Shown here: piece by piece, positions 1 through 64,000 of the stretch | Position numbering within the stretch: position 1 is the stretch's first letter | Layout of the letters: every line of letters starts with the position of its first letter | Assembly (NCBI GenBank): GCA_903861155.1 | Contig: CAIOTL010000063.1 | Span: 2,536-66,535 of the forward strand | DNA length: 64,000 nt | Source of the DNA: an uncultured Bacteroidota bacterium | GTDB lineage: Bacteria; Bacteroidota; Bacteroidia; Flavobacteriales; Flavobacteriaceae | Reading direction: 5' to 3' | Position numbers and translations under genes: made by a program | The notes under the pieces: generated by a model | Seen by the model: the letters and a program-made list of their open reading frames with translations, nothing else | The model's database searches: none | Told to the model about the DNA's origin: nothing

Positions 1-326
1 GCAGTGGCTTCGATTTCTTCTCCTTTTTCGGTTCCGCCTTTTGGTAAATCCCATTTTCCACCTCTAAAAATGAATAAAACTTCCCCTTTTTTGTTGTAAA
101 CCAATCCTCCGCCCGCTTTATTGACGGGGATTTTTGATTTCAGGGTTTTCATAATCTGCTTTTCATCAGGATGATACAAATAAGCTTTCTGAATTTTATT
201 TTGAAATATTTTGACTATAAGTTGTTTAATGTCAATACTTTCTAACAAGAAAATTTGAAAATTAGTCTCCTTGGAGATTTCATTTGTCAAAAAAAGTGGT
301 TTGTCGTTCACAAAAACTTTATACAT
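1..326 (-). CDS. NUDIX hydrolase, 3' end runs off the window (not in ORF track)
   Basis: Manual translation from ATG at 326: MYKVFVNDKPLFLTNEIS...KAGGGLVYNKKGEVLFIFRGGKWDLPKGGTEKGEEIEAT, which includes the start of a Nudix box (GGxExGE). Confidence 0.9.
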   Translation of the reverse strand, partial: MYKVFVNDKPLFLTNEISKETNFQIFLLESIDIKQLIVKIFQNKIQKAYLYHPDEKQIMKTLKSKIPVNKAGGGLVYNKKGEVLFIFRGGKWDLPKGGTEKGEEIEAT

Positions 327-329
327 TTG
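322..329 (+). promoter_or_regulatory. Bacteroidota sigma70 -7 box (TACATTTG) for pyrE
   Basis: Exact TAnnTTTG, with TTG at 301-303 as a possible -33 element; ATG at 334. Confidence 0.6.
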
Positions 330-333
330 TATT

Positions 334-981
334 ATGATATTTAATAAAGATACCGCCGAGAAAACTGCCGAATTGCTTTTGCAAATAAATGCAATTAAAT
401 TGAATCCAAGAAATCCTTTTACATGGGCTTCAGGATGGCAATCACCAATTTATTGTGACAACCGTATAATTCTCTCATTTCCAGCCATAAGAAATTTTGT
501 CCGAGATGAATTTTCGAAAAATATTGAAAAACAATTTGGAAAACCTGATGTAATTGCTGGTGTAGCCACCGGAGCCATAGGAATTGGTATCTTGGTTGCC
601 GAAAGTTTAGGTTTGCCGTTTGTGTATGTTCGTCCGGAACCAAAAAAACACGGTCGCCAAAACCAGGTAGAAGGTTTTTTGCAAAAAGGGCAAAATGTGG
701 TCATTGTCGAGGATTTGATAAGCACCGGAAACAGTAGTCTCCTTGCTGTTGAAGCTTTACGAACTGCCGGAGCAAATATAAAAGGAATGGTCGCCATATT
801 TACTTACGGCTTTGATATCGCCCAAGAAAATTTCAAAAATGCCAATGTCGATTTATTAACTTTAAGCAATTATCAAAATTTATTGAATTTGGCCGTTGCC
901 AAAAAATATATTACTGAGGAAGAAAAAGAAACCTTGAGAGAATGGAACTTGAGTCCATCAACTTGGAGCGTGGAAGTGTAA
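334..981 (+). CDS. pyrE: Orotate phosphoribosyltransferase
   Basis: SPIYCDNR and the PRPP-binding loop VVIVEDLISTGNS. Start set to ATG 334 because the track's TTG 271 overlaps the NUDIX gene. Confidence 0.95.
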   Translation: MIFNKDTAEKTAELLLQINAIKLNPRNPFTWASGWQSPIYCDNRIILSFPAIRNFVRDEFSKNIEKQFGKPDVIAGVATGAIGIGILVAESLGLPFVYVRPEPKKHGRQNQVEGFLQKGQNVVIVEDLISTGNSSLLAVEALRTAGANIKGMVAIFTYGFDIAQENFKNANVDLLTLSNYQNLLNLAVAKKYITEEEKETLREWNLSPSTWSVEV

Positions 982-1028
982 AACGGTATTGCTCCTTTTC
1001 CAATATAAAAATCCAAAAAAGAATAACT

Positions 1029-1421
1029 ATGAATTTGCAAAGCCCCAAAGTTTCTGTCAACAAATCAGCGCAAGAATTATTTGATTTATTAACCGATATG
1101 AAAAATTTTGAAAAACTAATGCCCGAAAATATTGCGAAATTTGAAGTTATTGGGGAAGATTCTTTTATTTTTGGATTAAAGGGAATGCCCGAAATACAAC
1201 TAAAAACAATCGAAAAAGTGGTGCCAAACAAAATAGTTTTTGGTTCTGCGAGCAATAAATTATCCTTCTCTTTGACTGCTAATATCAATGCCGTTTTGGA
1301 TAAATCAAGTGAAGTAAAACTTGATTTTGAAGGTGAATTCAACGCAATGATGGCGATGATGATTAAAGGGCCCATTTCAAAATTCATCGAAACTTTGGCT
1401 GTAAATACGGTAAAATTGTAA
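1029..1421 (+). CDS. SRPBCC/CoxG-like small protein
   Basis: About 130 aa from ATG 1029; pattern SAQELFDLLTD..NFEKLMP typical of the START/SRPBCC fold. Confidence 0.6.
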   Translation: MNLQSPKVSVNKSAQELFDLLTDMKNFEKLMPENIAKFEVIGEDSFIFGLKGMPEIQLKTIEKVVPNKIVFGSASNKLSFSLTANINAVLDKSSEVKLDFEGEFNAMMAMMIKGPISKFIETLAVNTVKL

Positions 1422-1442
1422 AACTTTTTTATACAAAAACGG

Positions 1443-1474
1443 AAACGTTTCGGTTTTTACTGAAACGTTTTTTT
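1443..1474. terminator. Likely bidirectional intrinsic terminator
   Basis: AAACGTTTCGG-loop-CTGAAACGTTT followed by a T run, between convergent genes. Confidence 0.7.
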
Positions 1475-1496
1475 AGTTTAAAACAATAGTGAACAT

Positions 1497-2225
1497 TTAA
1501 TATAACATTTGAATTTCCTTAATGTCAAAATCGGAAATCGAGTCATTTTCAAGAAGTATTTGGAGTTTTCCAATAGCATTTACCCCTTGAATGATTCCCA
1601 TAAAATTATGGTTATTTTGGTCTGAGAACGGTATCGGAATTCCTTTTTTGAAGAGTTTATTGCTATATTCCTTCTTCAATAAATCAGAATTTTTATTCCA
1701 GAATTGAATATTTTGTTCCAATTTTTCGATAATCTTCAAGAGAATTTCTTCCTTGTCAAAATTAGTCTTGCAAATCACGGACAAGGAAGAGGCTTTCGGC
1801 AAATCTTCAAAATCCGTTTGGTTGACGTTCAGTCCCAAACCTACAATGGAAACGATGGTTCCGTTGCTTTTTATGCTGTTTTCAATCAAAATTCCGCCAA
1901 TCTTTTTGCTATATGACATAATGTCGTTTGGCCATTTGATGCTTAATTCCGGAATTTTCAATATTTCTAAAGCCTGAATGACTGTAACGGACACCACAAT
2001 ATTAATATTAAATACCCAGCTCGTTTCCACTAAAAAATCCTTAACCAAAACACTCATAATTAAGTTTTTACTAGGTTCAGAAGTCCAAAAAGAACCCATT
2101 TGCCCCTTACCTTTGGTTTGATTCTCAGCGGTAACTACTGTGAAATTTTCTATTTTTTGATTGCTCGACAATCCTTTCAGAAATTCATTTGTAGAATCTA
2201 TGGCATCGAGTTTGATTAGTTTCAT
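1497..2225 (-). CDS. birA: Biotin--[acetyl-CoA carboxylase] ligase, no HTH domain
   Basis: DSTN, QTKGKGQ, IKWPND, KKIGGILIE and GLGLNVNQ motifs. Confidence 0.93.
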   Translation of the reverse strand: MKLIKLDAIDSTNEFLKGLSSNQKIENFTVVTAENQTKGKGQMGSFWTSEPSKNLIMSVLVKDFLVETSWVFNINIVVSVTVIQALEILKIPELSIKWPNDIMSYSKKIGGILIENSIKSNGTIVSIVGLGLNVNQTDFEDLPKASSLSVICKTNFDKEEILLKIIEKLEQNIQFWNKNSDLLKKEYSNKLFKKGIPIPFSDQNNHNFMGIIQGVNAIGKLQILLENDSISDFDIKEIQMLY

Positions 2226-2320
2226 GAGAATTTATTTTTGGTACATAATTTAATATTATGTTAAGGTTCAAAAATAATCACAAAAAATGGTAACTTTACA
2301 AACTTATTTAAAAATAATTC

Positions 2321-2692
2321 ATGGCAAAAAAGACTGTAAATAATGATGTTCTATTGGCAAACATCATCAAAGGAATCGAAGAAGTAAAAGGAAATGACAT
2401 AGATATTCTGGATTTAAGAGAAATAGACACCGCCGTTTGTGACTATTTTGTCATCTGCAACGGTAATTCAAACACTCAGGTTAACGCCATCGTTAACTCC
2501 ATTCAAAAAACAGTTTCGAAAGAATTAAAAGACAAGCCTTGGCATGTTGAAGGCACTGATAATGCTGAATGGGTGCTTATGGACTATGTAAATATCGTGG
2601 TTCACGTTTTTCAAAAACACATTCGAGAATATTATAATATCGAGAGTCTTTGGGGCGATGCAAAAATCACCAAAATCGAAAATAAATACTAA
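2321..2692 (+). CDS. rsfS: Ribosome silencing factor
   Basis: DYFVICNGNSNTQV, WVLMDY and R.YYNIESLWGDA motifs. Confidence 0.95.
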   Translation: MAKKTVNNDVLLANIIKGIEEVKGNDIDILDLREIDTAVCDYFVICNGNSNTQVNAIVNSIQKTVSKELKDKPWHVEGTDNAEWVLMDYVNIVVHVFQKHIREYYNIESLWGDAKITKIENKY

Positions 2693-2706
2693 AGAAACAA
2701 ACTGTA

Positions 2707-4632
2707 ATGGCTAAAGATAACAATCCAAATTCAAATAAATTTAAAGTAAGCCCTTGGTTAATTTATGCTGCAATACTATTAATATTCTTGTTCATAAGCT
2801 TTATAACCGGTGGTTCAAACTTTTCGGAGCCGTCTCAATTAACGTCTTCTAACTTTAATGCGTATCTTGAAAAAGGCGCAATAGAAAAAGTAATCGTTTA
2901 CAATAAATCGGAAGCCGAAGTTTACCTAACTGCTACTGCATTGAAGGAACCTGCCAATGTAAAAGTGGCAAAAGATATGTTAGATCGTCCAAATAAAGGG
3001 CCACATTACACTTTCGTTATTGGAAACGACCAATTATTCCAAACCAAATTGGAGAAAGCTGTTGCCGAAGGAAAATTGAAAGATTTTAATTTCTTGCCAA
3101 AAAATAATTGGACAGACATTTTAGTTAGCCTATTACCCATAATTATTATCATTGGAGTTTGGATATTTATCATGCGAAGAATGTCTGGAGGCAGTGGTGG
3201 TGGTGGCGGGCAAATTTTTAATATTGGGAAATCAAAGGCCAAACTTTTTGATGAAAAAACCGATATTAAAACATCTTTTAAAGACGTTGCTGGTTTAGAA
3301 GGTGCCAAAGAAGAAATTCAGGAAATCGTTGAATTTTTGAAAAACCCCGAAAAATACACCAATCTGGGTGGTAAAATTCCAAAAGGCGCTTTGCTCGTAG
3401 GGCCTCCTGGAACCGGAAAAACCTTATTGGCCAAAGCCGTTGCTGGCGAAGCCCAAGTTCCATTTTTCTCTTTATCAGGTTCTGATTTTGTGGAAATGTT
3501 TGTTGGTGTAGGTGCCTCAAGAGTGCGTGATTTATTTAAACAAGCCAAAGAAAAAGCGCCAGCAATCATCTTTATCGATGAAATTGACGCCGTGGGAAGA
3601 GCAAGAGGAAAAAATAACATGTCAGGAGGAAATGACGAACGCGAAAACACCTTGAACCAATTACTAACTGAAATGGATGGTTTCGGAACCAATTCAAACG
3701 TGATTGTTTTAGCTGCTACAAATAGAGCCGATGTATTGGACAAAGCCTTGATGCGTGCAGGTCGTTTTGATAGACAAATTTTTGTGGATTTGCCAGACAT
3801 CCGTGAACGGGCCGAAATTTTTAAAGTACATCTTGAGCCTTTGAAAAAAATTGAAGGTCTTGACACTGACTTTTTGGCCAAGCAAACTCCTGGTTTTTCA
3901 GGTGCCGATATTGCCAATGTGTGTAATGAAGCTGCCTTGATTGCGGCAAGAAATAACAAAACAGCTGTTGATAAACAAGATTTTTTGGATGCCGTTGATA
4001 GAATTGTTGGTGGACTAGAAAAGAAAAATAAAATTGTAACTCCTGATGAAAAGAAAGCAATTGCTATTCATGAAGCTGGACACGCAACGGTAAGCTGGAT
4101 GCTGGAACACGCAGCGCCATTAATTAAAGTTACGATTGTTCCAAGAGGGCAAAGTCTTGGAGCGGCTTGGTATTTACCAGAAGAACGCTTGATTGTTCGC
4201 ACCGACCAAATGCTTGACGAAATGTGCGCCACAATGGGAGGAAGAGCTGCCGAAAAAGTAACTTTTGACAGGATTTCTACTGGCGCATTAAGCGATTTAG
4301 AAAAAGTAACCCGACAAGCTCGTGCCATGGTGACCATCTATGGTTTGAACGAAAAAATAGGAAACGTTACCTATTACGATTCAACCGGGCAAAGCGAATA
4401 CAGCTTTTCTAAACCTTATTCTGAGGAAACTGCCAAGACAATTGATAAAGAAATTTCATTGTTGATAGAAAGTCAATACGAAAGAGCTATCAAAATATTG
4501 GAAGAAAACAAAGATAAATTGAATCAACTTGCAGACATTCTGATTGAGAAAGAAGTAATATTCAAAGATGATTTGGAATCCATTTTCGGAAAAAGAACCT
4601 TTGACTCCAATCTTGAAGAAGTAGTTTCCTAA
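2707..4632 (+). CDS. ftsH: ATP-dependent zinc metalloprotease FtsH
   Basis: Two TM segments, Walker A GPPGTGKT, Walker B IIFIDEID, SRH, HEAGH zinc motif. Confidence 0.98.
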   Translation: MAKDNNPNSNKFKVSPWLIYAAILLIFLFISFITGGSNFSEPSQLTSSNFNAYLEKGAIEKVIVYNKSEAEVYLTATALKEPANVKVAKDMLDRPNKGPHYTFVIGNDQLFQTKLEKAVAEGKLKDFNFLPKNNWTDILVSLLPIIIIIGVWIFIMRRMSGGSGGGGGQIFNIGKSKAKLFDEKTDIKTSFKDVAGLEGAKEEIQEIVEFLKNPEKYTNLGGKIPKGALLVGPPGTGKTLLAKAVAGEAQVPFFSLSGSDFVEMFVGVGASRVRDLFKQAKEKAPAIIFIDEIDAVGRARGKNNMSGGNDERENTLNQLLTEMDGFGTNSNVIVLAATNRADVLDKALMRAGRFDRQIFVDLPDIRERAEIFKVHLEPLKKIEGLDTDFLAKQTPGFSGADIANVCNEAALIAARNNKTAVDKQDFLDAVDRIVGGLEKKNKIVTPDEKKAIAIHEAGHATVSWMLEHAAPLIKVTIVPRGQSLGAAWYLPEERLIVRTDQMLDEMCATMGGRAAEKVTFDRISTGALSDLEKVTRQARAMVTIYGLNEKIGNVTYYDSTGQSEYSFSKPYSEETAKTIDKEISLLIESQYERAIKILEENKDKLNQLADILIEKEVIFKDDLESIFGKRTFDSNLEEVVS

Positions 4633-4655
4633 AACCCCTATTTTATATTATTTTT

Positions 4656-4697
4656 AAAATCTTAATTCAAAAATGACTTTTGAATTAAGATTTTTTT
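4656..4697 (+). terminator. Intrinsic terminator after ftsH, abutting a TATCTTTG promoter box (4697-4704)
   Basis: 17-bp perfect inverted repeat AAAATCTTAATTCAAAA/TTTTGAATTAAGATTTT plus T tail. Confidence 0.8.
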
Positions 4698-4743
4698 ATC
4701 TTTGAACGGTTTCCAATAATAAACAATAGTAGTTTTAAAAAAT

Positions 4744-5346
4744 ATGAGTCTTTTTAGAAAATTTTTTGGTGCTAATAATCCGCCTTCAGAAGCAGAAAAA
4801 GATAAAGAATTTAGCAAGTATACTCCTGATGCCAATGCACCACTTGATGAGCAATTTATTTATAATTTCAAGAAAAATGGAGGTAAATTTCTATACTGTG
4901 AAAATGAAACCGAAGTAAAAGACCACTTTGAAAATATACTCGAAGAGAATGACTGGTTCGAAAGCGAAGCTTTATGCTACGAACCCGAGATTTTTAATAT
5001 GCTCGAAGAAAATAAAATTACGTATCACAAACCAAAAAACCCTTCCTTTCTTCTGGCAAATTGCGAAAATTTGATTGCCGACGAAGGTTCTATATTGTTT
5101 TCATCAAAACAAATTAAGCAGCATAAACCAAATGAGCTTCCGGCGAACATCATAGTTTTGGCAAAAACAAGCCAGATTATTGAAACAAAAAGTGATGGAT
5201 TGAGTGGTATCAAAAACAAATATGTCAGAGATTACCCTACAAATATTACGACAATAAAATATTTTGAAAAAGTCGAAGAGGAAGATTTTACCCAATACGG
5301 AAGTTCTGCGAAAAATCTATATTTATTGCTTTTAGAAGATCTTTAA
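4744..5346 (+). CDS. LUD (LutC/YkgG-like) domain protein
   Basis: F..NFKKNGGKFLYC and CE.LIADEGSILFSS..ELP.NIIV resemble the LUD domain. Confidence 0.65.
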   Translation: MSLFRKFFGANNPPSEAEKDKEFSKYTPDANAPLDEQFIYNFKKNGGKFLYCENETEVKDHFENILEENDWFESEALCYEPEIFNMLEENKITYHKPKNPSFLLANCENLIADEGSILFSSKQIKQHKPNELPANIIVLAKTSQIIETKSDGLSGIKNKYVRDYPTNITTIKYFEKVEEEDFTQYGSSAKNLYLLLLEDL

Positions 5347-5347
5347 A

Positions 5348-6238
5348 ATGAATGAAACACTCAAGAGATCAATATCTGGTGCCATTTATGTGATTTTATT
5401 GCTTGCCTCGATACTCTACTCTACTGAAAGCTTTTTTTTATTGTTTGGTTTATTTTTAATTATTGCTCTATTTGAATTTTCTCATTTAGTTCAAATAAAC
5501 AGCATTTTTCCCATTTTATCAGGAATTTCAATGTATGCTATCATTAACTTGATTAGTCATTATAATAAACAAACCACAGCTTTTTTAAACAGAGTTTTCC
5601 AATCAGAATTTAACTTAAACATAGATATTCATCAATTGGATCTTATTCTGTTGGCAGTAACTATTGTAGTTTCCATTAAGTGTATTTTATTCTTATGTTA
5701 CGATTCTAATCAAAAAATAAGTACCTCTTCAAAATATTTATACCTTCTAGGTTATATTACTTTGCCTTTTATTTTCATTACTAAAATTTCCTTTGGAATC
5801 AATGATTATAACCCTAAAATAATTGTTGGATTATTTATATTGATTTGGACTAACGATACCTTTGCTTATCTTGTAGGTAAATCAATTGGCAAACATAAAT
5901 TATACGAAAAGGTTTCTCCTAAGAAAACCATTGAAGGTTTTTTTGGAGGACTTGTTTTTGCTATATTTGCAGGATTTTTGATTTCAAAATTATATATAAT
6001 ACCCTCAGTCAATTTCAGCGAAAAATCAATAATTATATGGATGACAATTGCTGTTATTGTTGGCGTTTTCGGAACCATTGGAGACTTAGTCGAATCCAAA
6101 TTCAAACGAATTGCTGGCATAAAAGATAGTGGAAAGATAATGCCGGGTCACGGAGGCATTTTAGATCGATTAGATAGTATTATATTTGTGGCACCAATTG
6201 TATTTTTGTTTTACCAAATTCTAAACTATGTTTCATAA
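5348..6238 (+). CDS. cdsA: Phosphatidate cytidylyltransferase
   Basis: Multi-TM; WTNDTFAYLVGK, SPKKTIEG, KR.AGIKDSG..MPGHGGILDRLDS. Confidence 0.95.
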   Translation: MNETLKRSISGAIYVILLLASILYSTESFFLLFGLFLIIALFEFSHLVQINSIFPILSGISMYAIINLISHYNKQTTAFLNRVFQSEFNLNIDIHQLDLILLAVTIVVSIKCILFLCYDSNQKISTSSKYLYLLGYITLPFIFITKISFGINDYNPKIIVGLFILIWTNDTFAYLVGKSIGKHKLYEKVSPKKTIEGFFGGLVFAIFAGFLISKLYIIPSVNFSEKSIIIWMTIAVIVGVFGTIGDLVESKFKRIAGIKDSGKIMPGHGGILDRLDSIIFVAPIVFLFYQILNYVS

Positions 6239-6884
6239 AGAAGGCACTCAATCTATACTATTCGGTACCGTTTTTACGGCTATCGTACTTTTGTTGTCCG
6301 ATAAATTCATTGACACCTATTGGATTAAAATGTCCGTTCAAATAATTACTTTCGTGTTTTTGATCATCATTTTACAATTTTTTAGAAATCCAAAACGGAA
6401 CATCAATAAAAACGAAAACCAAATTCTAGCTCCTGTAGATGGGAAAGTAGTCGTAATTGAAGAAGTTTTCGAAGGCGAATATTTCAAAGAAAAACGCATT
6501 CAAGTCTCCATATTTATGTCCCCTTTAAATGTTCACGTAACGCGTTATGCGCTTGGTGGTATCGTCAAATTGAGCAAATATCATCCGGGAAAATTCTTGG
6601 TGGCTTGGCATCCAAAAGCAAGCGAGGAAAATGAAAGAACCACCATTGTAATCGAGAACAAGACATTTGGCGAAATTCTTTATCGACAAATCGCCGGAGC
6701 ATTGGCACGAAGAATCGTCAATTATGCTGAAGAAGGAATGCAGGTGGTTCAAGGTCAAGACGCCGGTTTTATCAAATTCGGTTCACGGGTCGACGTGTTT
6801 TTACCTTTGGGAACACCCATCAATGTTGTGCTCAATCAAAAAGCTATTGGAGGAGAAACAATAATTGCAACAAAAGTGGAATGA
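6228..6884 (+). CDS. psd: Phosphatidylserine decarboxylase family protein
   Basis: FFRNP.R, APVDGKVV, SIFMSPLNVH and the autocleavage motif IKFGSRVD. Confidence 0.93.
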   Translation: MFHKEGTQSILFGTVFTAIVLLLSDKFIDTYWIKMSVQIITFVFLIIILQFFRNPKRNINKNENQILAPVDGKVVVIEEVFEGEYFKEKRIQVSIFMSPLNVHVTRYALGGIVKLSKYHPGKFLVAWHPKASEENERTTIVIENKTFGEILYRQIAGALARRIVNYAEEGMQVVQGQDAGFIKFGSRVDVFLPLGTPINVVLNQKAIGGETIIATKVE

Positions 6885-7150
6885 TTGAAAAAGATTTAGA
6901 CACTCTATTTCAGGAAGCATTTGAAATTGCTTCGAATATGACGCAGGCATCGTTGCCGCAGGATGTCCAGTTGCGGCTTTACGCTTTTTACAAACAAGCC
7001 ACTTTTGGAACCGCCAATTACAATCAATCGGAACATTTTGACCTAAGAAATGCCTTCAAAACCAATGCTTGGATACAAATAAGCCATTTATCCGTTGATG
7101 AAGCGAAAGAACAATACATCGAAATTATAAATTCCTTGTTGGAAAAATAG
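6881..7150 (+). CDS. Acyl-CoA-binding protein (ACBP)
   Basis: LRLYAFYKQATFG and K.NAW..LS..EAKEQYI match the ACBP signature. Confidence 0.85.
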   Translation: MIEKDLDTLFQEAFEIASNMTQASLPQDVQLRLYAFYKQATFGTANYNQSEHFDLRNAFKTNAWIQISHLSVDEAKEQYIEIINSLLEK

Positions 7151-7158
7151 TTCTCCTT

Positions 7159-7932
7159 ATGAAAAAGATATATTTTCTGGTATTAAATTTAATTATGGCA
7201 GTCGTTTTGTTTTCCTGCAACAACAAAAAACTTACCGAAGTTGTAGATGTGCCGTTGCCGGAAGTTCAAAAGAAAGCAACAATAAAGGGAAATCCTGACG
7301 ATGTAAAAGCCAATGAAGGCGCATTCCAACTGGAAAAACTGCCTTATTCTTACGAGGCATTGGCCCCCAACATCTCGGTATCGACGATGGAAAACCATTA
7401 TTCCAAACATTATTTGACGTACACCAATAATCTGAACAAAGCCTTGGCAGGAACTGATTTGGAGAACCTTACCATCGAGGAAGTTTTGGCTAAATTAGAC
7501 CCAAGCATCGCCGAAATCAGGAATAATGCTGGTGGATATTACAATCATTCCCTGTATTTTAAATGTATGGCTCCAAAAGCCAGTGGTCAACCCAAAGACC
7601 CTTTGGCAAATGCCATCACCAAAAAATTTGGTTCATTCGACAACTTCAAAACGGCATTCAAAGACGAAGCCACAAAGCAATTTGGTTCGGGTTGGGTTTG
7701 GTTAATTGTGGATAAATCAGGGGATCTTCAAATTACCAGTACCCAAAATCAAGACAATCCATTAATGCGAAATGCAGTTGTTCCCGGAAAACCAATTCTG
7801 GCTTTAGACCTTTGGGAACACGCTTATTATCTGGATTACCAATACAAACGGAATAATTATGTCGATGCTTTTTTCAACGTGATTAATTGGAAAAAAGTGG
7901 GCGATAATTATGAGGAGGCTTTGACAAAATAG
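7159..7932 (+). CDS. Fe/Mn superoxide dismutase with lipoprotein signal peptide
   Basis: HYSKH, NNAGGYYNH, FGSGWVWL, DLWEHAYY; lipobox VLFS-C at Cys20. Confidence 0.9.
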   Translation: MKKIYFLVLNLIMAVVLFSCNNKKLTEVVDVPLPEVQKKATIKGNPDDVKANEGAFQLEKLPYSYEALAPNISVSTMENHYSKHYLTYTNNLNKALAGTDLENLTIEEVLAKLDPSIAEIRNNAGGYYNHSLYFKCMAPKASGQPKDPLANAITKKFGSFDNFKTAFKDEATKQFGSGWVWLIVDKSGDLQITSTQNQDNPLMRNAVVPGKPILALDLWEHAYYLDYQYKRNNYVDAFFNVINWKKVGDNYEEALTK

Positions 7933-7938
7933 CAAACC

Positions 7939-7953
7939 AACCCTGTCAGGGTT
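7939..7953. repeat. REP-like palindrome AACCCTG-T-CAGGGTT
   Basis: Perfect 7-1-7 palindrome between convergent genes; resembles the CCTGTCAGG repeats I recall from Flavobacterium. Confidence 0.5.
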
Positions 7954-7961
7954 AATAAAAT

Positions 7962-9809
7962 CTACAATTGAAAAATAAACGATTCCGAAGGAGCAATACT
8001 AATTTGTGCTTTTCCTTCCCCGTTTTCTACTCTTAATTGAACACTATTCTTGTGATACAATTGATCCGTAATGGTATAAGTTCCGTCTTTCAAATTCCAT
8101 TTTTGAATAATATCGGCAGGGATTTTGAGTTCGAAATTACTTGTGGTGAGCCAGGAAAAATTAGTCACGATAATTAACTTTTGGGAATCCGACCAGCGCA
8201 CAAAAGCAAAAATTCCGGCATCATAACCTTGAGTAGATTGACGATTTATCGTTTGAATTTCCTGAAATTTCCCCATTAAAGCTGAACTATTAATGGAAAA
8301 ATTTAGCAATCTCTTATAGAAATCACGTAAGTTTTTTTCTTCTTGCGAAAGCTGACCACCATCGAATTTTCCTTCGTTCATCCAACATTGAAGATTGGGT
8401 ACACCAACATAATCAAAAATTGAAGTTCTAGAATGGGTTCCAAAACCGGCATTTTCATTTCCGGCTTCGCCAACTTCCTGACCAAAATAAACCATTGTTG
8501 GTGCAGTGCTTATGGTTGTAGAAACTACCATTAAAGGTTTTCCTTTTTGTGGCGTTCCTGCAAATTCAGGACTTGCCAAACGTTGTTCATCGTGATTGTC
8601 CAAGAAATGCAACATATGGTGCTCAATATCGGCCATACGATGTTGAATATCCGAAAGTCCGTCAGGAGAAGTTTTTCCTTGAATTACCGCTTTCAAATGG
8701 TCGTAAGTCTCTACTTTATCATACAAATAATCCATTTTTCCGAGACGTATATAATTTCGATATTCATTTGGATTATACACTTCGGCCATTAAAAAAGCGT
8801 CTGGATTTTTAACTTTTATAGATGAATTCATAAAACTCCAGAATTCATACGGCACCATTTCGGCCATATCATATCTAAAGCCATCAACGCCTTTAGCAGT
8901 CCAATACAAAGCAATATCACGAAATTTAATCCAAGAACTTGGAACCTCTTTATCTTTCCAAAAATCAAAATGTTCCTGATATGATTTGGTATCATAACCC
9001 GCTGGAAGCTCCGGAAAGTCTTTCGAACCATCAGGGCGAATTCCATAATTTACTTTCACGGTTTCGTACCAATCGTTTTTGTCTGGTTTTGCCATTCGCG
9101 AACCGTTACCTGTCCATTTTGCTGGATTTTCGTTGAATTTTCCATCAATAAGCGGATTACTTTCACCATTTAATGGATGAATACCATCGGGAACTTCAAA
9201 ATGAGTATTTGGAATATAATAGAAGTTATTGTCGCGTTTGTATTCTACTGATGTATCATCATCGGCACCAAAATCTCTCACCCCTTTCGGATTGTTTTTT
9301 CCTTCGTATTTTCGAGCAATATGATTGGGAACAATATCAATAATCACCTTCAAACCCGCTTTGTGTGTTCGGGCAATCAAATCTTCGAATTCTTGCAAAC
9401 GATTAGCAGGATTCACTGCCAAATCAGGATTTACATTGTAATAATCTTTTACGGCATACGGCGAACCAGCGCGACCTTTTACCACTTCGGGATCATCGTT
9501 TGAAATGCCAATATTGGTATAATCGCGAACCAAAGCGTGATGCGGAACACCAGTGTACCAAACATAAGTAACACCCAAATCCTTGATTTCATTCAAAGCT
9601 TTATCAGTGAAATCATTGAACTTCCCTACTCCATTTTCCTCAATGGTTCCCCAAGGTTTGTTTGTGGTATTTTTGTTGCCGAATAATCTGGTAAAAACCT
9701 GATAGACAACTATTTTCTTTTCTACGTTCATTTTAATTGCTGAAGTTTTACAGGCTGCCGCCAAAAGCAGTATACTTATACTTGCAACAATAGTTATTTT
9801 TTTCATCAT
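7962..9809 (-). CDS. GH13 alpha-amylase family lipoprotein
   Basis: Conserved regions DIVPNH, GFRYDMAEMV, AEVY, FLDNHD; lipobox AAAC. Confidence 0.9.
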   Translation of the reverse strand: MMKKITIVASISILLLAAACKTSAIKMNVEKKIVVYQVFTRLFGNKNTTNKPWGTIEENGVGKFNDFTDKALNEIKDLGVTYVWYTGVPHHALVRDYTNIGISNDDPEVVKGRAGSPYAVKDYYNVNPDLAVNPANRLQEFEDLIARTHKAGLKVIIDIVPNHIARKYEGKNNPKGVRDFGADDDTSVEYKRDNNFYYIPNTHFEVPDGIHPLNGESNPLIDGKFNENPAKWTGNGSRMAKPDKNDWYETVKVNYGIRPDGSKDFPELPAGYDTKSYQEHFDFWKDKEVPSSWIKFRDIALYWTAKGVDGFRYDMAEMVPYEFWSFMNSSIKVKNPDAFLMAEVYNPNEYRNYIRLGKMDYLYDKVETYDHLKAVIQGKTSPDGLSDIQHRMADIEHHMLHFLDNHDEQRLASPEFAGTPQKGKPLMVVSTTISTAPTMVYFGQEVGEAGNENAGFGTHSRTSIFDYVGVPNLQCWMNEGKFDGGQLSQEEKNLRDFYKRLLNFSINSSALMGKFQEIQTINRQSTQGYDAGIFAFVRWSDSQKLIIVTNFSWLTTSNFELKIPADIIQKWNLKDGTYTITDQLYHKNSVQLRVENGEGKAQISIAPSESFIFQL

Positions 9810-10086
9810 ACAAAATTATTTTAACGAATTTCATTGGATTTTTATACAATTCCAACTTTTGGTACTATTATTTTTTAAAATTAATATATATTTCTTAGCA
9901 TAAGCGAAAATCATTTCGAATAACAATCAATAATTCGAACTACAACGAAACACTATAGCTATTTGTTGATAAGTTTAGGAACAAAATCAAATCATATCAT
10001 TTTCCTTATATGCTTCGTTTATAAATAAATCATAATATGGATTATGGTTGTTTCCTTTTTCTTAAATTTGGCAAAAAATAAATCCA

Positions 10087-11715
10087 TTGAAGAAATTATT
10101 GTTTTTTATAAGTTGCTGTGCGACGATTCTAGGATCACAAATCCTTTTGGCGCAAGTACCCAAAAAAATCATTGTAGAACATTCTGATTATTTCGACATC
10201 AATCAAGTTGAAATACCTGATGCGATATTGCTTACCGGAAGTGTACGTGTGAACCACGAAGGCATAATTTTAACGTGTAATAAAGCGTATTTTTTTCAAA
10301 AAGAAAACTACATCAAAGCCTTTGGAAACGTGCAATTGGTCCAAGGTGACACCTTGTTTTTAAACAGTAAATATGCCGAGTATAACGGTAATATGAAACA
10401 GGCTTTTGCCACTGGCGGTGCCGTTATGCGTTCCCCGGAAAGCACTTTGGTAACGGACTCTATCAATTTTAACCGCAATACACAAGAAGTGTATTACAAC
10501 ACGCAGGGAATCATTACTAACAAAGACAATACTTTGCGTAGCAAGTCTGGAAAATATTACGTTGCCGAAAAAAAGTTCCAATTCCTTACGGCTGTTACCA
10601 TCACGAATCCAAAATATGTCATCAAATCCAATCATTTAGATTATTACAGCAATTCCGGGCAATCCTATCTTTTTGGTCCTTCGACCATTACCAGTAAAGC
10701 AAATTATATTTATACCGAAAAAGGGTTTTATGATACCAAAAGAAATGTGGCTCATTTTCTTCGAAAGTCTTATATTAGGTATAATGACCGACTGATTGAA
10801 GGCGACAGCCTGTATTATGACCGAAACCGGGAATTTGCCTCGGCTACCAGAAACGTAAAAATCACCGATTCCATCAATCGGGGAATCGTCAAAGGACATT
10901 ATGCTGAAATCTACAAAAACCAGGATTCAATGTTCGTCGCCAAAAGAGCCGTGGCAGTCAATTTTGTTGAAAATGATTCGGTTTATATTCACGGCAAAAA
11001 GCTGATGGTTACCGGACCAGAAGGCAATCGAATTATTCGTGCTTTCAACAATGTCCGTTTTTTTAAAACCGATATGAGCGGAAAATGCGATTCAATTTAT
11101 TCGAGTTCAAAAACAGCCCTGACAAAACTGATTGGAAACCCCATTCTTTGGAACGGCGAAAGCCAGATTACCGGCGATGTAATGCATCTTATAGGCAACA
11201 ACAATACTCAAAAGTTAGATTCGCTCAAAGTCCTCAACAATACTTTTTTGGTCTCGAAAGATACGCTGGGAACGGGTTTCAATCAGGTGAAAGGGCAGAA
11301 TCTCTACGGCAAATTTCTGGAAGGAAAACTCCACGATGTCGATATCATAAAAAACACCGAAATGATTTATTATATGCGAAATGATGCCCATGATCTTATT
11401 GGCATCAACAAGAACGTGAGCAGTAAAATTAACCTTCTTTTTGACAAAAAAAAAATAGAAACCATCACCTTTTTTCAGCAAGTGGACGGCGACATTTATC
11501 CCGAAAAAGACTTGCCCGAAAACGCCCGAAAACTGCGCGGACTGGTCTGGCGTGGCGATGAAAGAATAAAAACAAAGGACAATATTTTTACGGCCGAGGA
11601 GAACGAACTCAACGACAAACTGGTCAAGCAAGGCAAAGACGAAAATGCCAAGGAAAATGTCCCGATGAAAATCAGGAAGGAAACCTTGAATTACGATAAG
11701 AAGAAAAAGAAGTAG
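10087..11715 (+). CDS. OstA/LptA-like beta-jellyroll repeat protein
   Basis: TTG start 17 nt after TAAATTTG (10063-10070); signal peptide; repeated AFGNVQLVQGDT and L.GDSLYYDR beta-taco motifs. Confidence 0.75.
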   Translation: MKKLLFFISCCATILGSQILLAQVPKKIIVEHSDYFDINQVEIPDAILLTGSVRVNHEGIILTCNKAYFFQKENYIKAFGNVQLVQGDTLFLNSKYAEYNGNMKQAFATGGAVMRSPESTLVTDSINFNRNTQEVYYNTQGIITNKDNTLRSKSGKYYVAEKKFQFLTAVTITNPKYVIKSNHLDYYSNSGQSYLFGPSTITSKANYIYTEKGFYDTKRNVAHFLRKSYIRYNDRLIEGDSLYYDRNREFASATRNVKITDSINRGIVKGHYAEIYKNQDSMFVAKRAVAVNFVENDSVYIHGKKLMVTGPEGNRIIRAFNNVRFFKTDMSGKCDSIYSSSKTALTKLIGNPILWNGESQITGDVMHLIGNNNTQKLDSLKVLNNTFLVSKDTLGTGFNQVKGQNLYGKFLEGKLHDVDIIKNTEMIYYMRNDAHDLIGINKNVSSKINLLFDKKKIETITFFQQVDGDIYPEKDLPENARKLRGLVWRGDERIKTKDNIFTAEENELNDKLVKQGKDENAKENVPMKIRKETLNYDKKKKK

Positions 11716-11730
11716 GCTTCAGGTATTAGC

Positions 11731-11755
11731 GTCATTGTGAGGCACGAAGCAAACT
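11731..11755. repeat. Degenerate REP-like element GTCATTGTGAGGCACGAAGCAAAC
   Basis: Resembles the GTCATTGCGAGGAACGAAGCAATC repeat I recall from Bacteroidota genomes. Confidence 0.45.
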
Positions 11756-11780
11756 CTTGTCAAATTAATCAAACAAACCA

Positions 11781-12965
11781 TTGAAGAACGATTTCATAAA
11801 ATACCAAGCCCAAACTTCTCCCTATCCTTTAGGAATGGAAGTTTCAAGTGCAAAAGGTTCTTATATTTTCGATAGCAACAATAAAAAATATTTGGATTTT
11901 GTGGCTGGCGTTTCGGCTTGTACTCTGGGCCATCAAAATAAAAGAGTAAATGAAGCAATTAAAGATCAGTTAGACAAGTATTCGCACGTGATGGTGTATG
12001 GCGAATATTCGCAAAGTCCAGCTGTGGAATATTGCAAATTGTTGGCCTCACTCCTACCCAAACCATTAGACAAAACCTACCTCGTCAATTCTGGTACCGA
12101 AGCCATTGAAGGCGCTTTAAAACTCGCCCGAAGAATTACCGGTCGTAGCCAATTGATTTCGTGCCACAATGCGTATCACGGCAATACCATGGGTTCGATG
12201 AGCGTGATGGGATTCGAGGAACGCAAGCGAATTTTCCGTCCGCTGATTCCCGATGTCGAATTTATCACCTTCAACAACGAAGCCGATTTAGAAAAAATAA
12301 CCACTAAAACTGCTGGAATTCTTCTGGAAACTATTCAAGGTGGTGCTGGGTTTATTGAACCACAGAACGATTTTCTGAAAAAAGTTAGAGAACGTTGCAC
12401 GGAAATCGGAGCCATCATGATTCTCGACGAAATCCAACCCGGTTTCGGCAGAACGGGGAAACTTTTTGGATTCGAAAACTACGATGTCGTTCCTGATATT
12501 GTCGTTATGGGAAAAGGAATGGGCGGCGGAATGCCTGTTGGCGCTTTCACGGCATCTTCGGAAATGATGGATTTATTGACTCATAATCCAAAGTTGGGCC
12601 ACATCACGACTTTTGGAGGTCATCCTGTCATAGCGGCAGCCTGTTTGGCAACTTTACAGGAAATTACCGAAACAAATTTGATGGAAGAAGCTTTGGAAAA
12701 AGAAAAACTCTTCCGATCGCTTTTGGTACATCCTTTGATAAAAGAAATTAGAGGAAAGGGATTAATGCTTGCGGCAATGACCGAAAGTGCAGCGGTAACG
12801 AATGAAGTAATTCTTCGCTGTCAAGACAAAGGGCTTATTTTATTTTGGCTGCTTTTCGAAGCAAATGCCATTCGAATTACGCCTCCATTAACAATTTCAG
12901 AAGACGAAATTCGAGAAGGGTGCACGATAATGCTTGAAGTAATGGATGAAATAATCCCCACCTAA
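11781..12965 (+). CDS. Class III PLP aminotransferase (acetylornithine aminotransferase-like)
   Basis: NSGTEA, AYHGNT, ETIQGGAG, DEIQPGFGRTG, GKGMGGG, TTFGGHP. Confidence 0.9.
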   Translation: MKNDFIKYQAQTSPYPLGMEVSSAKGSYIFDSNNKKYLDFVAGVSACTLGHQNKRVNEAIKDQLDKYSHVMVYGEYSQSPAVEYCKLLASLLPKPLDKTYLVNSGTEAIEGALKLARRITGRSQLISCHNAYHGNTMGSMSVMGFEERKRIFRPLIPDVEFITFNNEADLEKITTKTAGILLETIQGGAGFIEPQNDFLKKVRERCTEIGAIMILDEIQPGFGRTGKLFGFENYDVVPDIVVMGKGMGGGMPVGAFTASSEMMDLLTHNPKLGHITTFGGHPVIAAACLATLQEITETNLMEEALEKEKLFRSLLVHPLIKEIRGKGLMLAAMTESAAVTNEVILRCQDKGLILFWLLFEANAIRITPPLTISEDEIREGCTIMLEVMDEIIPT

Positions 12966-12987
12966 CCCTCCCCGAAGAAAAGGGAAC
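12954..12987. repeat. Decayed REP-like hairpin overlapping the aminotransferase stop codon
   Basis: CCCCACCTAACCCTCCCC-GAA-GAAAAGGG is GC-rich in an AT-rich context and resembles CCCTCCCC-GAA-GGGGAGGG elements. Confidence 0.45.
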
Positions 12988-13129
12988 GGCTAGTGGAATT
13001 ATTTAGTAAGGACATTGAAATTTATATTGAAAAACTGTTAATTAAATTGTTCACAACAATTCCCAATTTTCCTCACAATAACGATAAGGTTGCCTAATTT
13101 TATTTTGGGCAAACTCAAAAAAACAAACC

Positions 13130-14527
13130 ATGCAATTAAGCGAAGAAGAAGAGGAATATAACTTATCCCTATCTAAATTTGAGTCGATGTTGAAAACCAA
13201 CAAAGTGCTCTTTTTTGACTCCGAAGAATTTGAAGAAATCATCCTTCATTACCTCGACATGGGAAAAGCTGCTTTGGCGAAAAAAGCTTTGAAACTGGCT
13301 CTGGAACAACACCCGAAATCAACTGGCCTGAAACTGGTTCAGGTTGAAATGCTGGTTTATGACGACAAACTCGAACTGGCCGAAAAACTCCTCAACGAGT
13401 TGTACGCTATCGAGCCAACTAACGAAGAAATTTATATCCAAAAAGCAAACATTTTTTCCAAAAGAGACAACCACGAAAAAGCGGTTGAATTGCTGAATAT
13501 TGCTTTAGAATATACCGATGATTTGGCCGACGTGCACAATTTAATCGGGATGGAATACCTGTTTATGGACAATCTTGAACTGGCCAAAGAAAGCTTTATC
13601 AAATGTCTTGAAGAAGATTTCGAGGATCAATCGGCCTTGTATAATGTAGTGTATTGCTTCGAGTTTTTGGACCAAAACCAGGAAGCCATCATCTATTTAA
13701 AAAAATACATTGACCAAAATCCGTACAGCGAAATCGCTTGGCATCAGTTGGGTCGCTTGCATTATGGCGTAAAAGAATACGAAGATTCTATTCGCGCTTT
13801 TGATTATGCAACACTTATTGATGATGAATTTCTGGGTGCTTTTATGGAAAGAGCCAAGGCTTTGGAACGATTGAAAAAATACAAGGAAGCCATCGAAAGT
13901 TACAACAGAACCATCGAGCTGGACGATGCCACTTCGTATGCTTTGCTAAGAATTGGGAAATGCTACGAAAAGCTGGGCAACAAGGTCCAGGCTTTGAAAT
14001 ACTTCAATAAAACAGTTCATGAAGATCCACTTTTAGACAAAGGTTGGATTGCCATCACCGATTTTTATGTTCGCCAAAAAAACTTCGAAAAAGCATTATT
14101 TTTCGTCAACAAAGCGTTGGCAATTGACAACCAAAATCGTCTGTATTGGAAACGATTTGCCTCAATCAACAAGCAATTAAACCTCTTTGAAGAAGCTGAA
14201 TTTGGGTATCGAAAAGCGGTAGAATTTGGCGATTACCAACTGGATACTTGGTTATTTTGGGTCGATATTCTTCAGTTTTTGGGCGAGTTCGAAAGCGCAA
14301 TTCAAACCTTGTTGCAAGCCTCGGAATATTTCCCGGAAGAAAATGAAGTCGAATATCGTTTGGCCGGATTGTACTTTATGATTCAGGATATTACCAAGGC
14401 GAAATTCCATTTGAGCAACGCTTTGCGATTGAATTTTGACAATTATATCATCTTAGAAGATTTATTTCCGGTGGTTTGGACTCGAAAAATGGTGCAGAAT
14501 TACATTGCAAAACACAATAAATTATAA
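13130..14527 (+). CDS. Tetratricopeptide repeat protein
   Basis: Multiple 34-aa helical repeats (A..Y..A.E.D/P patterns). Confidence 0.9.
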   Translation: MQLSEEEEEYNLSLSKFESMLKTNKVLFFDSEEFEEIILHYLDMGKAALAKKALKLALEQHPKSTGLKLVQVEMLVYDDKLELAEKLLNELYAIEPTNEEIYIQKANIFSKRDNHEKAVELLNIALEYTDDLADVHNLIGMEYLFMDNLELAKESFIKCLEEDFEDQSALYNVVYCFEFLDQNQEAIIYLKKYIDQNPYSEIAWHQLGRLHYGVKEYEDSIRAFDYATLIDDEFLGAFMERAKALERLKKYKEAIESYNRTIELDDATSYALLRIGKCYEKLGNKVQALKYFNKTVHEDPLLDKGWIAITDFYVRQKNFEKALFFVNKALAIDNQNRLYWKRFASINKQLNLFEEAEFGYRKAVEFGDYQLDTWLFWVDILQFLGEFESAIQTLLQASEYFPEENEVEYRLAGLYFMIQDITKAKFHLSNALRLNFDNYIILEDLFPVVWTRKMVQNYIAKHNKL

Positions 14528-15276
14528 TGCAAGATACAATACGAAAACGCTTTGGTTTACTGGGACGCAACATCAATTATTCCTTTTCGAAAGGTTATTT
14601 TATCGAAAAATTTGATACAGAGAAACTCGAAGGTTACACGTATGAGAATTTCGATATTCAAGAAATAACAACTTTCCCCGAAATCATAAAAACTAATCCC
14701 GATTTAAAAGGATTGAATGTCACTATTCCGTACAAAGAAACGGTAATTCCGTTTTTGGACAAATTATCCAAAAAAGCGAGGGTAATTGGTGCGGTAAACA
14801 CCATAAAAATCAACAAAAAAGGAAAACTTAAAGGTTACAACACGGATTATTATGGTTTCAAGAAATCACTAAAACCCTTGTTGCAACCCCACCACAAAAA
14901 AGCCTTGATTTTGGGAACTGGAGGCGCTTCGAAAGGAGTTGCCTTTGCTTTGGACGAATTGGGAATACTGTACACTTTCGTTTCCCGACAAGCCAAAGAA
15001 AACACAATTGACTACAGCCAAATCAATACTGCCACTTTTGACGAATACCAAATTATCATCAACTCGACGCCGGTGGGAACCAGCCCAAATACAGAGGCTT
15101 TTCCTTTAATTCCTTACGAATATTTTACCAAAAAGCACATTGCTTACGACTTAATTTACAATCCTGCGGAAACCCTTTTCCTAAAGAAGGCCTCGGAGCA
15201 AGGCGCACAAACCAAAAACGGACTGGATATGCTTGTTTTTCAGGCAGAGAAAGCATGGGAAATTTGGAATAGATAA
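14527..15276 (+). CDS. aroE: Shikimate dehydrogenase
   Basis: GLNVTIPYK, GAVNT, GYNTD, LILGTGGA, IINSTPVG, NGLDMLVFQA. Confidence 0.95.
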   Translation: MQDTIRKRFGLLGRNINYSFSKGYFIEKFDTEKLEGYTYENFDIQEITTFPEIIKTNPDLKGLNVTIPYKETVIPFLDKLSKKARVIGAVNTIKINKKGKLKGYNTDYYGFKKSLKPLLQPHHKKALILGTGGASKGVAFALDELGILYTFVSRQAKENTIDYSQINTATFDEYQIIINSTPVGTSPNTEAFPLIPYEYFTKKHIAYDLIYNPAETLFLKKASEQGAQTKNGLDMLVFQAEKAWEIWNR

Positions 15277-15302
15277 TAATATTTCTGTTTAAATAAAAAT
15301 AC

Positions 15303-15329
15303 AAACCATTCTTTCGAATGTTTTTTTTT
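15303..15329 (+). terminator. Weak intrinsic terminator after aroE
   Basis: CATTC-TTTC-GAATG followed by T9. Confidence 0.55.
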
Positions 15330-15521
15330 ATTTAAATAACTTATCTAACGCAATCGAACTTATTCAGTTATTTTAACATTTTAAGCATTCTGAAGACCTA
15401 TAATAAGTAAACTAAGCAAAAAAAAACACGAATTGTACAAGCTATTGAAGACAATTTCCCTTAATTTTATGACTTATAAATGATTAGCTAAAATTTAATC
15501 AAACCTAGAAAGTCTCTATTG

Positions 15522-16253
15522 ATGGCAACAAAAAAAGCACCAACTATTACAATAGGGAATAAAATTATTGCCAAGATTGTACATGCCGGCAAAGAATACA
15601 AAGCTGGCGATTCAATCATTACTGCCTTAAAAGCAAGTTCAGTTGAATTAAAAGCCGGTGAACTCCTACTTATTATTGGCCCTTCGGGATCCGGAAAAAC
15701 CACCCTACTTTCCTTATTTGGCTGTGTGCTTTATCCGAGTTTTGGTGAAGTCTGGATCGATACCGTAAAAGTAAATGACTTAACCGAAAGCAAATTAGCA
15801 GAACTACGATTACTGAAAATTGGGTTTATATTTCAACGATTTAATCTAATAGTCCCCCTTACAGCATTAGAAAATGTGATGATGCCTCTGATTTTGAAAG
15901 GCATAAGCGATAAAGACGCAAGAATAAAAGCTACCAAAGCATTAGATAAAATGGGGATGTGCGATCGAATGAATAATCTTTCTAATGATTTAAGTGGTGG
16001 ACAACAGCAAAGGGTTGCCATTGCAAGAGCGTTGGTTACAAATCCTGAAATGATGCTTTGCGATGAACCTACCGCATCATTAGACCTTGCTAGTGCAGGC
16101 ATTGTGATGAGAGAACTTAAAGAATTAGCAAAACAGGGAAAGGCTGTTGCAGTGGTAACACATGATACAAGATTGCTCCCTTTTGCAGATAGAATAGTGT
16201 ATGTCTTAGATGGCGGCATTTCAGACCAACCTGTAGAAGAAGAATCACTTTAA
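15522..16253 (+). CDS. ABC transporter ATP-binding protein (LolD/DevA/MacB-NBD type)
   Basis: GPSGSGKT, GFIFQRFNL, LSGGQQQRVAIARAL, LCDEPT, VVTHD. Confidence 0.95.
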   Translation: MATKKAPTITIGNKIIAKIVHAGKEYKAGDSIITALKASSVELKAGELLLIIGPSGSGKTTLLSLFGCVLYPSFGEVWIDTVKVNDLTESKLAELRLLKIGFIFQRFNLIVPLTALENVMMPLILKGISDKDARIKATKALDKMGMCDRMNNLSNDLSGGQQQRVAIARALVTNPEMMLCDEPTASLDLASAGIVMRELKELAKQGKAVAVVTHDTRLLPFADRIVYVLDGGISDQPVEEESL

Positions 16254-16263
16254 AAAAAATTGA

Positions 16264-17220
16264 ATGATGAAACATTATCTACCTTTTATACTTCTTATTT
16301 TCATTTCCACCTCTTGCAACAACAAATCTGCAAAAGAAAAAGCGGAAATTGAAAATCCCAAGCAAGTAATTGCCATTAACCGGATAGTTGGTATTGGCAA
16401 AATCATTCCTGAGAATGATATTATACAATTGTCATCACCCATAAATGGAATTGTTCATAAAATTTATAAATGGGAGAATGATTCTGTAAATATTGGCACA
16501 GTTATTTTAGAATTAGACCATAATGTAGAAGATGCCAAAATAGTACAATTGAACAATGAAATCAATACTCAATCTGCACAGATAAAAGTGGATGAGGCTG
16601 GTGTTGGAGAATTTGAGGCAAAAGTTAGTAATACAAAATGGAAGTTGCAACGTTTACAAAAATTACTGTTGAAAGGTGCCGAAACCCAACAAACCCTAGA
16701 CGATGAAGCAACAAATGTAAAAACTCTAAACTCCAATTTAAAAAAAATTGAAGCTAGTGTAACTGTTTCTAAAAGCAGATTACAAGAAGCAAAAACAAAT
16801 TTGAAAACAGCCTTAATAGAAAGAGATCAAAAAATAATTAAATCTCCAATAAATGGAAAGATTTTAGAATTAACCATTTTAATTGGGGGTTCAGTATCGA
16901 TACAACAATCATTTGCACAAATAAGTCCTGGGGGCAAAACAATTGCGATTTGCGAAATTGATGAATTGAATTCTGAAAAAATATTGATTGGACAAAAAGG
17001 ATGGGTTAGAAATGTTGGTGCTTCTGATACCCTATCAACCGGAACGGTTTACTTCGCTTCTTCCTTTCTAAAGAAAAAATCATTATTTACAGACCAATCG
17101 GGTGAAAAAGAAGATAGACGGGTAAGAACTATAAAAATGATGCTTGACAATCCCGAAAAATTATTGTTGAATGCAAGAGTTGAATGCGTTATAGCTATTT
17201 CGGAAAAACCTAAAAAATAA
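16264..17220 (+). CDS. Periplasmic adaptor/membrane fusion lipoprotein (HlyD/DevB-like)
   Basis: Lipobox ISTS-C, lipoyl half-motifs (SSPINGIV, IKSPINGKI), coiled coil, C-terminal DRRV motif. Confidence 0.85.
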   Translation: MMKHYLPFILLIFISTSCNNKSAKEKAEIENPKQVIAINRIVGIGKIIPENDIIQLSSPINGIVHKIYKWENDSVNIGTVILELDHNVEDAKIVQLNNEINTQSAQIKVDEAGVGEFEAKVSNTKWKLQRLQKLLLKGAETQQTLDDEATNVKTLNSNLKKIEASVTVSKSRLQEAKTNLKTALIERDQKIIKSPINGKILELTILIGGSVSIQQSFAQISPGGKTIAICEIDELNSEKILIGQKGWVRNVGASDTLSTGTVYFASSFLKKKSLFTDQSGEKEDRRVRTIKMMLDNPEKLLLNARVECVIAISEKPKK

Positions 17221-17224
17221 AACG

Positions 17225-18352
17225 ATGTTAAAGATTGCATGGAAATTCATCAAATTCGACAAGGCTAAAAGTATTGGGGTTGTAGTTGGCATTCTAATTA
17301 GCACTTTTTTAATTGGGCAACAGTTAGGTGTTTTCATTTTCCTATCTGGTCTTATGGGAGCTTTAGCTACCGATGTAAAAGCAGATATTTGGGTAGTAGA
17401 CAGCAAAACGGATGACGTGAATCAATTGGGGAGATTGGATATAAGAAACCTTAGAGCAATTCAAGGGATCAATGGAGTTAAAGAAGCCTTTCCGTTAATT
17501 ATAGCGGGAGCATCTTGCAATTTTAAGAATGGTACAAGTGGTGCTATAACTTTACTGGGGGTAGACGAAACGCACACGAATGCATTGGTAGGCAATGATA
17601 AAATTATGGCGGGAAAAATTTCCGATTTACAATTAGATGGAGCTGTAAGTGGTGAGTTTTTTGAAAAGAAAAACTTAGGTAATAATATCAACCTTGGAAC
17701 CAATTTTGAGATTAACGGCAAAAGGGCGCTTTTTGTTTTACAAACAAAAGGATTTCGTGGTTTTGGTAGCAGTTTTTGCATCACCACTATTGAAAGAGCA
17801 CGATTTTTTTCGAACCAATCACCTAATACCATAAGTGCAGTATTAGTGGATGTAGAAAATCCTAAAGATATTGACAAAGTGGTTGCAACTATAAATCAAA
17901 ATGTTTTTGGTGTTCACGCATGGCCGTCTCAAAAATTAGCTTCTTCTTCGGTAAAAAAAATATTGGCAAGTAGCGGTATTGCTTTAAGCACAGGCACACT
18001 CATCATCTTTGCATTAATTGCAGGCTTTTTCATTATAGGATTAACTCTGTATTCTTCAGCACTCGATCGTTTAAAAGATTACGGTACTTTAAAAGCAATT
18101 GGTGCCGATAATAAATACATCAGCAAATTAATTCTGACTCAGGCGATGCTGTTTACCTTTGTTGGCTTTATCATTGGTTTAGCATTACTTGAAGGTTTTA
18201 GGTTTGGGGTTGCAAAATCAGGATTAATTTTTTCGTTTTCTCCACTGGTATTGCTATTAATGTTTGCTGCAATTGGCTTGATATCATTGAGCGGATCTTC
18301 ATTTGCATTGATCAGAATTAGAAGTGTAGAACCCGCTGCAGTATTTAGATAA
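17225..18352 (+). CDS. ABC permease, FtsX/MacB-type (DevC-like)
   Basis: N-terminal TM, periplasmic domain, three C-terminal TMs with DYGTLKAIGA. Confidence 0.88.
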   Translation: MLKIAWKFIKFDKAKSIGVVVGILISTFLIGQQLGVFIFLSGLMGALATDVKADIWVVDSKTDDVNQLGRLDIRNLRAIQGINGVKEAFPLIIAGASCNFKNGTSGAITLLGVDETHTNALVGNDKIMAGKISDLQLDGAVSGEFFEKKNLGNNINLGTNFEINGKRALFVLQTKGFRGFGSSFCITTIERARFFSNQSPNTISAVLVDVENPKDIDKVVATINQNVFGVHAWPSQKLASSSVKKILASSGIALSTGTLIIFALIAGFFIIGLTLYSSALDRLKDYGTLKAIGADNKYISKLILTQAMLFTFVGFIIGLALLEGFRFGVAKSGLIFSFSPLVLLLMFAAIGLISLSGSSFALIRIRSVEPAAVFR

Positions 18353-18395
18353 TTAGTAAGCAGAAAGAAGCATTCATCAATAAAAATAAAACAAG

Positions 18396-19808
18396 ATGAA
18401 CAGAAATATTTTCTTAAAGGACAAAAAAAAAAATCTTACACCAAATAAAAGTAAGATAAAAAAAACAATACCAATTATTGTAACGCTCATGATAGGACTT
18501 TTATTTATAAACGCTAATGCCCAAAATAAACTTACTTTATCGCAAGCCATTAACACTGGATTGGCAAATAAAAAAAATATAACAGCCAGTAAATTAGATA
18601 AAACAATCAGTAAATTACAGACACAAGCTTTAAATCGCAAATATTGGCCACAAGTATCCGCAGAATATAATTACTTATACAACCCTATTCTGCAAACTTC
18701 TATTTTACCACTAGGCTTATTTAATCCAACCAATTATGCACCAAATGCTACAAAAAGTGTACAGTTTGGAACCAAATGGACTCAATCAGCAGGATTAACC
18801 CTTAATCAACCTTTACTTGATCTAACTATTAAAAGAAATATCGGTGAAGCAAAATTAAAAGAACAATTAGCCATACTTTCGCAAGAATTATCAGAGTACG
18901 AACTTGCCTATTCCATTGCTCAGACTTATATTGACATTGGCTTACAAGATTCAAAAATAAAAGCAGCTATAGCAGACACCAACAGAACGTATGTTAGCTA
19001 CACATTACTAAAAAATAAATTTGAAGAAAAACGTTTACTCAAATCCGATTTAAATAAATCAAAAGTCAATCATAACAATGCAGTTCAACAATTGTCGGAT
19101 GAGACAGCGCAATTAGTTGAAGACAAATTGTATTTGCTCTTTTTAATGGGAGAGCAAAATATAGAAAAATCGGATTTTGAAATAGACACCAATTTTGTCC
19201 TAAATTCCACTTTTACAAAGTTTGAAGATTTACCTTTATATAATCAATTACCTGATATACAGAAATTCGAATTTCAAAGCAAACTTACCACTTTGCAAGC
19301 TGGTTCTGAAAAGGCGAAACATTTACCCACAATAAGTTTTAAAGGATTTATAGGTGCTAATCAATTTTCTAATACATTCACTCCAGCAGCAGCTAATTCT
19401 TGGTTCGGACTAAGTTATGTTGGTTTAGATGCCAAGTTTCCTTTACTTTTTGGCGAAAATACATCCAATAAAATACAGCAGCTTAAATTACAATCCAAAC
19501 AATACTATCTGCAAAAGGAGGACAAAATACTTCAATATACAAAAGAGGCTTTGACTGCAAAACTTAGAATAGACAATATAAAAAAACAGTTAAAAACCCA
19601 ACAAGAAAATATTTTATTAAACTCCGAATCTATTAGCATTTATCAAGCTCGTGTCCTTGAAGGACAAGAATCTGCATCTACCCTAAATTTAGAAGAAGCT
19701 AGCCTACAAATATTAGAAGCAAATTATGAAACTAACAAAAAGCAATTATGGGTTTATTGGATCAATTATTTAAAAAATTCCGGACAGTTGTCAATATTAT
19801 GGAGATAA
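18396..19808 (+). CDS. TolC family outer membrane efflux protein
   Basis: Signal peptide ending ANA-Q, LTLSQAINTGL, YWPQVS and LPTISF OEP repeats. Confidence 0.85.
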   Translation: MNRNIFLKDKKKNLTPNKSKIKKTIPIIVTLMIGLLFINANAQNKLTLSQAINTGLANKKNITASKLDKTISKLQTQALNRKYWPQVSAEYNYLYNPILQTSILPLGLFNPTNYAPNATKSVQFGTKWTQSAGLTLNQPLLDLTIKRNIGEAKLKEQLAILSQELSEYELAYSIAQTYIDIGLQDSKIKAAIADTNRTYVSYTLLKNKFEEKRLLKSDLNKSKVNHNNAVQQLSDETAQLVEDKLYLLFLMGEQNIEKSDFEIDTNFVLNSTFTKFEDLPLYNQLPDIQKFEFQSKLTTLQAGSEKAKHLPTISFKGFIGANQFSNTFTPAAANSWFGLSYVGLDAKFPLLFGENTSNKIQQLKLQSKQYYLQKEDKILQYTKEALTAKLRIDNIKKQLKTQQENILLNSESISIYQARVLEGQESASTLNLEEASLQILEANYETNKKQLWVYWINYLKNSGQLSILWR

Positions 19809-20148
19809 ATAGCAGGCTATCGGCAACATAAATAATTAGAAACTATGGTTCATTACTAGCTCAGCACAAACCATTAAACCTCAATCTTTTAGATTAATTT
19901 CTGCAAGGAAAGCAGTCATCTGTCCATCTCATTACAGAGCTTATCGTCAAATTTTCAGAAAGAGATTCAAGAATCTCGATTACTTTTATGAATAAGGGCA
20001 AAAGCAAACTGAACCCACAAGATAAATGGCACCAAAAAAACTTCATCACATAAAATGACTATAAATAAAGGATTTTCTTTGAATTTTGCTGCACCTTTAC
20101 TATCTTTCGCATTCGAAAAAAAAAATTGAACCCTTACACATTGAAAAA

Positions 20149-22305
20149 ATGTTAGAAGAAAAGACTGACAACCTGCTTGAGGCAGATGGAAATTTAGCAA
20201 TCAATTCGATTGAAACGATTCAACACGATACAGAAATATTGGAAGAAACTGCTCCGGCCGAACCAAGCAACACCAAAACCGTAGCAGAAATTGCCGAAAC
20301 TGCCACAACGATTTCTGATGGAGAACTGACGGATACTGGCTCAATTATTGAACTCGAAAATCAAACTACTTTGGATTCTGAAACCCACGTTTTGGAAAAA
20401 ATTGAAACAGTTGAATCAACCCATAGCGCAATAGCAGATGAAACTGTACAAACTCCTCCCGACGGCGAACTGTCGGATACCAATACCATTATTGACGCCA
20501 TTGCTGATACTAATGCAGAGGAAAGCGAAGACGAAACGCTAAAAGAACGTCACGATATTCCGATGCTGGATTACGACACTTTGTCTTTAGAATCACTTGT
20601 TGAGGAACTGAAAAAATTGGTTACCAACGAAAAAGTGATGTCGGTAAGGGATCACGTCGAAGAAATTAAAAAATCATTTTTGGCCAAATATTACCATCTT
20701 TTAGAAGAGAAAAAAGAAGAATTTCTTGCCGAGTCCCTAAGCATAGGGACTGACGCGAATAAAGAATTCCAATATCATTCTCCTTTAAAAACAAAATTTG
20801 ACCAATATTATTCCTTATTCAGGGATAATAAAAATACGCATTTCAAAAGTTTGCAAACGAATTTAAAAACAAACCTAGAAAATAGATTGTCAATTGTAGA
20901 GGAATTAAAAGAGCTTATCAATCCGCAGGAAAACATCAAAGATACCTTAAAACAATTCAATGATTTAAGGGAACGATGGAAAAATGCAGGCCCAATTCCG
21001 AAAGACAAATACAACCACGTATGGAACAATTACCATTTTCACGTAGAAAATTTCTATGATTATTTGCACTTGGACAGGGAAGCAAGAGATCTTGATTTCA
21101 AACACAATTTAGAGCAAAAACAAAAAATTGTAGCGCGTGTTGAGGAATTGGTCAACGAAGTCGACATCAACAAAGCGTTCCGGGAATTACAGGATTTACA
21201 TAAAATCTGGAAAGAAGATATTGGTCCCGTTTCAAGAGAATTCCGTGATGAAATATGGAACAAGTTTAGTGATTTGACGAAACAAATGCACGACAAACGT
21301 GAAATTTTGTTCGGAAATTTAAGAGGAACCGAACTTGAAAATCTAAAAAAGAAAAAAGATATTATAGCCAAAATCGAAGTATTGGCAACCGAAAAAGTAA
21401 ACGCTCATTCGCAATGGCTGGGTCAAATAGAAAAAGTGGAAGCTTTAAGAACCGCTTTTTTCTCAGCTGGAAAAGTTCCGTCGGACGTGAATGAGGAAAC
21501 TTGGGCCGCTTTTAAAACTGCTGTCAGAAATTTTAATTCTTTTAAAAATTCATTTTATAAAGACATCAAAAAAGACCAAAACAATAATCTGAACAAAAAA
21601 ATGGCACTTGTAGCCAAAGCCAAAGAATTGCAGGAAAGTACTGATTTTGCTACTTCTACTCCAATTATGAAACAAATTCAGGAAGAATGGAAACAAATTG
21701 GACACGTTCCAAGAAAGTATTCTGATAAAATCTGGGCGGAATTCAAAGAAGCCTGCAATCATTATTTTGACAAATTAAAAGAACAGAAAAATGAAGAAAA
21801 CGGCGAAGAAATTGAAGCTTTCGACAAAAAGAAAGCCTATTTAGAAACCTTGAGAGCGTTTCAATTGGTTGGCGACCACAAAACCGATTTGGATGCTATA
21901 AAATTACATATCGAAACTTGGAAAAACTTCGGAAGAGTTCCTTTCGCAAGAAGGCACATTGAAGGAAAGTTCAATAAAGTTTTGGATGCTTTGTTTGAAA
22001 AGTTAAGTCTGAGCAAAAAAGACAGTGAAATGATGCGCTTCGCCAATAGAATTGATCATTTATCGGACAATAATGATACTCGAAAACTAGAAAACGAAAA
22101 GATTTTCTTGATGCGCAAAATTGATGAAATTAAGAATGAAATTTTCCAATTGGAAAACAACATCCAATTTTTTACCAATACAAGAAATGCGAAAAAAGAG
22201 AATTCAATTGTCTTGGAAGTCCGAAAAAACATTGAAAAGCACAGAGAAGAAATGAATATTTTGAAAGATAAATTAAAACAAGTCAGGAACATAAATCAGG
22301 CTTAA
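20149..22305 (+). CDS. DUF349-type helical repeat protein with acidic N-terminus
   Basis: Repeated L..K..l...a.eL....d....l..lq.eWk.iG.vP...d.iW..F units; start set at ATG 20149. Confidence 0.8.
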   Translation: MLEEKTDNLLEADGNLAINSIETIQHDTEILEETAPAEPSNTKTVAEIAETATTISDGELTDTGSIIELENQTTLDSETHVLEKIETVESTHSAIADETVQTPPDGELSDTNTIIDAIADTNAEESEDETLKERHDIPMLDYDTLSLESLVEELKKLVTNEKVMSVRDHVEEIKKSFLAKYYHLLEEKKEEFLAESLSIGTDANKEFQYHSPLKTKFDQYYSLFRDNKNTHFKSLQTNLKTNLENRLSIVEELKELINPQENIKDTLKQFNDLRERWKNAGPIPKDKYNHVWNNYHFHVENFYDYLHLDREARDLDFKHNLEQKQKIVARVEELVNEVDINKAFRELQDLHKIWKEDIGPVSREFRDEIWNKFSDLTKQMHDKREILFGNLRGTELENLKKKKDIIAKIEVLATEKVNAHSQWLGQIEKVEALRTAFFSAGKVPSDVNEETWAAFKTAVRNFNSFKNSFYKDIKKDQNNNLNKKMALVAKAKELQESTDFATSTPIMKQIQEEWKQIGHVPRKYSDKIWAEFKEACNHYFDKLKEQKNEENGEEIEAFDKKKAYLETLRAFQLVGDHKTDLDAIKLHIETWKNFGRVPFARRHIEGKFNKVLDALFEKLSLSKKDSEMMRFANRIDHLSDNNDTRKLENEKIFLMRKIDEIKNEIFQLENNIQFFTNTRNAKKENSIVLEVRKNIEKHREEMNILKDKLKQVRNINQA

Positions 22306-22326
22306 TGCATATTGAATTTCAAGTTT

Positions 22327-22362
22327 AAAACCTCATTCTTAACCCAAGATTGAGGTTTTTTA
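22327..22362 (+). terminator. Intrinsic terminator after the DUF349 gene
   Basis: AAAACCTCATTCTT-AACCC-AAGATTGAGGTTTT plus T run. Confidence 0.75.
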
Positions 22363-22379
22363 ATGCCCAAAAATAGAAT

Positions 22380-22393
22380 ATGATAATTATCAT
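22380..22393. promoter_or_regulatory. FNR-like palindrome upstream of hemN
   Basis: ATGAT-AATT-ATCAT, centred 29.5 bp before a TATTTTTG -7 box (22416-22423). Confidence 0.8.
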
Positions 22394-22444
22394 TTTAATA
22401 TTGGCAAGGGCTTACTATTTTTGATTACTGAAAAATGGCTTTTT

Positions 22445-23809
22445 ATGAAAAATTCTATCCTCCAAAAATATAATGTTCCCGGTCCAAGATACACGAGTTA
22501 TCCAACAGTTCCCTATTGGAACGAGGCTGATTTCACCTATCAAATGTGGATTGAAACCCTAAAAAAATCATTTGCAGAAAGTAATACCACCGAAGGATTA
22601 AGTCTTTACATTCATCTTCCTTTTTGTGAAAGTATGTGTACTTTTTGCGGCTGTAACAAGCGAATTACCAGAAATCACGAAGTAGAAAACCCCTATATTG
22701 AAGCAGTTTTGAAAGAATGGGCGATTTATTGCAACATTCTTGAAGACAAACCCATTATAAAAGAAATCCATTTGGGAGGAGGAACCCCCACTTTTTTCTC
22801 TACAAAAAATTTGGAAGATTTGATTAACGGGATTTTCTGTTATGCCGAAAGAGCCAAAGAGTACGAATTCAGTTTCGAAGGTCATCCCAACAATACAACG
22901 CGAGCCCATTTACAAAAGCTATATGAATTAGGTTTCCGAAGAGTTAGTTTTGGCGTTCAGGATTACTCCGAAAAAGTTCAAAAAGCGATCCATAGGGAAC
23001 AACCTTTTCACAACGTGGCAAAAGTAACTTTTTGGGCAAAGGAAATTGGTTACACCTCCATTGGTCACGATATAATTTTTGGCCTACCTTTTCAGGAAAT
23101 TGATGATGTAATTAATACCATTGAAAAAACTAATTCTTTACAACCTGATCGATTGGCGTTCTATAGTTATGCGCACGTACCATGGATAAAGGGAAATGGA
23201 CAACGCGGTTTCAATGATGAAGATATTCCAAAAGACGAAGTAAAACGTATGTTGTATGAAGTAGGGAAAGACTTATTATTTGAAAATGAGTATTATGAAA
23301 TCGGAATGGACCATTTTGCATTGAAAACTGACAGTTTATACAAATCTTTTGAGAATAAAACGTTACATCGCAATTTTATGGGTTACAGTTCATCAAAAAC
23401 CCAGTTGATGATTGGCTTGGGCGTTTCATCGATAAGCGATAGTTGGTATAGTTTTGCACAAAATGTAAAGGAATTAGAAGAATATTATAAACTATTGAAA
23501 GAAGATAAATTGCCCATTTTCAGGGGACATTTATTGACCGAAGAAGACCTTATTATCCGTAAACACATCCTGAATTTAATGTGCCAATTTGAAACTTCTT
23601 GGAAAGACAAATCGAATTATTTCAAGGAAATTCCAGATATTTTAATCCAATTGAAAGAAATGGAAAAAGATGGATTGGTAATTATTAAAAAAGATAGAAT
23701 CGAAGTTACCAATGCCGGAAAACCCTTTGTCCGCAATATTTGTATGGCATTTGACCTAAGATTAAAAAGAAAAGCGCCAGAAACCAAATTATTTTCGATG
23801 ACGATTTAA
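22445..23809 (+). CDS. hemN: Oxygen-independent coproporphyrinogen III oxidase (radical SAM)
   Basis: GPRYTSYPT, CxxxCxxC (CESMCTFC), GGGTPT, HRNFMGY; start ATG 22445 lies downstream of the promoter box. Confidence 0.95.
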   Translation: MKNSILQKYNVPGPRYTSYPTVPYWNEADFTYQMWIETLKKSFAESNTTEGLSLYIHLPFCESMCTFCGCNKRITRNHEVENPYIEAVLKEWAIYCNILEDKPIIKEIHLGGGTPTFFSTKNLEDLINGIFCYAERAKEYEFSFEGHPNNTTRAHLQKLYELGFRRVSFGVQDYSEKVQKAIHREQPFHNVAKVTFWAKEIGYTSIGHDIIFGLPFQEIDDVINTIEKTNSLQPDRLAFYSYAHVPWIKGNGQRGFNDEDIPKDEVKRMLYEVGKDLLFENEYYEIGMDHFALKTDSLYKSFENKTLHRNFMGYSSSKTQLMIGLGVSSISDSWYSFAQNVKELEEYYKLLKEDKLPIFRGHLLTEEDLIIRKHILNLMCQFETSWKDKSNYFKEIPDILIQLKEMEKDGLVIIKKDRIEVTNAGKPFVRNICMAFDLRLKRKAPETKLFSMTI

Positions 23810-24511
23810 TCAATGACAATTAGGAGTCGTTTGTATGAACAAACTCGTATTTGAAGGAGAAACATAGGGAATTCCCAATCCTAAACCTCTCAAAATAAAT
23901 AATACTCCAATAATTACCCCTATGTAAGGAATGGCTTTTTGGATTTTATTTCGAATCGAAATGGTCAAAAAAGAATTGAGATATACCACGGCACTCATCA
24001 TTGGGACAGTTCCCAACCCAAACAAAATCATATACAAAACGCCAAGACTTTCGCTTTGCATTGCAATGGCCCCAAACAAGGCAACATAAACCATTCCGCA
24101 AGGTAAAAATCCGTTGAGCAAACCGATGGTGAATAGTGATTTATAACTCTTGTTTTTAAATTGGCTTCCTAAAGTTGATTTGATCTTGGAAATTAGTTTA
24201 AAAACTGATTTTGAGAAGTTGTAATTGGCAAAAATTCTCTCAGGAACCAAAATCACGGTAATCATCGCAACACCAATAAATAGTGATAGTTTTTGTTGTA
24301 TTCCGGCAAGAAAAAATCCTTTACCAACCAATCCGAAGACCAATCCAATTGACGCATATGCAGATAATCTGCCTAGATGATACGTGATGATTTGTGTCGT
24401 TTTCTTTGCGGGATTTGTTCTGTCCACCGGCAACATCAAAGCAATAGGTCCGCACATTCCGATGCAGTGAAAACTACTGATTAATCCGAAGATGAAAGCT
24501 GTGTAAAGCAT
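23810..24511 (-). CDS. TauE/SafE (DsbD_2-like) membrane protein, cbb3 accessory
   Basis: HCIGMCGPI, YHLGR, GFLPCGMVY, FGLGTVPM. Confidence 0.88.
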   Translation of the reverse strand: MLYTAFIFGLISSFHCIGMCGPIALMLPVDRTNPAKKTTQIITYHLGRLSAYASIGLVFGLVGKGFFLAGIQQKLSLFIGVAMITVILVPERIFANYNFSKSVFKLISKIKSTLGSQFKNKSYKSLFTIGLLNGFLPCGMVYVALFGAIAMQSESLGVLYMILFGLGTVPMMSAVVYLNSFLTISIRNKIQKAIPYIGVIIGVLFILRGLGLGIPYVSPSNTSLFIQTTPNCH

Positions 24512-24573
24512 TTTAGATTGCAGATTTTAGATTGCAGATTTTAGATTTTAGATTTTAGATTTTAGATTTTAAG
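24511..24573. repeat. Heptamer tandem array (TTTTAGA/TTGCAGA) x8 plus a partial unit
   Basis: Direct reading; on the coding strand (TCTAAAA)n runs into the ATG. Confidence 0.95.
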
Positions 24574-24594
24574 CAAATCAATTATCTACCCTCT

Positions 24595-25044
24595 TTAATT
24601 TATATAAACAGTTTCCTTTGTAAGATATTGTTTTCCATTATATTGCCACTCCATATTAATTTCCCATCGACCGTCTAACAACCTGTTTTTAGGAACGAGC
24701 AAAGAGGAACCAGAAAGTGCAATTGGCACGTCAAAATCTAGTTTTTCGCTTGATGATCTGTAAAAAGATACTTTCCCTTTGATGTTTTTTGGAACATAAA
24801 CTTCTGGAAATATAATCGTAATTCCTTCTGCAGTATCTGTTATTACAGGTTTTTGAGCTAGATCCTGAGCACTTTGAATCCTCACCATTTCATCTCCAAA
24901 TTTCGCATCGTGTTTGTAATATTCGTCAACAACCAATTCATTGTCGTATTTTGAATCCGATTGGACTTTAATAACAAAATATAAAATAAAAGTCATAAAC
25001 AATGCAAAAGCAATTACGATTCCTGTTCCCCAATTAATTTTCAT
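24595..25044 (-). CDS. ccoH: FixH/CcoH family protein
   Basis: MKINWGTGIVIAF..F, ELV.DEYYK; position in the cco operon; start set at ATG 25044. Confidence 0.85.
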   Translation of the reverse strand: MKINWGTGIVIAFALFMTFILYFVIKVQSDSKYDNELVVDEYYKHDAKFGDEMVRIQSAQDLAQKPVITDTAEGITIIFPEVYVPKNIKGKVSFYRSSSEKLDFDVPIALSGSSLLVPKNRLLDGRWEINMEWQYNGKQYLTKETVYIN

Positions 25045-25078
25045 AACAATGTATTTTTTAATAATAAAACTTAGAAAT

Positions 25079-26497
25079 CTAATCAAAACTTTGTGGGCTC
25101 AAAAAACTTGTAGTTGTAGTTTCAATTTTTTTATTCCCATTATAGACCTCAACTTCTATTTTTGTTTTATCGTGTTCTAATAAATATTGATGGATTTCAA
25201 TGAACAAAGTTCCTTGAGCCATTGTTTGTTTTTTTACTTTAAAATCTTGTTTTCCAACAACATTTATTTTTCCTTTTATTCCGTGTAATTTGAAATGTAT
25301 GTCATTAAAATCATTATTCGTTTTATTGATAATTTTGAATGTGAAAATATTGCTAATATCATCGCCTTTGTGCTCATACAATTGTCCAGGTAATCTAAAA
25401 ATAGTTGCCTCAACTTCTGTACGGATAAACAATAATCCGATTAATATTCCAACAAGAATCAACAATACGGAGCTATATCCTTTCATCCTGGCCGTGAATT
25501 TGAATCCAATATTCTTCTCGATTTCATCTTCTGACGCATAACGAATAAGTCCTTTTGGTAAACCTACACCTTCCATAATAGTGTCGCATTCGTCTACGCA
25601 TGCGGTGCAATTAATGCATTCTAATTGCGTTCCGTTTCGAATATCAATTCCTGTTGGACAAACGTTGACACATTGTTTACAATCAATGCAATCACCTTTT
25701 CCGGACGTAGCTCTATCTTCTTGTTTATTGAACTTGGCTCTGCCATATTCCTTTTCGCCTCGAACAAAATCATAGGCAACATTTATTGATTTATCGTCCA
25801 ATAAAACTCCTTGTAATCTTCCATAAGGACAAGCAATAATGCAAACCTGTTCTCTGAACCAAGCAAAAATAAAATAGAAAATACCAGTGAATATAGATAG
25901 TGAAATCAAGGTGCTACCTTGATTTTCGGGTCCTTCCTCAATCATTCGGATCAATTCGTCGCTTCCTATAAGATAAGCAAGGAAAATATTGGCGATAAAA
26001 AATGAAATCACTAAAAAAACAAACCATTTTAAGCCTTTCTTCCTGATTTTTTCGGTATTCCATTCTTGCTTGGATAATCTAATTTGGGCGCCACGATCGC
26101 CTTCTATCCAAAATTCTATTCTTCGAAAAACCATTTCGAGAAATATGGTTTGGGGACAAATCCATCCGCAAAATATGCGTCCGAAAATCACGGTAAAAAG
26201 AATGACAAAAACCACTCCAACAATCATAAAAAGAACAAAAAGGTAGAAATCTTGTGGCCAAAATGGAAATCCAAAAATATTAAATCGACGTTCTAAAACG
26301 TTGAACATCATAAACTGGTTACCATTAATCTTTATGAACGGATTTGCAACCAAAATTATCAATAAAAAATAGCTTACCCACTTCCTGTAGTCATAAAACC
26401 TGCCGGAAGGTTTTTTTGGAAAAATGAATTTCCTATTCCCCGCTTCATCAATTGTACCTATGGTATCTCTAAAAGCTTCGTCTGGAATTTTTGGCAT
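25079..26497 (-). CDS. ccoG: cbb3 oxidase accessory protein CcoG/FixG
   Basis: CGWICPQT, CIIACPYGRLQ, two ferredoxin motifs CIDCKQCVNVCPTGIDIR and CINCTACVDEC. Confidence 0.95.
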   Translation of the reverse strand: MPKIPDEAFRDTIGTIDEAGNRKFIFPKKPSGRFYDYRKWVSYFLLIILVANPFIKINGNQFMMFNVLERRFNIFGFPFWPQDFYLFVLFMIVGVVFVILFTVIFGRIFCGWICPQTIFLEMVFRRIEFWIEGDRGAQIRLSKQEWNTEKIRKKGLKWFVFLVISFFIANIFLAYLIGSDELIRMIEEGPENQGSTLISLSIFTGIFYFIFAWFREQVCIIACPYGRLQGVLLDDKSINVAYDFVRGEKEYGRAKFNKQEDRATSGKGDCIDCKQCVNVCPTGIDIRNGTQLECINCTACVDECDTIMEGVGLPKGLIRYASEDEIEKNIGFKFTARMKGYSSVLLILVGILIGLLFIRTEVEATIFRLPGQLYEHKGDDISNIFTFKIINKTNNDFNDIHFKLHGIKGKINVVGKQDFKVKKQTMAQGTLFIEIHQYLLEHDKTKIEVEVYNGNKKIETTTTSFLSPQSFD

Positions 26498-26521
26498 TTT
26501 TTATTGTTTGTTTGATCATAA

Positions 26522-26555
26522 AATCTTTGCCAAGTTTGTAGACTTGGCAAAGATT
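26522..26555. terminator. 14-bp hairpin between ccoP and ccoG (attenuator, terminator or stabiliser)
   Basis: AATCTTTGCCAAGT-TTGTAG-ACTTGGCAAAGATT. Confidence 0.65.
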
Positions 26556-26593
26556 ATAAAAGTAAATTTATTGTATAATAAATTAAAAAATCA

Positions 26594-27898
26594 TTATTTC
26601 TTAACTGAACCTACCCAAACATCACCTTCAGGTGCTTTCGGGTTCGGTGGATTAGTTCCTTGCAATGACAAAACATAACTTGCAACCAGTTGAATGTCTT
26701 TTGGCTTCATTCCGCTTTTAGACCAAGCAACCATTCCTTTCCCTTCACGCCCCCCGTTTGTAATTGTGTTGACAACATTCTTAATCCCTCCACCCAAAAT
26801 CCAACGATTATCCGTCAAATTTGGACCTATCAGTCCACCAGCATCTGGTCTGTGACAGGCAACACAAGTTGTCATAAAAATTTTCTTACCCGCAGCTAAA
26901 TCTGCTGGACTAGTCAACAATACAACATTGTTTTCAGAAACAGTAACATCTGTTTTTGTAGCAGTCTCGGTAGTCTCTGTTTTGGTCTCAACCACTGCAT
27001 CAACTTTTTTAGGAGATCCTGAATCAGTCCAAACTTCTCCTTCTGGAGCTTTCGGATTCACGGGATTACTTCCTTGCAACGACAATACATAACTCGCAAC
27101 AAGTTGAATATCTTTAGGCTTCATACCACTTTTTGACCAAGCAATCATACCTTTTCCGTCACGACCACCATTGGTAATGGTGTGGAAAACATTTTTAATA
27201 CCACCTCCCAAAATCCATCTATCATCCGTTAAATTAGGGCCGATTAGTCCTCCTGCATCGGGTCTGTGACAGGCAACACAATTAGTCATGAAAATTTTCT
27301 TTCCCGTAGCTAAATCAGCAGGACTGGTCAATAAAGTAACGGTTTTTTCATCCATTAAATCAGGAGCGGTTTTTTTATAATTGGCAATATCAATTTGGGC
27401 TTGAGCCATTTCTTTTTTCAATTCCATTTCTTGATTATCTCCGCCCATGACTTCAAATCGAACAAGGTAAACCACTGCAAAAATGATGCAACCATAGAAC
27501 AAGTAAACCCACCATGGTGGCAAACTGTTGTCTAATTCCTTAATTCCGTCATAATCGTGATCCAACAATAATTGTCCTTCGTTTTCTATTGGTTCTGATT
27601 TTGTCAAAGCTTTTATCAGTTTTTTGAACCATGCGCTTTCCTTATAGCTAACAGCACTAGTTTCCTCTAATTTTGCTTTTTGTTCTTCAGTAAGCAATTG
27701 ATACGTGATGGTATCTACTGCATTTACAGTGATTTCAATTGCTATTAAAAGGAAAAGAAATACAAATAAAAAGAGGGAAACCATTGGGAATTTTACGAAA
27801 GCTGGTTGATTTCCAGAGTCAATAAAATATTCCATTGTTCCAAAAACAGCGAAGAAAATGATTATTATTCTTAAATATGCTGGGATTAATTTTTTCAT
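26594..27898 (-). CDS. ccoP: cbb3-type cytochrome c oxidase subunit III with two tandem cytochrome c domains
   Basis: HDYDGIKELDNSLPPWW (FixP N-terminus) and two CVACH heme motifs. Confidence 0.93.
   Translation of the reverse strand: MKKLIPAYLRIIIIFFAVFGTMEYFIDSGNQPAFVKFPMVSLFLFVFLFLLIAIEITVNAVDTITYQLLTEEQKAKLEETSAVSYKESAWFKKLIKALTKSEPIENEGQLLLDHDYDGIKELDNSLPPWWVYLFYGCIIFAVVYLVRFEVMGGDNQEMELKKEMAQAQIDIANYKKTAPDLMDEKTVTLLTSPADLATGKKIFMTNCVACHRPDAGGLIGPNLTDDRWILGGGIKNVFHTITNGGRDGKGMIAWSKSGMKPKDIQLVASYVLSLQGSNPVNPKAPEGEVWTDSGSPKKVDAVVETKTETTETATKTDVTVSENNVVLLTSPADLAAGKKIFMTTCVACHRPDAGGLIGPNLTDNRWILGGGIKNVVNTITNGGREGKGMVAWSKSGMKPKDIQLVASYVLSLQGTNPPNPKAPEGDVWVGSVKK
26615..27340 (-). repeat. Internal domain duplication in ccoP (27029-27340 and 26615-26926)
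   Basis: Two 104-aa copies with 11 differences by manual alignment. Confidence 0.95.
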
Positions 27899-27926
27899 TT
27901 TTTTATTTATTTGAAAATTATATAAT

Positions 27927-28097
27927 TCAATTATCGTTCAAAGGAAGTTGGCTCATTTCGTCAATTTTTTCTTTTTTATACGAAAAAACCCAAACACCAA
28001 GTCCTACAAAAAAAACAAAGAAAATCAATAAAGCCGTTATTGGATAAGTCTCGATTCCTTCGATTGTTTCCAAATTGTGTTTGATTTGTTCGAACAT
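27927..28097 (-). CDS. ccoQ: cbb3-type oxidase subunit CcoQ (56 aa, not in ORF track)
   Basis: MFEQIKHNLETIEGIETYPITALLIFFVFFVGLGVWVFSYKKEKIDEMSQLPLNDN; single TM, located between ccoNO and ccoP. Confidence 0.85.
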   Translation of the reverse strand: MFEQIKHNLETIEGIETYPITALLIFFVFFVGLGVWVFSYKKEKIDEMSQLPLNDN

Positions 28098-28102
28098 AAT
28101 TA

Positions 28103-30292
28103 CTATTTATTAGAGTTATCTTTTACTTTAATATCGGTTCCCAATCGCTGGATATAAGCAATTAGCGCCACGATTTCTCTTTCGTTCATCGGAACAAATT
28201 TCTCGCCTCTAGCTTCTGCTTTTTTCTTGCTGTCACTATAACTTTTCACGAAGTCGGGATCATTTTTAAGGCTTTCCTCGATTTTCATTGCTTGCGCCCT
28301 CAAATCTTTTGGCCCATTTGCAATCTGTTCATTCGTATAAGGAACCCCAAGGGTTTGCATCGCTTTCATTTTCTTTTCTGTCAATGAAATATCCATTGGT
28401 TCATTGGCAAATAACCATTTATAAGACGGCATCAAAGAACCTGCCGAAATACTTTGCGGACTCCAGAAGTGGTTAAAATGCCAATTGTTATTGTATTTCC
28501 CCCCTTCCCTCTCTAAATCTGGACCAGTTCGTTTAGAACCCCAAAGGAAAGGGTGGTCATAAACAAACTCTCCAGCTTTGGCTTGTGGTCCATAACGTTC
28601 TACTTCGCTTCGAAAAGGACGAACAGATTGAGAGTGACAACCCACGCAACCTTCGCGAATATATAAATCGCGACCTTGTAATTCAAGTGGGGAATATGGT
28701 TTTACACTGGCAATTGTAGGGATATTTGATTTTATCATAATCGTTGGAACAATTTGAACGATTCCACCAATCAAGATGGCAATCACGGCAAAAATTGTCA
28801 ATTGAATTGGTTTTCTTTCTAACCAGGCGTGGTATTTTTCACCTTTGATTCTTCCCGCGCTAATTTTTACCAATGCTGGTGCTTCGGCTAATTCGTCTTC
28901 GATTGTAGAACCTGTCCTTACGGTTTGGATAATGTTATAAACCAATGTCAACATTCCTGTAAGGTAAAGCACGCCACCAAAAGCTCTCATCCAATACATT
29001 GGCATAATTTGAGTCACGGTTTCGAGGAAATTTCCATATGTCAAGGTTCCATCAGGATTGAATTGTTTCCACATAGAAGCCTGAGTAAATCCGGCAACAT
29101 ACATTGGAATCGTATAAAATATAATTCCCAAAGTTCCAATCCAGAAGTGAAAATTGGCTAATTTAATGGAATACAAAGTGCTTTTGGTCATCCTTGGTAT
29201 TAACCAATAAATAATACCAAATGACATAAATCCATTCCAGGCCAAAGCACCAACGTGAACATGGGCAATAATCCAATCCGTATAATGTGCGATGGCATTT
29301 ACGCTTTTAAGGGATAGCATTGGACCTTCGAAAGTTGCCATTCCGTAACCAGTAATTGCAACGACGAAGAATTTTAATACCGGATCAACACGCACTTTAT
29401 CCCAAACACCTCTTAAGGTCAATAATCCGTTTATCATTCCTCCCCAAGACGGTGCAATCAACATTATCGAAAATGCAACTCCTAAATTCTGCGCCCAGTT
29501 TGGTAATGCTGAATACAATAAATGGTGAGGTCCAGCCCAAATATATAAGAATATTAACGACCAAAAGTGAACAATTGACAATCGATACGAATAAACGGGA
29601 CGATTGGCAGCTTTTGGAACAAAATAATACATCAATCCCAAGAATGGCGTGGTCAAGAAAAAGGCAACCGCATTATGGCCATACCACCACTGCACCAAAG
29701 CATCCTGAACTCCTGCGTAAACTGAATAACTTTTCATAGCCGAAACTGGCAACTCCAAGCTGTTGAAAATATGTAAAACTGCCACGGTCACGAAAGTGGC
29801 AATGTAAAACCAAATCGCAACATATAAATGGCGTTCTCGTCTTTTGAGAATTGTACCAATCATATTGATCCCCATAACAACCCAAATTAATGCAATGGCA
29901 ATATCAATAGGCCATTCTAATTCAGCATATTCTTTTGAAGTGGTGTAACCTAAGGGCAACGAAACGGCTGCCGCAACAATAATTAACTGCCAACCCCAAA
30001 AATGAAGGTTACTTAAAAAATCATTATACATTCTTGCTTTAAGAAGACGCTGCAACGAATAATACATTCCTGCAAAAAAAGCATTTCCCACAAAGGCAAA
30101 AATTACTGCATTGGTATGTAAAGGTCTCAATCTACCATAGCTTAACCACGAAATTCCGTCGGTCATATTTGGGAAAAGAAACATCAAGGCCAAAACAAGC
30201 CCTACTAACATTCCCACAACACCGAAAACGATGGTTGCGAAAATGAATTTCTTTACAATTTTGTTGTCATAATAAAATTGTTGCATTTCCAT
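28103..30292 (-). CDS. ccoN: Fused cbb3-type cytochrome c oxidase subunits I/II (CcoNO)
   Basis: RLRPLHTN, QWWYGHN, WAGPHHL, HVHVG; C-terminal CcoO domain with EGCVGCH and WGSKRTGPDL. Confidence 0.97.
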   Translation of the reverse strand: MEMQQFYYDNKIVKKFIFATIVFGVVGMLVGLVLALMFLFPNMTDGISWLSYGRLRPLHTNAVIFAFVGNAFFAGMYYSLQRLLKARMYNDFLSNLHFWGWQLIIVAAAVSLPLGYTTSKEYAELEWPIDIAIALIWVVMGINMIGTILKRRERHLYVAIWFYIATFVTVAVLHIFNSLELPVSAMKSYSVYAGVQDALVQWWYGHNAVAFFLTTPFLGLMYYFVPKAANRPVYSYRLSIVHFWSLIFLYIWAGPHHLLYSALPNWAQNLGVAFSIMLIAPSWGGMINGLLTLRGVWDKVRVDPVLKFFVVAITGYGMATFEGPMLSLKSVNAIAHYTDWIIAHVHVGALAWNGFMSFGIIYWLIPRMTKSTLYSIKLANFHFWIGTLGIIFYTIPMYVAGFTQASMWKQFNPDGTLTYGNFLETVTQIMPMYWMRAFGGVLYLTGMLTLVYNIIQTVRTGSTIEDELAEAPALVKISAGRIKGEKYHAWLERKPIQLTIFAVIAILIGGIVQIVPTIMIKSNIPTIASVKPYSPLELQGRDLYIREGCVGCHSQSVRPFRSEVERYGPQAKAGEFVYDHPFLWGSKRTGPDLEREGGKYNNNWHFNHFWSPQSISAGSLMPSYKWLFANEPMDISLTEKKMKAMQTLGVPYTNEQIANGPKDLRAQAMKIEESLKNDPDFVKSYSDSKKKAEARGEKFVPMNEREIVALIAYIQRLGTDIKVKDNSNK

Positions 30293-30294
30293 AA

Positions 30295-30489
30295 TTAAAT
30301 TTGTTTTTCTTTGGTTATTTGTTTGGTTTTTGATTTTTCTTTTATGACGAGTTCATCGTCAAAAAGCATCCTGACGGAAGGAGTGTAATCATCGTCATAT
30401 TGACCTGTTTTTACCGCTCTGATAAAAGCAATAAAAAAAACAATAGCGACTAGAATACTTATGGATATTAGTAAATATATAACACTCAT
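30295..30489 (-). CDS. ccoS: cbb3 oxidase assembly protein CcoS
   Basis: TM segment followed by AVKTGQYDD. Confidence 0.92.
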   Translation of the reverse strand: MSVIYLLISISILVAIVFFIAFIRAVKTGQYDDDYTPSVRMLFDDELVIKEKSKTKQITKEKQI

Positions 30490-30536
30490 ACTTTATAGTT
30501 TAAGTTTACAAAAATACTTTAGTAGTTTTTTTTAAA

Positions 30537-30554
30537 ATATGACAATTGTCATAT
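30537..30554. promoter_or_regulatory. FNR-like palindrome upstream of the ccoS-NO-Q-P operon
   Basis: Perfect 18-bp ATATGAC-AATT-GTCATAT, centred 29.5 bp from a minus-strand TATTTTTG box (30509-30516). Confidence 0.8.
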
Positions 30555-30590
30555 TTATTTATTTTCGTTAAAAATAAGAAAATTTATTGT

Positions 30591-32987
30591 CTATTTAACA
30601 ATTATAATCTTATTTAATCTTCGGGCATAAAAATTACTCATTACTGTTACAAAACTGACAATCGTGACCGTGCTCAAAGGCATAATGATTGCCGCAATTA
30701 ATGGCAAAAGGTTTCCCGTAATGGCAAATGATAGCCCCACAACATTATACAACAACGACAACATAAAACTCATTTTAATAGTCGCTATGGCTTTTTGGGA
30801 CAGTTTTAAGAAGTAATCCAACCTTTTAAATTCGCTTGCGTCAAGAATGGCGTCGCAAGCCGGCGAAAAAACATTCACGTTTTCCGAAATTGAAATCCCA
30901 ATGTTGCTTTGCGCCAAAGCCCCGGCATCGTTCAATCCATCGCCTACCATCATTACGTTTTTGCCTTCCAATTGCAATTTTTTGATGAATTCCAGTTTTT
31001 CTTCTGGTTTTTGATTGAAAATCAATTCGGTTCCCTTAGGCAAAATACTTTCCAAAGTTTCGCGTTCGCCTTCATTATCACCAGACAAAACTTTGATTTG
31101 ATAATTGGCATTTAATTTCTCTAAAAGTTCTCCTAATCCGTCTCTGTATTGATTATTGAAAATGTATTTTCCGAAATAAACCTCGTTAATTTTGATATGA
31201 ACTGAAGTTTGTTGAATGTTCTTCTCTTCTGATTTTCCAATGAAATCTGCCGAACCAACATGAACCAAGATTCCATCAATATCTGCTTGAATTCCTTTTC
31301 CAGTAATTTCTTGAAAATCGTCTAATTTAAATCGCTTACCTTCCGGCAAAAAATCATACAACATTCTGCTTAACGGATGATTCGAAGCACGAAGAACATT
31401 TCTTATAATTACCAAATTATCCTCCGGAATCATTATTCCTTCATAAGAAATATTCGATTTTTTATTTGTAGTAATCGTTCCTGTTTTATCGAAAACTATA
31501 GTATCCACTTTGGCCAATTGTTCTATGACCAAGGCATTTTTGAGATAGAATTTTTTCTTTCCCAAAATTCTCAAAATATTTCCAAAAGTAAATGGCGCCG
31601 TCAATGCCAATGCACACGGGCAAGCCACGATTAACACTGCCGTAAAAACATTGAAGGCGATATTGACGTCTATAAAAATCCAATAGCCAAATGCTCCAAA
31701 AGCAATCAGTAAAAGTATCGGCGTAAAATAACGGCTAATTTTGTCGGTAATGGTTTTATGTTTTTGCTCGACATTTTTCTGAAAAACGTCGTTGCTCCAT
31801 AATTGCGTCAAATAACTTTGGGAAACCGAGTACAAAACTTCCATTTCGATGACTTTCCCAATTTGTTTTCCGCCGGCAAAGACCTTGTCTCCTGATTTTT
31901 TGGTAATCGGAATGGCTTCACCGGTAACAAAACTATAGTCAATTTCGGCTTTTTCGGAAATTAAAATACCATCAACAGGAATCAATTCCTGGTTTCTGAT
32001 TAGTAATCTATCCCCTTTTTGAATGTCATAAATCGGCACACTTTCTTCAGAAGCATCACTGTTAATTCTGGTGATTGCAATTGGAAAATAAGACTTAAAA
32101 TCTCTTTCGAAACTCAAGAAACTATAGGTTTTTATTTGGAACATTTTACCCAAAAGCATAAAAAAAATCAAGCCAGTAAGGCTGTCAAAAAACCCGGATC
32201 CGTAGTCCATAAAAATATCGAAAGTACTTCGAACGAAGAAAATAATGATTCCCAATGCAATGGGAATATCGATATTCAACATTCCAGATTTGATGCTTTT
32301 ATAAGCAGAAAAGTAGTAATCGCTAGCCGAAAAGAAAAAACTTGGCAAAGCCAAAATAAAAATCAGCCAACGGAAAAATCCGCGATATTGGTCCAGCCAA
32401 AATTCCTTGACTTCGAAATATTCGGGAAATGAAAGCAACATAATATTACCGAAACAAAAGAATGCAACGCCCAGTTTGTAGGTCAAGCTCCTGTCGACAT
32501 TATTCTTGCCTGTTTCATAATTTTCTAAACTGATGTAAGGTTCATAACCAATGGAACTTAATAAATGAACAATAGTTTTGAGCGAAACAGTTTCCGGATT
32601 AAAGGTAATTCGGACTTTCTTTTCGGGAAAATTCACTTGTGAACTGCTTATTCCTTTCTGTAATTTTTGAAGATTTTCGAGAATCCAAATACACGAACTA
32701 CAGTGTATGTGCGGAATATTTAAGGAAACAATTGTCGTTGCATCACCTTGAAATTCCAAAAGTTTCGAAACGATACTTTCATTATCCAAGAAGTCATATT
32801 TGCCACTAATATCAAGCGGAGTTATCCCAGGAGATTTTTCGAAATCATAATAACAAGTCAAATCATTAAGACTAAAAATTTCGTACACGGTTTTGCAACC
32901 ATTGCAACAAAATTGCTTTTCGTCAAAAATTATTTGCTCCTCTTTTATAATGTCCAAGCCACAATGGAAACAGTTTTGGGCATCCAT
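30591..32987 (-). CDS. ccoI: Heavy-metal (Cu) translocating P1B ATPase CcoI/FixI
   Basis: CFHC..CCNGC, HCSSC, TGEA, CPC, DKTGT, MVGDGLNDA. Confidence 0.93.
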   Translation of the reverse strand: MDAQNCFHCGLDIIKEEQIIFDEKQFCCNGCKTVYEIFSLNDLTCYYDFEKSPGITPLDISGKYDFLDNESIVSKLLEFQGDATTIVSLNIPHIHCSSCIWILENLQKLQKGISSSQVNFPEKKVRITFNPETVSLKTIVHLLSSIGYEPYISLENYETGKNNVDRSLTYKLGVAFFCFGNIMLLSFPEYFEVKEFWLDQYRGFFRWLIFILALPSFFFSASDYYFSAYKSIKSGMLNIDIPIALGIIIFFVRSTFDIFMDYGSGFFDSLTGLIFFMLLGKMFQIKTYSFLSFERDFKSYFPIAITRINSDASEESVPIYDIQKGDRLLIRNQELIPVDGILISEKAEIDYSFVTGEAIPITKKSGDKVFAGGKQIGKVIEMEVLYSVSQSYLTQLWSNDVFQKNVEQKHKTITDKISRYFTPILLLIAFGAFGYWIFIDVNIAFNVFTAVLIVACPCALALTAPFTFGNILRILGKKKFYLKNALVIEQLAKVDTIVFDKTGTITTNKKSNISYEGIMIPEDNLVIIRNVLRASNHPLSRMLYDFLPEGKRFKLDDFQEITGKGIQADIDGILVHVGSADFIGKSEEKNIQQTSVHIKINEVYFGKYIFNNQYRDGLGELLEKLNANYQIKVLSGDNEGERETLESILPKGTELIFNQKPEEKLEFIKKLQLEGKNVMMVGDGLNDAGALAQSNIGISISENVNVFSPACDAILDASEFKRLDYFLKLSQKAIATIKMSFMLSLLYNVVGLSFAITGNLLPLIAAIIMPLSTVTIVSFVTVMSNFYARRLNKIIIVK

Positions 32988-33036
32988 AAGTTCTCTCCTT
33001 TTATGGTGACAAATTTACTAACTGAACAAATTAAAA

Positions 33037-33054
33037 ATATGATAATTATCATAT
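33037..33054. promoter_or_regulatory. FNR-like palindrome between divergent ccoI and the Crp/Fnr gene
   Basis: Perfect ATATGAT-AATT-ATCATAT; -7 boxes on both sides (minus 33010-33017; plus 33054-33061 and 33062-33069). Confidence 0.8.
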
Positions 33055-33097
33055 AAATTTGTAGATTTGCATAAACTCAATCAATATTTTCTTTTTT

Positions 33098-33778
33098 ATG
33101 GGCAAATGTGAACAATGTATCGTGAGAGAATTCAGTTCTCTGAAAGCACTTAATAAGGAAGAACTAACCAGAATTGCCGAATGCAAAACTTCATATTCCA
33201 TCAAAAAAGGCGAACATATTTTTGAAGAAGGAGAAAGCATTAACGGGATATATTGCGTGAAAGGTGGAGTCTGCAAACTCTCCAAATTAAGCGCAAACGG
33301 AAAAGACCAAATTGTAAAGTTAGTTAAATCAGGAGAATTACTCGGCCAACGTTCTATGATTAGTGGTGAACCCGCCAATTTAAGCGCTGTGGCGCTTGAA
33401 GATATGGAAGTTTGTTTTATTCCCCGAAGTGAAGTGGTGGATTTGTTTGACAAAAACAACCAGTTTTCGATGAACCTAATGAAAACTATTTGTGGTGATT
33501 TAAAAGAAGTGAGTGACCACGTTGTTTCAATGTCCCAAAAAACAGTAAAAGAAAGATTAGCAGAAACACTTGTTTACCTCCATGAAACTTTCGGAAAAAA
33601 CGAGGATGGTTCGTTACGCATTCAGCTTTCTAGAGAAGAATTGGCAGGAATGATCGGAACAGCTACCGAAAGCTGCATCCGTTTATTATCCGATTTTAAT
33701 AAATTAGGTTTTATAGAATTAGCTGGTAAAAAAATTGTTGTTAAAGATATTGGCAAACTTAAACGAATTGCCGATTAA
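33098..33778 (+). CDS. Crp/Fnr family transcriptional regulator (FNR-like)
   Basis: N-terminal CEQC plus further Cys, cNMP-binding fold, C-terminal HTH SREELAGMIGTATESCIR. Confidence 0.92.
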   Translation: MGKCEQCIVREFSSLKALNKEELTRIAECKTSYSIKKGEHIFEEGESINGIYCVKGGVCKLSKLSANGKDQIVKLVKSGELLGQRSMISGEPANLSAVALEDMEVCFIPRSEVVDLFDKNNQFSMNLMKTICGDLKEVSDHVVSMSQKTVKERLAETLVYLHETFGKNEDGSLRIQLSREELAGMIGTATESCIRLLSDFNKLGFIELAGKKIVVKDIGKLKRIAD

Positions 33779-33842
33779 TTTCGTCAATTGCATTTTTTTG
33801 CTTAGTTCCAAAATTTGGTAATTGAAAATCAGATATTTTCAA

Positions 33843-34616
33843 TTACATTTTTTTCGCTTCGTTCCAAAAAACATCCATTTCGGCCAAAGTCATATCCATT
33901 AAAGGTTTTCCCAATTCGCCCGCTTTGCTTTCGAGATATTGAAATCTTTTGATGAATTTTTTATTGGTGCGTTCCAAGGCATCTTCGGGATTTATGTTCA
34001 GAAATCTGGCGTAATTGACCATCGAAAACAAAACATCTCCAAACTCGGCTTCCATTTTATCCTGATCCCCAGCTTCGACCTCAACTTGCAATTCCCCTAA
34101 TTCTTCCTGAACTTTATCCCAAACTTGCTGCGGCTCTTCCCAGTCGAAACCTACACCTTTCACCTTGTCTTGAATTCGACTGGCTTTTACCAATGCTGGC
34201 AAACTTCGTGGAACGCCTTCCAAAACCGACTTTTTACCTTCCTTAAGTTTCAGTTTTTCCCAGTTTTGTTTGACTTCTTCCTCGTCTTTCACCACTACGT
34301 CGCTATAAATATGTGGATGACGATGAATGAGTTTATCACAAATCTCGTTGCAAACGTCGGTAATGTCAAAATCGTTAGTTTCACTTCCAATTTTGGCATA
34401 AAAAACGATGTGCAAAAGCAAATCTCCCAATTCTTTCTTGACTTCATTCAAGTCATTATCTAAGATCGCATCGCCCAATTCATACGTTTCTTCGATGGTC
34501 AAATGGCGTAAACTCTGCAAGGTTTGCTTTTTATCCCAAGGACATTTTTCGCGCAAATCATCCATAATGTTCAATAATCGTTCGAAAGCTTGAAGTTGAG
34601 TCTGTTTGGAGTTCAT
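33843..34616 (-). CDS. mazG: Nucleoside triphosphate pyrophosphohydrolase MazG
   Basis: LREKCPWDKKQT, EETYE, ELGDLL, KLIHRHPH, EFGDVLFS. Confidence 0.96.
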   Translation of the reverse strand: MNSKQTQLQAFERLLNIMDDLREKCPWDKKQTLQSLRHLTIEETYELGDAILDNDLNEVKKELGDLLLHIVFYAKIGSETNDFDITDVCNEICDKLIHRHPHIYSDVVVKDEEEVKQNWEKLKLKEGKKSVLEGVPRSLPALVKASRIQDKVKGVGFDWEEPQQVWDKVQEELGELQVEVEAGDQDKMEAEFGDVLFSMVNYARFLNINPEDALERTNKKFIKRFQYLESKAGELGKPLMDMTLAEMDVFWNEAKKM

Positions 34617-34674
34617 AAGGTTTTGATTTATTTCATCAGTTCGACCTTTCGGTCTCGAGTTTGTAAAAATAATA

Positions 34675-34704
34675 AATCCTGCCTCAAAAAATCGAGGCAG
34701 GATT
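34675..34704 (-). terminator. Intrinsic terminator after the DUF5606-like gene
   Basis: AATCCTGCCTC-loop-GAGGCAGGATT, 11-bp stem. Confidence 0.75.
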
Positions 34705-34726
34705 AAAAATATATTTTAGAAAGGTA

Positions 34727-35218
34727 TTACTCTTTCTTGGCTTTTGCTTTTTTAGTTGGGGCTTTTGTCTTTTCAGCAACTACTTCCTCAACAACTTTCT
34801 CTAAAACTTCTTCTGCGTTATCGATTTTTGGCTCTTCTTTTGAAACCAATCCTTTCGCTTGAAGCAAATTATACCAGTTCATAACTTTCTTGATATCCGA
34901 AGGATACACTCTTTCCGAATCATATTCCGGAAGGATTTCCATAAAATAGGTGACAAGTTTAGTATTGTCTTCCTTGTGTGAAATTGCTGGTCCATTATCT
35001 TCTTTGATGGCAATATTTCGCATAACTTCGGTCAAAGGTTTTTCTTCGTTGATGGTATAAATAGAAATTTCCGATAATAAACTTACGTTAACTTTCAAAC
35101 CAACGGTGATTTTTTTTCCGTCAAGTAATGATTCGGCTATAAATCCCGTACGGGTCTGAACTTTTAATGCGTATAAACCTGGTTTTCCAGAAATAGATAA
35201 TATTTTTTCTAAATTCAT
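34727..35218 (-). CDS. Conserved Bacteroidota protein (DUF5606-like)
   Basis: ILSISGKPGLY, VSLLSEISIY and RVYPSDIKK..WYNLL motifs. Confidence 0.75.
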   Translation of the reverse strand: MNLEKILSISGKPGLYALKVQTRTGFIAESLLDGKKITVGLKVNVSLLSEISIYTINEEKPLTEVMRNIAIKEDNGPAISHKEDNTKLVTYFMEILPEYDSERVYPSDIKKVMNWYNLLQAKGLVSKEEPKIDNAEEVLEKVVEEVVAEKTKAPTKKAKAKKE

Positions 35219-35259
35219 TTTTAAATTTTATTTTTTAAATTGATAGTGTCATTGAACGT

Positions 35260-35847
35260 TTATCTTCCTTTTTTGTTGCAAAATTTCATTCGATAATCTG
35301 GTCTGGTCTTGCCATCCATAATGTTTTGCAATTTTTTCTTGATTAGTTTCTTCTTCAATGACGAAATCAAATCAGTAAACAAAATTCCTTCAATATGGTC
35401 GTATTCGTGTTGAATAACCCTTGCCACCAAGCCATCAAATACTTCCGTTTTAACATTAAAATCCTCGTCGCAATACTCAATTGTGATTTTTTCATTTCTA
35501 TAAACGTCTTCACGAACTTCGGGAATACTTAGACAACCTTCGTTAAAACTCCAGATTTCACCTTCTTCCTTCAACATTTTTGCGTTGATAAAAGTACGTT
35601 TGAAACCTTTTAATTGTTGTTGCTCTTCAATTGGCAAATCTTCATCATCGCTAAAAGGAGTTGTGTCAATCACGAATAAGCGAATGCTCATTCCTACTTG
35701 CGGCGCCGCAAGACCCACACCATAAGCATTGTACATCGTCTCGTACATATTGGCAATGGTTTCCTTCAAATCTGGGTGTTCTGAAGAAATCTCCTCACCC
35801 ATTTTTCTTAAAACAGGATCGCCATATCCTACAATTGGTAAAATCAT
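35260..35847 (-). CDS. def: Peptide deformylase
   Basis: GVGLAAPQVG, EGCLSIP, QHEYDH; promoter box TACTTTTG at 35926-35933. Confidence 0.97.
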   Translation of the reverse strand: MILPIVGYGDPVLRKMGEEISSEHPDLKETIANMYETMYNAYGVGLAAPQVGMSIRLFVIDTTPFSDDEDLPIEEQQQLKGFKRTFINAKMLKEEGEIWSFNEGCLSIPEVREDVYRNEKITIEYCDEDFNVKTEVFDGLVARVIQHEYDHIEGILFTDLISSLKKKLIKKKLQNIMDGKTRPDYRMKFCNKKGR

Positions 35848-35967
35848 TTTTTTAGTATTCAGTGTTTTGTAATTAGTTTTAGGAAATTTTCAAGAAGTTC
35901 CTTTCTGTCCAAAAAAATTAAAGCGCAAAAGTAATAAAATTTTTTAGGAAACGAGAATTAGGAGATA

Positions 35968-36384
35968 TTAAAACATTTTCCGAGCCAAATAATCCTGTAG
36001 CATTATAGTTGCTGATATTTCGTCGATAAGTGCTTTGTTCTGGCGTTGTTTCTTTTTCAATCCGCTATCAATCATGGTTTGGAAAGCCATTTTAGAGGTA
36101 AAACGCTCATCAACTCGAATGACTTTCATCTCAGGAAAATGATTGGTAAAATGAGTCACAAACCCTTTGATAACAGAAGCGCTTTCCGAAGGTTGGCCAT
36201 TCATTTGTTTGGGTTCGCCAATGAGAACTACTTCTACCTTTTCTTTGGAAAAATAGGCTGCCAAAAAAGCAATTGCAGTTACAGATGGAATGGTTGTCAA
36301 ACCTGAAGCAATGATTTGCAATTCATCGGTAACGGCTATTCCTGTTCTTTTTTGTCCGTAATCTATGGCGAGGATTCTTGGCAT
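35968..36384 (-). CDS. ruvX: Holliday junction resolvase-like / pre-16S rRNA nuclease YqgF
   Basis: LAIDYGQKRTGIA, DERFTS, DEISATIMLQ. Confidence 0.95.
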   Translation of the reverse strand: MPRILAIDYGQKRTGIAVTDELQIIASGLTTIPSVTAIAFLAAYFSKEKVEVVLIGEPKQMNGQPSESASVIKGFVTHFTNHFPEMKVIRVDERFTSKMAFQTMIDSGLKKKQRQNKALIDEISATIMLQDYLARKMF

Positions 36385-36600
36385 TTTTAAATTTATTTTA
36401 CAAAGATAGACAAGAAATCAAAAAAAATAGCAACAGTAAAGAATTGTCGCAATTTTAACATTGAACAATCAATCTTTAAAATCTTGGAATGTCAAAAAAT
36501 GAGAATCAATTTATTAAACAAAAAAAGTAAATATGTTAGTATTGCTAATTACAAAGTTGTTTTCAAAAAAATCCAATTATATTTGCTGAAAATTTAAACA

Positions 36601-37416
36601 ATGAACGAATTACAATCCATCATAGAACAAGCTTGGGAAAACCGTGCTTTGTTACAGGAAACTATTACAACAACAGCAATTAGAGAAGTTATAGAATTAT
36701 TAGATTCAGGAAAATTACGTGTTGCTGAACCTAAAGGAGATTCTTGGCAAGTAAACGAATGGGTAAAAAAAGCCGTGGTTATGTATTTCCCTATTCAAAA
36801 AATGGAAACATTAGAGGCTGGAATTTTCGAATACAACGACAAAATGCTACTTAAAAGAGATTATGCTGAAAAAGGAGTTCGCGTAGTTCCTGGAGCATCT
36901 GCCCGTTATGGAGCTTATATTTCCAGTGGCGTAATTATGATGCCAAGTTATGTAAACATTGGCGCCTATGTAGATGAAGGAACGATGGTAGACACCTGGG
37001 CAACCGTTGGAAGTTGTGCACAAGTTGGGAAAAATGTCCATCTTTCTGGAGGTGTAGGAATTGGAGGAGTGCTTGAACCTTTGCAAGCAGCACCTGTAAT
37101 TATAGAAGATGGCGCATTTATAGGATCACGTTGCATCATTGTCGAAGGGGTACACGTAGGCAAAGAAGCTGTTCTTGGCGCCAATGTTTGTTTAACTGCA
37201 TCTACTAAAATCATTGATGTGACTGGTGAAACTCCGGTGGAAAGAAAAGGTTTTGTTCCCGCTCGTTCTGTGGTGATTCCAGGAAGTTATACCAAAAAAT
37301 TTGCAGCTGGAGATTTCCAAGTTCCTTGTGCTTTAATCATTGGAACACGCAAACCATCGACCGATTTGAAAACGTCTTTGAACAATGCGTTAAGAGAATA
37401 TGATGTGGCGGTTTAA
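36601..37416 (+). CDS. dapD: Tetrahydrodipicolinate N-succinyltransferase
   Basis: WQVNEWVKKAV, MPSYVNIGAYVD.GTMVDTWATVGSCAQ, GIGGVLEP; promoter box TATATTTG at 36578-36585. Confidence 0.97.
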   Translation: MNELQSIIEQAWENRALLQETITTTAIREVIELLDSGKLRVAEPKGDSWQVNEWVKKAVVMYFPIQKMETLEAGIFEYNDKMLLKRDYAEKGVRVVPGASARYGAYISSGVIMMPSYVNIGAYVDEGTMVDTWATVGSCAQVGKNVHLSGGVGIGGVLEPLQAAPVIIEDGAFIGSRCIIVEGVHVGKEAVLGANVCLTASTKIIDVTGETPVERKGFVPARSVVIPGSYTKKFAAGDFQVPCALIIGTRKPSTDLKTSLNNALREYDVAV

Positions 37417-37434
37417 ACATATAGCATCAAATTA

Positions 37435-38412
37435 ATGGTTGACATTTCTATCGTTATTGTAAATTACAAGAGTTGGACAGTTTTGAGAGAATGTCTCGAA
37501 GCAATTACCGCGATGGTTTCCAACAGGTTTTCATTTGAAACTATTGTTGTGGATAATGATTCTAATGACGAAAAAATTGACGGATTTAGAAATCAATTCC
37601 CGTTAGTTAATTTTATAAAAAACTCAGGAAATAATGGCTTTGCCAATGGCTGTAATACGGGAGCCAATTTATCCAAAGGAAACTATTTACTTTTCTTAAA
37701 TCCAGATACTGTAGCCAACGAGGATGCAATCTATCAACTTTGGAAAACTGCCAAAAATAATACTGATTTTGGAATCGTGACCTGCACTCAACTAAACGAA
37801 AAAGGAAAACCTTACAATGAAATGCGGTTTTTTCCAAGTTTAATAACTCTGTTTGGTTCATTTCGCGCAATCAACAAATTATTCCCAAAAAAACAAATTA
37901 TTGAAAATCTTAATCCAGTCAAAAGCATTGCATTCCCAGACTGGGTAACTGGTGCCGTGATATTCATGAGTGCTGACTGGTTCAAAAAAATAAATGGTTG
38001 GAATGAAAAATATTGGCTCTATTTTGAGGATGTAGATATTTGCAATCGAATTGCCAAGAAAGGTGGCAAAGTTGTATTGATAGGAACAACAACAATTCTG
38101 CATAAACACGGAGGAGCTTCAAGAATTAACATAAAAACCAAAGCGCTAACAAAAACCGAAGTGCTAATTTCTCAACATATTTATTTTAGCGAACATTCAA
38201 AAGGATTTGAGCTCTTTTTAATTCAATCCTTATTGCTTTTGACCTTGCTGTTCGAAAAAACTTTGATGGCAATTTTTGGATGTGTTTTCTTTTTTAATCC
38301 AAAATTAAAAGTGAATCTTTACCTATTCAAAAACCTTTTGACCTACTATTTTTCGGCTATTTATAATAGAACCTGGATAAGTCCCCGATCAACATTATAC
38401 AAACATCAATAA
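37435..38412 (+). CDS. Glycosyltransferase family 2 (WbbL-like)
   Basis: SIVIVNY, VVDNDS, NNGFA.GCN, FLNPD, YFEDVDIC. Confidence 0.9.
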   Translation: MVDISIVIVNYKSWTVLRECLEAITAMVSNRFSFETIVVDNDSNDEKIDGFRNQFPLVNFIKNSGNNGFANGCNTGANLSKGNYLLFLNPDTVANEDAIYQLWKTAKNNTDFGIVTCTQLNEKGKPYNEMRFFPSLITLFGSFRAINKLFPKKQIIENLNPVKSIAFPDWVTGAVIFMSADWFKKINGWNEKYWLYFEDVDICNRIAKKGGKVVLIGTTTILHKHGGASRINIKTKALTKTEVLISQHIYFSEHSKGFELFLIQSLLLLTLLFEKTLMAIFGCVFFFNPKLKVNLYLFKNLLTYYFSAIYNRTWISPRSTLYKHQ

Positions 38413-38413
38413 A

Positions 38414-40264
38414 ATGAAAATTCTTGTAATCCAGCAAAAAATGATTGGCGATGTGCTGTTAAGCTCGATTTTATGCGATAATTTACGCAAAGCATATCCT
38501 GATGCCACAATTGATTACATGGTTTACGAATCGACAATTGCCGTTCTTCAAGGAAATAAATCCATAAGTAATTTAATCTTGTTTAAAAAAAAACATAGAA
38601 AAAGTAAACGAGAATTTTTTAAATTATTACTTGAAATTCGCAGCAATAAATACGATATAGTTATTGATGCCTATTCTAAAATTGAAAGCTTTTTGCCCGT
38701 TCTATTTTCGGGAGCAAAACAAAAAATATCGTTTTCTAAAAATTGGCAAAAGTTACTTTTCACTGATGTTGTCGAAAAAATACAAACTCCAAAAACTAAT
38801 TTAGGTTTAATCATAGAACAACGACTTTCTTTACTTGATCCGCTACATTTAAAAATTGATTTAGATACTTTTCCGAAACTTTACGTAACAACCGAAGAAA
38901 AGGAATTCGCCAAAAAAACATTTAAAAAGCACCATCTTGATCCGACAAGAAAAACTGTAATGGTTAGCATTATAGGTAGTTCGGAGGCCAAAACGTACCC
39001 TCCAAACTATATGGCTGAAATTATTGATGATATTGCCATTAATTATGATTTGAATATTGTATTTAATTATATTCCGAACCAGATCGAACAAGCAAAAACA
39101 ATATTTAAACTTTGTAAAAAAGAAACCCAATCAAAAATTTATTTTGAAGTTTTAGGAAAAAATATCAGGGAATTTATTGCCATAATGAACGAATGTGATT
39201 TAATAATAGGTAATGATGGCGGTGCTATAAATATGGCAAAAGCACTAGGAAAGTCATCTTTTATTATATTTTCTCCTTGGATAGACAAAAAAGGGTGGGC
39301 CACTTTTGAAGACGGCATTAAGCACGTTTCGGTACATTTGAATGACTTTATTCCCGAATTACTAATCAATAATTCTGAAAAAGAAATCAAAAAAAATAAC
39401 TTTTCTCTTTATCAAGAATTCAAACCCAGTTTATTCAAGGACAAAATAAACTCGTTTATAAAATTCAATCTTTCGAATAAAGTTGAGCAAAATATCCAAC
39501 AAATTAAATACCAAAAGCAATTATTAAGTGCCTTGATCATTACTTATAATGAGGAAAATAATATTGCAGCCGTTTTAGACGATTTGGATTTTGCAGCTGA
39601 AATTTTGGTCATCGATTCTTTCAGCACTGATAAAACTGTTGAAATAGTGAAATCATATGGCAACGTACAATTATTTCAGCACCCTTTTGAGAATTTTGCC
39701 AAGCAACGAAATTACGCCATAAGTCTTGCTTCTAATCCTTGGATACTTTTCATTGATGGTGATGAAAGACTCACTCCAGAACTAAAACAAGAAATCATCC
39801 AAACGATTCAACAAAAAGAAAGTTGTTCTGCCTACAATTTTTACCGCATTTCGATGTTCAAAAACACCCCATTACATTTTAGCGGCAAACAAACGGAAAA
39901 AATTTTCAGGCTTTTTCAAAAAGAAAAAGCCCAATATGTTTCCCATAAAATCGTTCACGAAAAACTAGCCATTTCGGGAACAATTGGCGAATTAAAAAAT
40001 AAACTGATTCATTATTCCTATAGCGATTACAACAATTATAAACAAAAAATGACTCTTTACGGAAAGTTAAAAGCGAAAGAAGAGTTTATGAAAGGAACAA
40101 AACCGGGTTTTTTCCATTTTTACATAAGACCTTTATACCAATTCATTTATCAGTACATAATTCGATTTGGGATTCTTGACGGCAAAAATGGCATTATTAT
40201 TTGCTATTTGAATGCATTAAGCGTGTATATCAGATTTCAGGAATTAAAAAAAATAAAATCTTAA
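38414..40264 (+). CDS. Fused GT9 (heptosyltransferase-like) and GT2 glycosyltransferase
   Basis: N-terminal KMIGDVLLSS and IGNDGGAINMAKAL (GT9); C-terminal SALIITYNEE, IDSFSTD, WILFIDGDE (GT2). Confidence 0.85.
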   Translation: MKILVIQQKMIGDVLLSSILCDNLRKAYPDATIDYMVYESTIAVLQGNKSISNLILFKKKHRKSKREFFKLLLEIRSNKYDIVIDAYSKIESFLPVLFSGAKQKISFSKNWQKLLFTDVVEKIQTPKTNLGLIIEQRLSLLDPLHLKIDLDTFPKLYVTTEEKEFAKKTFKKHHLDPTRKTVMVSIIGSSEAKTYPPNYMAEIIDDIAINYDLNIVFNYIPNQIEQAKTIFKLCKKETQSKIYFEVLGKNIREFIAIMNECDLIIGNDGGAINMAKALGKSSFIIFSPWIDKKGWATFEDGIKHVSVHLNDFIPELLINNSEKEIKKNNFSLYQEFKPSLFKDKINSFIKFNLSNKVEQNIQQIKYQKQLLSALIITYNEENNIAAVLDDLDFAAEILVIDSFSTDKTVEIVKSYGNVQLFQHPFENFAKQRNYAISLASNPWILFIDGDERLTPELKQEIIQTIQQKESCSAYNFYRISMFKNTPLHFSGKQTEKIFRLFQKEKAQYVSHKIVHEKLAISGTIGELKNKLIHYSYSDYNNYKQKMTLYGKLKAKEEFMKGTKPGFFHFYIRPLYQFIYQYIIRFGILDGKNGIIICYLNALSVYIRFQELKKIKS

Positions 40265-41034
40265 AATTGAGATTTCAAAAATTTTAGCTTCTTTTTCAAT
40301 CTTTGTCTTTGAGAAAATTCCCTTTGAAACTGGCTTGTGTAAAACCACATTTTTTCAAAAATTTCGGATTCATTATGTAAAGTATACAATTTAGCATATT
40401 CATTGCTCATAATGGCAACCATCTCTTTTTTTGGGGTAAGTCTGCCGAAATTTTTCATCCTCATATCGAAATCTAAGATTTTATGAAAATTCATCCTGTT
40501 CAAATCAACCAAATAAAAATTATACTTCCCGTCATCTATTTTTTTTATCAAAGTGTTTCCCGGCGAATGGTCTAAAAACTCGATTCCTTTCTCGTGCAAA
40601 TCGAAAGTAAATTTGGCGAATTGCCTTAAAATGGTGGAGTGTTCTGGAAAATCGGGAATTTCGACCAATTCCCTATAAGTCAAATCACAATGAAGATGCT
40701 CACAAACATAAAAACTTTTATTTAATCCTAAAGAATCGTAATCCTCAAAATAAGCAATTGGCATTGGAGTTCCAATTCCATTTTCAATTAAAATAGTTGC
40801 ATATTCGAAAGACCGTCTAGCCTTGGATTTTCTAAAATATTTATAAGTAATTTTATTAATGAAGTGTGGAATTTTGAAGGATTTAACGTTAATTGTTTTA
40901 TTCTCAAATTCGAAAAGTTTAATTATATTTCTTTTTGCATCGCCAAAAAGAGTTCCTTCAATGTCAAAATTATTTATATAATTAACAATTTGTTTTTCAG
41001 CAAATCTGAAAGAAGGATTTATGATATGTTTCAT
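40261..41034 (-). CDS. LPS kinase, Kdo/WaaP family
   Basis: VKSFK, KSKARRSFEYA, DHSPGNTLI, LVDLNRM; alternative start 41043; promoter box TACATTTG at 41058-41065. Confidence 0.85.
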   Translation of the reverse strand: MKHIINPSFRFAEKQIVNYINNFDIEGTLFGDAKRNIIKLFEFENKTINVKSFKIPHFINKITYKYFRKSKARRSFEYATILIENGIGTPMPIAYFEDYDSLGLNKSFYVCEHLHCDLTYRELVEIPDFPEHSTILRQFAKFTFDLHEKGIEFLDHSPGNTLIKKIDDGKYNFYLVDLNRMNFHKILDFDMRMKNFGRLTPKKEMVAIMSNEYAKLYTLHNESEIFEKMWFYTSQFQREFSQRQRLKKKLKFLKSQF

Positions 41035-41120
41035 TAAATGCATACGTTAAAGTCAGACAAATGTATGTATTGCATTTTAGACTTCAAATATTTAATGTAA
41101 TTTTACATAAATTTAATATT

Positions 41121-41915
41121 ATGTCATATCAGAGTTGTTCATTAGTAACTCCAACTTATAATTGGCCCGAAGCATTAGAATTATTACTATTAAGCCTCCT
41201 GAATCAGTCAGTTTTACCCAATGAAGTGATAATTGCAGACGATGGTTCAAGAGAAGATACTAAGCAATTAATCGAAACATTTCAAAAAATATTCCCAATT
41301 CCCTTGATTCATATTTGGCACGAAGACGTCAAAAACAGAAAGCCCAAGATTATGAACAAAGCCATTGCAGCCTCTAGATTTGACTATATAATCGAAATAG
41401 ACGGTGATATTATAATGGACAAAGATTTCATTAAAGACCATCTTACTTTCAACAAAAAAGGGTCCTATTTATTTGGATCACGAGTTAATATTCAAGAAAA
41501 ATTATTGCCTGAACTATTTTCGAAAAAAATTATTAATTTCAATTTGTTTTCCAAACAGATTAAAAAAAGAGGACGAACCATCCGAATTCCGCTATTGATG
41601 AATTTTATTAAAAGTATTGACAAACGATCCCGAAAACTTAGAGGTTGCAATATGTCATTCTGGAAAGAAGATTTTATTAAAATCAACGGTTTTAATGAGG
41701 ATTTGGTAGGCTGGGGAATTGATGATTCCGAAATGATTCAACGTTTGCATAACATTGGAATAAAAGGAAAAAGATTGAAATATTCCGGTATTGCTTATCA
41801 TATTTTTCACAAAGAACAATCAAAAAGCAATCTCGAAATCAACAACGAAATCGAGAGACAAACCACTGAAAAGAAACTTACTTTTATCGAAAAAGGAATC
41901 AATCAATATTTATGA
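41121..41915 (+). CDS. Glycosyltransferase family 2 with GT7C-like C-terminus
   Basis: TYNWPEAL, IIADDGS, IDGD, GCNMSFWK, INGFNED..GWG.DD. Confidence 0.9.
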   Translation: MSYQSCSLVTPTYNWPEALELLLLSLLNQSVLPNEVIIADDGSREDTKQLIETFQKIFPIPLIHIWHEDVKNRKPKIMNKAIAASRFDYIIEIDGDIIMDKDFIKDHLTFNKKGSYLFGSRVNIQEKLLPELFSKKIINFNLFSKQIKKRGRTIRIPLLMNFIKSIDKRSRKLRGCNMSFWKEDFIKINGFNEDLVGWGIDDSEMIQRLHNIGIKGKRLKYSGIAYHIFHKEQSKSNLEINNEIERQTTEKKLTFIEKGINQYL

Positions 41916-42838
41916 TGTTTGACATAGCCGTAATTTTAATCAACTACAATTCAAGCGAACACAGCATCAATTGCATTCGTTCCATCGTCGAAAAAACCTC
42001 GAAAAATATTCATTACCAAATCATCATAACCGATAATTGTTCGAAAAAAAAGGATTATTTAAAGCTAAAATCTTTTTGTGATGAAGTTGATTTTTCTAAT
42101 CTAGAACTTCACCGAAACCATATAAATTCAGGTTTTGGCGCAGGAAATATGTTTGGAGTTCAATTTGCCAATGCCAAGTATTTGGCTTTCGTCAATAACG
42201 ATACTTTATTGAAAAATGATTGTTTGTCAATTCTTAAAAATGCTCTGGAAAACAATCCAAATATTGGAATTGTAGGAGCTCAAGCCTACAAAGAAACTGG
42301 AGATTTTATGGTCTCACTCGATCATTTTGCTTCTCCTGCGAGAGAAATTATTGGGCGAAGTTTCTTGGAAATCATCAATTCTAAGAAATATCCAAAACGA
42401 AAAAAAAAATATACTAGTCCGCTGCAAGTAAACTTTGTTCCTGGAAGTTTTATGTTTGTTGGAGCAACCGATTTCTATGAAGTTGGAGGTTTTGACACCA
42501 ATATTTTTCTCTATTATGAAGAAACCGATCTATGCATTCGATTAGCGAAAAAATCAAAGTTTGCCTACTTAATTCCTGAAGCTGAATTTGTTCATTTTCA
42601 CGGAGCCAGCACAATAAAATCATTAGCAATAAAAAAAGAATTAAAGATTTCGTTGCTCTATATAATTCGAAAACATTACGGTTTTTTCGGGCATAAAATA
42701 GTAATGGTATTTCTAATTGTAAAATATTTTTTTAGCAGCATTCTAAAACCCAAAAATTGGTCGTTGTTTTTTTTAATTTTGACTGGTGCTCCTTTGTCAA
42801 AATCACTAAAAACCAAACAAAAAATCGTAACCCTATGA
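41912..42838 (+). CDS. Glycosyltransferase family 2
   Basis: VILINYNS, ITDNCS, GFGAGN, VNND, YYEETDLC. Confidence 0.9.
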   Translation: MMFDIAVILINYNSSEHSINCIRSIVEKTSKNIHYQIIITDNCSKKKDYLKLKSFCDEVDFSNLELHRNHINSGFGAGNMFGVQFANAKYLAFVNNDTLLKNDCLSILKNALENNPNIGIVGAQAYKETGDFMVSLDHFASPAREIIGRSFLEIINSKKYPKRKKKYTSPLQVNFVPGSFMFVGATDFYEVGGFDTNIFLYYEETDLCIRLAKKSKFAYLIPEAEFVHFHGASTIKSLAIKKELKISLLYIIRKHYGFFGHKIVMVFLIVKYFFSSILKPKNWSLFFLILTGAPLSKSLKTKQKIVTL

Positions 42839-43398
42839 TAAATGAAGAAATACACAAAGCTTTCGAAATAATCCAAAAAGGTGGAATAATCCTTTATCCA
42901 ACAGATACCGTTTGGGGAATTGGATGTGATGCCACGAATCCTGAGGCTGTCGCCAAAATATACAAACTCAAACAAAGGACAGAAACACAGAGTATGATTG
43001 TCTTGATGAATGGAGAAAAAATGATGTACAATGTTTTCAAAGATATCCCAGAAGTGGCCTGGCAAATTATGGATTTATCCGAAAAACCAACAACTTTAAT
43101 TCTAGACAAACCAAGAAATGTAGCACCCAATTTAATAGCCACTGATAATACTTTAGGAGTTCGAATCGTCAAAGAAGCTTTCTGTTTTAAATTATTGGAA
43201 AAGATGCAAAAACCCTTGGTATCGACCTCAGCTAATATATCTGGTCAACCTACACCTATTGCTTTCAAAGATATTAGTCCAGAAATTATAAAAGGTGTTG
43301 ACTATGTTGTAAATTTGCATCGCGAAAAAATTGGCTTAAAGCCATCCACAATTATCAAATTGACGAACGATTCACAGGTAAAAGTGATTCGAAAATAG
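42835..43398 (+). CDS. tsaC: L-threonylcarbamoyladenylate synthase (Sua5/YrdC/TsaC)
   Basis: ILYPTDTVWGIGCD, PLVSTSANISG, PSTII; ATGA overlap with the upstream GT. Confidence 0.92.
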   Translation: MINEEIHKAFEIIQKGGIILYPTDTVWGIGCDATNPEAVAKIYKLKQRTETQSMIVLMNGEKMMYNVFKDIPEVAWQIMDLSEKPTTLILDKPRNVAPNLIATDNTLGVRIVKEAFCFKLLEKMQKPLVSTSANISGQPTPIAFKDISPEIIKGVDYVVNLHREKIGLKPSTIIKLTNDSQVKVIRK

Positions 43399-43454
43399 TT
43401 TGCAGTATTCAGTTTTCAGTTTTCAGTTAAGCAACTTTAAACTTTAAGCTCTAA
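43399..43454. repeat. Two adjacent degenerate heptamer arrays (TTTTCAG x4, ACTTTAA x3)
   Basis: Direct reading; period 7 across nearly the whole spacer. Confidence 0.8.
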
Positions 43455-43464
43455 ACAAAAATTA

Positions 43465-44886
43465 ATGAACTACAAATCAGCATTAAATAATAAAATCTTC
43501 GAAGTCGTTTCACAAGCTTCCCAAGAACTTCATATCGAAAGTTATGTGATTGGTGGTTTCGTGAGGGATTTAATCCTTAAAAGAGATTTCAAAAAAGACA
43601 TTGATGTCGTAGCCGTTGGCAGTGGAATTGAACTAGCTTTAAAAGTTTCGGAATTACTTCCAAAAAAACCAAAAGTTCAGGTTTTTAAAAACTACGGAAC
43701 TGCAATGTTACGTTTTGAAGAAATTGACATCGAATTTGTGGGTGGCAGAAAAGAATCCTATCATTTCGAAAGTCGAAATCCTGTAGTCGAAAACGGAACA
43801 TTGGAAGATGACCAAAATCGTCGTGATTTCACTATCAATGCTCTTGCTTTATCTCTAAATAAGGATAATTTCGGAGCACTTTCTGATCCTTTCAATGGGT
43901 TGGAAGATATGAAAAATAAAATCATTAAAACACCGCTCGATCCGGACATCACCTTTTCTGACGATCCATTGAGAATGCTTCGTGCCATTCGGTTTGCAAA
44001 TCAATTGGGTTTTGAAATCGAAAAAAACTCTTTGCAATCTATTACAAAAAATGCAGATCGAATCAACATAATTTCTGGTGAAAGAATTGTAGATGAATTG
44101 AATAAAATTCTTTCGACAGACAAACCCTCTATTGGATTTTTGTTATTATACAAAACTGGTATTTTAGACATCATTCTTCCTGAATTGACAGCTTTAAACC
44201 AGGTGGAAGAAATTGAAGGTCAAACCCACAAAAATAACTTTTATCATACGCTGGAAGTTGTCGACAATATTTGTCCAAACACCGATGATGTCTGGTTACG
44301 CTGGTCTGCCTTGTTGCACGACATTGGCAAAGCCCCAACAAAAAGATTCAATAAAAAACAAGGTTGGACTTTTCACGGCCACGAGTTTCTTGGCGGAAAA
44401 ATGACAAAAAAAATATTCGAAAGGTTGCATATGCCATTGAATCATAAAATGAAATTTGTGCGAAAAATGGTGATGATGAGTTCGCGTCCAATTGTACTTT
44501 CTCAAGATTTAGTGACTGATTCTGCCGTACGTCGTTTAGTTTTTGATGCCGGTGAAGATGTAGAAAGTTTAATGACGTTGTGTGAAGCAGACATTACGAC
44601 TAAAAATCCAAATAAATTCAAGAAATACCATCATAATTTTGAATTGGTTCGCAAGAAAATTGTGGAAGTCGAAGAACGCGACCATGTGCGGAATTTTCAG
44701 CCACCAATTTCAGGAGAAGAAATTATGACGATTTTTAATTTGAAACCTTCTAGAGAAATTGGAGTTTTGAAAGAGGCAGTGAAAGAAGCAATTCTTGAAG
44801 GCGAAATCCCAAATGAACATCAAGCGGCTTATAATTTTGTATTGAAAAGAGCTGAAAAATTAGGGTTAAAGATTAACGCTTGTTGA
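43465..44886 (+). CDS. cca: CCA tRNA nucleotidyltransferase/poly(A) polymerase family with HD domain
   Basis: IGGFVRD, DIDV, RRDFTINA, DDPLRMLRA.RF, LLHDIGK. Confidence 0.88.
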   Translation: MNYKSALNNKIFEVVSQASQELHIESYVIGGFVRDLILKRDFKKDIDVVAVGSGIELALKVSELLPKKPKVQVFKNYGTAMLRFEEIDIEFVGGRKESYHFESRNPVVENGTLEDDQNRRDFTINALALSLNKDNFGALSDPFNGLEDMKNKIIKTPLDPDITFSDDPLRMLRAIRFANQLGFEIEKNSLQSITKNADRINIISGERIVDELNKILSTDKPSIGFLLLYKTGILDIILPELTALNQVEEIEGQTHKNNFYHTLEVVDNICPNTDDVWLRWSALLHDIGKAPTKRFNKKQGWTFHGHEFLGGKMTKKIFERLHMPLNHKMKFVRKMVMMSSRPIVLSQDLVTDSAVRRLVFDAGEDVESLMTLCEADITTKNPNKFKKYHHNFELVRKKIVEVEERDHVRNFQPPISGEEIMTIFNLKPSREIGVLKEAVKEAILEGEIPNEHQAAYNFVLKRAEKLGLKINAC

Positions 44887-44937
44887 ATTAACATTTAATT
44901 CAATTTAAAATATCTTTGTGAAAATTAATCTGATATA

Positions 44938-45960
44938 ATGAAAAAAGAGAATAAATCAGTAATAATCTGGCTACTTTCAGGTTGTTTTTTAGTGTTCGTA
45001 ATGGTTGTAGTAGGCGGAATTACACGATTGACCAATTCTGGGCTTTCAATGACCGATTGGCATTTGGTCACCGATACGTTTCTGCCGCTTACAGAAGCAA
45101 AATGGCAGGAAACATTTGAACAATACAAACAATTTCCAGAATATCAAAAAATCAACATCCATAAAGATTTTACACTTTCTGATTATAAACTTATCTATTT
45201 CTGGGAATGGTTCCATCGATTAATTGGCCGTGTTGTTGGCTTTGTATTCATAATCCCATTTATATATTTTTTGGTTAAGAAAAAAATTGACAACACTACA
45301 GTAAACAAATGTTATATACTCTTGGGAATGGGGGCTTTTCAAGGATTTTTAGGATGGTTTATGGTACGTAGCGGTTTAATTGACAATCCTGATGTAAGTC
45401 ATTTTCGTTTGTCATTACACTTAACTTTTGCATTTATCACGTTTGCCTATACATTCTGGGTTTCCTTAGACTTAATTTATCCTCAAAGAAAAACGGTCAC
45501 GAAATCATTAAGAAATATTGCTCGTTTTGCTCTTGCCTTCTTACTATTACAAATTATTTATGGCGGATTTGTTGCTGGTTTAGATGCTGGTTTAATTCAT
45601 AACCACTGGCCATTGATGAGCGACGGACAATTCTTTCACGAAAGCATAATTTTAGAAAAAGATACTTGGTTTAAAAGACTCACCGAAGGCAAAAGTGGAG
45701 TTCAATTCGTTCATAGAACATTAGCTTACTTAGTAGTTGGAATGATTGTTTTTATTTATTTTAAAAGTAAAAAATTCACTTTAGACAAAACGCAGTCAAC
45801 AGGAATTAATGCGCTTTTTGCTCTTGTATTTGTTCAATTTATACTGGGAGTTTTTACTTTGTTGTACAGCGTTCCTTTATGGTTAGGATTAGCGCATCAA
45901 GTAAGTGCTTTCTTTCTGCTTACGGCAATGACATTTACTTTGCACCGTTTGTCAAAATAA
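44938..45960 (+). CDS. ctaA: Heme A synthase (COX15/CtaA, type 2)
   Basis: GGITRLTNSGLSMTDW, EWFHR, VSHFRL..H, FVHR, HQ; promoter box TATCTTTG at 44911-44918. Confidence 0.92.
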   Translation: MKKENKSVIIWLLSGCFLVFVMVVVGGITRLTNSGLSMTDWHLVTDTFLPLTEAKWQETFEQYKQFPEYQKINIHKDFTLSDYKLIYFWEWFHRLIGRVVGFVFIIPFIYFLVKKKIDNTTVNKCYILLGMGAFQGFLGWFMVRSGLIDNPDVSHFRLSLHLTFAFITFAYTFWVSLDLIYPQRKTVTKSLRNIARFALAFLLLQIIYGGFVAGLDAGLIHNHWPLMSDGQFFHESIILEKDTWFKRLTEGKSGVQFVHRTLAYLVVGMIVFIYFKSKKFTLDKTQSTGINALFALVFVQFILGVFTLLYSVPLWLGLAHQVSAFFLLTAMTFTLHRLSK

Positions 45961-45973
45961 AACTTGTAAAATC

Positions 45974-46492
45974 ATGAAAAAAAACCTGCTATTATTTTCA
46001 TTATTAATATTTTCATATTTTTTTGCTTATCCGCAACAAAATCCAATTATTATTCTTGATGCCAAGAAAATAGGATTTATGCAAGATTTGAAGAAAGAAA
46101 TGGAAGATATAAATCCAAATGATATTTCTACAGTAACTGTATTAAAGGACAGTATTGTCTCCAAAAAATATGAATCAAATTTTGGAGTGATAATAATTAC
46201 TACCAAGAAATATATATTAGATACTTTTTATAAAAATAATATTGAAAATTCTTCTTTTAAAGAGAATATTAAATCCTCTGAAGATCTACTTAAAATTGGC
46301 ATTGTTGGTGCTGATTTAAAAAGTAAAAATCAGCCATATGATGAACTATCAAAATATATTGACACGAATACAATCACCGTTAAAATTGAAAAAATAGCAC
46401 AAATAGCCTTTTTAAACCCAGAAGATTCAGTTAAATTAAATCCGGAATGGACAAATGGTGCTATTGAAATCTCTTCGATTCATGAAGAATAA
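45974..46492 (+). CDS. Secreted hypothetical protein with TonB-plug-like motifs
   Basis: Signal peptide; PIIILD..INPNDISTVTVLKD...GVIIITTK resembles the SusC plug C-terminal motif. Confidence 0.6.
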   Translation: MKKNLLLFSLLIFSYFFAYPQQNPIIILDAKKIGFMQDLKKEMEDINPNDISTVTVLKDSIVSKKYESNFGVIIITTKKYILDTFYKNNIENSSFKENIKSSEDLLKIGIVGADLKSKNQPYDELSKYIDTNTITVKIEKIAQIAFLNPEDSVKLNPEWTNGAIEISSIHEE

Positions 46493-46541
46493 CCTAAAAT
46501 ACCCTGACTATATTGTCGCATTTTCTTTGTTCAAATAATAA

Positions 46542-47315
46542 ATGTCTAAACTTTCAGCTCGAGATCAATTTCTAGATGTATCAGATTATGGCAGACCAAT
46601 TGGAAAATTTTTTGCCTCTAAATTAAAAAATACCCGATTTACACCCATTCATATTACGCTACTTTTTGGCGTTACCGGTCTAATTGCGATCTATTGTATT
46701 TTGAAAAATCACTATTTTTTAGCAGGTATATTTATCATTTTAAAATCGATTATTGATGCTGCCGATGGGGAACTTTCAAGAGTAAAAAACACACCTTCTT
46801 ACACCGGAAGATACCTCGACAGTGTGTTTGATATTATTCTAAATTTTTTGTTTTTTTCAACGATTTGCTATGTATCGAAAACACCTTTTTGGATGACAAT
46901 TTTAGCTTTTTTCTGCATTCAACTACAAGGAACATTATACAATTACTACTATGTAATTTTGAGAAATAAATCGTTTGGTGGAGACACAACCAGCAAAATT
47001 TTCGAAGACAAATCACCTCGAGCTTTGCCTGGAGAAAGTCAAAAATCGGTAGATATTTTATTTTTTATTTACACCGTAGTCTATGGTGTTTTCGACAAAA
47101 TAATTCACACTTTAGATAGTAGTGCCTACAAGGTAAAAACATTTCCAAACTGGTTTATGACCTTCGTTTCTATTTATGGATTGGGTTTTCAATTACTGAT
47201 TATAGCCATTATGTTACCGCTAAATTTAATCGAATATATCGTTCCGTTTTTTATTATCTATACTCTGCTGGTATTTGTTTTAATTGGGATCAGAAAAACC
47301 GTTTTTAAGGCTTAA
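46542..47315 (+). CDS. CDP-alcohol phosphatidyltransferase family protein
   Basis: Signature DAADGELSR....SYTGRYLDSVFD. Confidence 0.88.
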   Translation: MSKLSARDQFLDVSDYGRPIGKFFASKLKNTRFTPIHITLLFGVTGLIAIYCILKNHYFLAGIFIILKSIIDAADGELSRVKNTPSYTGRYLDSVFDIILNFLFFSTICYVSKTPFWMTILAFFCIQLQGTLYNYYYVILRNKSFGGDTTSKIFEDKSPRALPGESQKSVDILFFIYTVVYGVFDKIIHTLDSSAYKVKTFPNWFMTFVSIYGLGFQLLIIAIMLPLNLIEYIVPFFIIYTLLVFVLIGIRKTVFKA

Positions 47316-47408
47316 AAAAACCATAGAATATATCTATACCTTTTTTATAAAAAACTAAATACCAGTGTTTTTAAACGAAATTAAATAAACAATAAATTTA
47401 ATAGCAAA

Positions 47409-48164
47409 CTACCCTATCCAATTTTTAAAATTGGATACTTTTTCTCTACTTACCACCACTTCTTCTTCCTTATAAGTAGGCAAAATTACCTTTAATCTCG
47501 AATTAGAATACACAACAATTTCCTTAATTGCTTTTAATGGAACAATGAATTTTCGACTTATCCGGTAGAATTCTGTTGGATTTAACTCTTGTTCTAAAAC
47601 CTCCAAAGTCGATTCTATCAGGTAATTTCTATTGTCGAAAGTATGAATATAAGTTCCTTTATTTTCGCTAAAAAAACATTCAATTTCTTCTATAGAAATC
47701 ACTTTGAGATGTTGCCCAATTTTTACCGTAAATCGTTTTTTATAGTTTTTTTCAAATGGATTCAAAAGCATTTTTTTGATTTCCGCATAATCCAAATTTA
47801 GCCTTTCTTGTTTTGGCAAGCGAGCTGTAAATTTTAAAATTGCCACTTCTAAATCATCTTCATCAATGGGTTTCAAGAGATAATCTATGCTATTTAATTT
47901 GAATGCTTTTAACGCATATTCATCATAAGCTGTGGTGAAAATTACGGCACTTTTTATATCCATTTTTTCGAATATTTCAAACGATAATCCATCTGATAAT
48001 TGAATATCAAGAAAGATCAAATCTGGATGTTCATTCATAGAAAACCACTCGATAGATTCTTCCACTGAATGAAGCATAACTCCAACTTCAACATTTAGTT
48101 TTCCGAGTTTGCGTTGCAATAATCTTGCTGCCGGTTTTTCGTCTTCAATTATAATTGTAGTCAT
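47409..48164 (-). CDS. LytTR family response regulator
   Basis: IIEDE, FLDIQL, FTTAYDEYALKAF, DYLLKP; LytTR FYRISR. Confidence 0.95.
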   Translation of the reverse strand: MTTIIIEDEKPAARLLQRKLGKLNVEVGVMLHSVEESIEWFSMNEHPDLIFLDIQLSDGLSFEIFEKMDIKSAVIFTTAYDEYALKAFKLNSIDYLLKPIDEDDLEVAILKFTARLPKQERLNLDYAEIKKMLLNPFEKNYKKRFTVKIGQHLKVISIEEIECFFSENKGTYIHTFDNRNYLIESTLEVLEQELNPTEFYRISRKFIVPLKAIKEIVVYSNSRLKVILPTYKEEEVVVSREKVSNFKNWIG

Positions 48165-48165
48165 T

Positions 48166-48193
48166 TTTTGGGCTTTGGGTTTTGGGTTTTGGG
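48166..48193. repeat. Heptamer array (TTTTGGG) x4 just upstream of the LytTR ATG
   Basis: Coding strand reads CCCAAAA CCCAAAA CCCAAAG CCCAAAA A ATG. Confidence 0.9.
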
Positions 48194-48225
48194 CTAAAAT
48201 AATTTAAGCGCCAACAACTAAATTA

Positions 48226-48534
48226 TTAGTTCCATTTCTCCTTTTTATCTTTGTTCATTAACTCCTTTATTTTTCTTTCTTCCCACTCTTTTCCAAAGAA
48301 TAAATTACTCCCAAAAACTCCAGTTCCGTGAGCAAGTATTCCTATTCCCCAAAAGAATGCTGTCGAAAAATTTTCCCCTCTCCAAAATTCGCCATCATTA
48401 TGCATATAAATTTGCACAATTATAATCGAATTAATTACTAAATAAAAAAATAAATGAATATAAAATCCTCTTATGCTTTTGACTCTTCTTTTCGCTAAAA
48501 AATAGCGTTCATTTTCTTGAAAGTTCTTTTCCAT
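48226..48534 (-). CDS. 2TM domain protein
   Basis: AKRRVK.IRGFYIHL, WGIGILAHG, WEERKIKELM; start ATG 48534. Confidence 0.8.
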   Translation of the reverse strand: MEKNFQENERYFLAKRRVKSIRGFYIHLFFYLVINSIIIVQIYMHNDGEFWRGENFSTAFFWGIGILAHGTGVFGSNLFFGKEWEERKIKELMNKDKKEKWN

Positions 48535-48563
48535 TTTGTCTGTTTTTAAATTTAATCCTAAAA

Positions 48564-49592
48564 TTATTCCCAAGTTTGTTTACGGTCTTCTTTTTTCAAT
48601 ATTTCTTGAATTTTACGTTCCTCCCAATTAGAGCTATATCCATAAACTCGAAGTCCTTTCATCACTAATCCAAATCCCCACCCAAACATGGGAAACCAAA
48701 ACCATTGAAATCCGCTATTGTTTTTTAAATTTATAAAAATAAGGAATGGCATTATTAAACAATAAGAAATCAAACTAGTATAAAATCTTTTTATTTGATC
48801 CACTTTTCTTTTAGCGCTGTAATAAGCACTGTTTTCATTGTAATTTACATTTTCCATGATTGTGATTTGTTTAGTTAATATTGGTATTTTGACTATAAAT
48901 TGATTTTCGGTTTGTTCTATTTTAAGTTTCCTATTTGTGATAATTTCGTAACGACTAATAATATTATCGAGTCCAACACCTTGCCGATCTTGCAAAACAT
49001 CCTTTTTTTGATAATTATTCTGAATCACCAAAAAATCATCTTCCAAATAAACTTTAATATGTAAAGGCTTTTGCTCGCTCACTATGTTATGTTTGACAGC
49101 ATTTTCCAACAACAATTGCAAAGAAAGCGGAACAACCTTTGCTTCTATGTCAATGTTTTCCAACGGTAATTCACAAGAAAGACTATTTTCGAAACGCATC
49201 TTCAGTAAATTCATATAGGTTTTGGCGAAAGCTAATTCTTCTTCAATTGGAACCAATTCTTTGTCTTTTTGTTCTAAAACATAGCGATAAACCTTTGATA
49301 GAGAAGTCGTAAATCGTTGTGCATTTTCCGGATTTTCTTCTATCAACGAACTCAAAACATTGAGACTGTTAAATAGAAAATGGGGATCGATTTGGTTTTT
49401 AAGACTTTCGAATTTTGCATTTGCCGTTCCAGCAATAATTTTTTGAACCTTTATTTTGTTTTCCTGCCTTTTGAGAATTGATTTAATTAAATTATATACC
49501 CAAAACGAAACAAATAGTGTTGCAGTTAACCAAATAAATTGACGAATCATCTCAGGATTCCAACTTTCTATATTAAACCAATTCCTTTTCAT
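48564..49592 (-). CDS. LytS/YehU-type sensor histidine kinase with C-terminal 2TM domain
   Basis: LKNQIDPHFLFNSLN, QLLLENAVKH, GVGLDNI, then WEERKIQE; start ATG 49592 or 49598, downstream of promoter box 49612-49619. Confidence 0.9.
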   Translation of the reverse strand: MKRNWFNIESWNPEMIRQFIWLTATLFVSFWVYNLIKSILKRQENKIKVQKIIAGTANAKFESLKNQIDPHFLFNSLNVLSSLIEENPENAQRFTTSLSKVYRYVLEQKDKELVPIEEELAFAKTYMNLLKMRFENSLSCELPLENIDIEAKVVPLSLQLLLENAVKHNIVSEQKPLHIKVYLEDDFLVIQNNYQKKDVLQDRQGVGLDNIISRYEIITNRKLKIEQTENQFIVKIPILTKQITIMENVNYNENSAYYSAKRKVDQIKRFYTSLISYCLIMPFLIFINLKNNSGFQWFWFPMFGWGFGLVMKGLRVYGYSSNWEERKIQEILKKEDRKQTWE

Positions 49593-49719
49593 ATGCATTA
49601 ATAATTTTATACAAATGTAAGTTGCTTCTGCTTCTACTGAAATTTTTAAGTACTGAATTGTATAAATTGAATACTGAATTGTAATTTTCAATTATATTTA
49701 CCTCAAAAAGCAGCATTTT

Positions 49720-50277
49720 ATGAAACCCGAAAAAGAAAAAATTATTGACGGCGAACCTTATCCATTAGATGATGAAAATCTCAAAAAAGACAGACGTAAA
49801 GCTAAAAACTTACTACATCGGTTAAATGTAACTGAATACCGAATAACCAAAAATGCGAGATTGATTTTGAAAGAATTAATTCCGAATGCTGGAACTAATT
49901 TATACATCGAACCTCCCTTTTTCTGCGATTATGGTTATAATATTTTCTGCGATGACAATGTTTTTTTCAATGTAAACTGCGTAGTTTTAGACGAAAATAA
50001 AGTAACAATTGGCTCGAATGTATTTATCGGCCCAGGTGTTCAACTCTATACAGCCTCACATCCGTTTGATGCAATTATGCGTCGCACATATAAAATCTCG
50101 AAACCCATAACGATTGGCGATGATTGCTGGATTGGCGGAAACGCAATCATTTGTCCCGGAGCAACTATTGGAAATGGGTGTGTAATCGGTGCAGGTTCTG
50201 TGGTTACAAAAAACATTCCTGATAATTCGATGGCGGTTGGGAATCCCGCAAAAGTGATCAAGAAATTGAATTTATAA
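49720..50277 (+). CDS. Sugar O-acetyltransferase (maltose/galactoside acetyltransferase family)
   Basis: EPPFFCDYGYNI, IGDDCWIGG, GAGSVVTK, VGNPAKVIK. Confidence 0.92.
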   Translation: MKPEKEKIIDGEPYPLDDENLKKDRRKAKNLLHRLNVTEYRITKNARLILKELIPNAGTNLYIEPPFFCDYGYNIFCDDNVFFNVNCVVLDENKVTIGSNVFIGPGVQLYTASHPFDAIMRRTYKISKPITIGDDCWIGGNAIICPGATIGNGCVIGAGSVVTKNIPDNSMAVGNPAKVIKKLNL

Positions 50278-50311
50278 TTTTAGAAAATAATTAAAAATCT
50301 TATCAACAAAA

Positions 50312-50339
50312 CTAAAATCCGAAATCTAAAATCTAAAAT
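50312..50339. repeat. Heptamer array (CTAAAAT) x4 before promoter box TACCTTTG (50347-50354)
   Basis: CTAAAAT CCGAAAT CTAAAAT CTAAAAT. Confidence 0.8.
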
Positions 50340-50376
50340 TTAATTTTACCTTTGCTTTTCAATAAAAATACCCATT

Positions 50377-50916
50377 ATGGTTTATAAATTTAGAGTAATT
50401 CTCGATGCCGAAGAAGACATATTTAGAGATATTGCAATACGTGCAGACGATACTTTAGAAGATTTTCACAATGCCATTTTCAACTCTTTTGGGTTCGACG
50501 GAATGGAAGTTGCTTCATTTTATACTTGTGACGACACTTGGAATCAAGAAGATGAAATACCAATGTTTGATTCTGGTGATGTTCTTGGCGAACAAAAAAC
50601 AATGAGCGATTACTTGCTTTCGAATATTTTGGACAATGAAAATACCAAAATAATTTATGTTTATGACTTCATTAATATGTGGACTTTTCTAGTAGAACTA
50701 GCCGCAGTTGAAGAAATTGCTGCTGGAAATACCTATCCAGAAACTATTTTTTCGCATGGTGAAATGCCAGCCGAAGCAATGGAAAAACATTTTATTGCTT
50801 ATGAAGAAGAGGAAAGTTATAACGAGTTTGAAGATGATCTAGACGAAGATGATTTAGATATGTTCGAAGGAGATGATAGTTTTGAAGACTACGGATTTGA
50901 AGAAAACTGGAACTAG
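50377..50916 (+). CDS. pRiA4b ORF-3 / IS1096 passenger TnpR-like protein with acidic tail
   Basis: IFRDIAI..DTLEDFHNAI..SFGFD, YVYDFINMWTFLVEL; Asp/Glu-rich C-terminus. Confidence 0.7.
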   Translation: MVYKFRVILDAEEDIFRDIAIRADDTLEDFHNAIFNSFGFDGMEVASFYTCDDTWNQEDEIPMFDSGDVLGEQKTMSDYLLSNILDNENTKIIYVYDFINMWTFLVELAAVEEIAAGNTYPETIFSHGEMPAEAMEKHFIAYEEEESYNEFEDDLDEDDLDMFEGDDSFEDYGFEENWN

Positions 50917-50950
50917 GACTAAGCCAGAAGCAAAATAAAAATATTAATTT

Positions 50951-50995
50951 AGAACCAAGATTCGAGACATTAGTTCTGTCTTTCATCTTGGTTCT
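50951..50995 (+). terminator. Hairpin between the pRiA4b-like and NAP genes
   Basis: AGAACCAAGAT...ATCTTGGTTCT 11-bp stem with inner GAGACA/TGTCTT. Confidence 0.55.
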
Positions 50996-51018
50996 TTCTT
51001 CTAAAAAAATAAAAAAAT

Positions 51019-52077
51019 ATGATCAATTTATTTAATACACACATCGAAACTTTATCCATTCATAGAGTTGGAAACAAAAGCCGTAACGAAGAAATATTCT
51101 TATCGGAACAGCCTTTCAATTTGAATGATGAAGTGATGCCTTTGATGAAAGAATATTTCTTTAAACCCTTTAGAGAAAAAGAAGAAAACTACTTTCAATT
51201 TGCCCACGAAGTAGATTTAGACTACAATGACATGTTTAAATTTGCAACTCAAATATTCGAAAATCCAAGTAGTTTACATGAAGTATCAAAGCAGATTACA
51301 ACTCATTTATTTGAGCAATCGAACCATCCACACATCAAAAACGGAGAAGTCTATGTGGCGCATTTAACCAATGTAAACATTGACAACAATGTGGTAGATG
51401 CAATTGGAATTTTTAAAAGTGAACTACAATCCGATTTTTTGCAGTTCGAAGAAAAAGACACCAATCTAGAAATGATTTTGCAACATGGTATAAACCTAAG
51501 CAAATTAGACAAAGGTTGTTTGATTTTCAATTATAAAAAAGAAGAAGGTTACAAAATCCTAACAGTAGACAGCAACCGTTATGACGCTCGTTACTGGCTG
51601 GAACATTTCCTTTCGGTAGATGCTTTTGAAGACGAAAATTTCATTACCAAAAAATACCTGAAATTTTGCCAAGGTTTTGCCAAAGATGTTGTTTTTCCTG
51701 CCGAAGACAAGAAAGAAGAGGTCATGTTTATGAACCGCAGCGTGAATTATTTTGCCAAAAATGACCAATTCGAAGAAAGCAATTTCTTGAATGAAGTCTT
51801 GGATAACCCGGATTTACTTCCTGAATTTAAAAATTACAAAGTTGATAAAGGGGAAAAATATAGCATCGAAGACGTGACTTCATTTCCCATTGCCAATGCA
51901 GCTGTTTCTGACGCCAGAAAATCGATTAAAAACATAATTAGCCTTGATACAAATATTCAAATAAAAATGGATTTCATCAACCCAGAAAGCGCCGAAAAAT
52001 ATGTGGAAAAAGGATGGGATGAAGAAAAACAAATGTATTATTATCTTGTTTATTTTAACAAGGAAGTGAAGAATTAG
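51019..52077 (+). CDS. Nucleoid-associated protein (NA37/YejK-like family)
   Basis: LSIHRVGNK, HPHIKNGEVYV, IGIFKSE, KLDKGCLIF, YW...FL pattern. Confidence 0.7.
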   Translation: MINLFNTHIETLSIHRVGNKSRNEEIFLSEQPFNLNDEVMPLMKEYFFKPFREKEENYFQFAHEVDLDYNDMFKFATQIFENPSSLHEVSKQITTHLFEQSNHPHIKNGEVYVAHLTNVNIDNNVVDAIGIFKSELQSDFLQFEEKDTNLEMILQHGINLSKLDKGCLIFNYKKEEGYKILTVDSNRYDARYWLEHFLSVDAFEDENFITKKYLKFCQGFAKDVVFPAEDKKEEVMFMNRSVNYFAKNDQFEESNFLNEVLDNPDLLPEFKNYKVDKGEKYSIEDVTSFPIANAAVSDARKSIKNIISLDTNIQIKMDFINPESAEKYVEKGWDEEKQMYYYLVYFNKEVKN

Positions 52078-52119
52078 TTTTCAACAATCCATCGAAGTTC
52101 TCTAAAGAATGAATATTCC

Positions 52120-52152
52120 AATCCTCAATTAGTAAATAGTTGAGGATTTTTT
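52120..52152 (+). terminator. Intrinsic terminator after the NAP gene
   Basis: AATCCTCAA-loop-TTGAGGATT plus T run. Confidence 0.75.
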
Positions 52153-52311
52153 ATGTATTCCCGTTGTTTACTTTCAAAACATTGGAGTTAAAAATATTTT
52201 TTTTGTAAGATTTTATTTATTTATAAATAAAAATTGAGTACTTAATCGATTTTATTAGTGTTTTAAACGGATATAAAGTATATTTACTAACCCAAATTTA
52301 ATTAACTCAGT

Positions 52312-52551
52312 ATGAACACCAACACAATCAGGAATAGAATTTCCATACCGAAAATTTTGTGTTCTTTAGTTGGACATAAAATTACCACGACAAGAAATGT
52401 GACGAATCATTTTAAGGAATATAAATGTTCCATTTGTGGTTTAGAATTGACAAATGACCTCGAAGGTCATAAAACATTTCTCACCCCCGAACTTAAAGAC
52501 ATTAACGAAACATTAATTAGTCTATACAACAAAAGACATTTCTCTATCTAG
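52312..52551 (+). CDS. Small Cys/His protein (DUF1660-like, putative zinc ribbon)
   Basis: LCSLVGHK...YKCSICG; 79 aa. Confidence 0.6.
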   Translation: MNTNTIRNRISIPKILCSLVGHKITTTRNVTNHFKEYKCSICGLELTNDLEGHKTFLTPELKDINETLISLYNKRHFSI

Positions 52552-52699
52552 TAATTCATCCTAAAAGCCCCAAAAAGATGCTAATACTACTATTAATTAA
52601 AAGCCTACTAACGTTAAGACAAACGTTCATTCAAAAAAGAGTTGCTCGATTAGCCAAGATATAACTTTGCCGATGGAAAACAATATATTTGTTTAATTT

Positions 52700-53770
52700 T
52701 TACTCGAAATTATTACTAAAAACATTAATGTTTTTATAATTTCTTATAATAAAATCAAAAATTGCATTCAGTACATTTCCCATAGATTTTGCCCTTTTAA
52801 AGTTCAAATCATGGGTAAAATTGAACAATCCTAATTTTAATTTTTGGACATTTTCGTCAGGGGCAATAGTATCATTGCCCATTATAGTCAATAACTTTTT
52901 GATGCGGTTTTCGGCCGAATAAATTCTTTTGGCCAAAACCGCTCTTTCTTCATTTTTATATTGCTCTATCGAACTTTCTTCGAGTTTATCTTCGACTAAT
53001 TTTACCATTGGATAATTTTCCTTAAAAAACTGTGGCCGATATACTTTTAAATTTCCTTCGTAACATTGCTGATCAAAATCGATTGGACGAATCCGATAAA
53101 CCACCTGGTCAAAATCGTGTATGGGAACAATTACGTAATTATAGGCTCGCATATCGCCAAGAAGCCGAATCACACAACGCTCATTAAATTTAACAAATTC
53201 TTTTGCTATCTGTGATTTTTCAGTCACCGTACAATTTATTAAAAGCGTATCCATAAAAACATCTCCAGGAATTCCCATGATATGTTCTTCAATCAAAGTG
53301 TCTTTATATACCAAAAATTGCACTTTATCTGGAGAGAGAATATGCTCCAATTCTAAACCATAAACCCGTGAAGCATCCGCTTTTTTGACATAAAAATAGA
53401 CATAATTATCGTTCAAAATATTCCTGACTTTTATTCTAAAAGGTTTTGAATTCCCAAAAGTACAGTAGTCAATTGCATCAACATTCAAAAATTTTATGGT
53501 ATCCAAATTCCCATCCGAATACAAGTAGGAATACACTTTTTTAAGATTCAAATCAATGTCTTTTCTTTCGTGCTCACTATAATAAACCCTGATCCATAAG
53601 GTATCTTGGTCTTTTTTGTCGAACACATTTATGGAACCTGAAAAACGCAACAAATCATCATAGAAAATTGGAACTTTAGATATACGGTCGTATCGTTCTA
53701 AATAATCCATAAGCGAATTATTTATGGGATACGTTGGTTTTTTAAAAACCATTAATGGTTCTTCGTTCAT
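52700..53770 (-). CDS. Hypothetical protein with atypical (PI3K/HipA-like) kinase motifs
   Basis: GNSKP, YVKK, GDMRAYN, IDFD in kinase order; promoter box TAAATTTG at 53788-53795. Confidence 0.7.
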   Translation of the reverse strand: MNEEPLMVFKKPTYPINNSLMDYLERYDRISKVPIFYDDLLRFSGSINVFDKKDQDTLWIRVYYSEHERKDIDLNLKKVYSYLYSDGNLDTIKFLNVDAIDYCTFGNSKPFRIKVRNILNDNYVYFYVKKADASRVYGLELEHILSPDKVQFLVYKDTLIEEHIMGIPGDVFMDTLLINCTVTEKSQIAKEFVKFNERCVIRLLGDMRAYNYVIVPIHDFDQVVYRIRPIDFDQQCYEGNLKVYRPQFFKENYPMVKLVEDKLEESSIEQYKNEERAVLAKRIYSAENRIKKLLTIMGNDTIAPDENVQKLKLGLFNFTHDLNFKRAKSMGNVLNAIFDFIIRNYKNINVFSNNFE

Positions 53771-53868
53771 TTTGAATATATTTGATACAAATTTACACTA
53801 AATTCTATTTCGAAAGTAACAAAAACAATGCTTGCACGTCTTATTAAAAATCAAATCCCAAAAAAAAA

Positions 53869-54765
53869 TTGGAAACAATACTCAAAATTGACAATCTCCA
53901 CAAACGATATGGCAGTATTCAAGCTTTAAAAAATGTTTCTTTCGAAATAAAAAAAGGTAATGTTTACGGCATTCTTGGTCCAAATGGAAGCGGAAAATCA
54001 ACAACCTTGGGAATTGTTCTCAATGTCGTCAATAAAACTTCCGGACAATACAGATGGTTTGGAGGAACAATGCAAACGCACGACGCTTTAAAAAAAGTGG
54101 GAGCCATTATCGAAAGACCCAATTTCTATCCTTATATGACGGCCGAAGAAAACCTGAAATTAGTTTGCAAAATCAAAAATATCAATTATTCCAAAATAGA
54201 TGAAAAACTGGAATTGGTTGGTTTAAATGAGCGAAAAAACAGCAAATTCAGTACTTTTTCGCTGGGAATGAAACAACGATTGGCAATTGCTTCTGCCCTA
54301 TTGAATGATCCTGAAATATTGATTCTGGATGAACCCACAAACGGTTTGGATCCGCAAGGAATCCACCAAATTCGTGATATTATCAAACAAGTTGCCGCTG
54401 AAGGAACCACCATTTTACTCGCTTCGCACTTGCTGGACGAAGTCGAGAAAGTGTGTTCCCACGTCATAATTTTAAGAAAGGGCCAAATTTTGTATTCGGG
54501 TTTGGTCGATGGAATGTCGGCGAACGAAGGTTTTTTCGAATTACAAACGGACGATGGCGAAAACTTGGCGAAAGTTTTGAAAACGCATCCTGCAGTTGAA
54601 AGCGTCAAAACTATGGATGGTAAGGTATTGGCTTATTTAAAAAATCCATTGGAATCCAAAGAATTAAACCGATTCTTATTTGAAAAAAACATTGTTTTAA
54701 GTCATTTGGTAAAACGCAAGAATAGCCTGGAAGAGCAGTTTTTGGAATTGACAAACAATCAATGA
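53869..54765 (+). CDS. ABC transporter ATP-binding protein (BcrA-like)
   Basis: GPNGSGKS, FSLGMKQRLAIA, ILDEPTNGLD; TTG start. Confidence 0.93.
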   Translation: METILKIDNLHKRYGSIQALKNVSFEIKKGNVYGILGPNGSGKSTTLGIVLNVVNKTSGQYRWFGGTMQTHDALKKVGAIIERPNFYPYMTAEENLKLVCKIKNINYSKIDEKLELVGLNERKNSKFSTFSLGMKQRLAIASALLNDPEILILDEPTNGLDPQGIHQIRDIIKQVAAEGTTILLASHLLDEVEKVCSHVIILRKGQILYSGLVDGMSANEGFFELQTDDGENLAKVLKTHPAVESVKTMDGKVLAYLKNPLESKELNRFLFEKNIVLSHLVKRKNSLEEQFLELTNNQ

Positions 54766-54811
54766 CAATGGCAATGTCAATTTTCATAAAATATCAAATT
54801 AAAAATTAAAA

Positions 54812-55648
54812 ATGAAACGATTACTCTCCATAGAACTGCAGAAAATTTGGTTAAACAAAGCCAGTCGTACCTTGACTTTAACTTATTTTATTTTACTTTC
54901 TTTTATAGCTTTAATAGCGTCTATAAAATTTGATCTCGGCATTTTTAAACTTCACCTCGCCGAAATGGGGATATTTAATTTTCCTTTTATTTGGCATTTC
55001 AACACGTATATCGCCGCCTGGCTAAAGTTCTTTTTGGCCATTGTCATCGTTTCGATGATGGCAAACGAATACAGTTACGGCACTTTGAAACAAAACCTGA
55101 TTGACGGAATGAGCAAAAAAGAATTGATATTGTCCAAGTTTTTGACCGTAACTTTATTTGCTTTTTGCTCCACGGTTTTTGTTTTTGTGATGAGTTTGAT
55201 TTTGGGTTACTGCTTTTCTTCTTACACGGAATTCGGTATTGTTTTTTCGGATTTGGAATATCTCTTAGCATTCTTTGTCAAATTAGTCGGTTTTTTTTCG
55301 TTCTGTCTGTTTCTAGGAATCTTGGTAAAACGTTCCGCTTTTGCAATTGGATTTCTTCTGGTTTGGTTCATAGCCGAAAATATTTTCAAAGGAATTTTAA
55401 ACTTTAGACTTTTTCCCGAAGGCAATACAGCGGCCAGTATTGAACAATTTCTTCCATTGGAATCGATTTCTAATTTGATTGTGGAACCATTTTCAAGATT
55501 ATCGGTTGTAAAAAACATTGGAACTAAAATTGGTCTGGACAACATCAAAGATTATGACGTGCATTTTTCGTCAATTTTGATTGTTATGACATGGATTTTC
55601 CTATTTATGCTACTTTCCTATAAATTATTAAAAAATAGAGATTTGTAG
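54812..55648 (+). CDS. ABC-2 type transporter permease
   Basis: Six TM segments, NEYSYGTLKQNLIDG. Confidence 0.88.
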   Translation: MKRLLSIELQKIWLNKASRTLTLTYFILLSFIALIASIKFDLGIFKLHLAEMGIFNFPFIWHFNTYIAAWLKFFLAIVIVSMMANEYSYGTLKQNLIDGMSKKELILSKFLTVTLFAFCSTVFVFVMSLILGYCFSSYTEFGIVFSDLEYLLAFFVKLVGFFSFCLFLGILVKRSAFAIGFLLVWFIAENIFKGILNFRLFPEGNTAASIEQFLPLESISNLIVEPFSRLSVVKNIGTKIGLDNIKDYDVHFSSILIVMTWIFLFMLLSYKLLKNRDL

Positions 55649-55663
55649 TATATTTGCGAAGCC

Positions 55664-57997
55664 ATGAGATCTATTCAAACGATTTTATTTTTCGTCTTCC
55701 TTTGTTGCTTTACCTCCATTGCAACAGCACAATATATCAGCATAGATGACACGAAAAGCACCCAACAACTCATCGAAAATGTATTGGTAAACAGTTCTTG
55801 CGCAAACGTTTCGAACTTTATTGCAAACGGTGATACATTTACCGCAGGAAAAAACAGTTATGGCTATTTCAATAATTCAGGAGGCAGTTTTCCTATTGCT
55901 GACGGAGTTGTATTAAGCACCTTGAGCAGTCCCAATTCCGTGGGTCCATTTGTCAGAAATCAAGGAGGGGGAAGTACGTCTTGGTTCGGCGACGCCGATT
56001 TAAATCAAGCATTAGGTATCAATTCTATAAATGCTACTTCGCTAGAATTTGATTTCACGCCATTGACCAATTTCATTAGTTTCAATTATCTATTTGCATC
56101 CAATGAATATCAGGATGAATTTCCTTGCCACTATTCCGATGGATTTGCATTTCTAATTAAAGTAAAAGGGAGTGCCGTAAATTATCAAAACTTGGCCGTG
56201 ATTCCAGGAACCACAATCCCAGTTTCTTCTCAAAATATTCACCCTGCAATCAGTTTTACCAATAATCAAGGAATTGTTACAAATTGTCCTGCAATTAATG
56301 AAAACTATTTTGGAGGTTTCAATACTACTCCCACGAACACCAGCCCCATAAATTATGCAGGACAAACGTTAGTCTTGAATGCCCAAACCTCTGTAGTCGC
56401 TGGAACCACCTACCATATAAAATTGGTGATTGCCGATGATTTAACCGAGTATTATGACTCGGCTATTTTCCTCGAATCGGGAAGTTTTTCTTCGAAAATT
56501 GACTTTGGACAAGATAGATTACTAACAACAAATAACCCGGTTTGTTTTGGAGAAAGCTATGTTATTGATACCAAATTACCAGCAACTTATGCGTATAAAT
56601 GGTTTAAAAATAATGTCGAAATATTGGGAGAAATAAATTCAACCCTTGCTGTTTCTGATACCGGAACTTATAGTGTTGAAGTTACTTTGTCGCCCACAAC
56701 TTGCGTGGCTACTGGAAAAATAAAATTAGAATACACTCCCAAAATTGTATTATCAAACACAACGCTGGCACAATGTGATGACAATAGCGACGGTATATCC
56801 ATTTTTGACTTAACGAAACTGGATAACCTCATAAAACCCAATGACCCGAGTTTAAGCCCAGTCGTGTATTATGAATCTTTGCCGAATGCCCAAGGTCAAA
56901 TCAATCCTATTTTGAATCCCTCAACTTATCAAAACACGCCTGCAAATCCACCTCTTTTTGCGAGAGTTTCCAATTCTTTTGGCTGTGCCAATTATGCGCA
57001 AGTCAACTTGGTCATTGCAAACAATGCCATCGCACCGCAAAAACCTGTCGCAACTTGCGACGGCGATGCAATTCAGGATGGTTTATATCATTTTGATTTA
57101 AATGCGCAAGTAACTCCACAGGTTTTGAATGGATTGCCTGCTGGATTAATCGTCGAATATTACCTGATTCCAGCTGATGCTGTTTCCCAGAAAAATCCCT
57201 TGCCTAATATTTTTGACAATACCACTCCAAACCAACAAACTATTTATGCCCGAATCGTGAATGGCCCAGATTGTTATGGAATAGTTCCGATAACGCTTGT
57301 CGTGAATACATTCGATCCTCCTAATTTTCAGAATGAATCGGCTGGTTTATGCAACGGAAGTTCAACGACTTTAAGCGTTGCTGCAGGTTTTTCAAGTTAT
57401 TTATGGAATACTGGAAGTACTTTAAATTTGATTATCGCAACAACTCCAGGAAATTATTCTGTACTTGTAACCGACGCTAATGGCTGTACTAAAACCAAAA
57501 AATTCACTGTTACGGCATCCGGAATTGCAACAATTACTGGAGCAATTATCAATGATTTTGCAGGAAATGGGAATTCGGTTTTGATACAATATACCGGAAT
57601 TGGAAACTACGAATTTTCACTAGACGGCACCTATTTTCAAGACAATCCATTATTTACGGGGATTTCAGCCGGAACTTATTTTGCTTATGCCAAAGACAAA
57701 AATGGTTGCGGATTATCGAATCCTTATGTGATTTATGTTTTAGATTATCCTCATTATTTTACGCCAAATGGTGATGGTTACAATGATGTTTGGGAAATTA
57801 AAAACCTTAATTTATTTCCAAAAGCAACAGTAGCAATTTTTGACCGCTACGGCAAATTATTAAAACAACTCAGTGCGACAAATCCCAGCTGGAACGGCAC
57901 ATATATTGGAAATGAATTACCCGCAACCGATTACTGGTTTAATTTAAACTTTGGCGACGGTAGAATAATAAAAGGTCATTTTTCACTAAAAAGATAG
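55664..57997 (+). CDS. T9SS type-B CTD secreted protein with choice-of-anchor-L-like N-terminal domain
   Basis: Signal peptide; [20 protein letters not shown]; C-terminal [31 protein letters not shown]. Confidence 0.88.
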
Positions 57998-58020
57998 TCT
58001 ATATTTATTATTTTTATCGA

Positions 58021-61000
58021 ATGAAAAAAGCAGTTTTCTTTTTCTTGTTTTTCTTGTCCATAAATTGTTTCGCGCAGTTTAGCAAAACACATTATATACC
58101 GCCGTTAACCGCACAAACCAACTTGGCGGAAGACCAATATATCTATATTTCAACTCCAAGCGTTACAAATGTCAATTTCAAAATTATTGAAATTGGCGGA
58201 AACGTCATAACGGGTGTGGCAAGCAATAGCAATCCTTATGTGTATTATATTGGAAATGGAGATAATACTCAATTAATCACACCAAAAACCAGCATTGGTA
58301 TAGTACAAAACAAGGGTTATCTAATTGAAGCCTACGATTTGATCTATGTGAGCGTTAGAGTTACAGCGCAAAAAAACATTCAAAAAGGCACTATTTCTTA
58401 TGCACACGCTGGAGGAATTGTATCTAAAGGAAATAGCGCACTTGGAAAAGAATTTAGACTTGGCGCAATGCTGAATCCTCTTTTTGATCCTTCATTGTTG
58501 AATTTTGCTTCAATCTTGTCAACGGAAAACGACACAAAAGTTACTATTTCAAATATTCCCATTGGCACAAAACTTTCAAATGGATTCATTTTTAATGGAC
58601 CAATAACTATTACCTTAAACAAAAACGAAAGTTATGTTTTGGCTTTAGAAAACATTGATACTAATACTCCTTCAAACAGTTCTAAGATGATTGGTGCCTT
58701 GGTTGAAACTGATAAACCGGTGGTCGTAAATTCGGGTTCGTTTGGCGGAAGCAATAGCTCGATTTTACTACCAGACCCAAATGGAAATTTAGCTCCCATT
58801 GGAAGAGATATAGGTTTTGACCAAATAGTTTCTTCCGAAAAAACAGGTAAAGAATATATTTTTGTAAAAGGTATTGGAACTGATGAATTAGAACGTGTTT
58901 TATTGATTGCAAATGCAGATAATACCCAGGTTTTCATAAACGGCACGACTCTTTTTGCAACCATTAATAAAGGACAATATGCCGATATTGACGGTAGTAA
59001 TTTTACCAATGGTAATTTATATGTCACTACCACCGAAAACGTATTTGCTTATCAAAGTATTGGCGGTTCCGATTCTCCAGCCAATCAAAATATGTTTTTC
59101 GTTCCGCCACTCAATTGTGCCACTCCAAATGTTGTAGACAACATTCCAGATATTGAATCTATTGGGAATATAACCTATAATGGCAGTTTGAACATTGTGA
59201 CCGAAACGAGTGCAACGGTTTCGATAAATAATATTCCAGTTGCATCAACTCCAGTTCCAATAACAGGAAATCCAAATTTTGTTCGATACACCATCAACAA
59301 TTTATCGGGCAACATTGCCATAAAATCGACTAAACAGGTCTATGTTTCCTACTTTGGAACCAATGTAAATGCCACTTATGGCGGCTATTATTCGGGATTT
59401 GACACGAAACCCGAAATTGCAACTGGTAAAATTTCGGTTGCCAATTCGTCTTGTATTCCTAACGTGGTTTTGAAAGTTAGTTCAATTTCGGCTTACGATA
59501 CTTTTGAATGGTTTTTTAACGATGTTGCTATTCCTAATTCGAACACCAATTCTTATAAACCAACTCAACCAGGATATTATCAGGTAAAAGGCAGTATTAC
59601 AAATTGCAGTTCCATTCTTTCTGACAAAATACCCGTTAGCAGTTGCCCTACTGACGTAGATAATGACAATGTCGTCGACGATATTGACATAGACAATGAC
59701 AATGATGGCATCACGAACTGCATGGAATCCTACGGCAATCAAGACATCAATATTTTGAATCCAAATATCGGAAATTTAACTGTTGGAAATTATTCCAATT
59801 CATTTACCGGAACAATTACAACCGCCGGTCTAGGATTGCCAGCTGGAACATTCTCGGGAAGTGCCAATGGAAGTTTTGTTAGCGAAGTACCAGCAGGAAT
59901 TGGAAATTCGACTACTTATTCTATGATTTTTGCCCAACCCATAACTTTGGGACTTGAATACGGCACTACCGCAAATTCGACCGATTTATTGAATTCCGAT
60001 GCCGAATATATCGTGAATTCTGACATAAATAAAACCATAACCGTTCTCAATCCCGACAATCAATTATTAATTGACACCAATTATGACGGCATTTACGAAA
60101 GCGGAATAACCCAATTTTCTTCCTTCGAAATACGATTCAAATTAAATAATGCTGTTCCTTTAGCGGCTGGAACGGGAACCTTCAAATTTTTAACTTATTT
60201 GACGAAATCTATCCGTTTCACCCATATCAATCAGTCCGACTCCAATGCGAATAAATCGACATTAAAGTTGTTTGCCGTTTGCGTTCCAAAAGATTCCGAC
60301 GGTGACGGAATTCCCGACCAATTGGATTTAGACAGTGACAATGACGGAATTCCTGATAATATCGAAGCCCAAGGCAAAAATTTCATAGCATATTCAAATG
60401 TAGATGCCAATGCTGACGGCTTGTCTGATGTTTATGGAACAGGAATTATTCCTGTGGATTCCGATGGCGACAGCGTTCCGGATTATTTGGATTTAGACAG
60501 TGACAATGACGGAATTTACGATTTGGTCGAATCAGGAAGTAAGGCCATGGATGCAAATTTGGATGGAATTATAGATGGAAATCCGACAAGTTTTGGAACA
60601 AATGGGCTTTCAAATTCAGTAGAAACTACCGCGGATTCTGGAATTCTAAACTATACAATTGCCGATACGGATGGCGATGGAATCAAAAATTATCTTGATC
60701 TTGACAGCGACAATGATGGATGTTATGATGTCACCGAAGCCGGTTTTTTAGATTCTAATGGAGATGGACTTCTCGGGGGAATTGCACCGCCAACAGTCGA
60801 TCCAAACGGAATTGTAACGAGCGGAATTGGCTACACGATTCCAAATCCAAATTATTTAATGGCTGCACCAATAGTAATTACGACACAACCCTTAGCTTCG
60901 CCAACTTGCGAATTTCAGAACACCACAATAACTTTAGTTGATAATATCGGAAATACCTATCAATGGCAGGTTTCAACCGATGGAATTAGCTGGAATAACA

Positions 61001-62514
61001 TAATAAATAATGCTACTTATTCTGGAGCCACGACAAAAACTTTAGCCATAACAAGCGTTTCTAATGCAATGAGCGTCAATAAATATCGTGTTCAATTGAG
61101 CAAAATAGGAAACTCTTGCGGTTTAGTTTCGGCTGAAACTACATTGACCATTTATGCCCTTCCAATTGTAAAAAACACGACGATAATTCAATGCGACGAC
61201 AACACGGATGGCGTTTCAACCTTTAATTTAACGGTAAAAAACGATGCGCTTTCGAGTGGTTTTGCCAATGAAACTTTTACTTATTACACTTCTTTGTCTG
61301 GGGCTAATGCCGCAAATTCAGCGGAATTAATCCCAAATCCGTTGGCTTTTGTAAATACGATTCCTTTCACAATGCCAGTTTGGGCAAGAGTTGTGGATTT
61401 CAACGGATGTTTCAGTGTGGCAAAATTAGATTTATTTGTTTCAGTTACACAAATCAATCCGGCAACTTTTCATAGGAATTTTGGCGTTTGCGACGATCCG
61501 AATCCGAGTGACACCGATGGTTTTTCTGAATTTGATTTTCATTCGGTAACTGCCGATATTCAAAGTATTCTACCACAACCAAGTTCAAATTATACCATAA
61601 AATATTACGCTGACCAAACCGATGCTTTATCAGAAATTAATGAAATAACCAATCTTTTTAATTATAGAAATACAATCCCAAACAAACAGGATATTTGGGT
61701 TCGAATCGACAGCAATCTAGATAATGCCTGTTTTGGACTTGGTCCCTTTGTAACGTTGACGGTTGATCCGTTGCCGAATATCAATTTGAATTCAAACGGA
61801 AGTGAAAACCAATTTGTGTGCGATAATCTTCCAAACCTTTTTGTGAAACTCGATGCCGGTATTCAAGATGGCTCATCGACCAATAATTACACCTATGTCT
61901 GGACAAAAGATGGAATGCTTATACCAAAAACAACTCCGACAATAGATGTAAATGTTACTGGAATTTATACAGTCGAAGTAATCTCACTCGCAGGTTGCAG
62001 TAGAATTCGAACTATAAAAGTCGTCGCTTCGGACGTGGCACATATCGAAAACATTGCCGTTGTTGATTTGACCGATGTAAATACGGTAACGGTAAATGTA
62101 ACTGGAATCGGGAATTATGTTTATAGTTTAGATGATGAAAATGGATTGTACCAAGAATCTAATTTTTTCAACGATGTTCCTTACGGAATTCACGAAGTCT
62201 TTATTAGCGATAAAAATGGATGTGGAATAGCCCACCAACCCATTGCCGTGATTGGTGTTCCAAAATTTTTCACCCCGAACAATGATGGATTCAACGATTA
62301 TTGGAATATAAAAGGAGTGAATGCCAATTTCAACTCCAAGACCGTAATTTACATTTTTGACCGGTACGGAAAACTCCTCAAACAATTGCTGCCTTCATGC
62401 CAAGGTTGGGACGGAACTTTCAACGGAACTCCATCACCTTCGGACGATTATTGGTACACCGCTAAGTTTGAAGATGGCCGGGAAGCGAAAGGTCATTTTA
62501 GCTTGAAACGGTAA
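58021..62514 (+). CDS. Large T9SS type-B CTD secreted protein with IgGFc-binding-like N-terminus, DxDxDG Ca-binding repeats and Ig-like domains
   Basis: Signal peptide; repeated [16 protein letters not shown]; C-terminal [29 protein letters not shown]. Confidence 0.88.
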
Positions 62515-62546
62515 TTTCAAATAATTTTTCGAAAATAAAAAGCATA

Positions 62547-62577
62547 AAAAAAGCCATTCTTTCGAACGGCTTTTTTT
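62547..62577. terminator. Bidirectional terminator between the T9SS gene and typA
   Basis: A run, GCCATTC-TTTC-GAACGGC, T run. Confidence 0.75.
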
Positions 62578-62592
62578 CGGTAAATTATAGAA

Positions 62593-64000
62593 TTAGATTT
62601 TAAATCTTTTTCTATCTGTTTCAGTCAAATATATTTTTCTTAAACGAATACTTTTTGGTGTAACCTCAACATATTCATCTTTTTGAATGTACTCTAAAGC
62701 TTCTTCCAATGAAAAAATAATAGGAGGAATAATCCTTGCTTTTTCATCATTTCCAGAGGAACGAACATTAGATTGTTTCTTCATTTTAGTCACGTTCACA
62801 CACATATCATCGCTACGAGAGTTTTCTCCAATTACTTGACCTTCGTAAATTTCATCATTAGGACTAACGAAGAATTTACCACGATCTTGTAATTTATCAA
62901 TTGAATAAGGGATTGCTTTTCCATTTTCCATAGAAATCAATGAACCGTTGTTACGTCCTGGAATTTCTCCTTTGAAAGGCTCATATCCTATGAAACGGTG
63001 TGACATGATAGCCTCACCAGCGGTAGCAGTAAGCAATTGATTACGCAATCCAATAATTCCACGAGATGGAATATTGAATTTGATAATCATGCGTTCTCCT
63101 TTACCTTCCATACTCAACATTTCTCCTTTACGGATAGAAACAAACTCTACAGCTCTACCAGAAAGACTTTCAGGTAAATCGATGGTTAATTCCTCAATTG
63201 GCTCACATTTTTTACCATCAATTTCTTTGATGATAACTTGTGGCTGACCAATCTGTAACTCATAACCTTCTCTTCTCATCGTTTCGATAAGAACAGACAA
63301 GTGCAATACACCACGACCAAAAACCATGAATTTATCAGCAGAATCAGTTTCACCTAACTTCATCGCTAAGTTTTTCTCTAATTCTTTATTTAAACGGTCT
63401 CTAATATGACGAGAAGTTACAAATTTACCCTCTTTACCAAAGAAAGGAGAGTCATTAATGGTGAACAACATACTCATTGTAGGTTCATCAATAGCAATAG
63501 TTTGCAAAGCCTCTGGATTATCAAAACAAGCGATAGTATCACCAATTTCGAAACCTTCAACTCCAATAATTGCACAAATATCTCCAGCAATTACTTCTTG
63601 CACTTTTTTACGACCAAGACCTTCAAAAGTGTGTAATTCCTTAATTCTTGATTTCATTATTTTTCCATCTCTTTTCACTAAAGAAATCGGCATTCCTTCT
63701 TTTAAAACTCCTCTTTCAAGACGCCCAATAGCAATACGACCTGTAAAGGCTGAGAAATCTAAAGACGTAATCAACATTTGTGGCGTTCCTTCAGAAACTT
63801 TTGGAGCTGGAACGTGAGTCAATACCATATCCAATAAAGGTTCGATATTTTCAGTAATCACATTAAAATCATCCGACATCCAGTTATTTTTAGCAGAACC
63901 ATAAACAGTTGGAAAATCCAATTGCCATTCTTCTGCACCTAATTCATACATTAAATCGAAAACTTTTTCGTGAACTTCTTCGGGAGTACAATTTTCTTTA
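62593..64000 (-). CDS. typA: Translational GTPase TypA/BipA, 5' end outside the window
   Basis: GRGVLHL.VLIETMRREGYE, CEPIE, SRGIIG, NVTK.KK..NVRSSG.DE, LEEALEYI..DE.VEVTP; frame is open to the window edge. Confidence 0.97.
   Translation of the reverse strand, partial: KENCTPEEVHEKVFDLMYELGAEEWQLDFPTVYGSAKNNWMSDDFNVITENIEPLLDMVLTHVPAPKVSEGTPQMLITSLDFSAFTGRIAIGRLERGVLKEGMPISLVKRDGKIMKSRIKELHTFEGLGRKKVQEVIAGDICAIIGVEGFEIGDTIACFDNPEALQTIAIDEPTMSMLFTINDSPFFGKEGKFVTSRHIRDRLNKELEKNLAMKLGETDSADKFMVFGRGVLHLSVLIETMRREGYELQIGQPQVIIKEIDGKKCEPIEELTIDLPESLSGRAVEFVSIRKGEMLSMEGKGERMIIKFNIPSRGIIGLRNQLLTATAGEAIMSHRFIGYEPFKGEIPGRNNGSLISMENGKAIPYSIDKLQDRGKFFVSPNDEIYEGQVIGENSRSDDMCVNVTKMKKQSNVRSSGNDEKARIIPPIIFSLEEALEYIQKDEYVEVTPKSIRLRKIYLTETDRKRFKI

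Follow-up and report, generated by a model that had tools for sequence, protein, structure and literature searches.

A variant FNR-type operator shared by hemN, cbb3 oxidase and regulator promoters in Flavobacteria: a probable low-oxygen switch

Introduction

What controls the cbb3 oxidase and hemN genes that lie together in this flavobacterial locus, and is it the Crp/Fnr-family protein encoded beside them? FNR binds TTGAT-N4-ATCAA and activates from about -41.5. In the 64,000 nucleotides analysed here (the window), a related palindrome, ATGAY-N4-RTCAT, stands ahead of these genes. We suggest from the sequence, with a probability of roughly 0.7, that the adjacent 226-residue protein binds this palindrome, activates hemN, the ccoS operon and ccoI at low oxygen, and limits the expression of its own gene. 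This arrangement of the palindromes recurs throughout Flavobacteria, in which it most likely forms a low-oxygen switch that had not been described before. In a search of the full-text literature, with subscription journals and RegPrecise outside its reach, we found neither this motif nor a flavobacterial regulator of FNR type described; in a wastewater study, CRP/FNR homologues of Flavobacteriales were assigned to the carbon sensors.

Results

The locus and its palindromes

The gene assignments of the preliminary description (hemN, ccoS, ccoNO, ccoP, ccoG, FixH, DsbD_2, ccoI and the Crp/Fnr regulator) are borne out by NCBIfam and Pfam (Table 1). Neither a second Crp/Fnr homologue nor any Fur homologue is found within the 64-kb window. 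The window sequence was found solely in lake-water metagenome DNA runs and in no RNA run; the same run search with a Tenacibaculum locus gave partial contig matches only.

Table 1. Genes, palindromes and -7 boxes of the locus (window coordinates)
Feature	Position	Strand	Description	Evidence or predicted geometry
hemN	22445-23809	+	oxygen-independent coproporphyrinogen III oxidase	TIGR00538, 413 bits against a cut-off of 325
ccoS operon	23810-30489	-		NCBIfam and Pfam
ccoS	30489-30295	-		
fused ccoNO	30292-28103	-		
CcoQ-like ORF	28097-27927	-	56 aa	
ccoP	27898-26594	-		
ccoG	26497-25079	-		
ccoH/FixH	25086-24595	-		
DsbD_2 protein gene	24511-23810	-		
ccoI/fixI	30591-32987	-	copper-type P1B ATPase with N-terminal ATPase-cat_bd domain	NCBIfam, Pfam
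Crp/Fnr-family regulator gene	33098-33778	+	226 aa	NCBIfam, Pfam
Site 1, ATGATAATTATCAT	22380-22393		upstream of hemN	centre 29.5 bp before -7 box; predicted -41.5
Site 2, ATGACAATTGTCAT	30539-30552 (18-bp palindrome 30537-30554)		upstream of minus-strand ccoS operon	predicted centre -41.5
Site 3, ATGATAATTATCAT	33039-33052 (18-bp palindrome 33037-33054)		common to divergent ccoI and regulator gene	predicted centre -40.5 for ccoI; about -28.5 for regulator gene, counted from the conserved -7 box
hemN -7 box, TATTTTTG	22416-22423	+	sigma-A type TAnnTTTG	
ccoS operon -7 box, TATTTTTG	30516-30509	-		
ccoI -7 box, TAAATTTG	33017-33010	-		
Regulator gene -7 box, first of tandem, TAAATTTG	33054-33061	+		
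Regulator gene -7 box, second of tandem, TAGATTTG	33062-33069	+	the conserved one	

Palindromes had been claimed ahead of hemN, the ccoS operon and the ccoI/regulator pair, and reading of the sequence confirms all three; each copy is intergenic, and the operon concerned is ccoS-ccoNO-ccoP-ccoG-ccoH. The pattern ATGAYAATTRTCAT, which includes the AATT centre common to all copies, has exactly three matches in 64 kb (0.00 expected), a number reached in none of 100 shuffles. The looser pattern ATGAYNNNNRTCAT also has three matches in the window, where 0.64 are expected, a number that 2 of 100 shuffles reach. When a weight matrix derived from 107 orthologous sites (see below) is run over the window, these three sites alone score 8 bits or more; on 30 Markov shuffles of the window it gives no match of 10 bits or more. 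A pattern scan of the 64-kb window for the canonical TTGAY-N4-RTCAA box finds none. On the strength of the shuffles and the weight matrix, a chance origin of the three sites can be excluded.

Promoter geometry

Re-measurement from the site centre to the first T of the -7 box returns the values given earlier (29.5 bp for hemN, 29.5 bp for ccoS and 28.5 bp for ccoI). The two plus-strand boxes said to lie just downstream of site 3 are likewise present, 8.5 and 16.5 bp from its centre. The assumption that the -7 box spans -12 to -5 agrees with the transcription start site (TSS) map of Flavobacterium psychrophilum, where TAnnTTTG occupies these positions (Guerin et al. 2021, PMC9723704). A text search of the available parts of the supplements to that paper found two site-bearing promoters: at the mapped TSS THC0290_T_0050, the centre of ATGATATTTATCAT falls at -41.5 and TACTTTTG occupies -12 to -5, and T_0388 has its site centred at -39.5. 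For hemN, the position of the -7 box predicts a TSS at about 22428 and a leader of about 17 nt. The dimer sites thus lie at the class II distance, near -41.5, as judged from predicted TSSs in the window and from the same 29.5 or 28.5 bp spacing in 106 of 107 orthologous windows. A scan of the window for sigma-70 promoters and terminators found 50 against 43 expected and is uninformative, as expected for Bacteroidota promoters.

Conservation of the operator

The footprint was drawn from 80 Flavobacterium metagenome loci, which gave 107 distinct orthologous windows (64 from ccoI and 43 from ccoS). In these loci, the site is present upstream of ccoI in 75/75, of ccoS in 48/48 and of the regulator gene in 75/77. 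All 107 windows have A-T-G-A and T-C-A-T without exception, with Y at position 5 and R at position 10 (C and G being frequent at these two positions), whereas the flanks drift; the commonest reading is ATGACAAATGTCAT. Every one of the 43 ccoS windows has the 29.5 bp spacing and an invariant TA..TTTG. For the 64 ccoI windows, the distance to the box with TTTG is 29.5 bp in 46, 28.5 bp in 17 and 30.5 bp in one, and on the regulator side the site centre and the conserved box are 16.5 bp apart in 46, 15.5 bp in 11 and 17.5 bp in 4. As a phylogenetic footprint, the box stands in more than 100 distinct orthologous promoters at a fixed spacing from the -7 box. Sites are absent before the internal operon genes of the orthologous loci (ccoNO 0/49, ccoP 0/42, ccoG 0/41), which fits a single promoter ahead of ccoS.

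Further genomes and other genera, down to 58% ccoI identity, carry the ccoI/regulator site in 27 of 28 cases. An equivalent site precedes 18 of the 22 hemN genes in genome loci and hemN of one further locus (L020). The Cyclobacteriaceae-like locus L224-L226 encodes a more distant member of the family; since it is not beside cco genes and has no site, it is uninformative on other orders.

The regulator protein

The protein belongs to the CRP/FNR superfamily, with a cNMP_binding domain (PF00027, E 8e-21) and an HTH_Crp_2 domain (PF13545, E 4e-16). Its alignment with A. fischeri holo-FNR runs from one end to the other, and its AF2 model (pLDDT 93.7) gives TM scores of 0.85-0.90 to Crp/Fnr structures. 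The best NCBIfam model is that of FNR (NF008365), at 97.2 bits and so below the cut-off of 228. Its branch of the family comprises at least 235 clusters (50% identity, E < 1e-30), whose named members are Flavobacteriaceae, Cyclobacteriaceae and Saprospiraceae.

Both features picked out in the preliminary description, the N-terminal CxxC (C4, C7) and the E191-x-x-x-R195 recognition helix, are present, and the helix reads T-A-T-E-S-C-I-R. Across 60 sequences, down to 33% identity, no substitution occurs at C4, C7, C106, E191 or R195, while C53 and I194 show at least 90% conservation. C4, C7 and C106 align with FNR Cys20, Cys23 and Cys122. At the position of FNR Cys29 the present protein has Ser13, and only 3 of 137 family representatives have Cys there; the set C4, C7, C53 and C106 is kept in 92 of the 137. 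Compared with FNR proper, the four-ligand set (Cys20, Cys23, Cys29, Cys122) lacks its third member and a conserved Cys53 is found instead; the helix motif E-x-x-S-R (Glu209, Ser212, Arg213) has Ile for Ser, with Glu and Arg invariant; and the operator TTGAT-N4-ATCAA is altered to A at the first base and T at the last, the inner TGAY-N4-RTCA being common to both. Judged by its sequence, the regulator is FNR-like, yet no canonical FNR. Because the Cys29 equivalent is missing, binding of an Fe-S cluster is not assured; the strand topology of the model argues that Cys53 would lie close to Cys106.

Ser212 has a role in the specificity of the FNR helix. In the present protein, the retained Glu and Arg (equivalent to CRP residues 181 and 185) fit the retained T-G-A core, and Thr at position 180 together with Ile for Ser212 fits the changed base before TGA, which is A here, T in FNR and G in CRP. 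A rule that pairs CRP residue 180 with the third base of the operator has been described (PMC1274295).

Sites and expression in other genomes

Reference genomes were scanned with a pattern combining the site and the Bacteroidota -7 box. The matches listed are almost all from Flavobacteriales, with a handful from other orders; as the pattern itself held the Bacteroidota -7 box and the matches are those listed, this taxon spread is biased. The proposal of a Bacteroidota-specific box is therefore solid for Flavobacteriales and leans on few matches beyond them. Among the matches listed, the genes downstream are ccoS (at least 32), hemN (at least 17), cytochromes c (at least 9), Usp (at least 6) and ccoI (at least 3), followed by hemA, nirK (in at least two genomes), pfl (pyruvate formate-lyase), pta, NiFe hydrogenase, NrdJ, a PAS sensor, bacteriohemerythrin, anaerobic sulfatase maturase and CcsB. 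The regulon had been called self-contained; this description does not hold, since the same promoter architecture recurs elsewhere in relatives' genomes, before genes from cytochromes c, Usp, the PAS sensor and hemA to nirK, pfl, pta, hydrogenase and NrdJ.

As a separate observation, viral contigs gave 23 site matches, about the chance level for AT-rich DNA. One pair of viral contigs was aligned and is conserved along its whole length, not only at the site.

The idea that hemN and cco form one low-oxygen set finds its counterpart in F. psychrophilum. As given in the available parts of PMC9723704, oxygen limitation strongly induces the cbb3 operon there, and the co-expression cluster C52, in which the cbb3 operon is co-induced with hemN and a monohaem cytochrome c, contains the genes served by both site-bearing promoters found by text search. 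The available main text and supplements name no regulator or cis element for C52, and the words Fnr and Crp are absent from them. The grouping of sites before ccoS-ccoNO-ccoP-ccoG-ccoH, ccoI and hemN has the make-up of a low-oxygen regulon, for which induction by oxygen limitation is known from F. psychrophilum only.

Discussion

Proposed mechanism

The data support the core reading, in which the neighbouring Crp/Fnr-family protein serves a variant FNR-type box placed at class II distance. In the mechanism that we propose, a dimer of the regulator would bind ATGAY-N4-RTCAT. At hemN, ccoS and ccoI, its site, centred at about -41.5 or -40.5, would abut the -33 element (a T-run at -33 to -30), and the bound dimer would activate sigma-A RNA polymerase in a class II manner when oxygen is scarce. 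That the site abuts the upstream element and does not overlap it follows from the -33/-7 layout of the Bacteroidota sigma-A promoter. At the regulator's own promoter, site 3 (about -28.5) would cover the -33 region and so limit synthesis of the regulator; this autorepression is suggested by position and homology, the sequence offering one conserved -7 box on that side. By analogy with FNR, the regulator would most likely sense oxygen through an oxygen-labile Fe-S cluster, ligated by Cys4, Cys7 and Cys106 and by the family-specific Cys53 in place of FNR Cys29; the four conserved cysteines and the hypoxic induction of the targets in F. psychrophilum speak for this. We infer that the 33098-33778 protein binds the sites, since its gene is divergent from ccoI and shares a site with it in 75 of 77 loci, and since the window encodes no other Crp/Fnr protein and no Fur.

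Alternative explanations

The DNA mechanism and the regulator may be as proposed and the signal another one: haem or iron sufficiency, thiol redox or NO, with hypoxia acting indirectly, for example through a shortage of haem when oxygen-dependent haem steps stall. We consider this unlikely, although it is the alternative to be taken most seriously. The rarity of Cys at the Cys29 position speaks for it, and the core regulon is centred on haem (hemN, hemA, cbb3, cytochromes c, CcsB); against this, three of the four ligand positions of FNR never vary, the highly conserved Cys53 is on a strand beside Cys106 in the model, and haem-free classical anaerobic targets (pfl, pta, NrdJ, hydrogenase, anaerobic sulfatase maturase) occur elsewhere. 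The presence of nirK among the targets would suit such a signal as well. The available parts of PMC9723704 also report that two site-bearing genes rise slightly with the iron chelator dipyridyl (log2 +0.56 and +0.87, or 1.5- to 1.8-fold), and its authors count C52 among the dipyridyl-induced clusters. A rise, even a slight one, counts against an Fe-S activator, as loss of the holo-activator would predict a fall; the effect on the two genes seen is, however, small.

Alternatively, a paralogue encoded elsewhere could bind the palindromes, the adjacent regulator having other targets. Flavobacterial genomes encode many Crp/Fnr proteins, the present genome is visible over 64 kb only, and the TGA-N6-TCA geometry is family-wide; given these paralogues, the link through adjacency is circumstantial. 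However, the regulator gene adjoins the site in nearly all Flavobacterium loci and in other genera too, the helix T-E-S-x-I-R with its conserved Ile co-occurs with an invariant ATGA half-site, and a sensor domain bearing cysteines matches the hypoxic physiology of the targets. We therefore judge a distant binder to be improbable.

Fur boxes are AT-rich inverted repeats of 19 bp (9-1-9) or of 7-1-7 layout that overlap the core promoter of iron-repressed genes. Were the palindromes such operators, the genes would be derepressed at low iron; ATGATAATTATCAT does resemble an AT-rich Fur box, sites 1 and 3 look like GATAAT-type hexamers, and C52 is among the dipyridyl-induced clusters, as noted above. 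The sites nevertheless fail as Fur boxes in their symmetry, which is even, with TGA and TCA six bases apart; in their conserved letters and the C/G at positions 5 and 10, most orthologous sites being the un-Fur-like ATGACAAATGTCAT; and in their place at -41.5 beside an intact -33/-7 promoter, which is that of an activator. In addition, the induction by dipyridyl is only 1.5- to 1.8-fold for two genes, the window encodes no Fur homologue, and the regulon elsewhere is one of anaerobic metabolism, not iron uptake. Iron control by Fur is thus very improbable.

That the palindromes are functionless products of an AT-rich genome has a negligible probability, for although the loose ATGAY-N4-RTCAT pattern is occasionally matched by shuffles, the exact shared 14-mer class never is, the three copies lie between genes at a constant promoter distance, and conservation of the core across more than 100 diverged orthologous promoters refutes it.

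Significance

Control of cbb3 and hemN by regulators of the FNR type is classical, which makes the advance an extension and no new principle. Flavobacteriia play a major part in degrading algal and particulate organic matter, a setting with steep oxygen gradients, and important fish pathogens that meet hypoxic tissue are among them. With an operator, a promoter geometry and a candidate sensor in hand, the question of oxygen sensing is directly testable by genetics in F. johnsoniae or F. psychrophilum, and a defined operator permits regulons to be predicted across thousands of genomes and metagenomes. Two comparisons are opened, that of a class II activator on a Bacteroidota -33/-7 sigma-A promoter and that of an FNR-type cluster with a different fourth ligand. 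A broader reading, which we put forward tentatively and at somewhat less than even odds, is that a large Bacteroidota branch of the CRP/FNR family has its founding example in this regulator. Such a branch would combine a differently ligated oxygen-sensing cluster (C-x2-C, Cys53 and Cys106, with no Cys29 equivalent) with its own operator dialect (ATGAY-N4-RTCAT read by E-x-x-I-R) at the unusual sigma-A promoter of Bacteroidota. As a master switch, it would govern the hypoxic life of Flavobacteriia in the sea and in fresh water, fish pathogens among them, and their phages might even make use of it.

Comparison with known systems

The C52 cluster of F. psychrophilum is the same gene set, is induced by oxygen limitation and has two promoters with a site at -41.5 and -39.5; unlike the present account of the locus, the available parts of the C52 paper name neither the regulator nor the cis element (PMC9723704). 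The closest solved structure is 2GAU, a Crp/Fnr-family protein of Porphyromonas gingivalis from structural genomics (E 4e-27, TM 0.90). The alignment with it starts at residue 17, which leaves the CxxC segment outside, and the 2GAU helix has Ser for Glu.

HcpR2 of Bacteroides and Porphyromonas is the sole other Bacteroidota CRP/FNR-type regulon with a described motif that our literature search found. HcpR2 recognises GTAAC-N4-GTTAC, has Pro at the Glu181 position, lacks FNR-type cysteines, controls hcp only and responds to nitrosative stress (PMC1274295). It shares with the regulator described here the phylum, the CRP/FNR family, a 14-bp palindromic operator and a regulator gene that adjoins its target, and differs from it in the motif, the Glu181 residue, the cysteines, the range of targets and the signal.

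With FNR (E. coli, A. fischeri), ANR (Pseudomonas), FnrL (Rhodobacter) and FnrN/FixK (rhizobia), the protein shares the fold and the order of domains (a cNMP-type beta-roll, a dimerisation helix and an HTH). Unlike FNR, it has no Cys29 equivalent and carries a conserved Cys53 at the position of FNR Ala70; its helix is E-x-x-I-R in place of E-x-x-S-R, with Thr for Val208; its half-site is ATGAY and not TTGAT; and its partner promoter is the Bacteroidota sigma-A type, with TTTG at -33 and TAnnTTTG at -7. Like FNR, it has cysteines at the positions of Cys20, Cys23 and Cys122 and keeps the Glu and Arg of the recognition helix. Its operator, as in the FNR group, spans 14 bp, is palindromic around a TGA-N6-TCA core and has its centre near -41.5; the targets match the classical core regulon of ANR, FnrL and FixK, namely cbb3 (ccoNOQP/fixNOQP), ccoGHIS and hemN; and, as is also found in the FNR group, the promoter of the regulator itself carries a site.

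Sites and promoters of the locus

Genes in the window were assigned with NCBIfam and Pfam and are listed with the sites and promoter elements in the table below. Direct reading of the sequence placed the palindromes at 22380, 30537 and 33037, in agreement with the preliminary description, and recomputing the distance from each centre to the first T of the TAnnTTTG box (the −7 element of the Bacteroidota σA promoter) returned the same values, 29.5 (site 1), 29.5 (site 2) and 28.5 bp (site 3). Both plus-strand −7 boxes reported beside site 3 were also found. The loose pattern ATGAY-N4-RTCAT matches three times in the window against 0.64 expected, and with the common AATT centre three times against 0.00 in 100 shuffles, which excludes a chance origin. 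A weight matrix built from the orthologous sites matched only these three positions in 64 kb, and no canonical TTGAY-N4-RTCAA box was found within the window.

Features of the locus (window coordinates)
Feature	Sequence	Coordinates	Strand	Location or basis
hemN		22445-23809	+	NCBIfam/Pfam
ccoS, fused ccoNO, ccoP, ccoG, FixH/ccoH, DsbD_2 membrane protein (row)		30489-23810	−	NCBIfam/Pfam
ORF of 56 aa, one predicted membrane helix		27927-28097	−	between fused ccoNO and ccoP
ccoI, P1B-type ATPase		32987-30591	−	NCBIfam/Pfam
Regulator, 226 aa, cNMP_binding and HTH_Crp_2 domains		33098-33778	+	NCBIfam/Pfam
Site 1	ATGATAATTATCAT	22380-22393		intergenic, upstream of hemN
Site 2	ATGACAATTGTCAT	30539-30552 (18-bp palindrome 30537-30554)		intergenic, upstream of ccoS
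Site 3	ATGATAATTATCAT	33039-33052 (18-bp palindrome 33037-33054)		intergenic, upstream of ccoI
hemN −7 box	TATTTTTG	22416-22423	+
ccoS −7 box	TATTTTTG	30516-30509	−
ccoI −7 box	TAAATTTG	33017-33010	−
Regulator-side box, first	TAAATTTG	33054-33061	+	between site 3 and regulator ATG (33098)
Regulator-side box, second	TAGATTTG	33062-33069	+	between site 3 and regulator ATG (33098)

Downstream of a DUF349 gene (20086-22305), and just 5′ of site 1, a hairpin with a trailing T-run (AACCTCA...TGAGGTTTTTT, 22333-22362) is likely a terminator that insulates the hemN promoter. The 56-aa ORF probably encodes a CcoQ-like small subunit. CcoP (26594-27898, minus strand) is long, at 434 aa, and its two near-identical cytochrome c domains, each preceded by the same stretch (LLTSPADLA.GKKIFMT.CVACHRPDAGGLIGPNLTD), look like a recent internal duplication. 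The nearest relatives of the regulator carry Flavobacterium annotation, and among sequencing runs the window sequence occurs in lake-water metagenomes only.

Conservation in orthologous loci

A metagenome scan with the regulator as query returned 80 loci, with orthologue identities of 76-92%. TGAY-N4-RTCA is present upstream of ccoI (75/75), ccoS (48/48) and the regulator gene (75/77), and absent in these loci upstream of the internal operon genes (ccoNO: 0/49, ccoP: 0/42, ccoG: 0/41). Across 64 distinct ccoI and 43 distinct ccoS sequence windows, A-T-G-A and T-C-A-T are fixed columns, with a pyrimidine (C or T) at position 5 and a purine (A or G) at position 10. The centre is A/T-rich (AAAT, AATT; rarely AAAA, ATTT or TTTT), and the flanking sequence drifts. 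All 43 ccoS windows have the −7 box at a distance of 29.5 bp; the ccoI distance is 29.5 bp in 46 of the 64 and 28.5 bp in 17. Immediately 3′ of the palindrome, A-T-T-T-T occupies −34 to −30, where the −33 element belongs. Of the two regulator-side −7 boxes in the window, the second is the conserved one, its first T lying 16.5 bp from the centre in 46/64 windows (15.5 bp in 11, 17.5 bp in 4).

The otherwise symmetric site is polar at its centre. Read toward the activated gene, AAAT makes up 64 of the 107 centres, against 32 for AATT and just 2 for ATTT, at ccoI and ccoS alike (L001-L080, the metagenome loci). The polarity points to a constraint from the promoter side (bending or contact, for example) in addition to dimer symmetry. 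Two loci (L008 and L009) have two tandem TGATAAATATCA sites 18 bp apart upstream of ccoS (−78 and −60 from the ATG) rather than one. The −7 region of ccoI in one subclade (L025, L027, L029, L030, L038, L041, L042, L048, L071) forms a palindrome of its own, GTGACyTTTGTCAC, whose half-sites (GTGA..TCAC) resemble those of CRP. It lies some 33 nt ahead of the ccoI start codon and 34 bp downstream of the ATGA..TCAT site. The window lacks this palindrome, which could serve another Crp-family protein as an additional operator.

Spread and content of the regulon

We scanned one genome per species for ATGAYAAWTRTCAT followed after 21-23 nt by TAnnTTTG and obtained at least 120 loci. By record title, about 100 of the matches listed belong to Flavobacteriales, spanning many genera. 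The remainder comprise nine matches in other orders of Bacteroidota, six in Bacteroidota without further specification, two in Ignavibacteria, and one each in a Clostridium and a methanogen, both probably chance matches. The box had been proposed as Bacteroidota-specific; this holds firmly for Flavobacteriales only, with a handful of matches from other orders, and the distribution is biased because the pattern includes the Bacteroidota −7 box.

Among the matches listed, the first downstream gene is ccoS in 32, hemN in 17 and ccoI in 3. Small cytochromes c account for nine more (seven lipoproteins of about 168 aa and two others), tandem universal stress proteins for six and fasciclin proteins for four. 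One or two each precede hemA (glutamyl-tRNA reductase), a copper nitrite reductase-cytochrome c fusion, CcsB, pyruvate formate-lyase, phosphate acetyltransferase, 2-oxoacid:acceptor oxidoreductase, NiFe hydrogenase small subunit, B12-dependent ribonucleotide reductase, bacteriohemerythrin or anaerobic sulfatase maturase. This is the content of an oxygen-limitation regulon, and the regulon is not self-contained as first described, the sites of relatives also preceding genes beyond one locus.

In loci chosen for the ccoS site, the ccoI-regulator intergenic site is present in 27/28, down to 58% ccoI identity, and hemN has its own site in 18/22 cases. In the other four (L106, L123, L125 and L146, from Polaribacter and some related marine Flavobacteriaceae) hemN is flanked by ccoI and ccoS, all three on one strand, and appears to be controlled via the promoters of the cluster. 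In L106, hemN starts 6 bp past ccoI.

The site, with 21-23 nt and TAnnTTTG, also occurs immediately upstream of ORFs of phage type (exonuclease, ParB-like, tail tube, many unknown) in 23 viral contigs (IMG/VR, L081-L103), a count near the chance level for AT-rich DNA. Homologous pairs (L085/L099, L089/L093, L083/L101) retain it; one aligned pair is conserved along its entire length.

The regulator

Residues 4-224 align with Aliivibrio fischeri FNR. The N-terminal CxxC noted earlier is Cys4 and Cys7, aligned with FNR Cys20 and Cys23; Cys106 corresponds to Cys122, and Ser13 to Cys29. Among orthologues of 43-79% identity from named genomes, Cys4, 7, 53 and 106 are unvarying and Cys29, 59, 132 and 193 vary. 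A search of 1.8 billion representatives gave 235 clusters at E < 1e-30. In the 137 full-length best representatives, Cys at 4, 7, 53 and 106 is retained in 92, Cys at the FNR Cys29 position occurs in only 3, and the helix T-E-[S/T]-x-I-R predominates. A 60-sequence alignment bears out the E-x-x-x-R recognition helix, Glu191 and Arg195 being invariant, as are Cys4, Cys7 and Cys106; Cys53 and Ile194 are at least 90% conserved. Named family members come from Joostella, Cyclobacteriaceae, Saprospiraceae and unclassified Bacteroidota.

The AlphaFold model (pLDDT 93.7) matches Crp/Fnr structures, including holo-FNR, along its full length, and places Cys53 on strand 50-56 and Cys106 on strand 103-109. 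These correspond to jelly-roll strands 3 and 8, which by the standard topology of that fold should be neighbours, so Cys53 is a plausible fourth cluster ligand.

Transcription data from Flavobacterium psychrophilum

For F. psychrophilum, a map of transcription starts and expression data are available from Guerin et al. 2021 (PMC9723704), who locate the σA box TAnnTTTG at −12 to −5, the position presumed in the preliminary description. In their data the cbb3 operon is strongly induced by oxygen limitation and joined by co-expression with hemN and a monohaem c-type cytochrome in cluster C52. At least two promoters in their Table S2 (61 nt around each start) carry the site. In THC0290_T_0050, upstream of THC0290_0041 (cytochrome c551/c552 family), ATGATATTTATCAT spans −48 to −35 (centre −41.5) and TACTTTTG lies at −12 to −5; in THC0290_T_0388, which precedes a gene for a PAS-domain sensor, the centre of ATGATAATTATCAT is at −39.5. 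Both genes are listed in C52; among the Table S3 entries covered, the four features assigned to that cluster are these two genes and the transcribed regions next to them. The accessible main text and supplements name no regulator or motif for the hypoxic response, and contain neither 'Fnr' nor 'Crp'.

Discussion

Class II activation through these sites at low oxygen is well supported by their conservation, by their spacing, and by the mapped start and hypoxic co-induction known from a congener. We suggest that at low oxygen the regulator would hold a cluster, dimerise and bind sites 1, 2 and 3. At hemN, ccoS and ccoI the dimer would sit at −41.5 or −40.5, beside the T-rich −33 element, and recruit or stimulate σA polymerase in the class II manner. 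At the regulator's own promoter it would cover about −35 to −22 and hinder polymerase, giving negative feedback from the same site that activates ccoI; such autorepression, like the cluster, we infer.

Less probably, the signal is haem, iron or redox state rather than oxygen read through an Fe-S cluster. Table S5 of PMC9723704 shows a slight increase of the C52 genes THC0290_0041 and THC0290_0456 when iron is chelated with dipyridyl (log2 +0.56 and +0.87) and a drop of about 2.7 log2 in stationary phase, and the authors call C52 dipyridyl-induced. Neither the slight rise nor this remark fits a simple Fe-S holo-activator, the loss of which predicts the opposite response.

A Crp/Fnr paralogue could be the true binder. 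The regulator itself is most likely, judging from its conserved adjacency to the sites and from matching changes in helix and operator. FNR Ser212 helps to recognise the first T of TTGAT; the regulator has Ile at this position and Thr at the equivalent of residue 180. In the CRP/FNR family, the equivalents of CRP residues 181 and 185 (Glu, Arg) touch the conserved core, and the base preceding T-G-A correlates with residue 180: motifs of the CRP type pair Arg with G, those of the FNR type pair other residues with T (PMC1274295). The core T-G-A is kept here together with Glu191 and Arg195, and the preceding base is invariably A; the changes in helix and operator thus sit at places expected to co-vary. 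Fur operators are unlikely, because the conserved letters and even symmetry belong to CRP/FNR operators, the majority of the orthologous sites are un-Fur-like, and the sites lie at an activator position.

Reading the protein as a low-oxygen regulator is immediately testable. Among CRP/FNR regulons of Bacteroidota, our literature search turned up a published motif for HcpR2 alone (GTAAC-N4-GTTAC, PMC1274295), a protein that lacks the FNR-type cysteines; a wastewater study placed homologues from Flavobacteriales among MalR-like carbon sensors. The control theme, a class II FNR-type site over the cbb3 oxidase, maturation genes and hemN with an auto-controlled regulator, is already known from FNR, ANR, FnrL and FixK. 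Family traits set the regulator apart from FNR proper: it scores below the NCBIfam cut-off, lacks the Cys29 ligand and the E--SR helix, and its sites are not TTGAT boxes.

What the first reader, a model, noticed from the sequence alone, without database searches (positions are those of the whole stretch)
26615..27340. CcoP with a tandem-duplicated heme c domain: possible independent origin of a diheme CcoP
Seen: two 104-aa domains, each with CVACH and a GM(I/V)AW Met ligand, 93/104 identical and joined by a Thr/Glu/Lys-rich linker. By eye most synonymous positions differ, indicating an old duplication under strong purifying selection rather than an assembly artefact. Established: proteobacterial CcoP is diheme with two divergent domains; from recall, Flavobacterium CcoP is usually about 300 aa with one heme. 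Inference: convergent re-creation of a longer electron wire, or two docking sites for an electron donor.
Basis: partly seen in the sequence, partly recalled or inferred. Interest (0 to 1): 0.65.

Follow-up and report, generated by a model that had tools for sequence, protein, structure and literature searches.

The report
Flavobacterium CcoP with duplicated heme domain
An uncultured lake Flavobacterium carries a real, fairly old tandem copy of the single heme-binding domain in one subunit (CcoP) of its high-affinity cbb3 oxidase; the extra heme domain hangs on a flexible tether, and similar domain gains have happened several separate times in related bacteria.

Summary
The ORF at 26594-27898 (-) encodes a 434-aa CcoP: a FixP_N domain followed by two class-I cytochrome c domains (aa 186-291 and 324-429). 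Each domain has CVACH and a GKGM(I/V)AW methionine. The copies are 88% identical in protein and 81% in DNA, with dS about 1.2 and dN/dS about 0.06.

It is not an assembly artefact. Two other assemblies from two lake metagenomes reproduce it base for base.

All 80 nearest Flavobacterium genomes encode a one-heme CcoP of 294-325 aa. Both copies nest inside the freshwater Flavobacterium clade, so this origin is independent of the proteobacterial diheme CcoP.

Divergence is asymmetric. Copy 1 has barely changed, copy 2 carries about 10 replacements, and silent changes are symmetric.

The 32-aa Thr/Glu/Lys-rich linker sits where the orthologues have their C-terminal tail and is predicted disordered.

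The case is not unique. At least four other Bacteroidota-type CcoP lineages gained a distal heme domain separately, and one protein has three. All four diverged distal-domain groups, the window's copy 2 among them, replaced the same conserved Phe.

The most likely function, inferred only, is a tethered distal electron-entry or shuttle domain. I rate it a new variant of a known kind, of moderate interest.

The parts
26594..27898 (-). ccoP (fixP), 434 aa: cbb3 oxidase subunit III with an N-terminal extension, FixP_N, two heme c domains and a short tail
   Evidence: ORF; Pfam PF14715, 2x PF13442 and PF00034; best PDB matches are CcoP chains 6XKX/6XKW/8SNH/3MK7
27569..27898 (-). Bacteroidota-type N-terminal extension (aa 1-110), with predicted helices 7-25 and 38-68
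   Evidence: AF2 secondary structure; conserved in the 311-313-aa Flavobacterium orthologues
27443..27568 (-). FixP_N domain (aa 111-152), including the membrane anchor helix 129-150
   Evidence: PF14715, E=1.4e-20; AF2 helices
27026..27343 (-). Heme c domain copy 1 (aa 186-291), the near-unchanged ancestral (proximal) domain. CVACH lies at 27266-27280, the Met251 codon at 27146-27148 and the Phe238 codon at 27185-27187
   Evidence: 91-92% aa identity to orthologues L003 and P0003; only 1-2 unique amino-acid changes
26930..27025 (-). Linker (aa 292-323), DSGSPKKVDAVVETKTETTETATKTDVTVSEN. It occupies the position of the orthologues' C-terminal tail and is predicted disordered
   Evidence: ortholog tails; pLDDT below 50 for residues 295-321; homology to the tails is by position only, because the alignment score is no better than shuffles
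26612..26929 (-). Heme c domain copy 2 (aa 324-429), the faster-evolving distal domain. CVACH lies at 26852-26866, the Met389 codon at 26732-26734 and Val376 (replacing the conserved Phe) at 26771-26773
   Evidence: 10-11 unique amino-acid changes, several at sites invariant in 115-118 of 118 close orthologues
26594..26611 (-). Shortened C-terminal tail of copy 2 (GSVKK) plus the stop codon
   Evidence: orthologues end ...VWVD(about 20 aa)VKK, whereas copy 2 ends VWVGSVKK
27927..30292 (-). ccoQ (27927-28097) and the fused ccoNO gene (28103-30292), immediately upstream in the same operon
   Evidence: PF05545 FixQ; PF00115 COX1 plus PF02433 FixO
23810..26497 (-). Downstream cbb3 maturation genes: ccoG/fixG (25079-26497), fixH (24595-25086) and a DsbD_2 protein (23810-24511)
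   Evidence: Pfam; the same gene order occurs in related loci
30591..33778 (.). ccoI/fixI P-type ATPase (30591-32987, -) and a divergent Crp/Fnr-type regulator (33098-33778, +)
   Evidence: Pfam

Best explanation
This is the CcoP (FixP) subunit of an otherwise ordinary Flavobacterium cbb3-type cytochrome c oxidase operon (ccoI-ccoS-ccoNO-ccoQ-ccoP-ccoG-fixH). The 3' part of the gene, encoding the single class-I cytochrome c domain, was duplicated in tandem within this lineage.

Shown:
- The duplication is real.
- It is about as old, in silent-site divergence, as the split from the nearest sampled species.
- Both copies keep the CxxCH heme-attachment motif and the methionine ligand motif.
- Both copies are under purifying selection.
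- Copy 1 has stayed almost identical to the ancestral domain. A crude three-point estimate gives omega about 0.01 on its branch.
- Copy 2 has taken about 10 amino-acid replacements (omega about 0.1), some at sites otherwise invariant in the genus.
- The copies are joined by a low-complexity segment that is predicted disordered and sits where the orthologues have their C-terminal tail.

Inferred:
- Copy 1 keeps the ancestral job. It sits on CcoO/CcoN and passes electrons to the CcoO heme.
- Copy 2 is a second, periplasmic heme c on a roughly 32-residue flexible tether. It acts as a distal electron-entry or shuttle domain: it accepts electrons from the upstream donor (in Flavobacteria alternative complex III or a small cytochrome c) and hands them to copy 1.
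- That makes it a built-in tethered cytochrome c. It would be comparable to the distal heme of proteobacterial CcoP, to membrane-anchored cytochrome cy, and to the engineered CcoP-cy fusion.

I put the probability that the structural and evolutionary description is right at about 0.9, and the probability that the tethered entry/shuttle role is right at about 0.45. The single confidence value given here (0.6) is a compromise between the two.
For: Independent assemblies are identical: L001 is an exact substring of the window, an X1 contig covers 26554-27918 with 0 differences, and X2 unitigs tile both copies and the linker. The monoheme state is the norm: 80/80 genomes, the top 120 database hits are all 296-325 aa, and among all long-N CcoPs collected 358 are monoheme, 25 diheme and 1 triheme. 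Copy 2's closest domain among 342 is copy 1, at 89% against at most 85% for any other. The (c1,c2) sister grouping has 62-74% bootstrap support in amino-acid, first-plus-second-position and all-position trees. GC3 is 0.31 in copy 1, 0.32 in copy 2 and 0.29 in the N-terminal part, against 0.19-0.21 in several orthologues. The relative-rate test gives 1-2 unique amino-acid changes in copy 1 against 10-11 in copy 2 (p=0.006-0.04), while third positions are symmetric at 13-18 against 18-23. The AF2 model folds both domains at pLDDT about 75-95, leaves linker residues 295-321 below 50, and has pTM 0.40. The best PDB sequence match is the engineered R. capsulatus CcoP-cytochrome cy fusion (6XKX); that construct supported quinol:O2 turnover without any added carrier (PMC7876108). 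The same architecture, with 18-41-aa Thr/Ser/Glu/Ala-rich linkers, recurs in independently derived di-domain CcoPs. A Phe conserved in 90% of 112 proximal or monoheme domains is replaced in the distal domain of 4 of 4 diverged groups.
Against: There is no biochemical evidence that either heme is attached or that copy 2 transfers electrons. The sister relation of the copies is only moderately supported. It falls to 32% when many near-identical orthologues are added and to 16% on third positions alone. The silent divergence between the copies (pS 0.59) slightly exceeds that between the window and its nearest orthologues (0.40-0.52). The duplication may therefore predate that split, with loss in the relatives. 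The AF2 inter-domain geometry is uninformative at pTM 0.40, so a packed cytochrome c4-like pair is not excluded. Homology between the linker and the ancestral tail could not be shown by alignment. Read depth in the supporting metagenomes is low, about 3-6x.
Confidence: 0.6

Rival explanations
1. Assembly artefact or strain chimera: two ccoP 3' ends from co-occurring Flavobacterium strains were joined by the assembler, and no real gene has two domains.
For: The window comes from a metagenome-type assembly. Depth in the supporting runs is low, about 3-6x. A monoheme relative (P0003) occurs in the same sampling project.
Against: Three assemblies made separately give the identical sequence through both copies and the linker: the window itself, a 1440-bp ENA scaffold from a named sample, and Logan contigs from two different samples. 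One X2 unitig spans the linker and both junctions. The copies are only 81% identical in DNA, so repeat collapse or mis-joining is unlikely. The join is in frame. The two copies share the same GC3, and it differs from that of several relatives. Copy 2 matches no sampled monoheme gene better than it matches copy 1.
Confidence: 0.03
2. Copy 2 did not arise by in-situ duplication. It was captured from another, unsampled Flavobacterium lineage by recombination into the 3' end of ccoP.
For: Silent-site distance between the copies (pS 0.59) is as large as between species. On third positions alone, copy 2 pairs with L003 more often than with copy 1: 36% against 16% of bootstraps.
Against: At the amino-acid level and at first and second codon positions, copy 2 is closest to copy 1: dN 0.065 against at least 0.081 to any orthologue. 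The two copies share Lys16 of the domain, which is among the rarest states in 118 close orthologues. GC3 of copy 2 equals that of the host gene. Third positions are near saturation and carry little signal.
Confidence: 0.08
3. The duplication is real, but the two domains pack into a fixed cytochrome c4-like diheme unit. That would be a rigid, longer electron wire, as in proteobacterial CcoP, rather than a mobile tethered carrier.
For: Proteobacterial CcoP has two packed heme domains, and its distal heme is the proposed entry point for soluble cytochrome c2 (PMC7876108). The window protein aligns to both domains of those CcoPs. A 32-residue linker is long enough to wrap around a packed pair.
Against: The linker is low-complexity and predicted disordered. 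In the older independent di-domain lineages the linkers stay low-complexity and vary in length (18-41 aa) and in sequence, which is not the behaviour of a structured connector. AF2 gives no confident inter-domain contact, with pTM 0.40.
Confidence: 0.3
4. Copy 2 diverts electrons away from oxygen reduction to another periplasmic acceptor, as the third heme domain of Neisseria CcoP does towards nitrite reductase.
For: There is precedent in Neisseria gonorrhoeae (PMC2924362; PMC8552683). Copy 2 shows altered constraint at several otherwise invariant surface or core positions.
Against: No nitrite reductase or other candidate acceptor gene lies in the parts of the 64-kb window that I annotated. 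The rest of the genome was not available. Copy 2 remains 88% identical to copy 1, so a new partner specificity is not evident.
Confidence: 0.1

Closest known systems
Monoheme CcoP of Flavobacterium and other Flavobacteriaceae (cbb3 oxidase subunit III, FixP_N plus one Cytochrome_CBB3 domain, about 295-325 aa)
   Same: It has the same operon, the same N-terminal extension and FixP_N domain, and 82-89% identity over the shared part. Copy 1 is 91-92% identical to the single domain of the nearest orthologues.
   Different: The window protein has a second complete heme domain after what is the C-terminal tail in the orthologues. None of the 80 genomes, and none of the top 120 database relatives, has this.
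Proteobacterial diheme CcoP/FixP (for example Pseudomonas stutzeri 3MK7 chain C and Rhodobacter capsulatus 6XKW chain p)
   Same: It combines a FixP_N anchor with two class-I heme c domains in series. It is encoded after ccoQ in the cbb3 operon and matches at E=1e-25 to 1e-32. The predicted logic is the same: a distal entry heme feeding a proximal heme that feeds CcoO (PMC7876108).
   Different: The origin is independent. The window's two domains are 88% identical to each other and nest inside the Flavobacterium monoheme clade. It also has a long N-terminal extension with extra helices, a fused CcoNO partner, and a disordered low-complexity linker.
Tri-heme CcoP of Neisseria
   Same: An extra C-terminal heme c domain is added to CcoP through a low-complexity linker. 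The addition is lineage-specific and has a physiological role (PMC2924362).
   Different: The Neisseria domain was captured from cytochrome c5 by recombination and channels electrons to nitrite reductase. Here the extra domain is a copy of CcoP's own domain, and no such acceptor is known.
Membrane-tethered cytochrome cy and the engineered R. capsulatus CcoP-cy fusion (PDB 6XKX/6XKZ)
   Same: A cytochrome c domain hangs on a long flexible linker at the C-terminus of CcoP. 6XKX is the best PDB sequence match. The engineered fusion carried electrons from complex III to cbb3 without any soluble carrier (PMC7876108).
   Different: That protein is man-made, its linker is 69 residues against 32 here, and its added domain is unrelated to CcoP's own domains.
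Other rare di- and tri-domain Bacteroidota-type CcoPs from metagenomes (P0127-P0130, P0348, P0371; P0170, P0189, P0206, P0480; P0199, P0202, P0201)
   Same: The architecture is the same, with a long N-terminus, FixP_N and 2-3 heme domains joined by 18-41-aa Thr/Ser/Glu/Ala-rich linkers (only 9-11 aa in the three-heme P0480), and the operon is the same where it could be seen. They show the same loss of the conserved Phe in the distal domain.
   Different: These are separate duplication events: their distal domains form clades of their own and are only 44-69% identical to their proximal domains. The window's copy pair is the youngest credible example.

Membership tests
CcoP/FixP, subunit III of cbb3-type cytochrome c oxidase | N-terminal FixP_N domain with a membrane anchor | tested here: met
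   PF14715, 73 bits against a cut-off of 24.9, at aa 111-152; AF2 helix at 129-150
CcoP/FixP, subunit III of cbb3-type cytochrome c oxidase | At least one periplasmic class-I cytochrome c domain with CxxCH and a distal Met | tested here: met
   Two PF13442/PF00034 stretches; CVACH at aa 207 and 345; GKGM(I/V)AW at aa 248 and 386
CcoP/FixP, subunit III of cbb3-type cytochrome c oxidase | Encoded in a ccoN-ccoO-ccoQ-ccoP cluster with the ccoGHIS maturation genes | tested here: met
   CcoNO fusion, FixQ, FixG, FixH, DsbD_2 and the P-type ATPase flank it on the same strand
CcoP/FixP, subunit III of cbb3-type cytochrome c oxidase | Covalent heme attachment and assembly with CcoN/CcoO | not testable with these tools
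   This needs heme staining, mass spectrometry or purification of the complex
Canonical (proteobacterial-type) diheme CcoP | The two heme domains are orthologous to the two old, divergent domains of proteobacterial CcoP | tested here: not met
   Copy 2 is 89% identical to copy 1, and both nest in the Flavobacterium monoheme clade
Canonical (proteobacterial-type) diheme CcoP | Short N-terminus with FixP_N starting near residue 15-30 | tested here: not met
   FixP_N starts at residue 111; short-N forms make up a separate set among the representatives
Neisseria-type extended CcoP (domain captured from another cytochrome) | The extra C-terminal domain is most similar to a separate cytochrome gene (c5) | tested here: not met
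   The extra domain's closest relative among 342 domains is CcoP's own copy 1. Caveat: those domains come almost entirely from CcoP homologues, so free-standing cytochromes were hardly sampled
Tethered cytochrome c carriers (cytochrome cy type) | Cytochrome c domain on a long flexible linker | tested here: met
   By prediction only: pLDDT is below 50 for residues 295-321 and 85% of linker residues are T/S/E/A/K/P/D/G/Q/N
Tethered cytochrome c carriers (cytochrome cy type) | The domain moves between the donor complex and the oxidase and carries electrons | not testable with these tools
   This needs kinetics, cross-linking or cryo-EM

The most novel reading that the evidence does not exclude
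Bacteroidota-type cbb3 oxidases repeatedly build their own tethered cytochrome c by duplicating CcoP's single heme domain, going from mono- to di- to tri-heme. Each time, the new distal domain drops the same conserved Phe and becomes a mobile shuttle that wires alternative complex III directly to the oxidase. This would make soluble carriers dispensable. The window gene would be the youngest snapshot of that process.
Probability: 0.3. Interest if true: 0.55.

Novelty: new variant of a known kind. Interest (0 to 1): 0.4.

Why it matters
CcoP is usually described as a diheme subunit, with Neisseria's triheme form treated as the oddity. The one-heme Bacteroidota form and its electron donor have been little studied.

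This gene is a natural intermediate. It shows how a diheme CcoP can arise from a monoheme one by an internal tandem duplication. It also shows which copy keeps the old role and which sites change first.

Together with the other rare di- and tri-domain forms found here, it suggests that adding tethered heme domains to cbb3 oxidase is a recurrent, selectable solution. It also supplies concrete constructs for testing how electrons reach cbb3 in organisms that use alternative complex III: truncation after residue 291, and Phe238/Val376 swaps.

The finding does not reveal a new kind of system.

Tried and rejected
1. Assembly artefact or chimera: rejected. The sequence is identical in separate assemblies from two samples.

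2. Foreign origin of copy 2: disfavoured by nearest-neighbour analysis, dN and GC3. Third positions are too saturated to settle it.

3. Showing by alignment that the linker derives from the ancestral tail: the local alignment scores are no better than composition-preserving shuffles (24-213 of 500 shuffles reach the observed score). That claim therefore rests on position and composition only.

4. A proteobacterial parallel for the Phe pattern: in R. capsulatus CcoP the position is Tyr in domain 1 and Thr in domain 2, but Pseudomonas domain 1 has Glu. The parallel is not general and was dropped.

5. Taxonomy of the other di-domain proteins: two cluster look-ups returned no organism names. The P0127-P0130 group could be placed only by its nearest named relatives, which are marine Flavobacteriaceae such as Winogradskyella, Mangrovimonas and Tamlana.

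6. P0126, a 98% identical repeat, sits on a 5.5-kb contig with fragmented cco genes and no ccoNO. I treated it as unreliable and did not count it as evidence.

7. The ccoP-ccoG spacer (96 nt here) was checked as a possible remnant of a truncated tail. Spacers of 94-418 nt are common in the closest relatives, so it is unremarkable.

8. Literature searches of the held library found no paper describing monoheme or duplicated CcoP in Bacteroidota. I recall that Ducluzeau et al. 2008 noted lineage differences in CcoP, but I could not check this.
Full report
**What is there.** The finding lies inside one ORF, window 26594-27898 on the minus strand, 434 aa. Pfam finds a FixP_N domain at aa 111-152 and two Cytochrome_CBB3/Cytochrom_C stretches. 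The heme-attachment motif CVACH occurs at residues 207 and 345, exactly 138 residues apart. Copy 1 is aa 186-291 (window 27026-27343). The linker DSGSPKKVDAVVETKTETTETATKTDVTVSEN is aa 292-323 (26930-27025). Copy 2 is aa 324-429 (26612-26929). A five-residue tail and the stop codon follow.

The neighbours on the same strand are:
- the fused ccoNO gene (28103-30292);
- ccoQ (27927-28097);
- ccoG (25079-26497);
- fixH (24595-25086);
- a DsbD_2 protein (23810-24511);
- the ccoI ATPase (30591-32987).

A divergent Crp/Fnr-type regulator lies at 33098-33778. This is the standard Flavobacterium cbb3 oxidase cluster in ordinary chromosomal surroundings.

**Check of the observation.** The copies align without gaps. 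They share 93 of 106 residues and are 81% identical in DNA. Identity is 92% and 94% at first and second codon positions but only 57% at third positions. Nei-Gojobori estimates are pS 0.59-0.60, dS about 1.2, dN 0.065-0.073 and dN/dS about 0.06.

**Is it real?** The exact protein is also encoded on a 1440-bp scaffold of a separate ENA metagenome assembly. That scaffold is an exact substring of the window. Logan assemblies of two different lake-water samples also carry it. In run X1, one 1365-bp contig covers 26554-27918 with no differences. In run X2, short unitigs tile both copies with no differences, and one 247-bp unitig (26924-27170) crosses the whole linker and both junctions. The copies are only 81% identical, so a repeat-induced mis-assembly is unlikely. 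Depth is low (about 3-6x) and no long reads were available, but I consider an artefact very unlikely.

**How unusual is it?** A scan of one genome per species returned 80 Flavobacterium-type loci. All 80 encode a CcoP of 294-325 aa with a single CxxCH. The top 120 relatives in the 5.8-billion-protein collection are all 296-325 aa. The window's own 90% cluster holds it as the only 434-aa member among 312-aa proteins, seen on two contigs. The orthologues end in a tail of about 20-25 residues rich in Thr, Ala and Lys (...VWVD-PSAPKT...DSTxVKK). In the window protein the linker occupies exactly that position, while copy 2 ends in a shortened VWVGSVKK. I read the linker as the retained ancestral tail. 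This rests on position and composition only, because alignment scores are no better than shuffles.

**Origin and age.** Among 342 domains, copy 2's nearest relative is copy 1 (89%), followed by the orthologue P0003 (85%). Copy 1 is as close or closer to eight monoheme orthologues (up to 92%) than to copy 2. In a 14-sequence set, the two copies are sisters in 74% of amino-acid bootstraps, 62% of first-plus-second-position bootstraps and 65% of all-position bootstraps. On third positions alone the figure is only 16%. In a large domain tree both copies sit inside the freshwater Flavobacterium clade. GC3 is 0.31 in copy 1, 0.32 in copy 2 and 0.29 in the N-terminal part, against 0.19-0.21 in several orthologues. 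That fits long residence of both copies in one genome.

Silent divergence between the copies (pS 0.59) is equal to or slightly above that between the window and its nearest sampled species (0.40-0.52). The duplication is therefore about as old as this species-level lineage. It may be somewhat older, in which case the relatives lost the second copy. No sampled relative shares it.

**Asymmetric fate of the copies.** I polarised the differences against 118 close orthologues. About 10 are derived in copy 2 and 1 is derived in copy 1. Copy 2 has changed sites that are invariant or nearly so in the genus: F238 to V, H239 to N, D247 to E, N206 to T and I252 to V, in copy-1 numbering. Relative-rate tests with five outgroups give 1-2 unique amino-acid changes in copy 1 against 10-11 in copy 2 (p=0.006-0.04). 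Third-position changes are symmetric, at 13-18 against 18-23. A crude three-point estimate from the distances to L003 puts omega near 0.01 on the copy-1 branch and near 0.1 on the copy-2 branch. Both copies are constrained, but copy 1 looks like the keeper of the ancestral role, and copy 2 is under weaker or different constraint.

**The wider pattern.** I searched with the two-domain segment alone, so that two-domain proteins rank first. This recovered other CcoPs with the long Bacteroidota-type N-terminus and two heme domains:
- P0127, P0128, P0129, P0130, P0348 and P0371, whose domains are 65-69% identical to each other. Their nearest named relatives are marine Flavobacteriaceae with monoheme CcoP.
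- P0170, P0189, P0206, P0208 and P0222, whose domains are 44-50% identical.
- P0199, P0202 and P0201, at 45-61%.
- P0480, a 519-aa protein with three heme domains.

Where the context could be read, these proteins sit in the same operon. All are rare, with 1-4 members per cluster. Across everything collected, long-N CcoPs divide into 358 with one heme, 25 with two and 1 with three, although two of the four searches favoured multi-domain hits.

In the domain tree the distal domains of these groups form separate clades, and the window pair forms its own. That implies at least four independent gains besides the window's. Apart from P0480, whose two linkers are only 9-11 aa, all have linkers of 18-41 residues that are 71-100% Thr/Ser/Glu/Ala/Lys/Pro/Asp/Gly/Gln/Asn and differ in sequence and length.

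One column stands out. The Phe at window residue 238 is present in 90% of 112 proximal or monoheme domains. It is replaced, mostly by aliphatic residues, in the distal domains of all four diverged groups, including the window's copy 2. A similar contrast exists in R. capsulatus CcoP but not in Pseudomonas, so I do not extend the pattern to Proteobacteria.

**Structure.** An AlphaFold2 model built on a 49-sequence alignment folds both heme domains with pLDDT of about 75-95. It leaves residues 295-321 of the linker below 50. With pTM 0.40 it gives no confident arrangement of one domain relative to the other.

**Mechanism.** Established knowledge of cbb3 oxidases is that CcoP receives electrons from a periplasmic or tethered cytochrome c and passes them through the CcoO heme to heme b and the b3-CuB site. 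In R. capsulatus, soluble c2 is proposed to deliver to the distal CcoP heme and tethered cytochrome cy to the proximal one (PMC7876108).

My best-supported reading is as follows. Copy 1 remains the proximal heme on CcoO/CcoN. Copy 2 is a second heme on a flexible tether that serves as a distal entry point or a short-range shuttle. The best sequence match among solved structures is the engineered R. capsulatus CcoP-cytochrome cy fusion (6XKX). Its authors report that it supports quinol-to-oxygen turnover without added carrier, so the design is workable. This part is inference.

Two alternatives remain open:
- A fixed cytochrome c4-like pair, that is, a rigid longer wire.
- Diversion of electrons to another acceptor, as in Neisseria, where the third CcoP heme domain came from cytochrome c5 and feeds nitrite reductase (PMC2924362). 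I found no candidate acceptor in the annotated parts of the window.

**Comparison and novelty.** The protein is a member of the CcoP/FixP family on every feature I could test. It is not a member of the canonical proteobacterial diheme type, because its second domain has a separate, recent origin and its N-terminus differs. It is not of the Neisseria type either, because the extra domain is a copy of CcoP's own domain. I found no description of duplicated CcoP heme domains in Bacteroidota in the held literature. The Neisseria paper states that all other CcoPs annotated at that time were diheme.

Variation in heme-domain number and duplication of cytochrome c domains are familiar themes, so I rate this a new variant of a known kind. 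Its interest is moderate. It is a clean, young example of a recurrent evolutionary route, and it comes with a convergent residue change that can be tested.

Noticed in passing
P0480 (protein; sequence): This is a 519-aa Bacteroidota-type CcoP with three CxxCH domains. Domains 2 and 3 are 65% identical, so a further duplication has occurred on top of an older two-domain form.
   Followed up: partly
L082:1476-2750 (P0126): This CcoP has a 98% identical tandem repeat of the heme domain plus its upstream helix. Its 5.5-kb JGI contig has fragmented cco genes and lacks ccoNO. It may be a very recent duplication or a poor assembly.
   Followed up: partly
L083, L084, L085 (P0128, P0129) and P0127, P0130, P0348, P0371: These form a second, older two-domain CcoP clade (domains 65-69% identical) in uncultured relatives of marine Flavobacteriaceae. 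The full ccoI-ccoS-ccoNO-ccoQ-ccoP-ccoG-fixH operon is present. Their proximal domains are interspersed with monoheme genera in the tree, which hints either at loss of the second domain in some lineages or at poor resolution.
   Followed up: partly
Window residue F238 (27185-27187) and V376 (26771-26773); column 53 of the domain alignment: A Phe conserved in 90% of 112 proximal or monoheme domains is replaced in the distal domains of four independently derived groups. This looks like a convergent change and may mark a contact or role specific to the proximal domain.
   Followed up: partly
C-terminal tails of CcoP in L002-L081; window linker 26930-27025: In 56 of 80 Flavobacterium CcoP tails there is a D-[ST]-[AILVMT] motif, usually in ...D[ST]TxVKK. 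As far as I know this is the Bacteroidota O-glycosylation sequon. The window's linker has none; the only match in the whole protein is at residue 62.
   Followed up: no
window 26523-26554: A perfect 13-bp inverted repeat (ATCTTTGCCAAGT / ACTTGGCAAAGAT, 6-nt loop) lies in the 96-nt ccoP-ccoG spacer. The terminator scan did not call it. Spacer length at this position ranges from 3 to 418 nt among relatives.
   Followed up: partly
L086:680-1150: In the P0170 locus a separate 156-aa cytochrome c gene and a PDZ-protease gene sit between ccoS and ccoNO. This is an extra candidate electron carrier next to a two-domain CcoP.
   Followed up: no
window 26658-27057 in run X4: A contig from a related organism in run X4 aligns partly to the end of copy 1 and partly to the end of copy 2, and was reported as a joint. 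This is what a monoheme orthologue would produce, and it is not evidence for a deletion variant.
   Followed up: no
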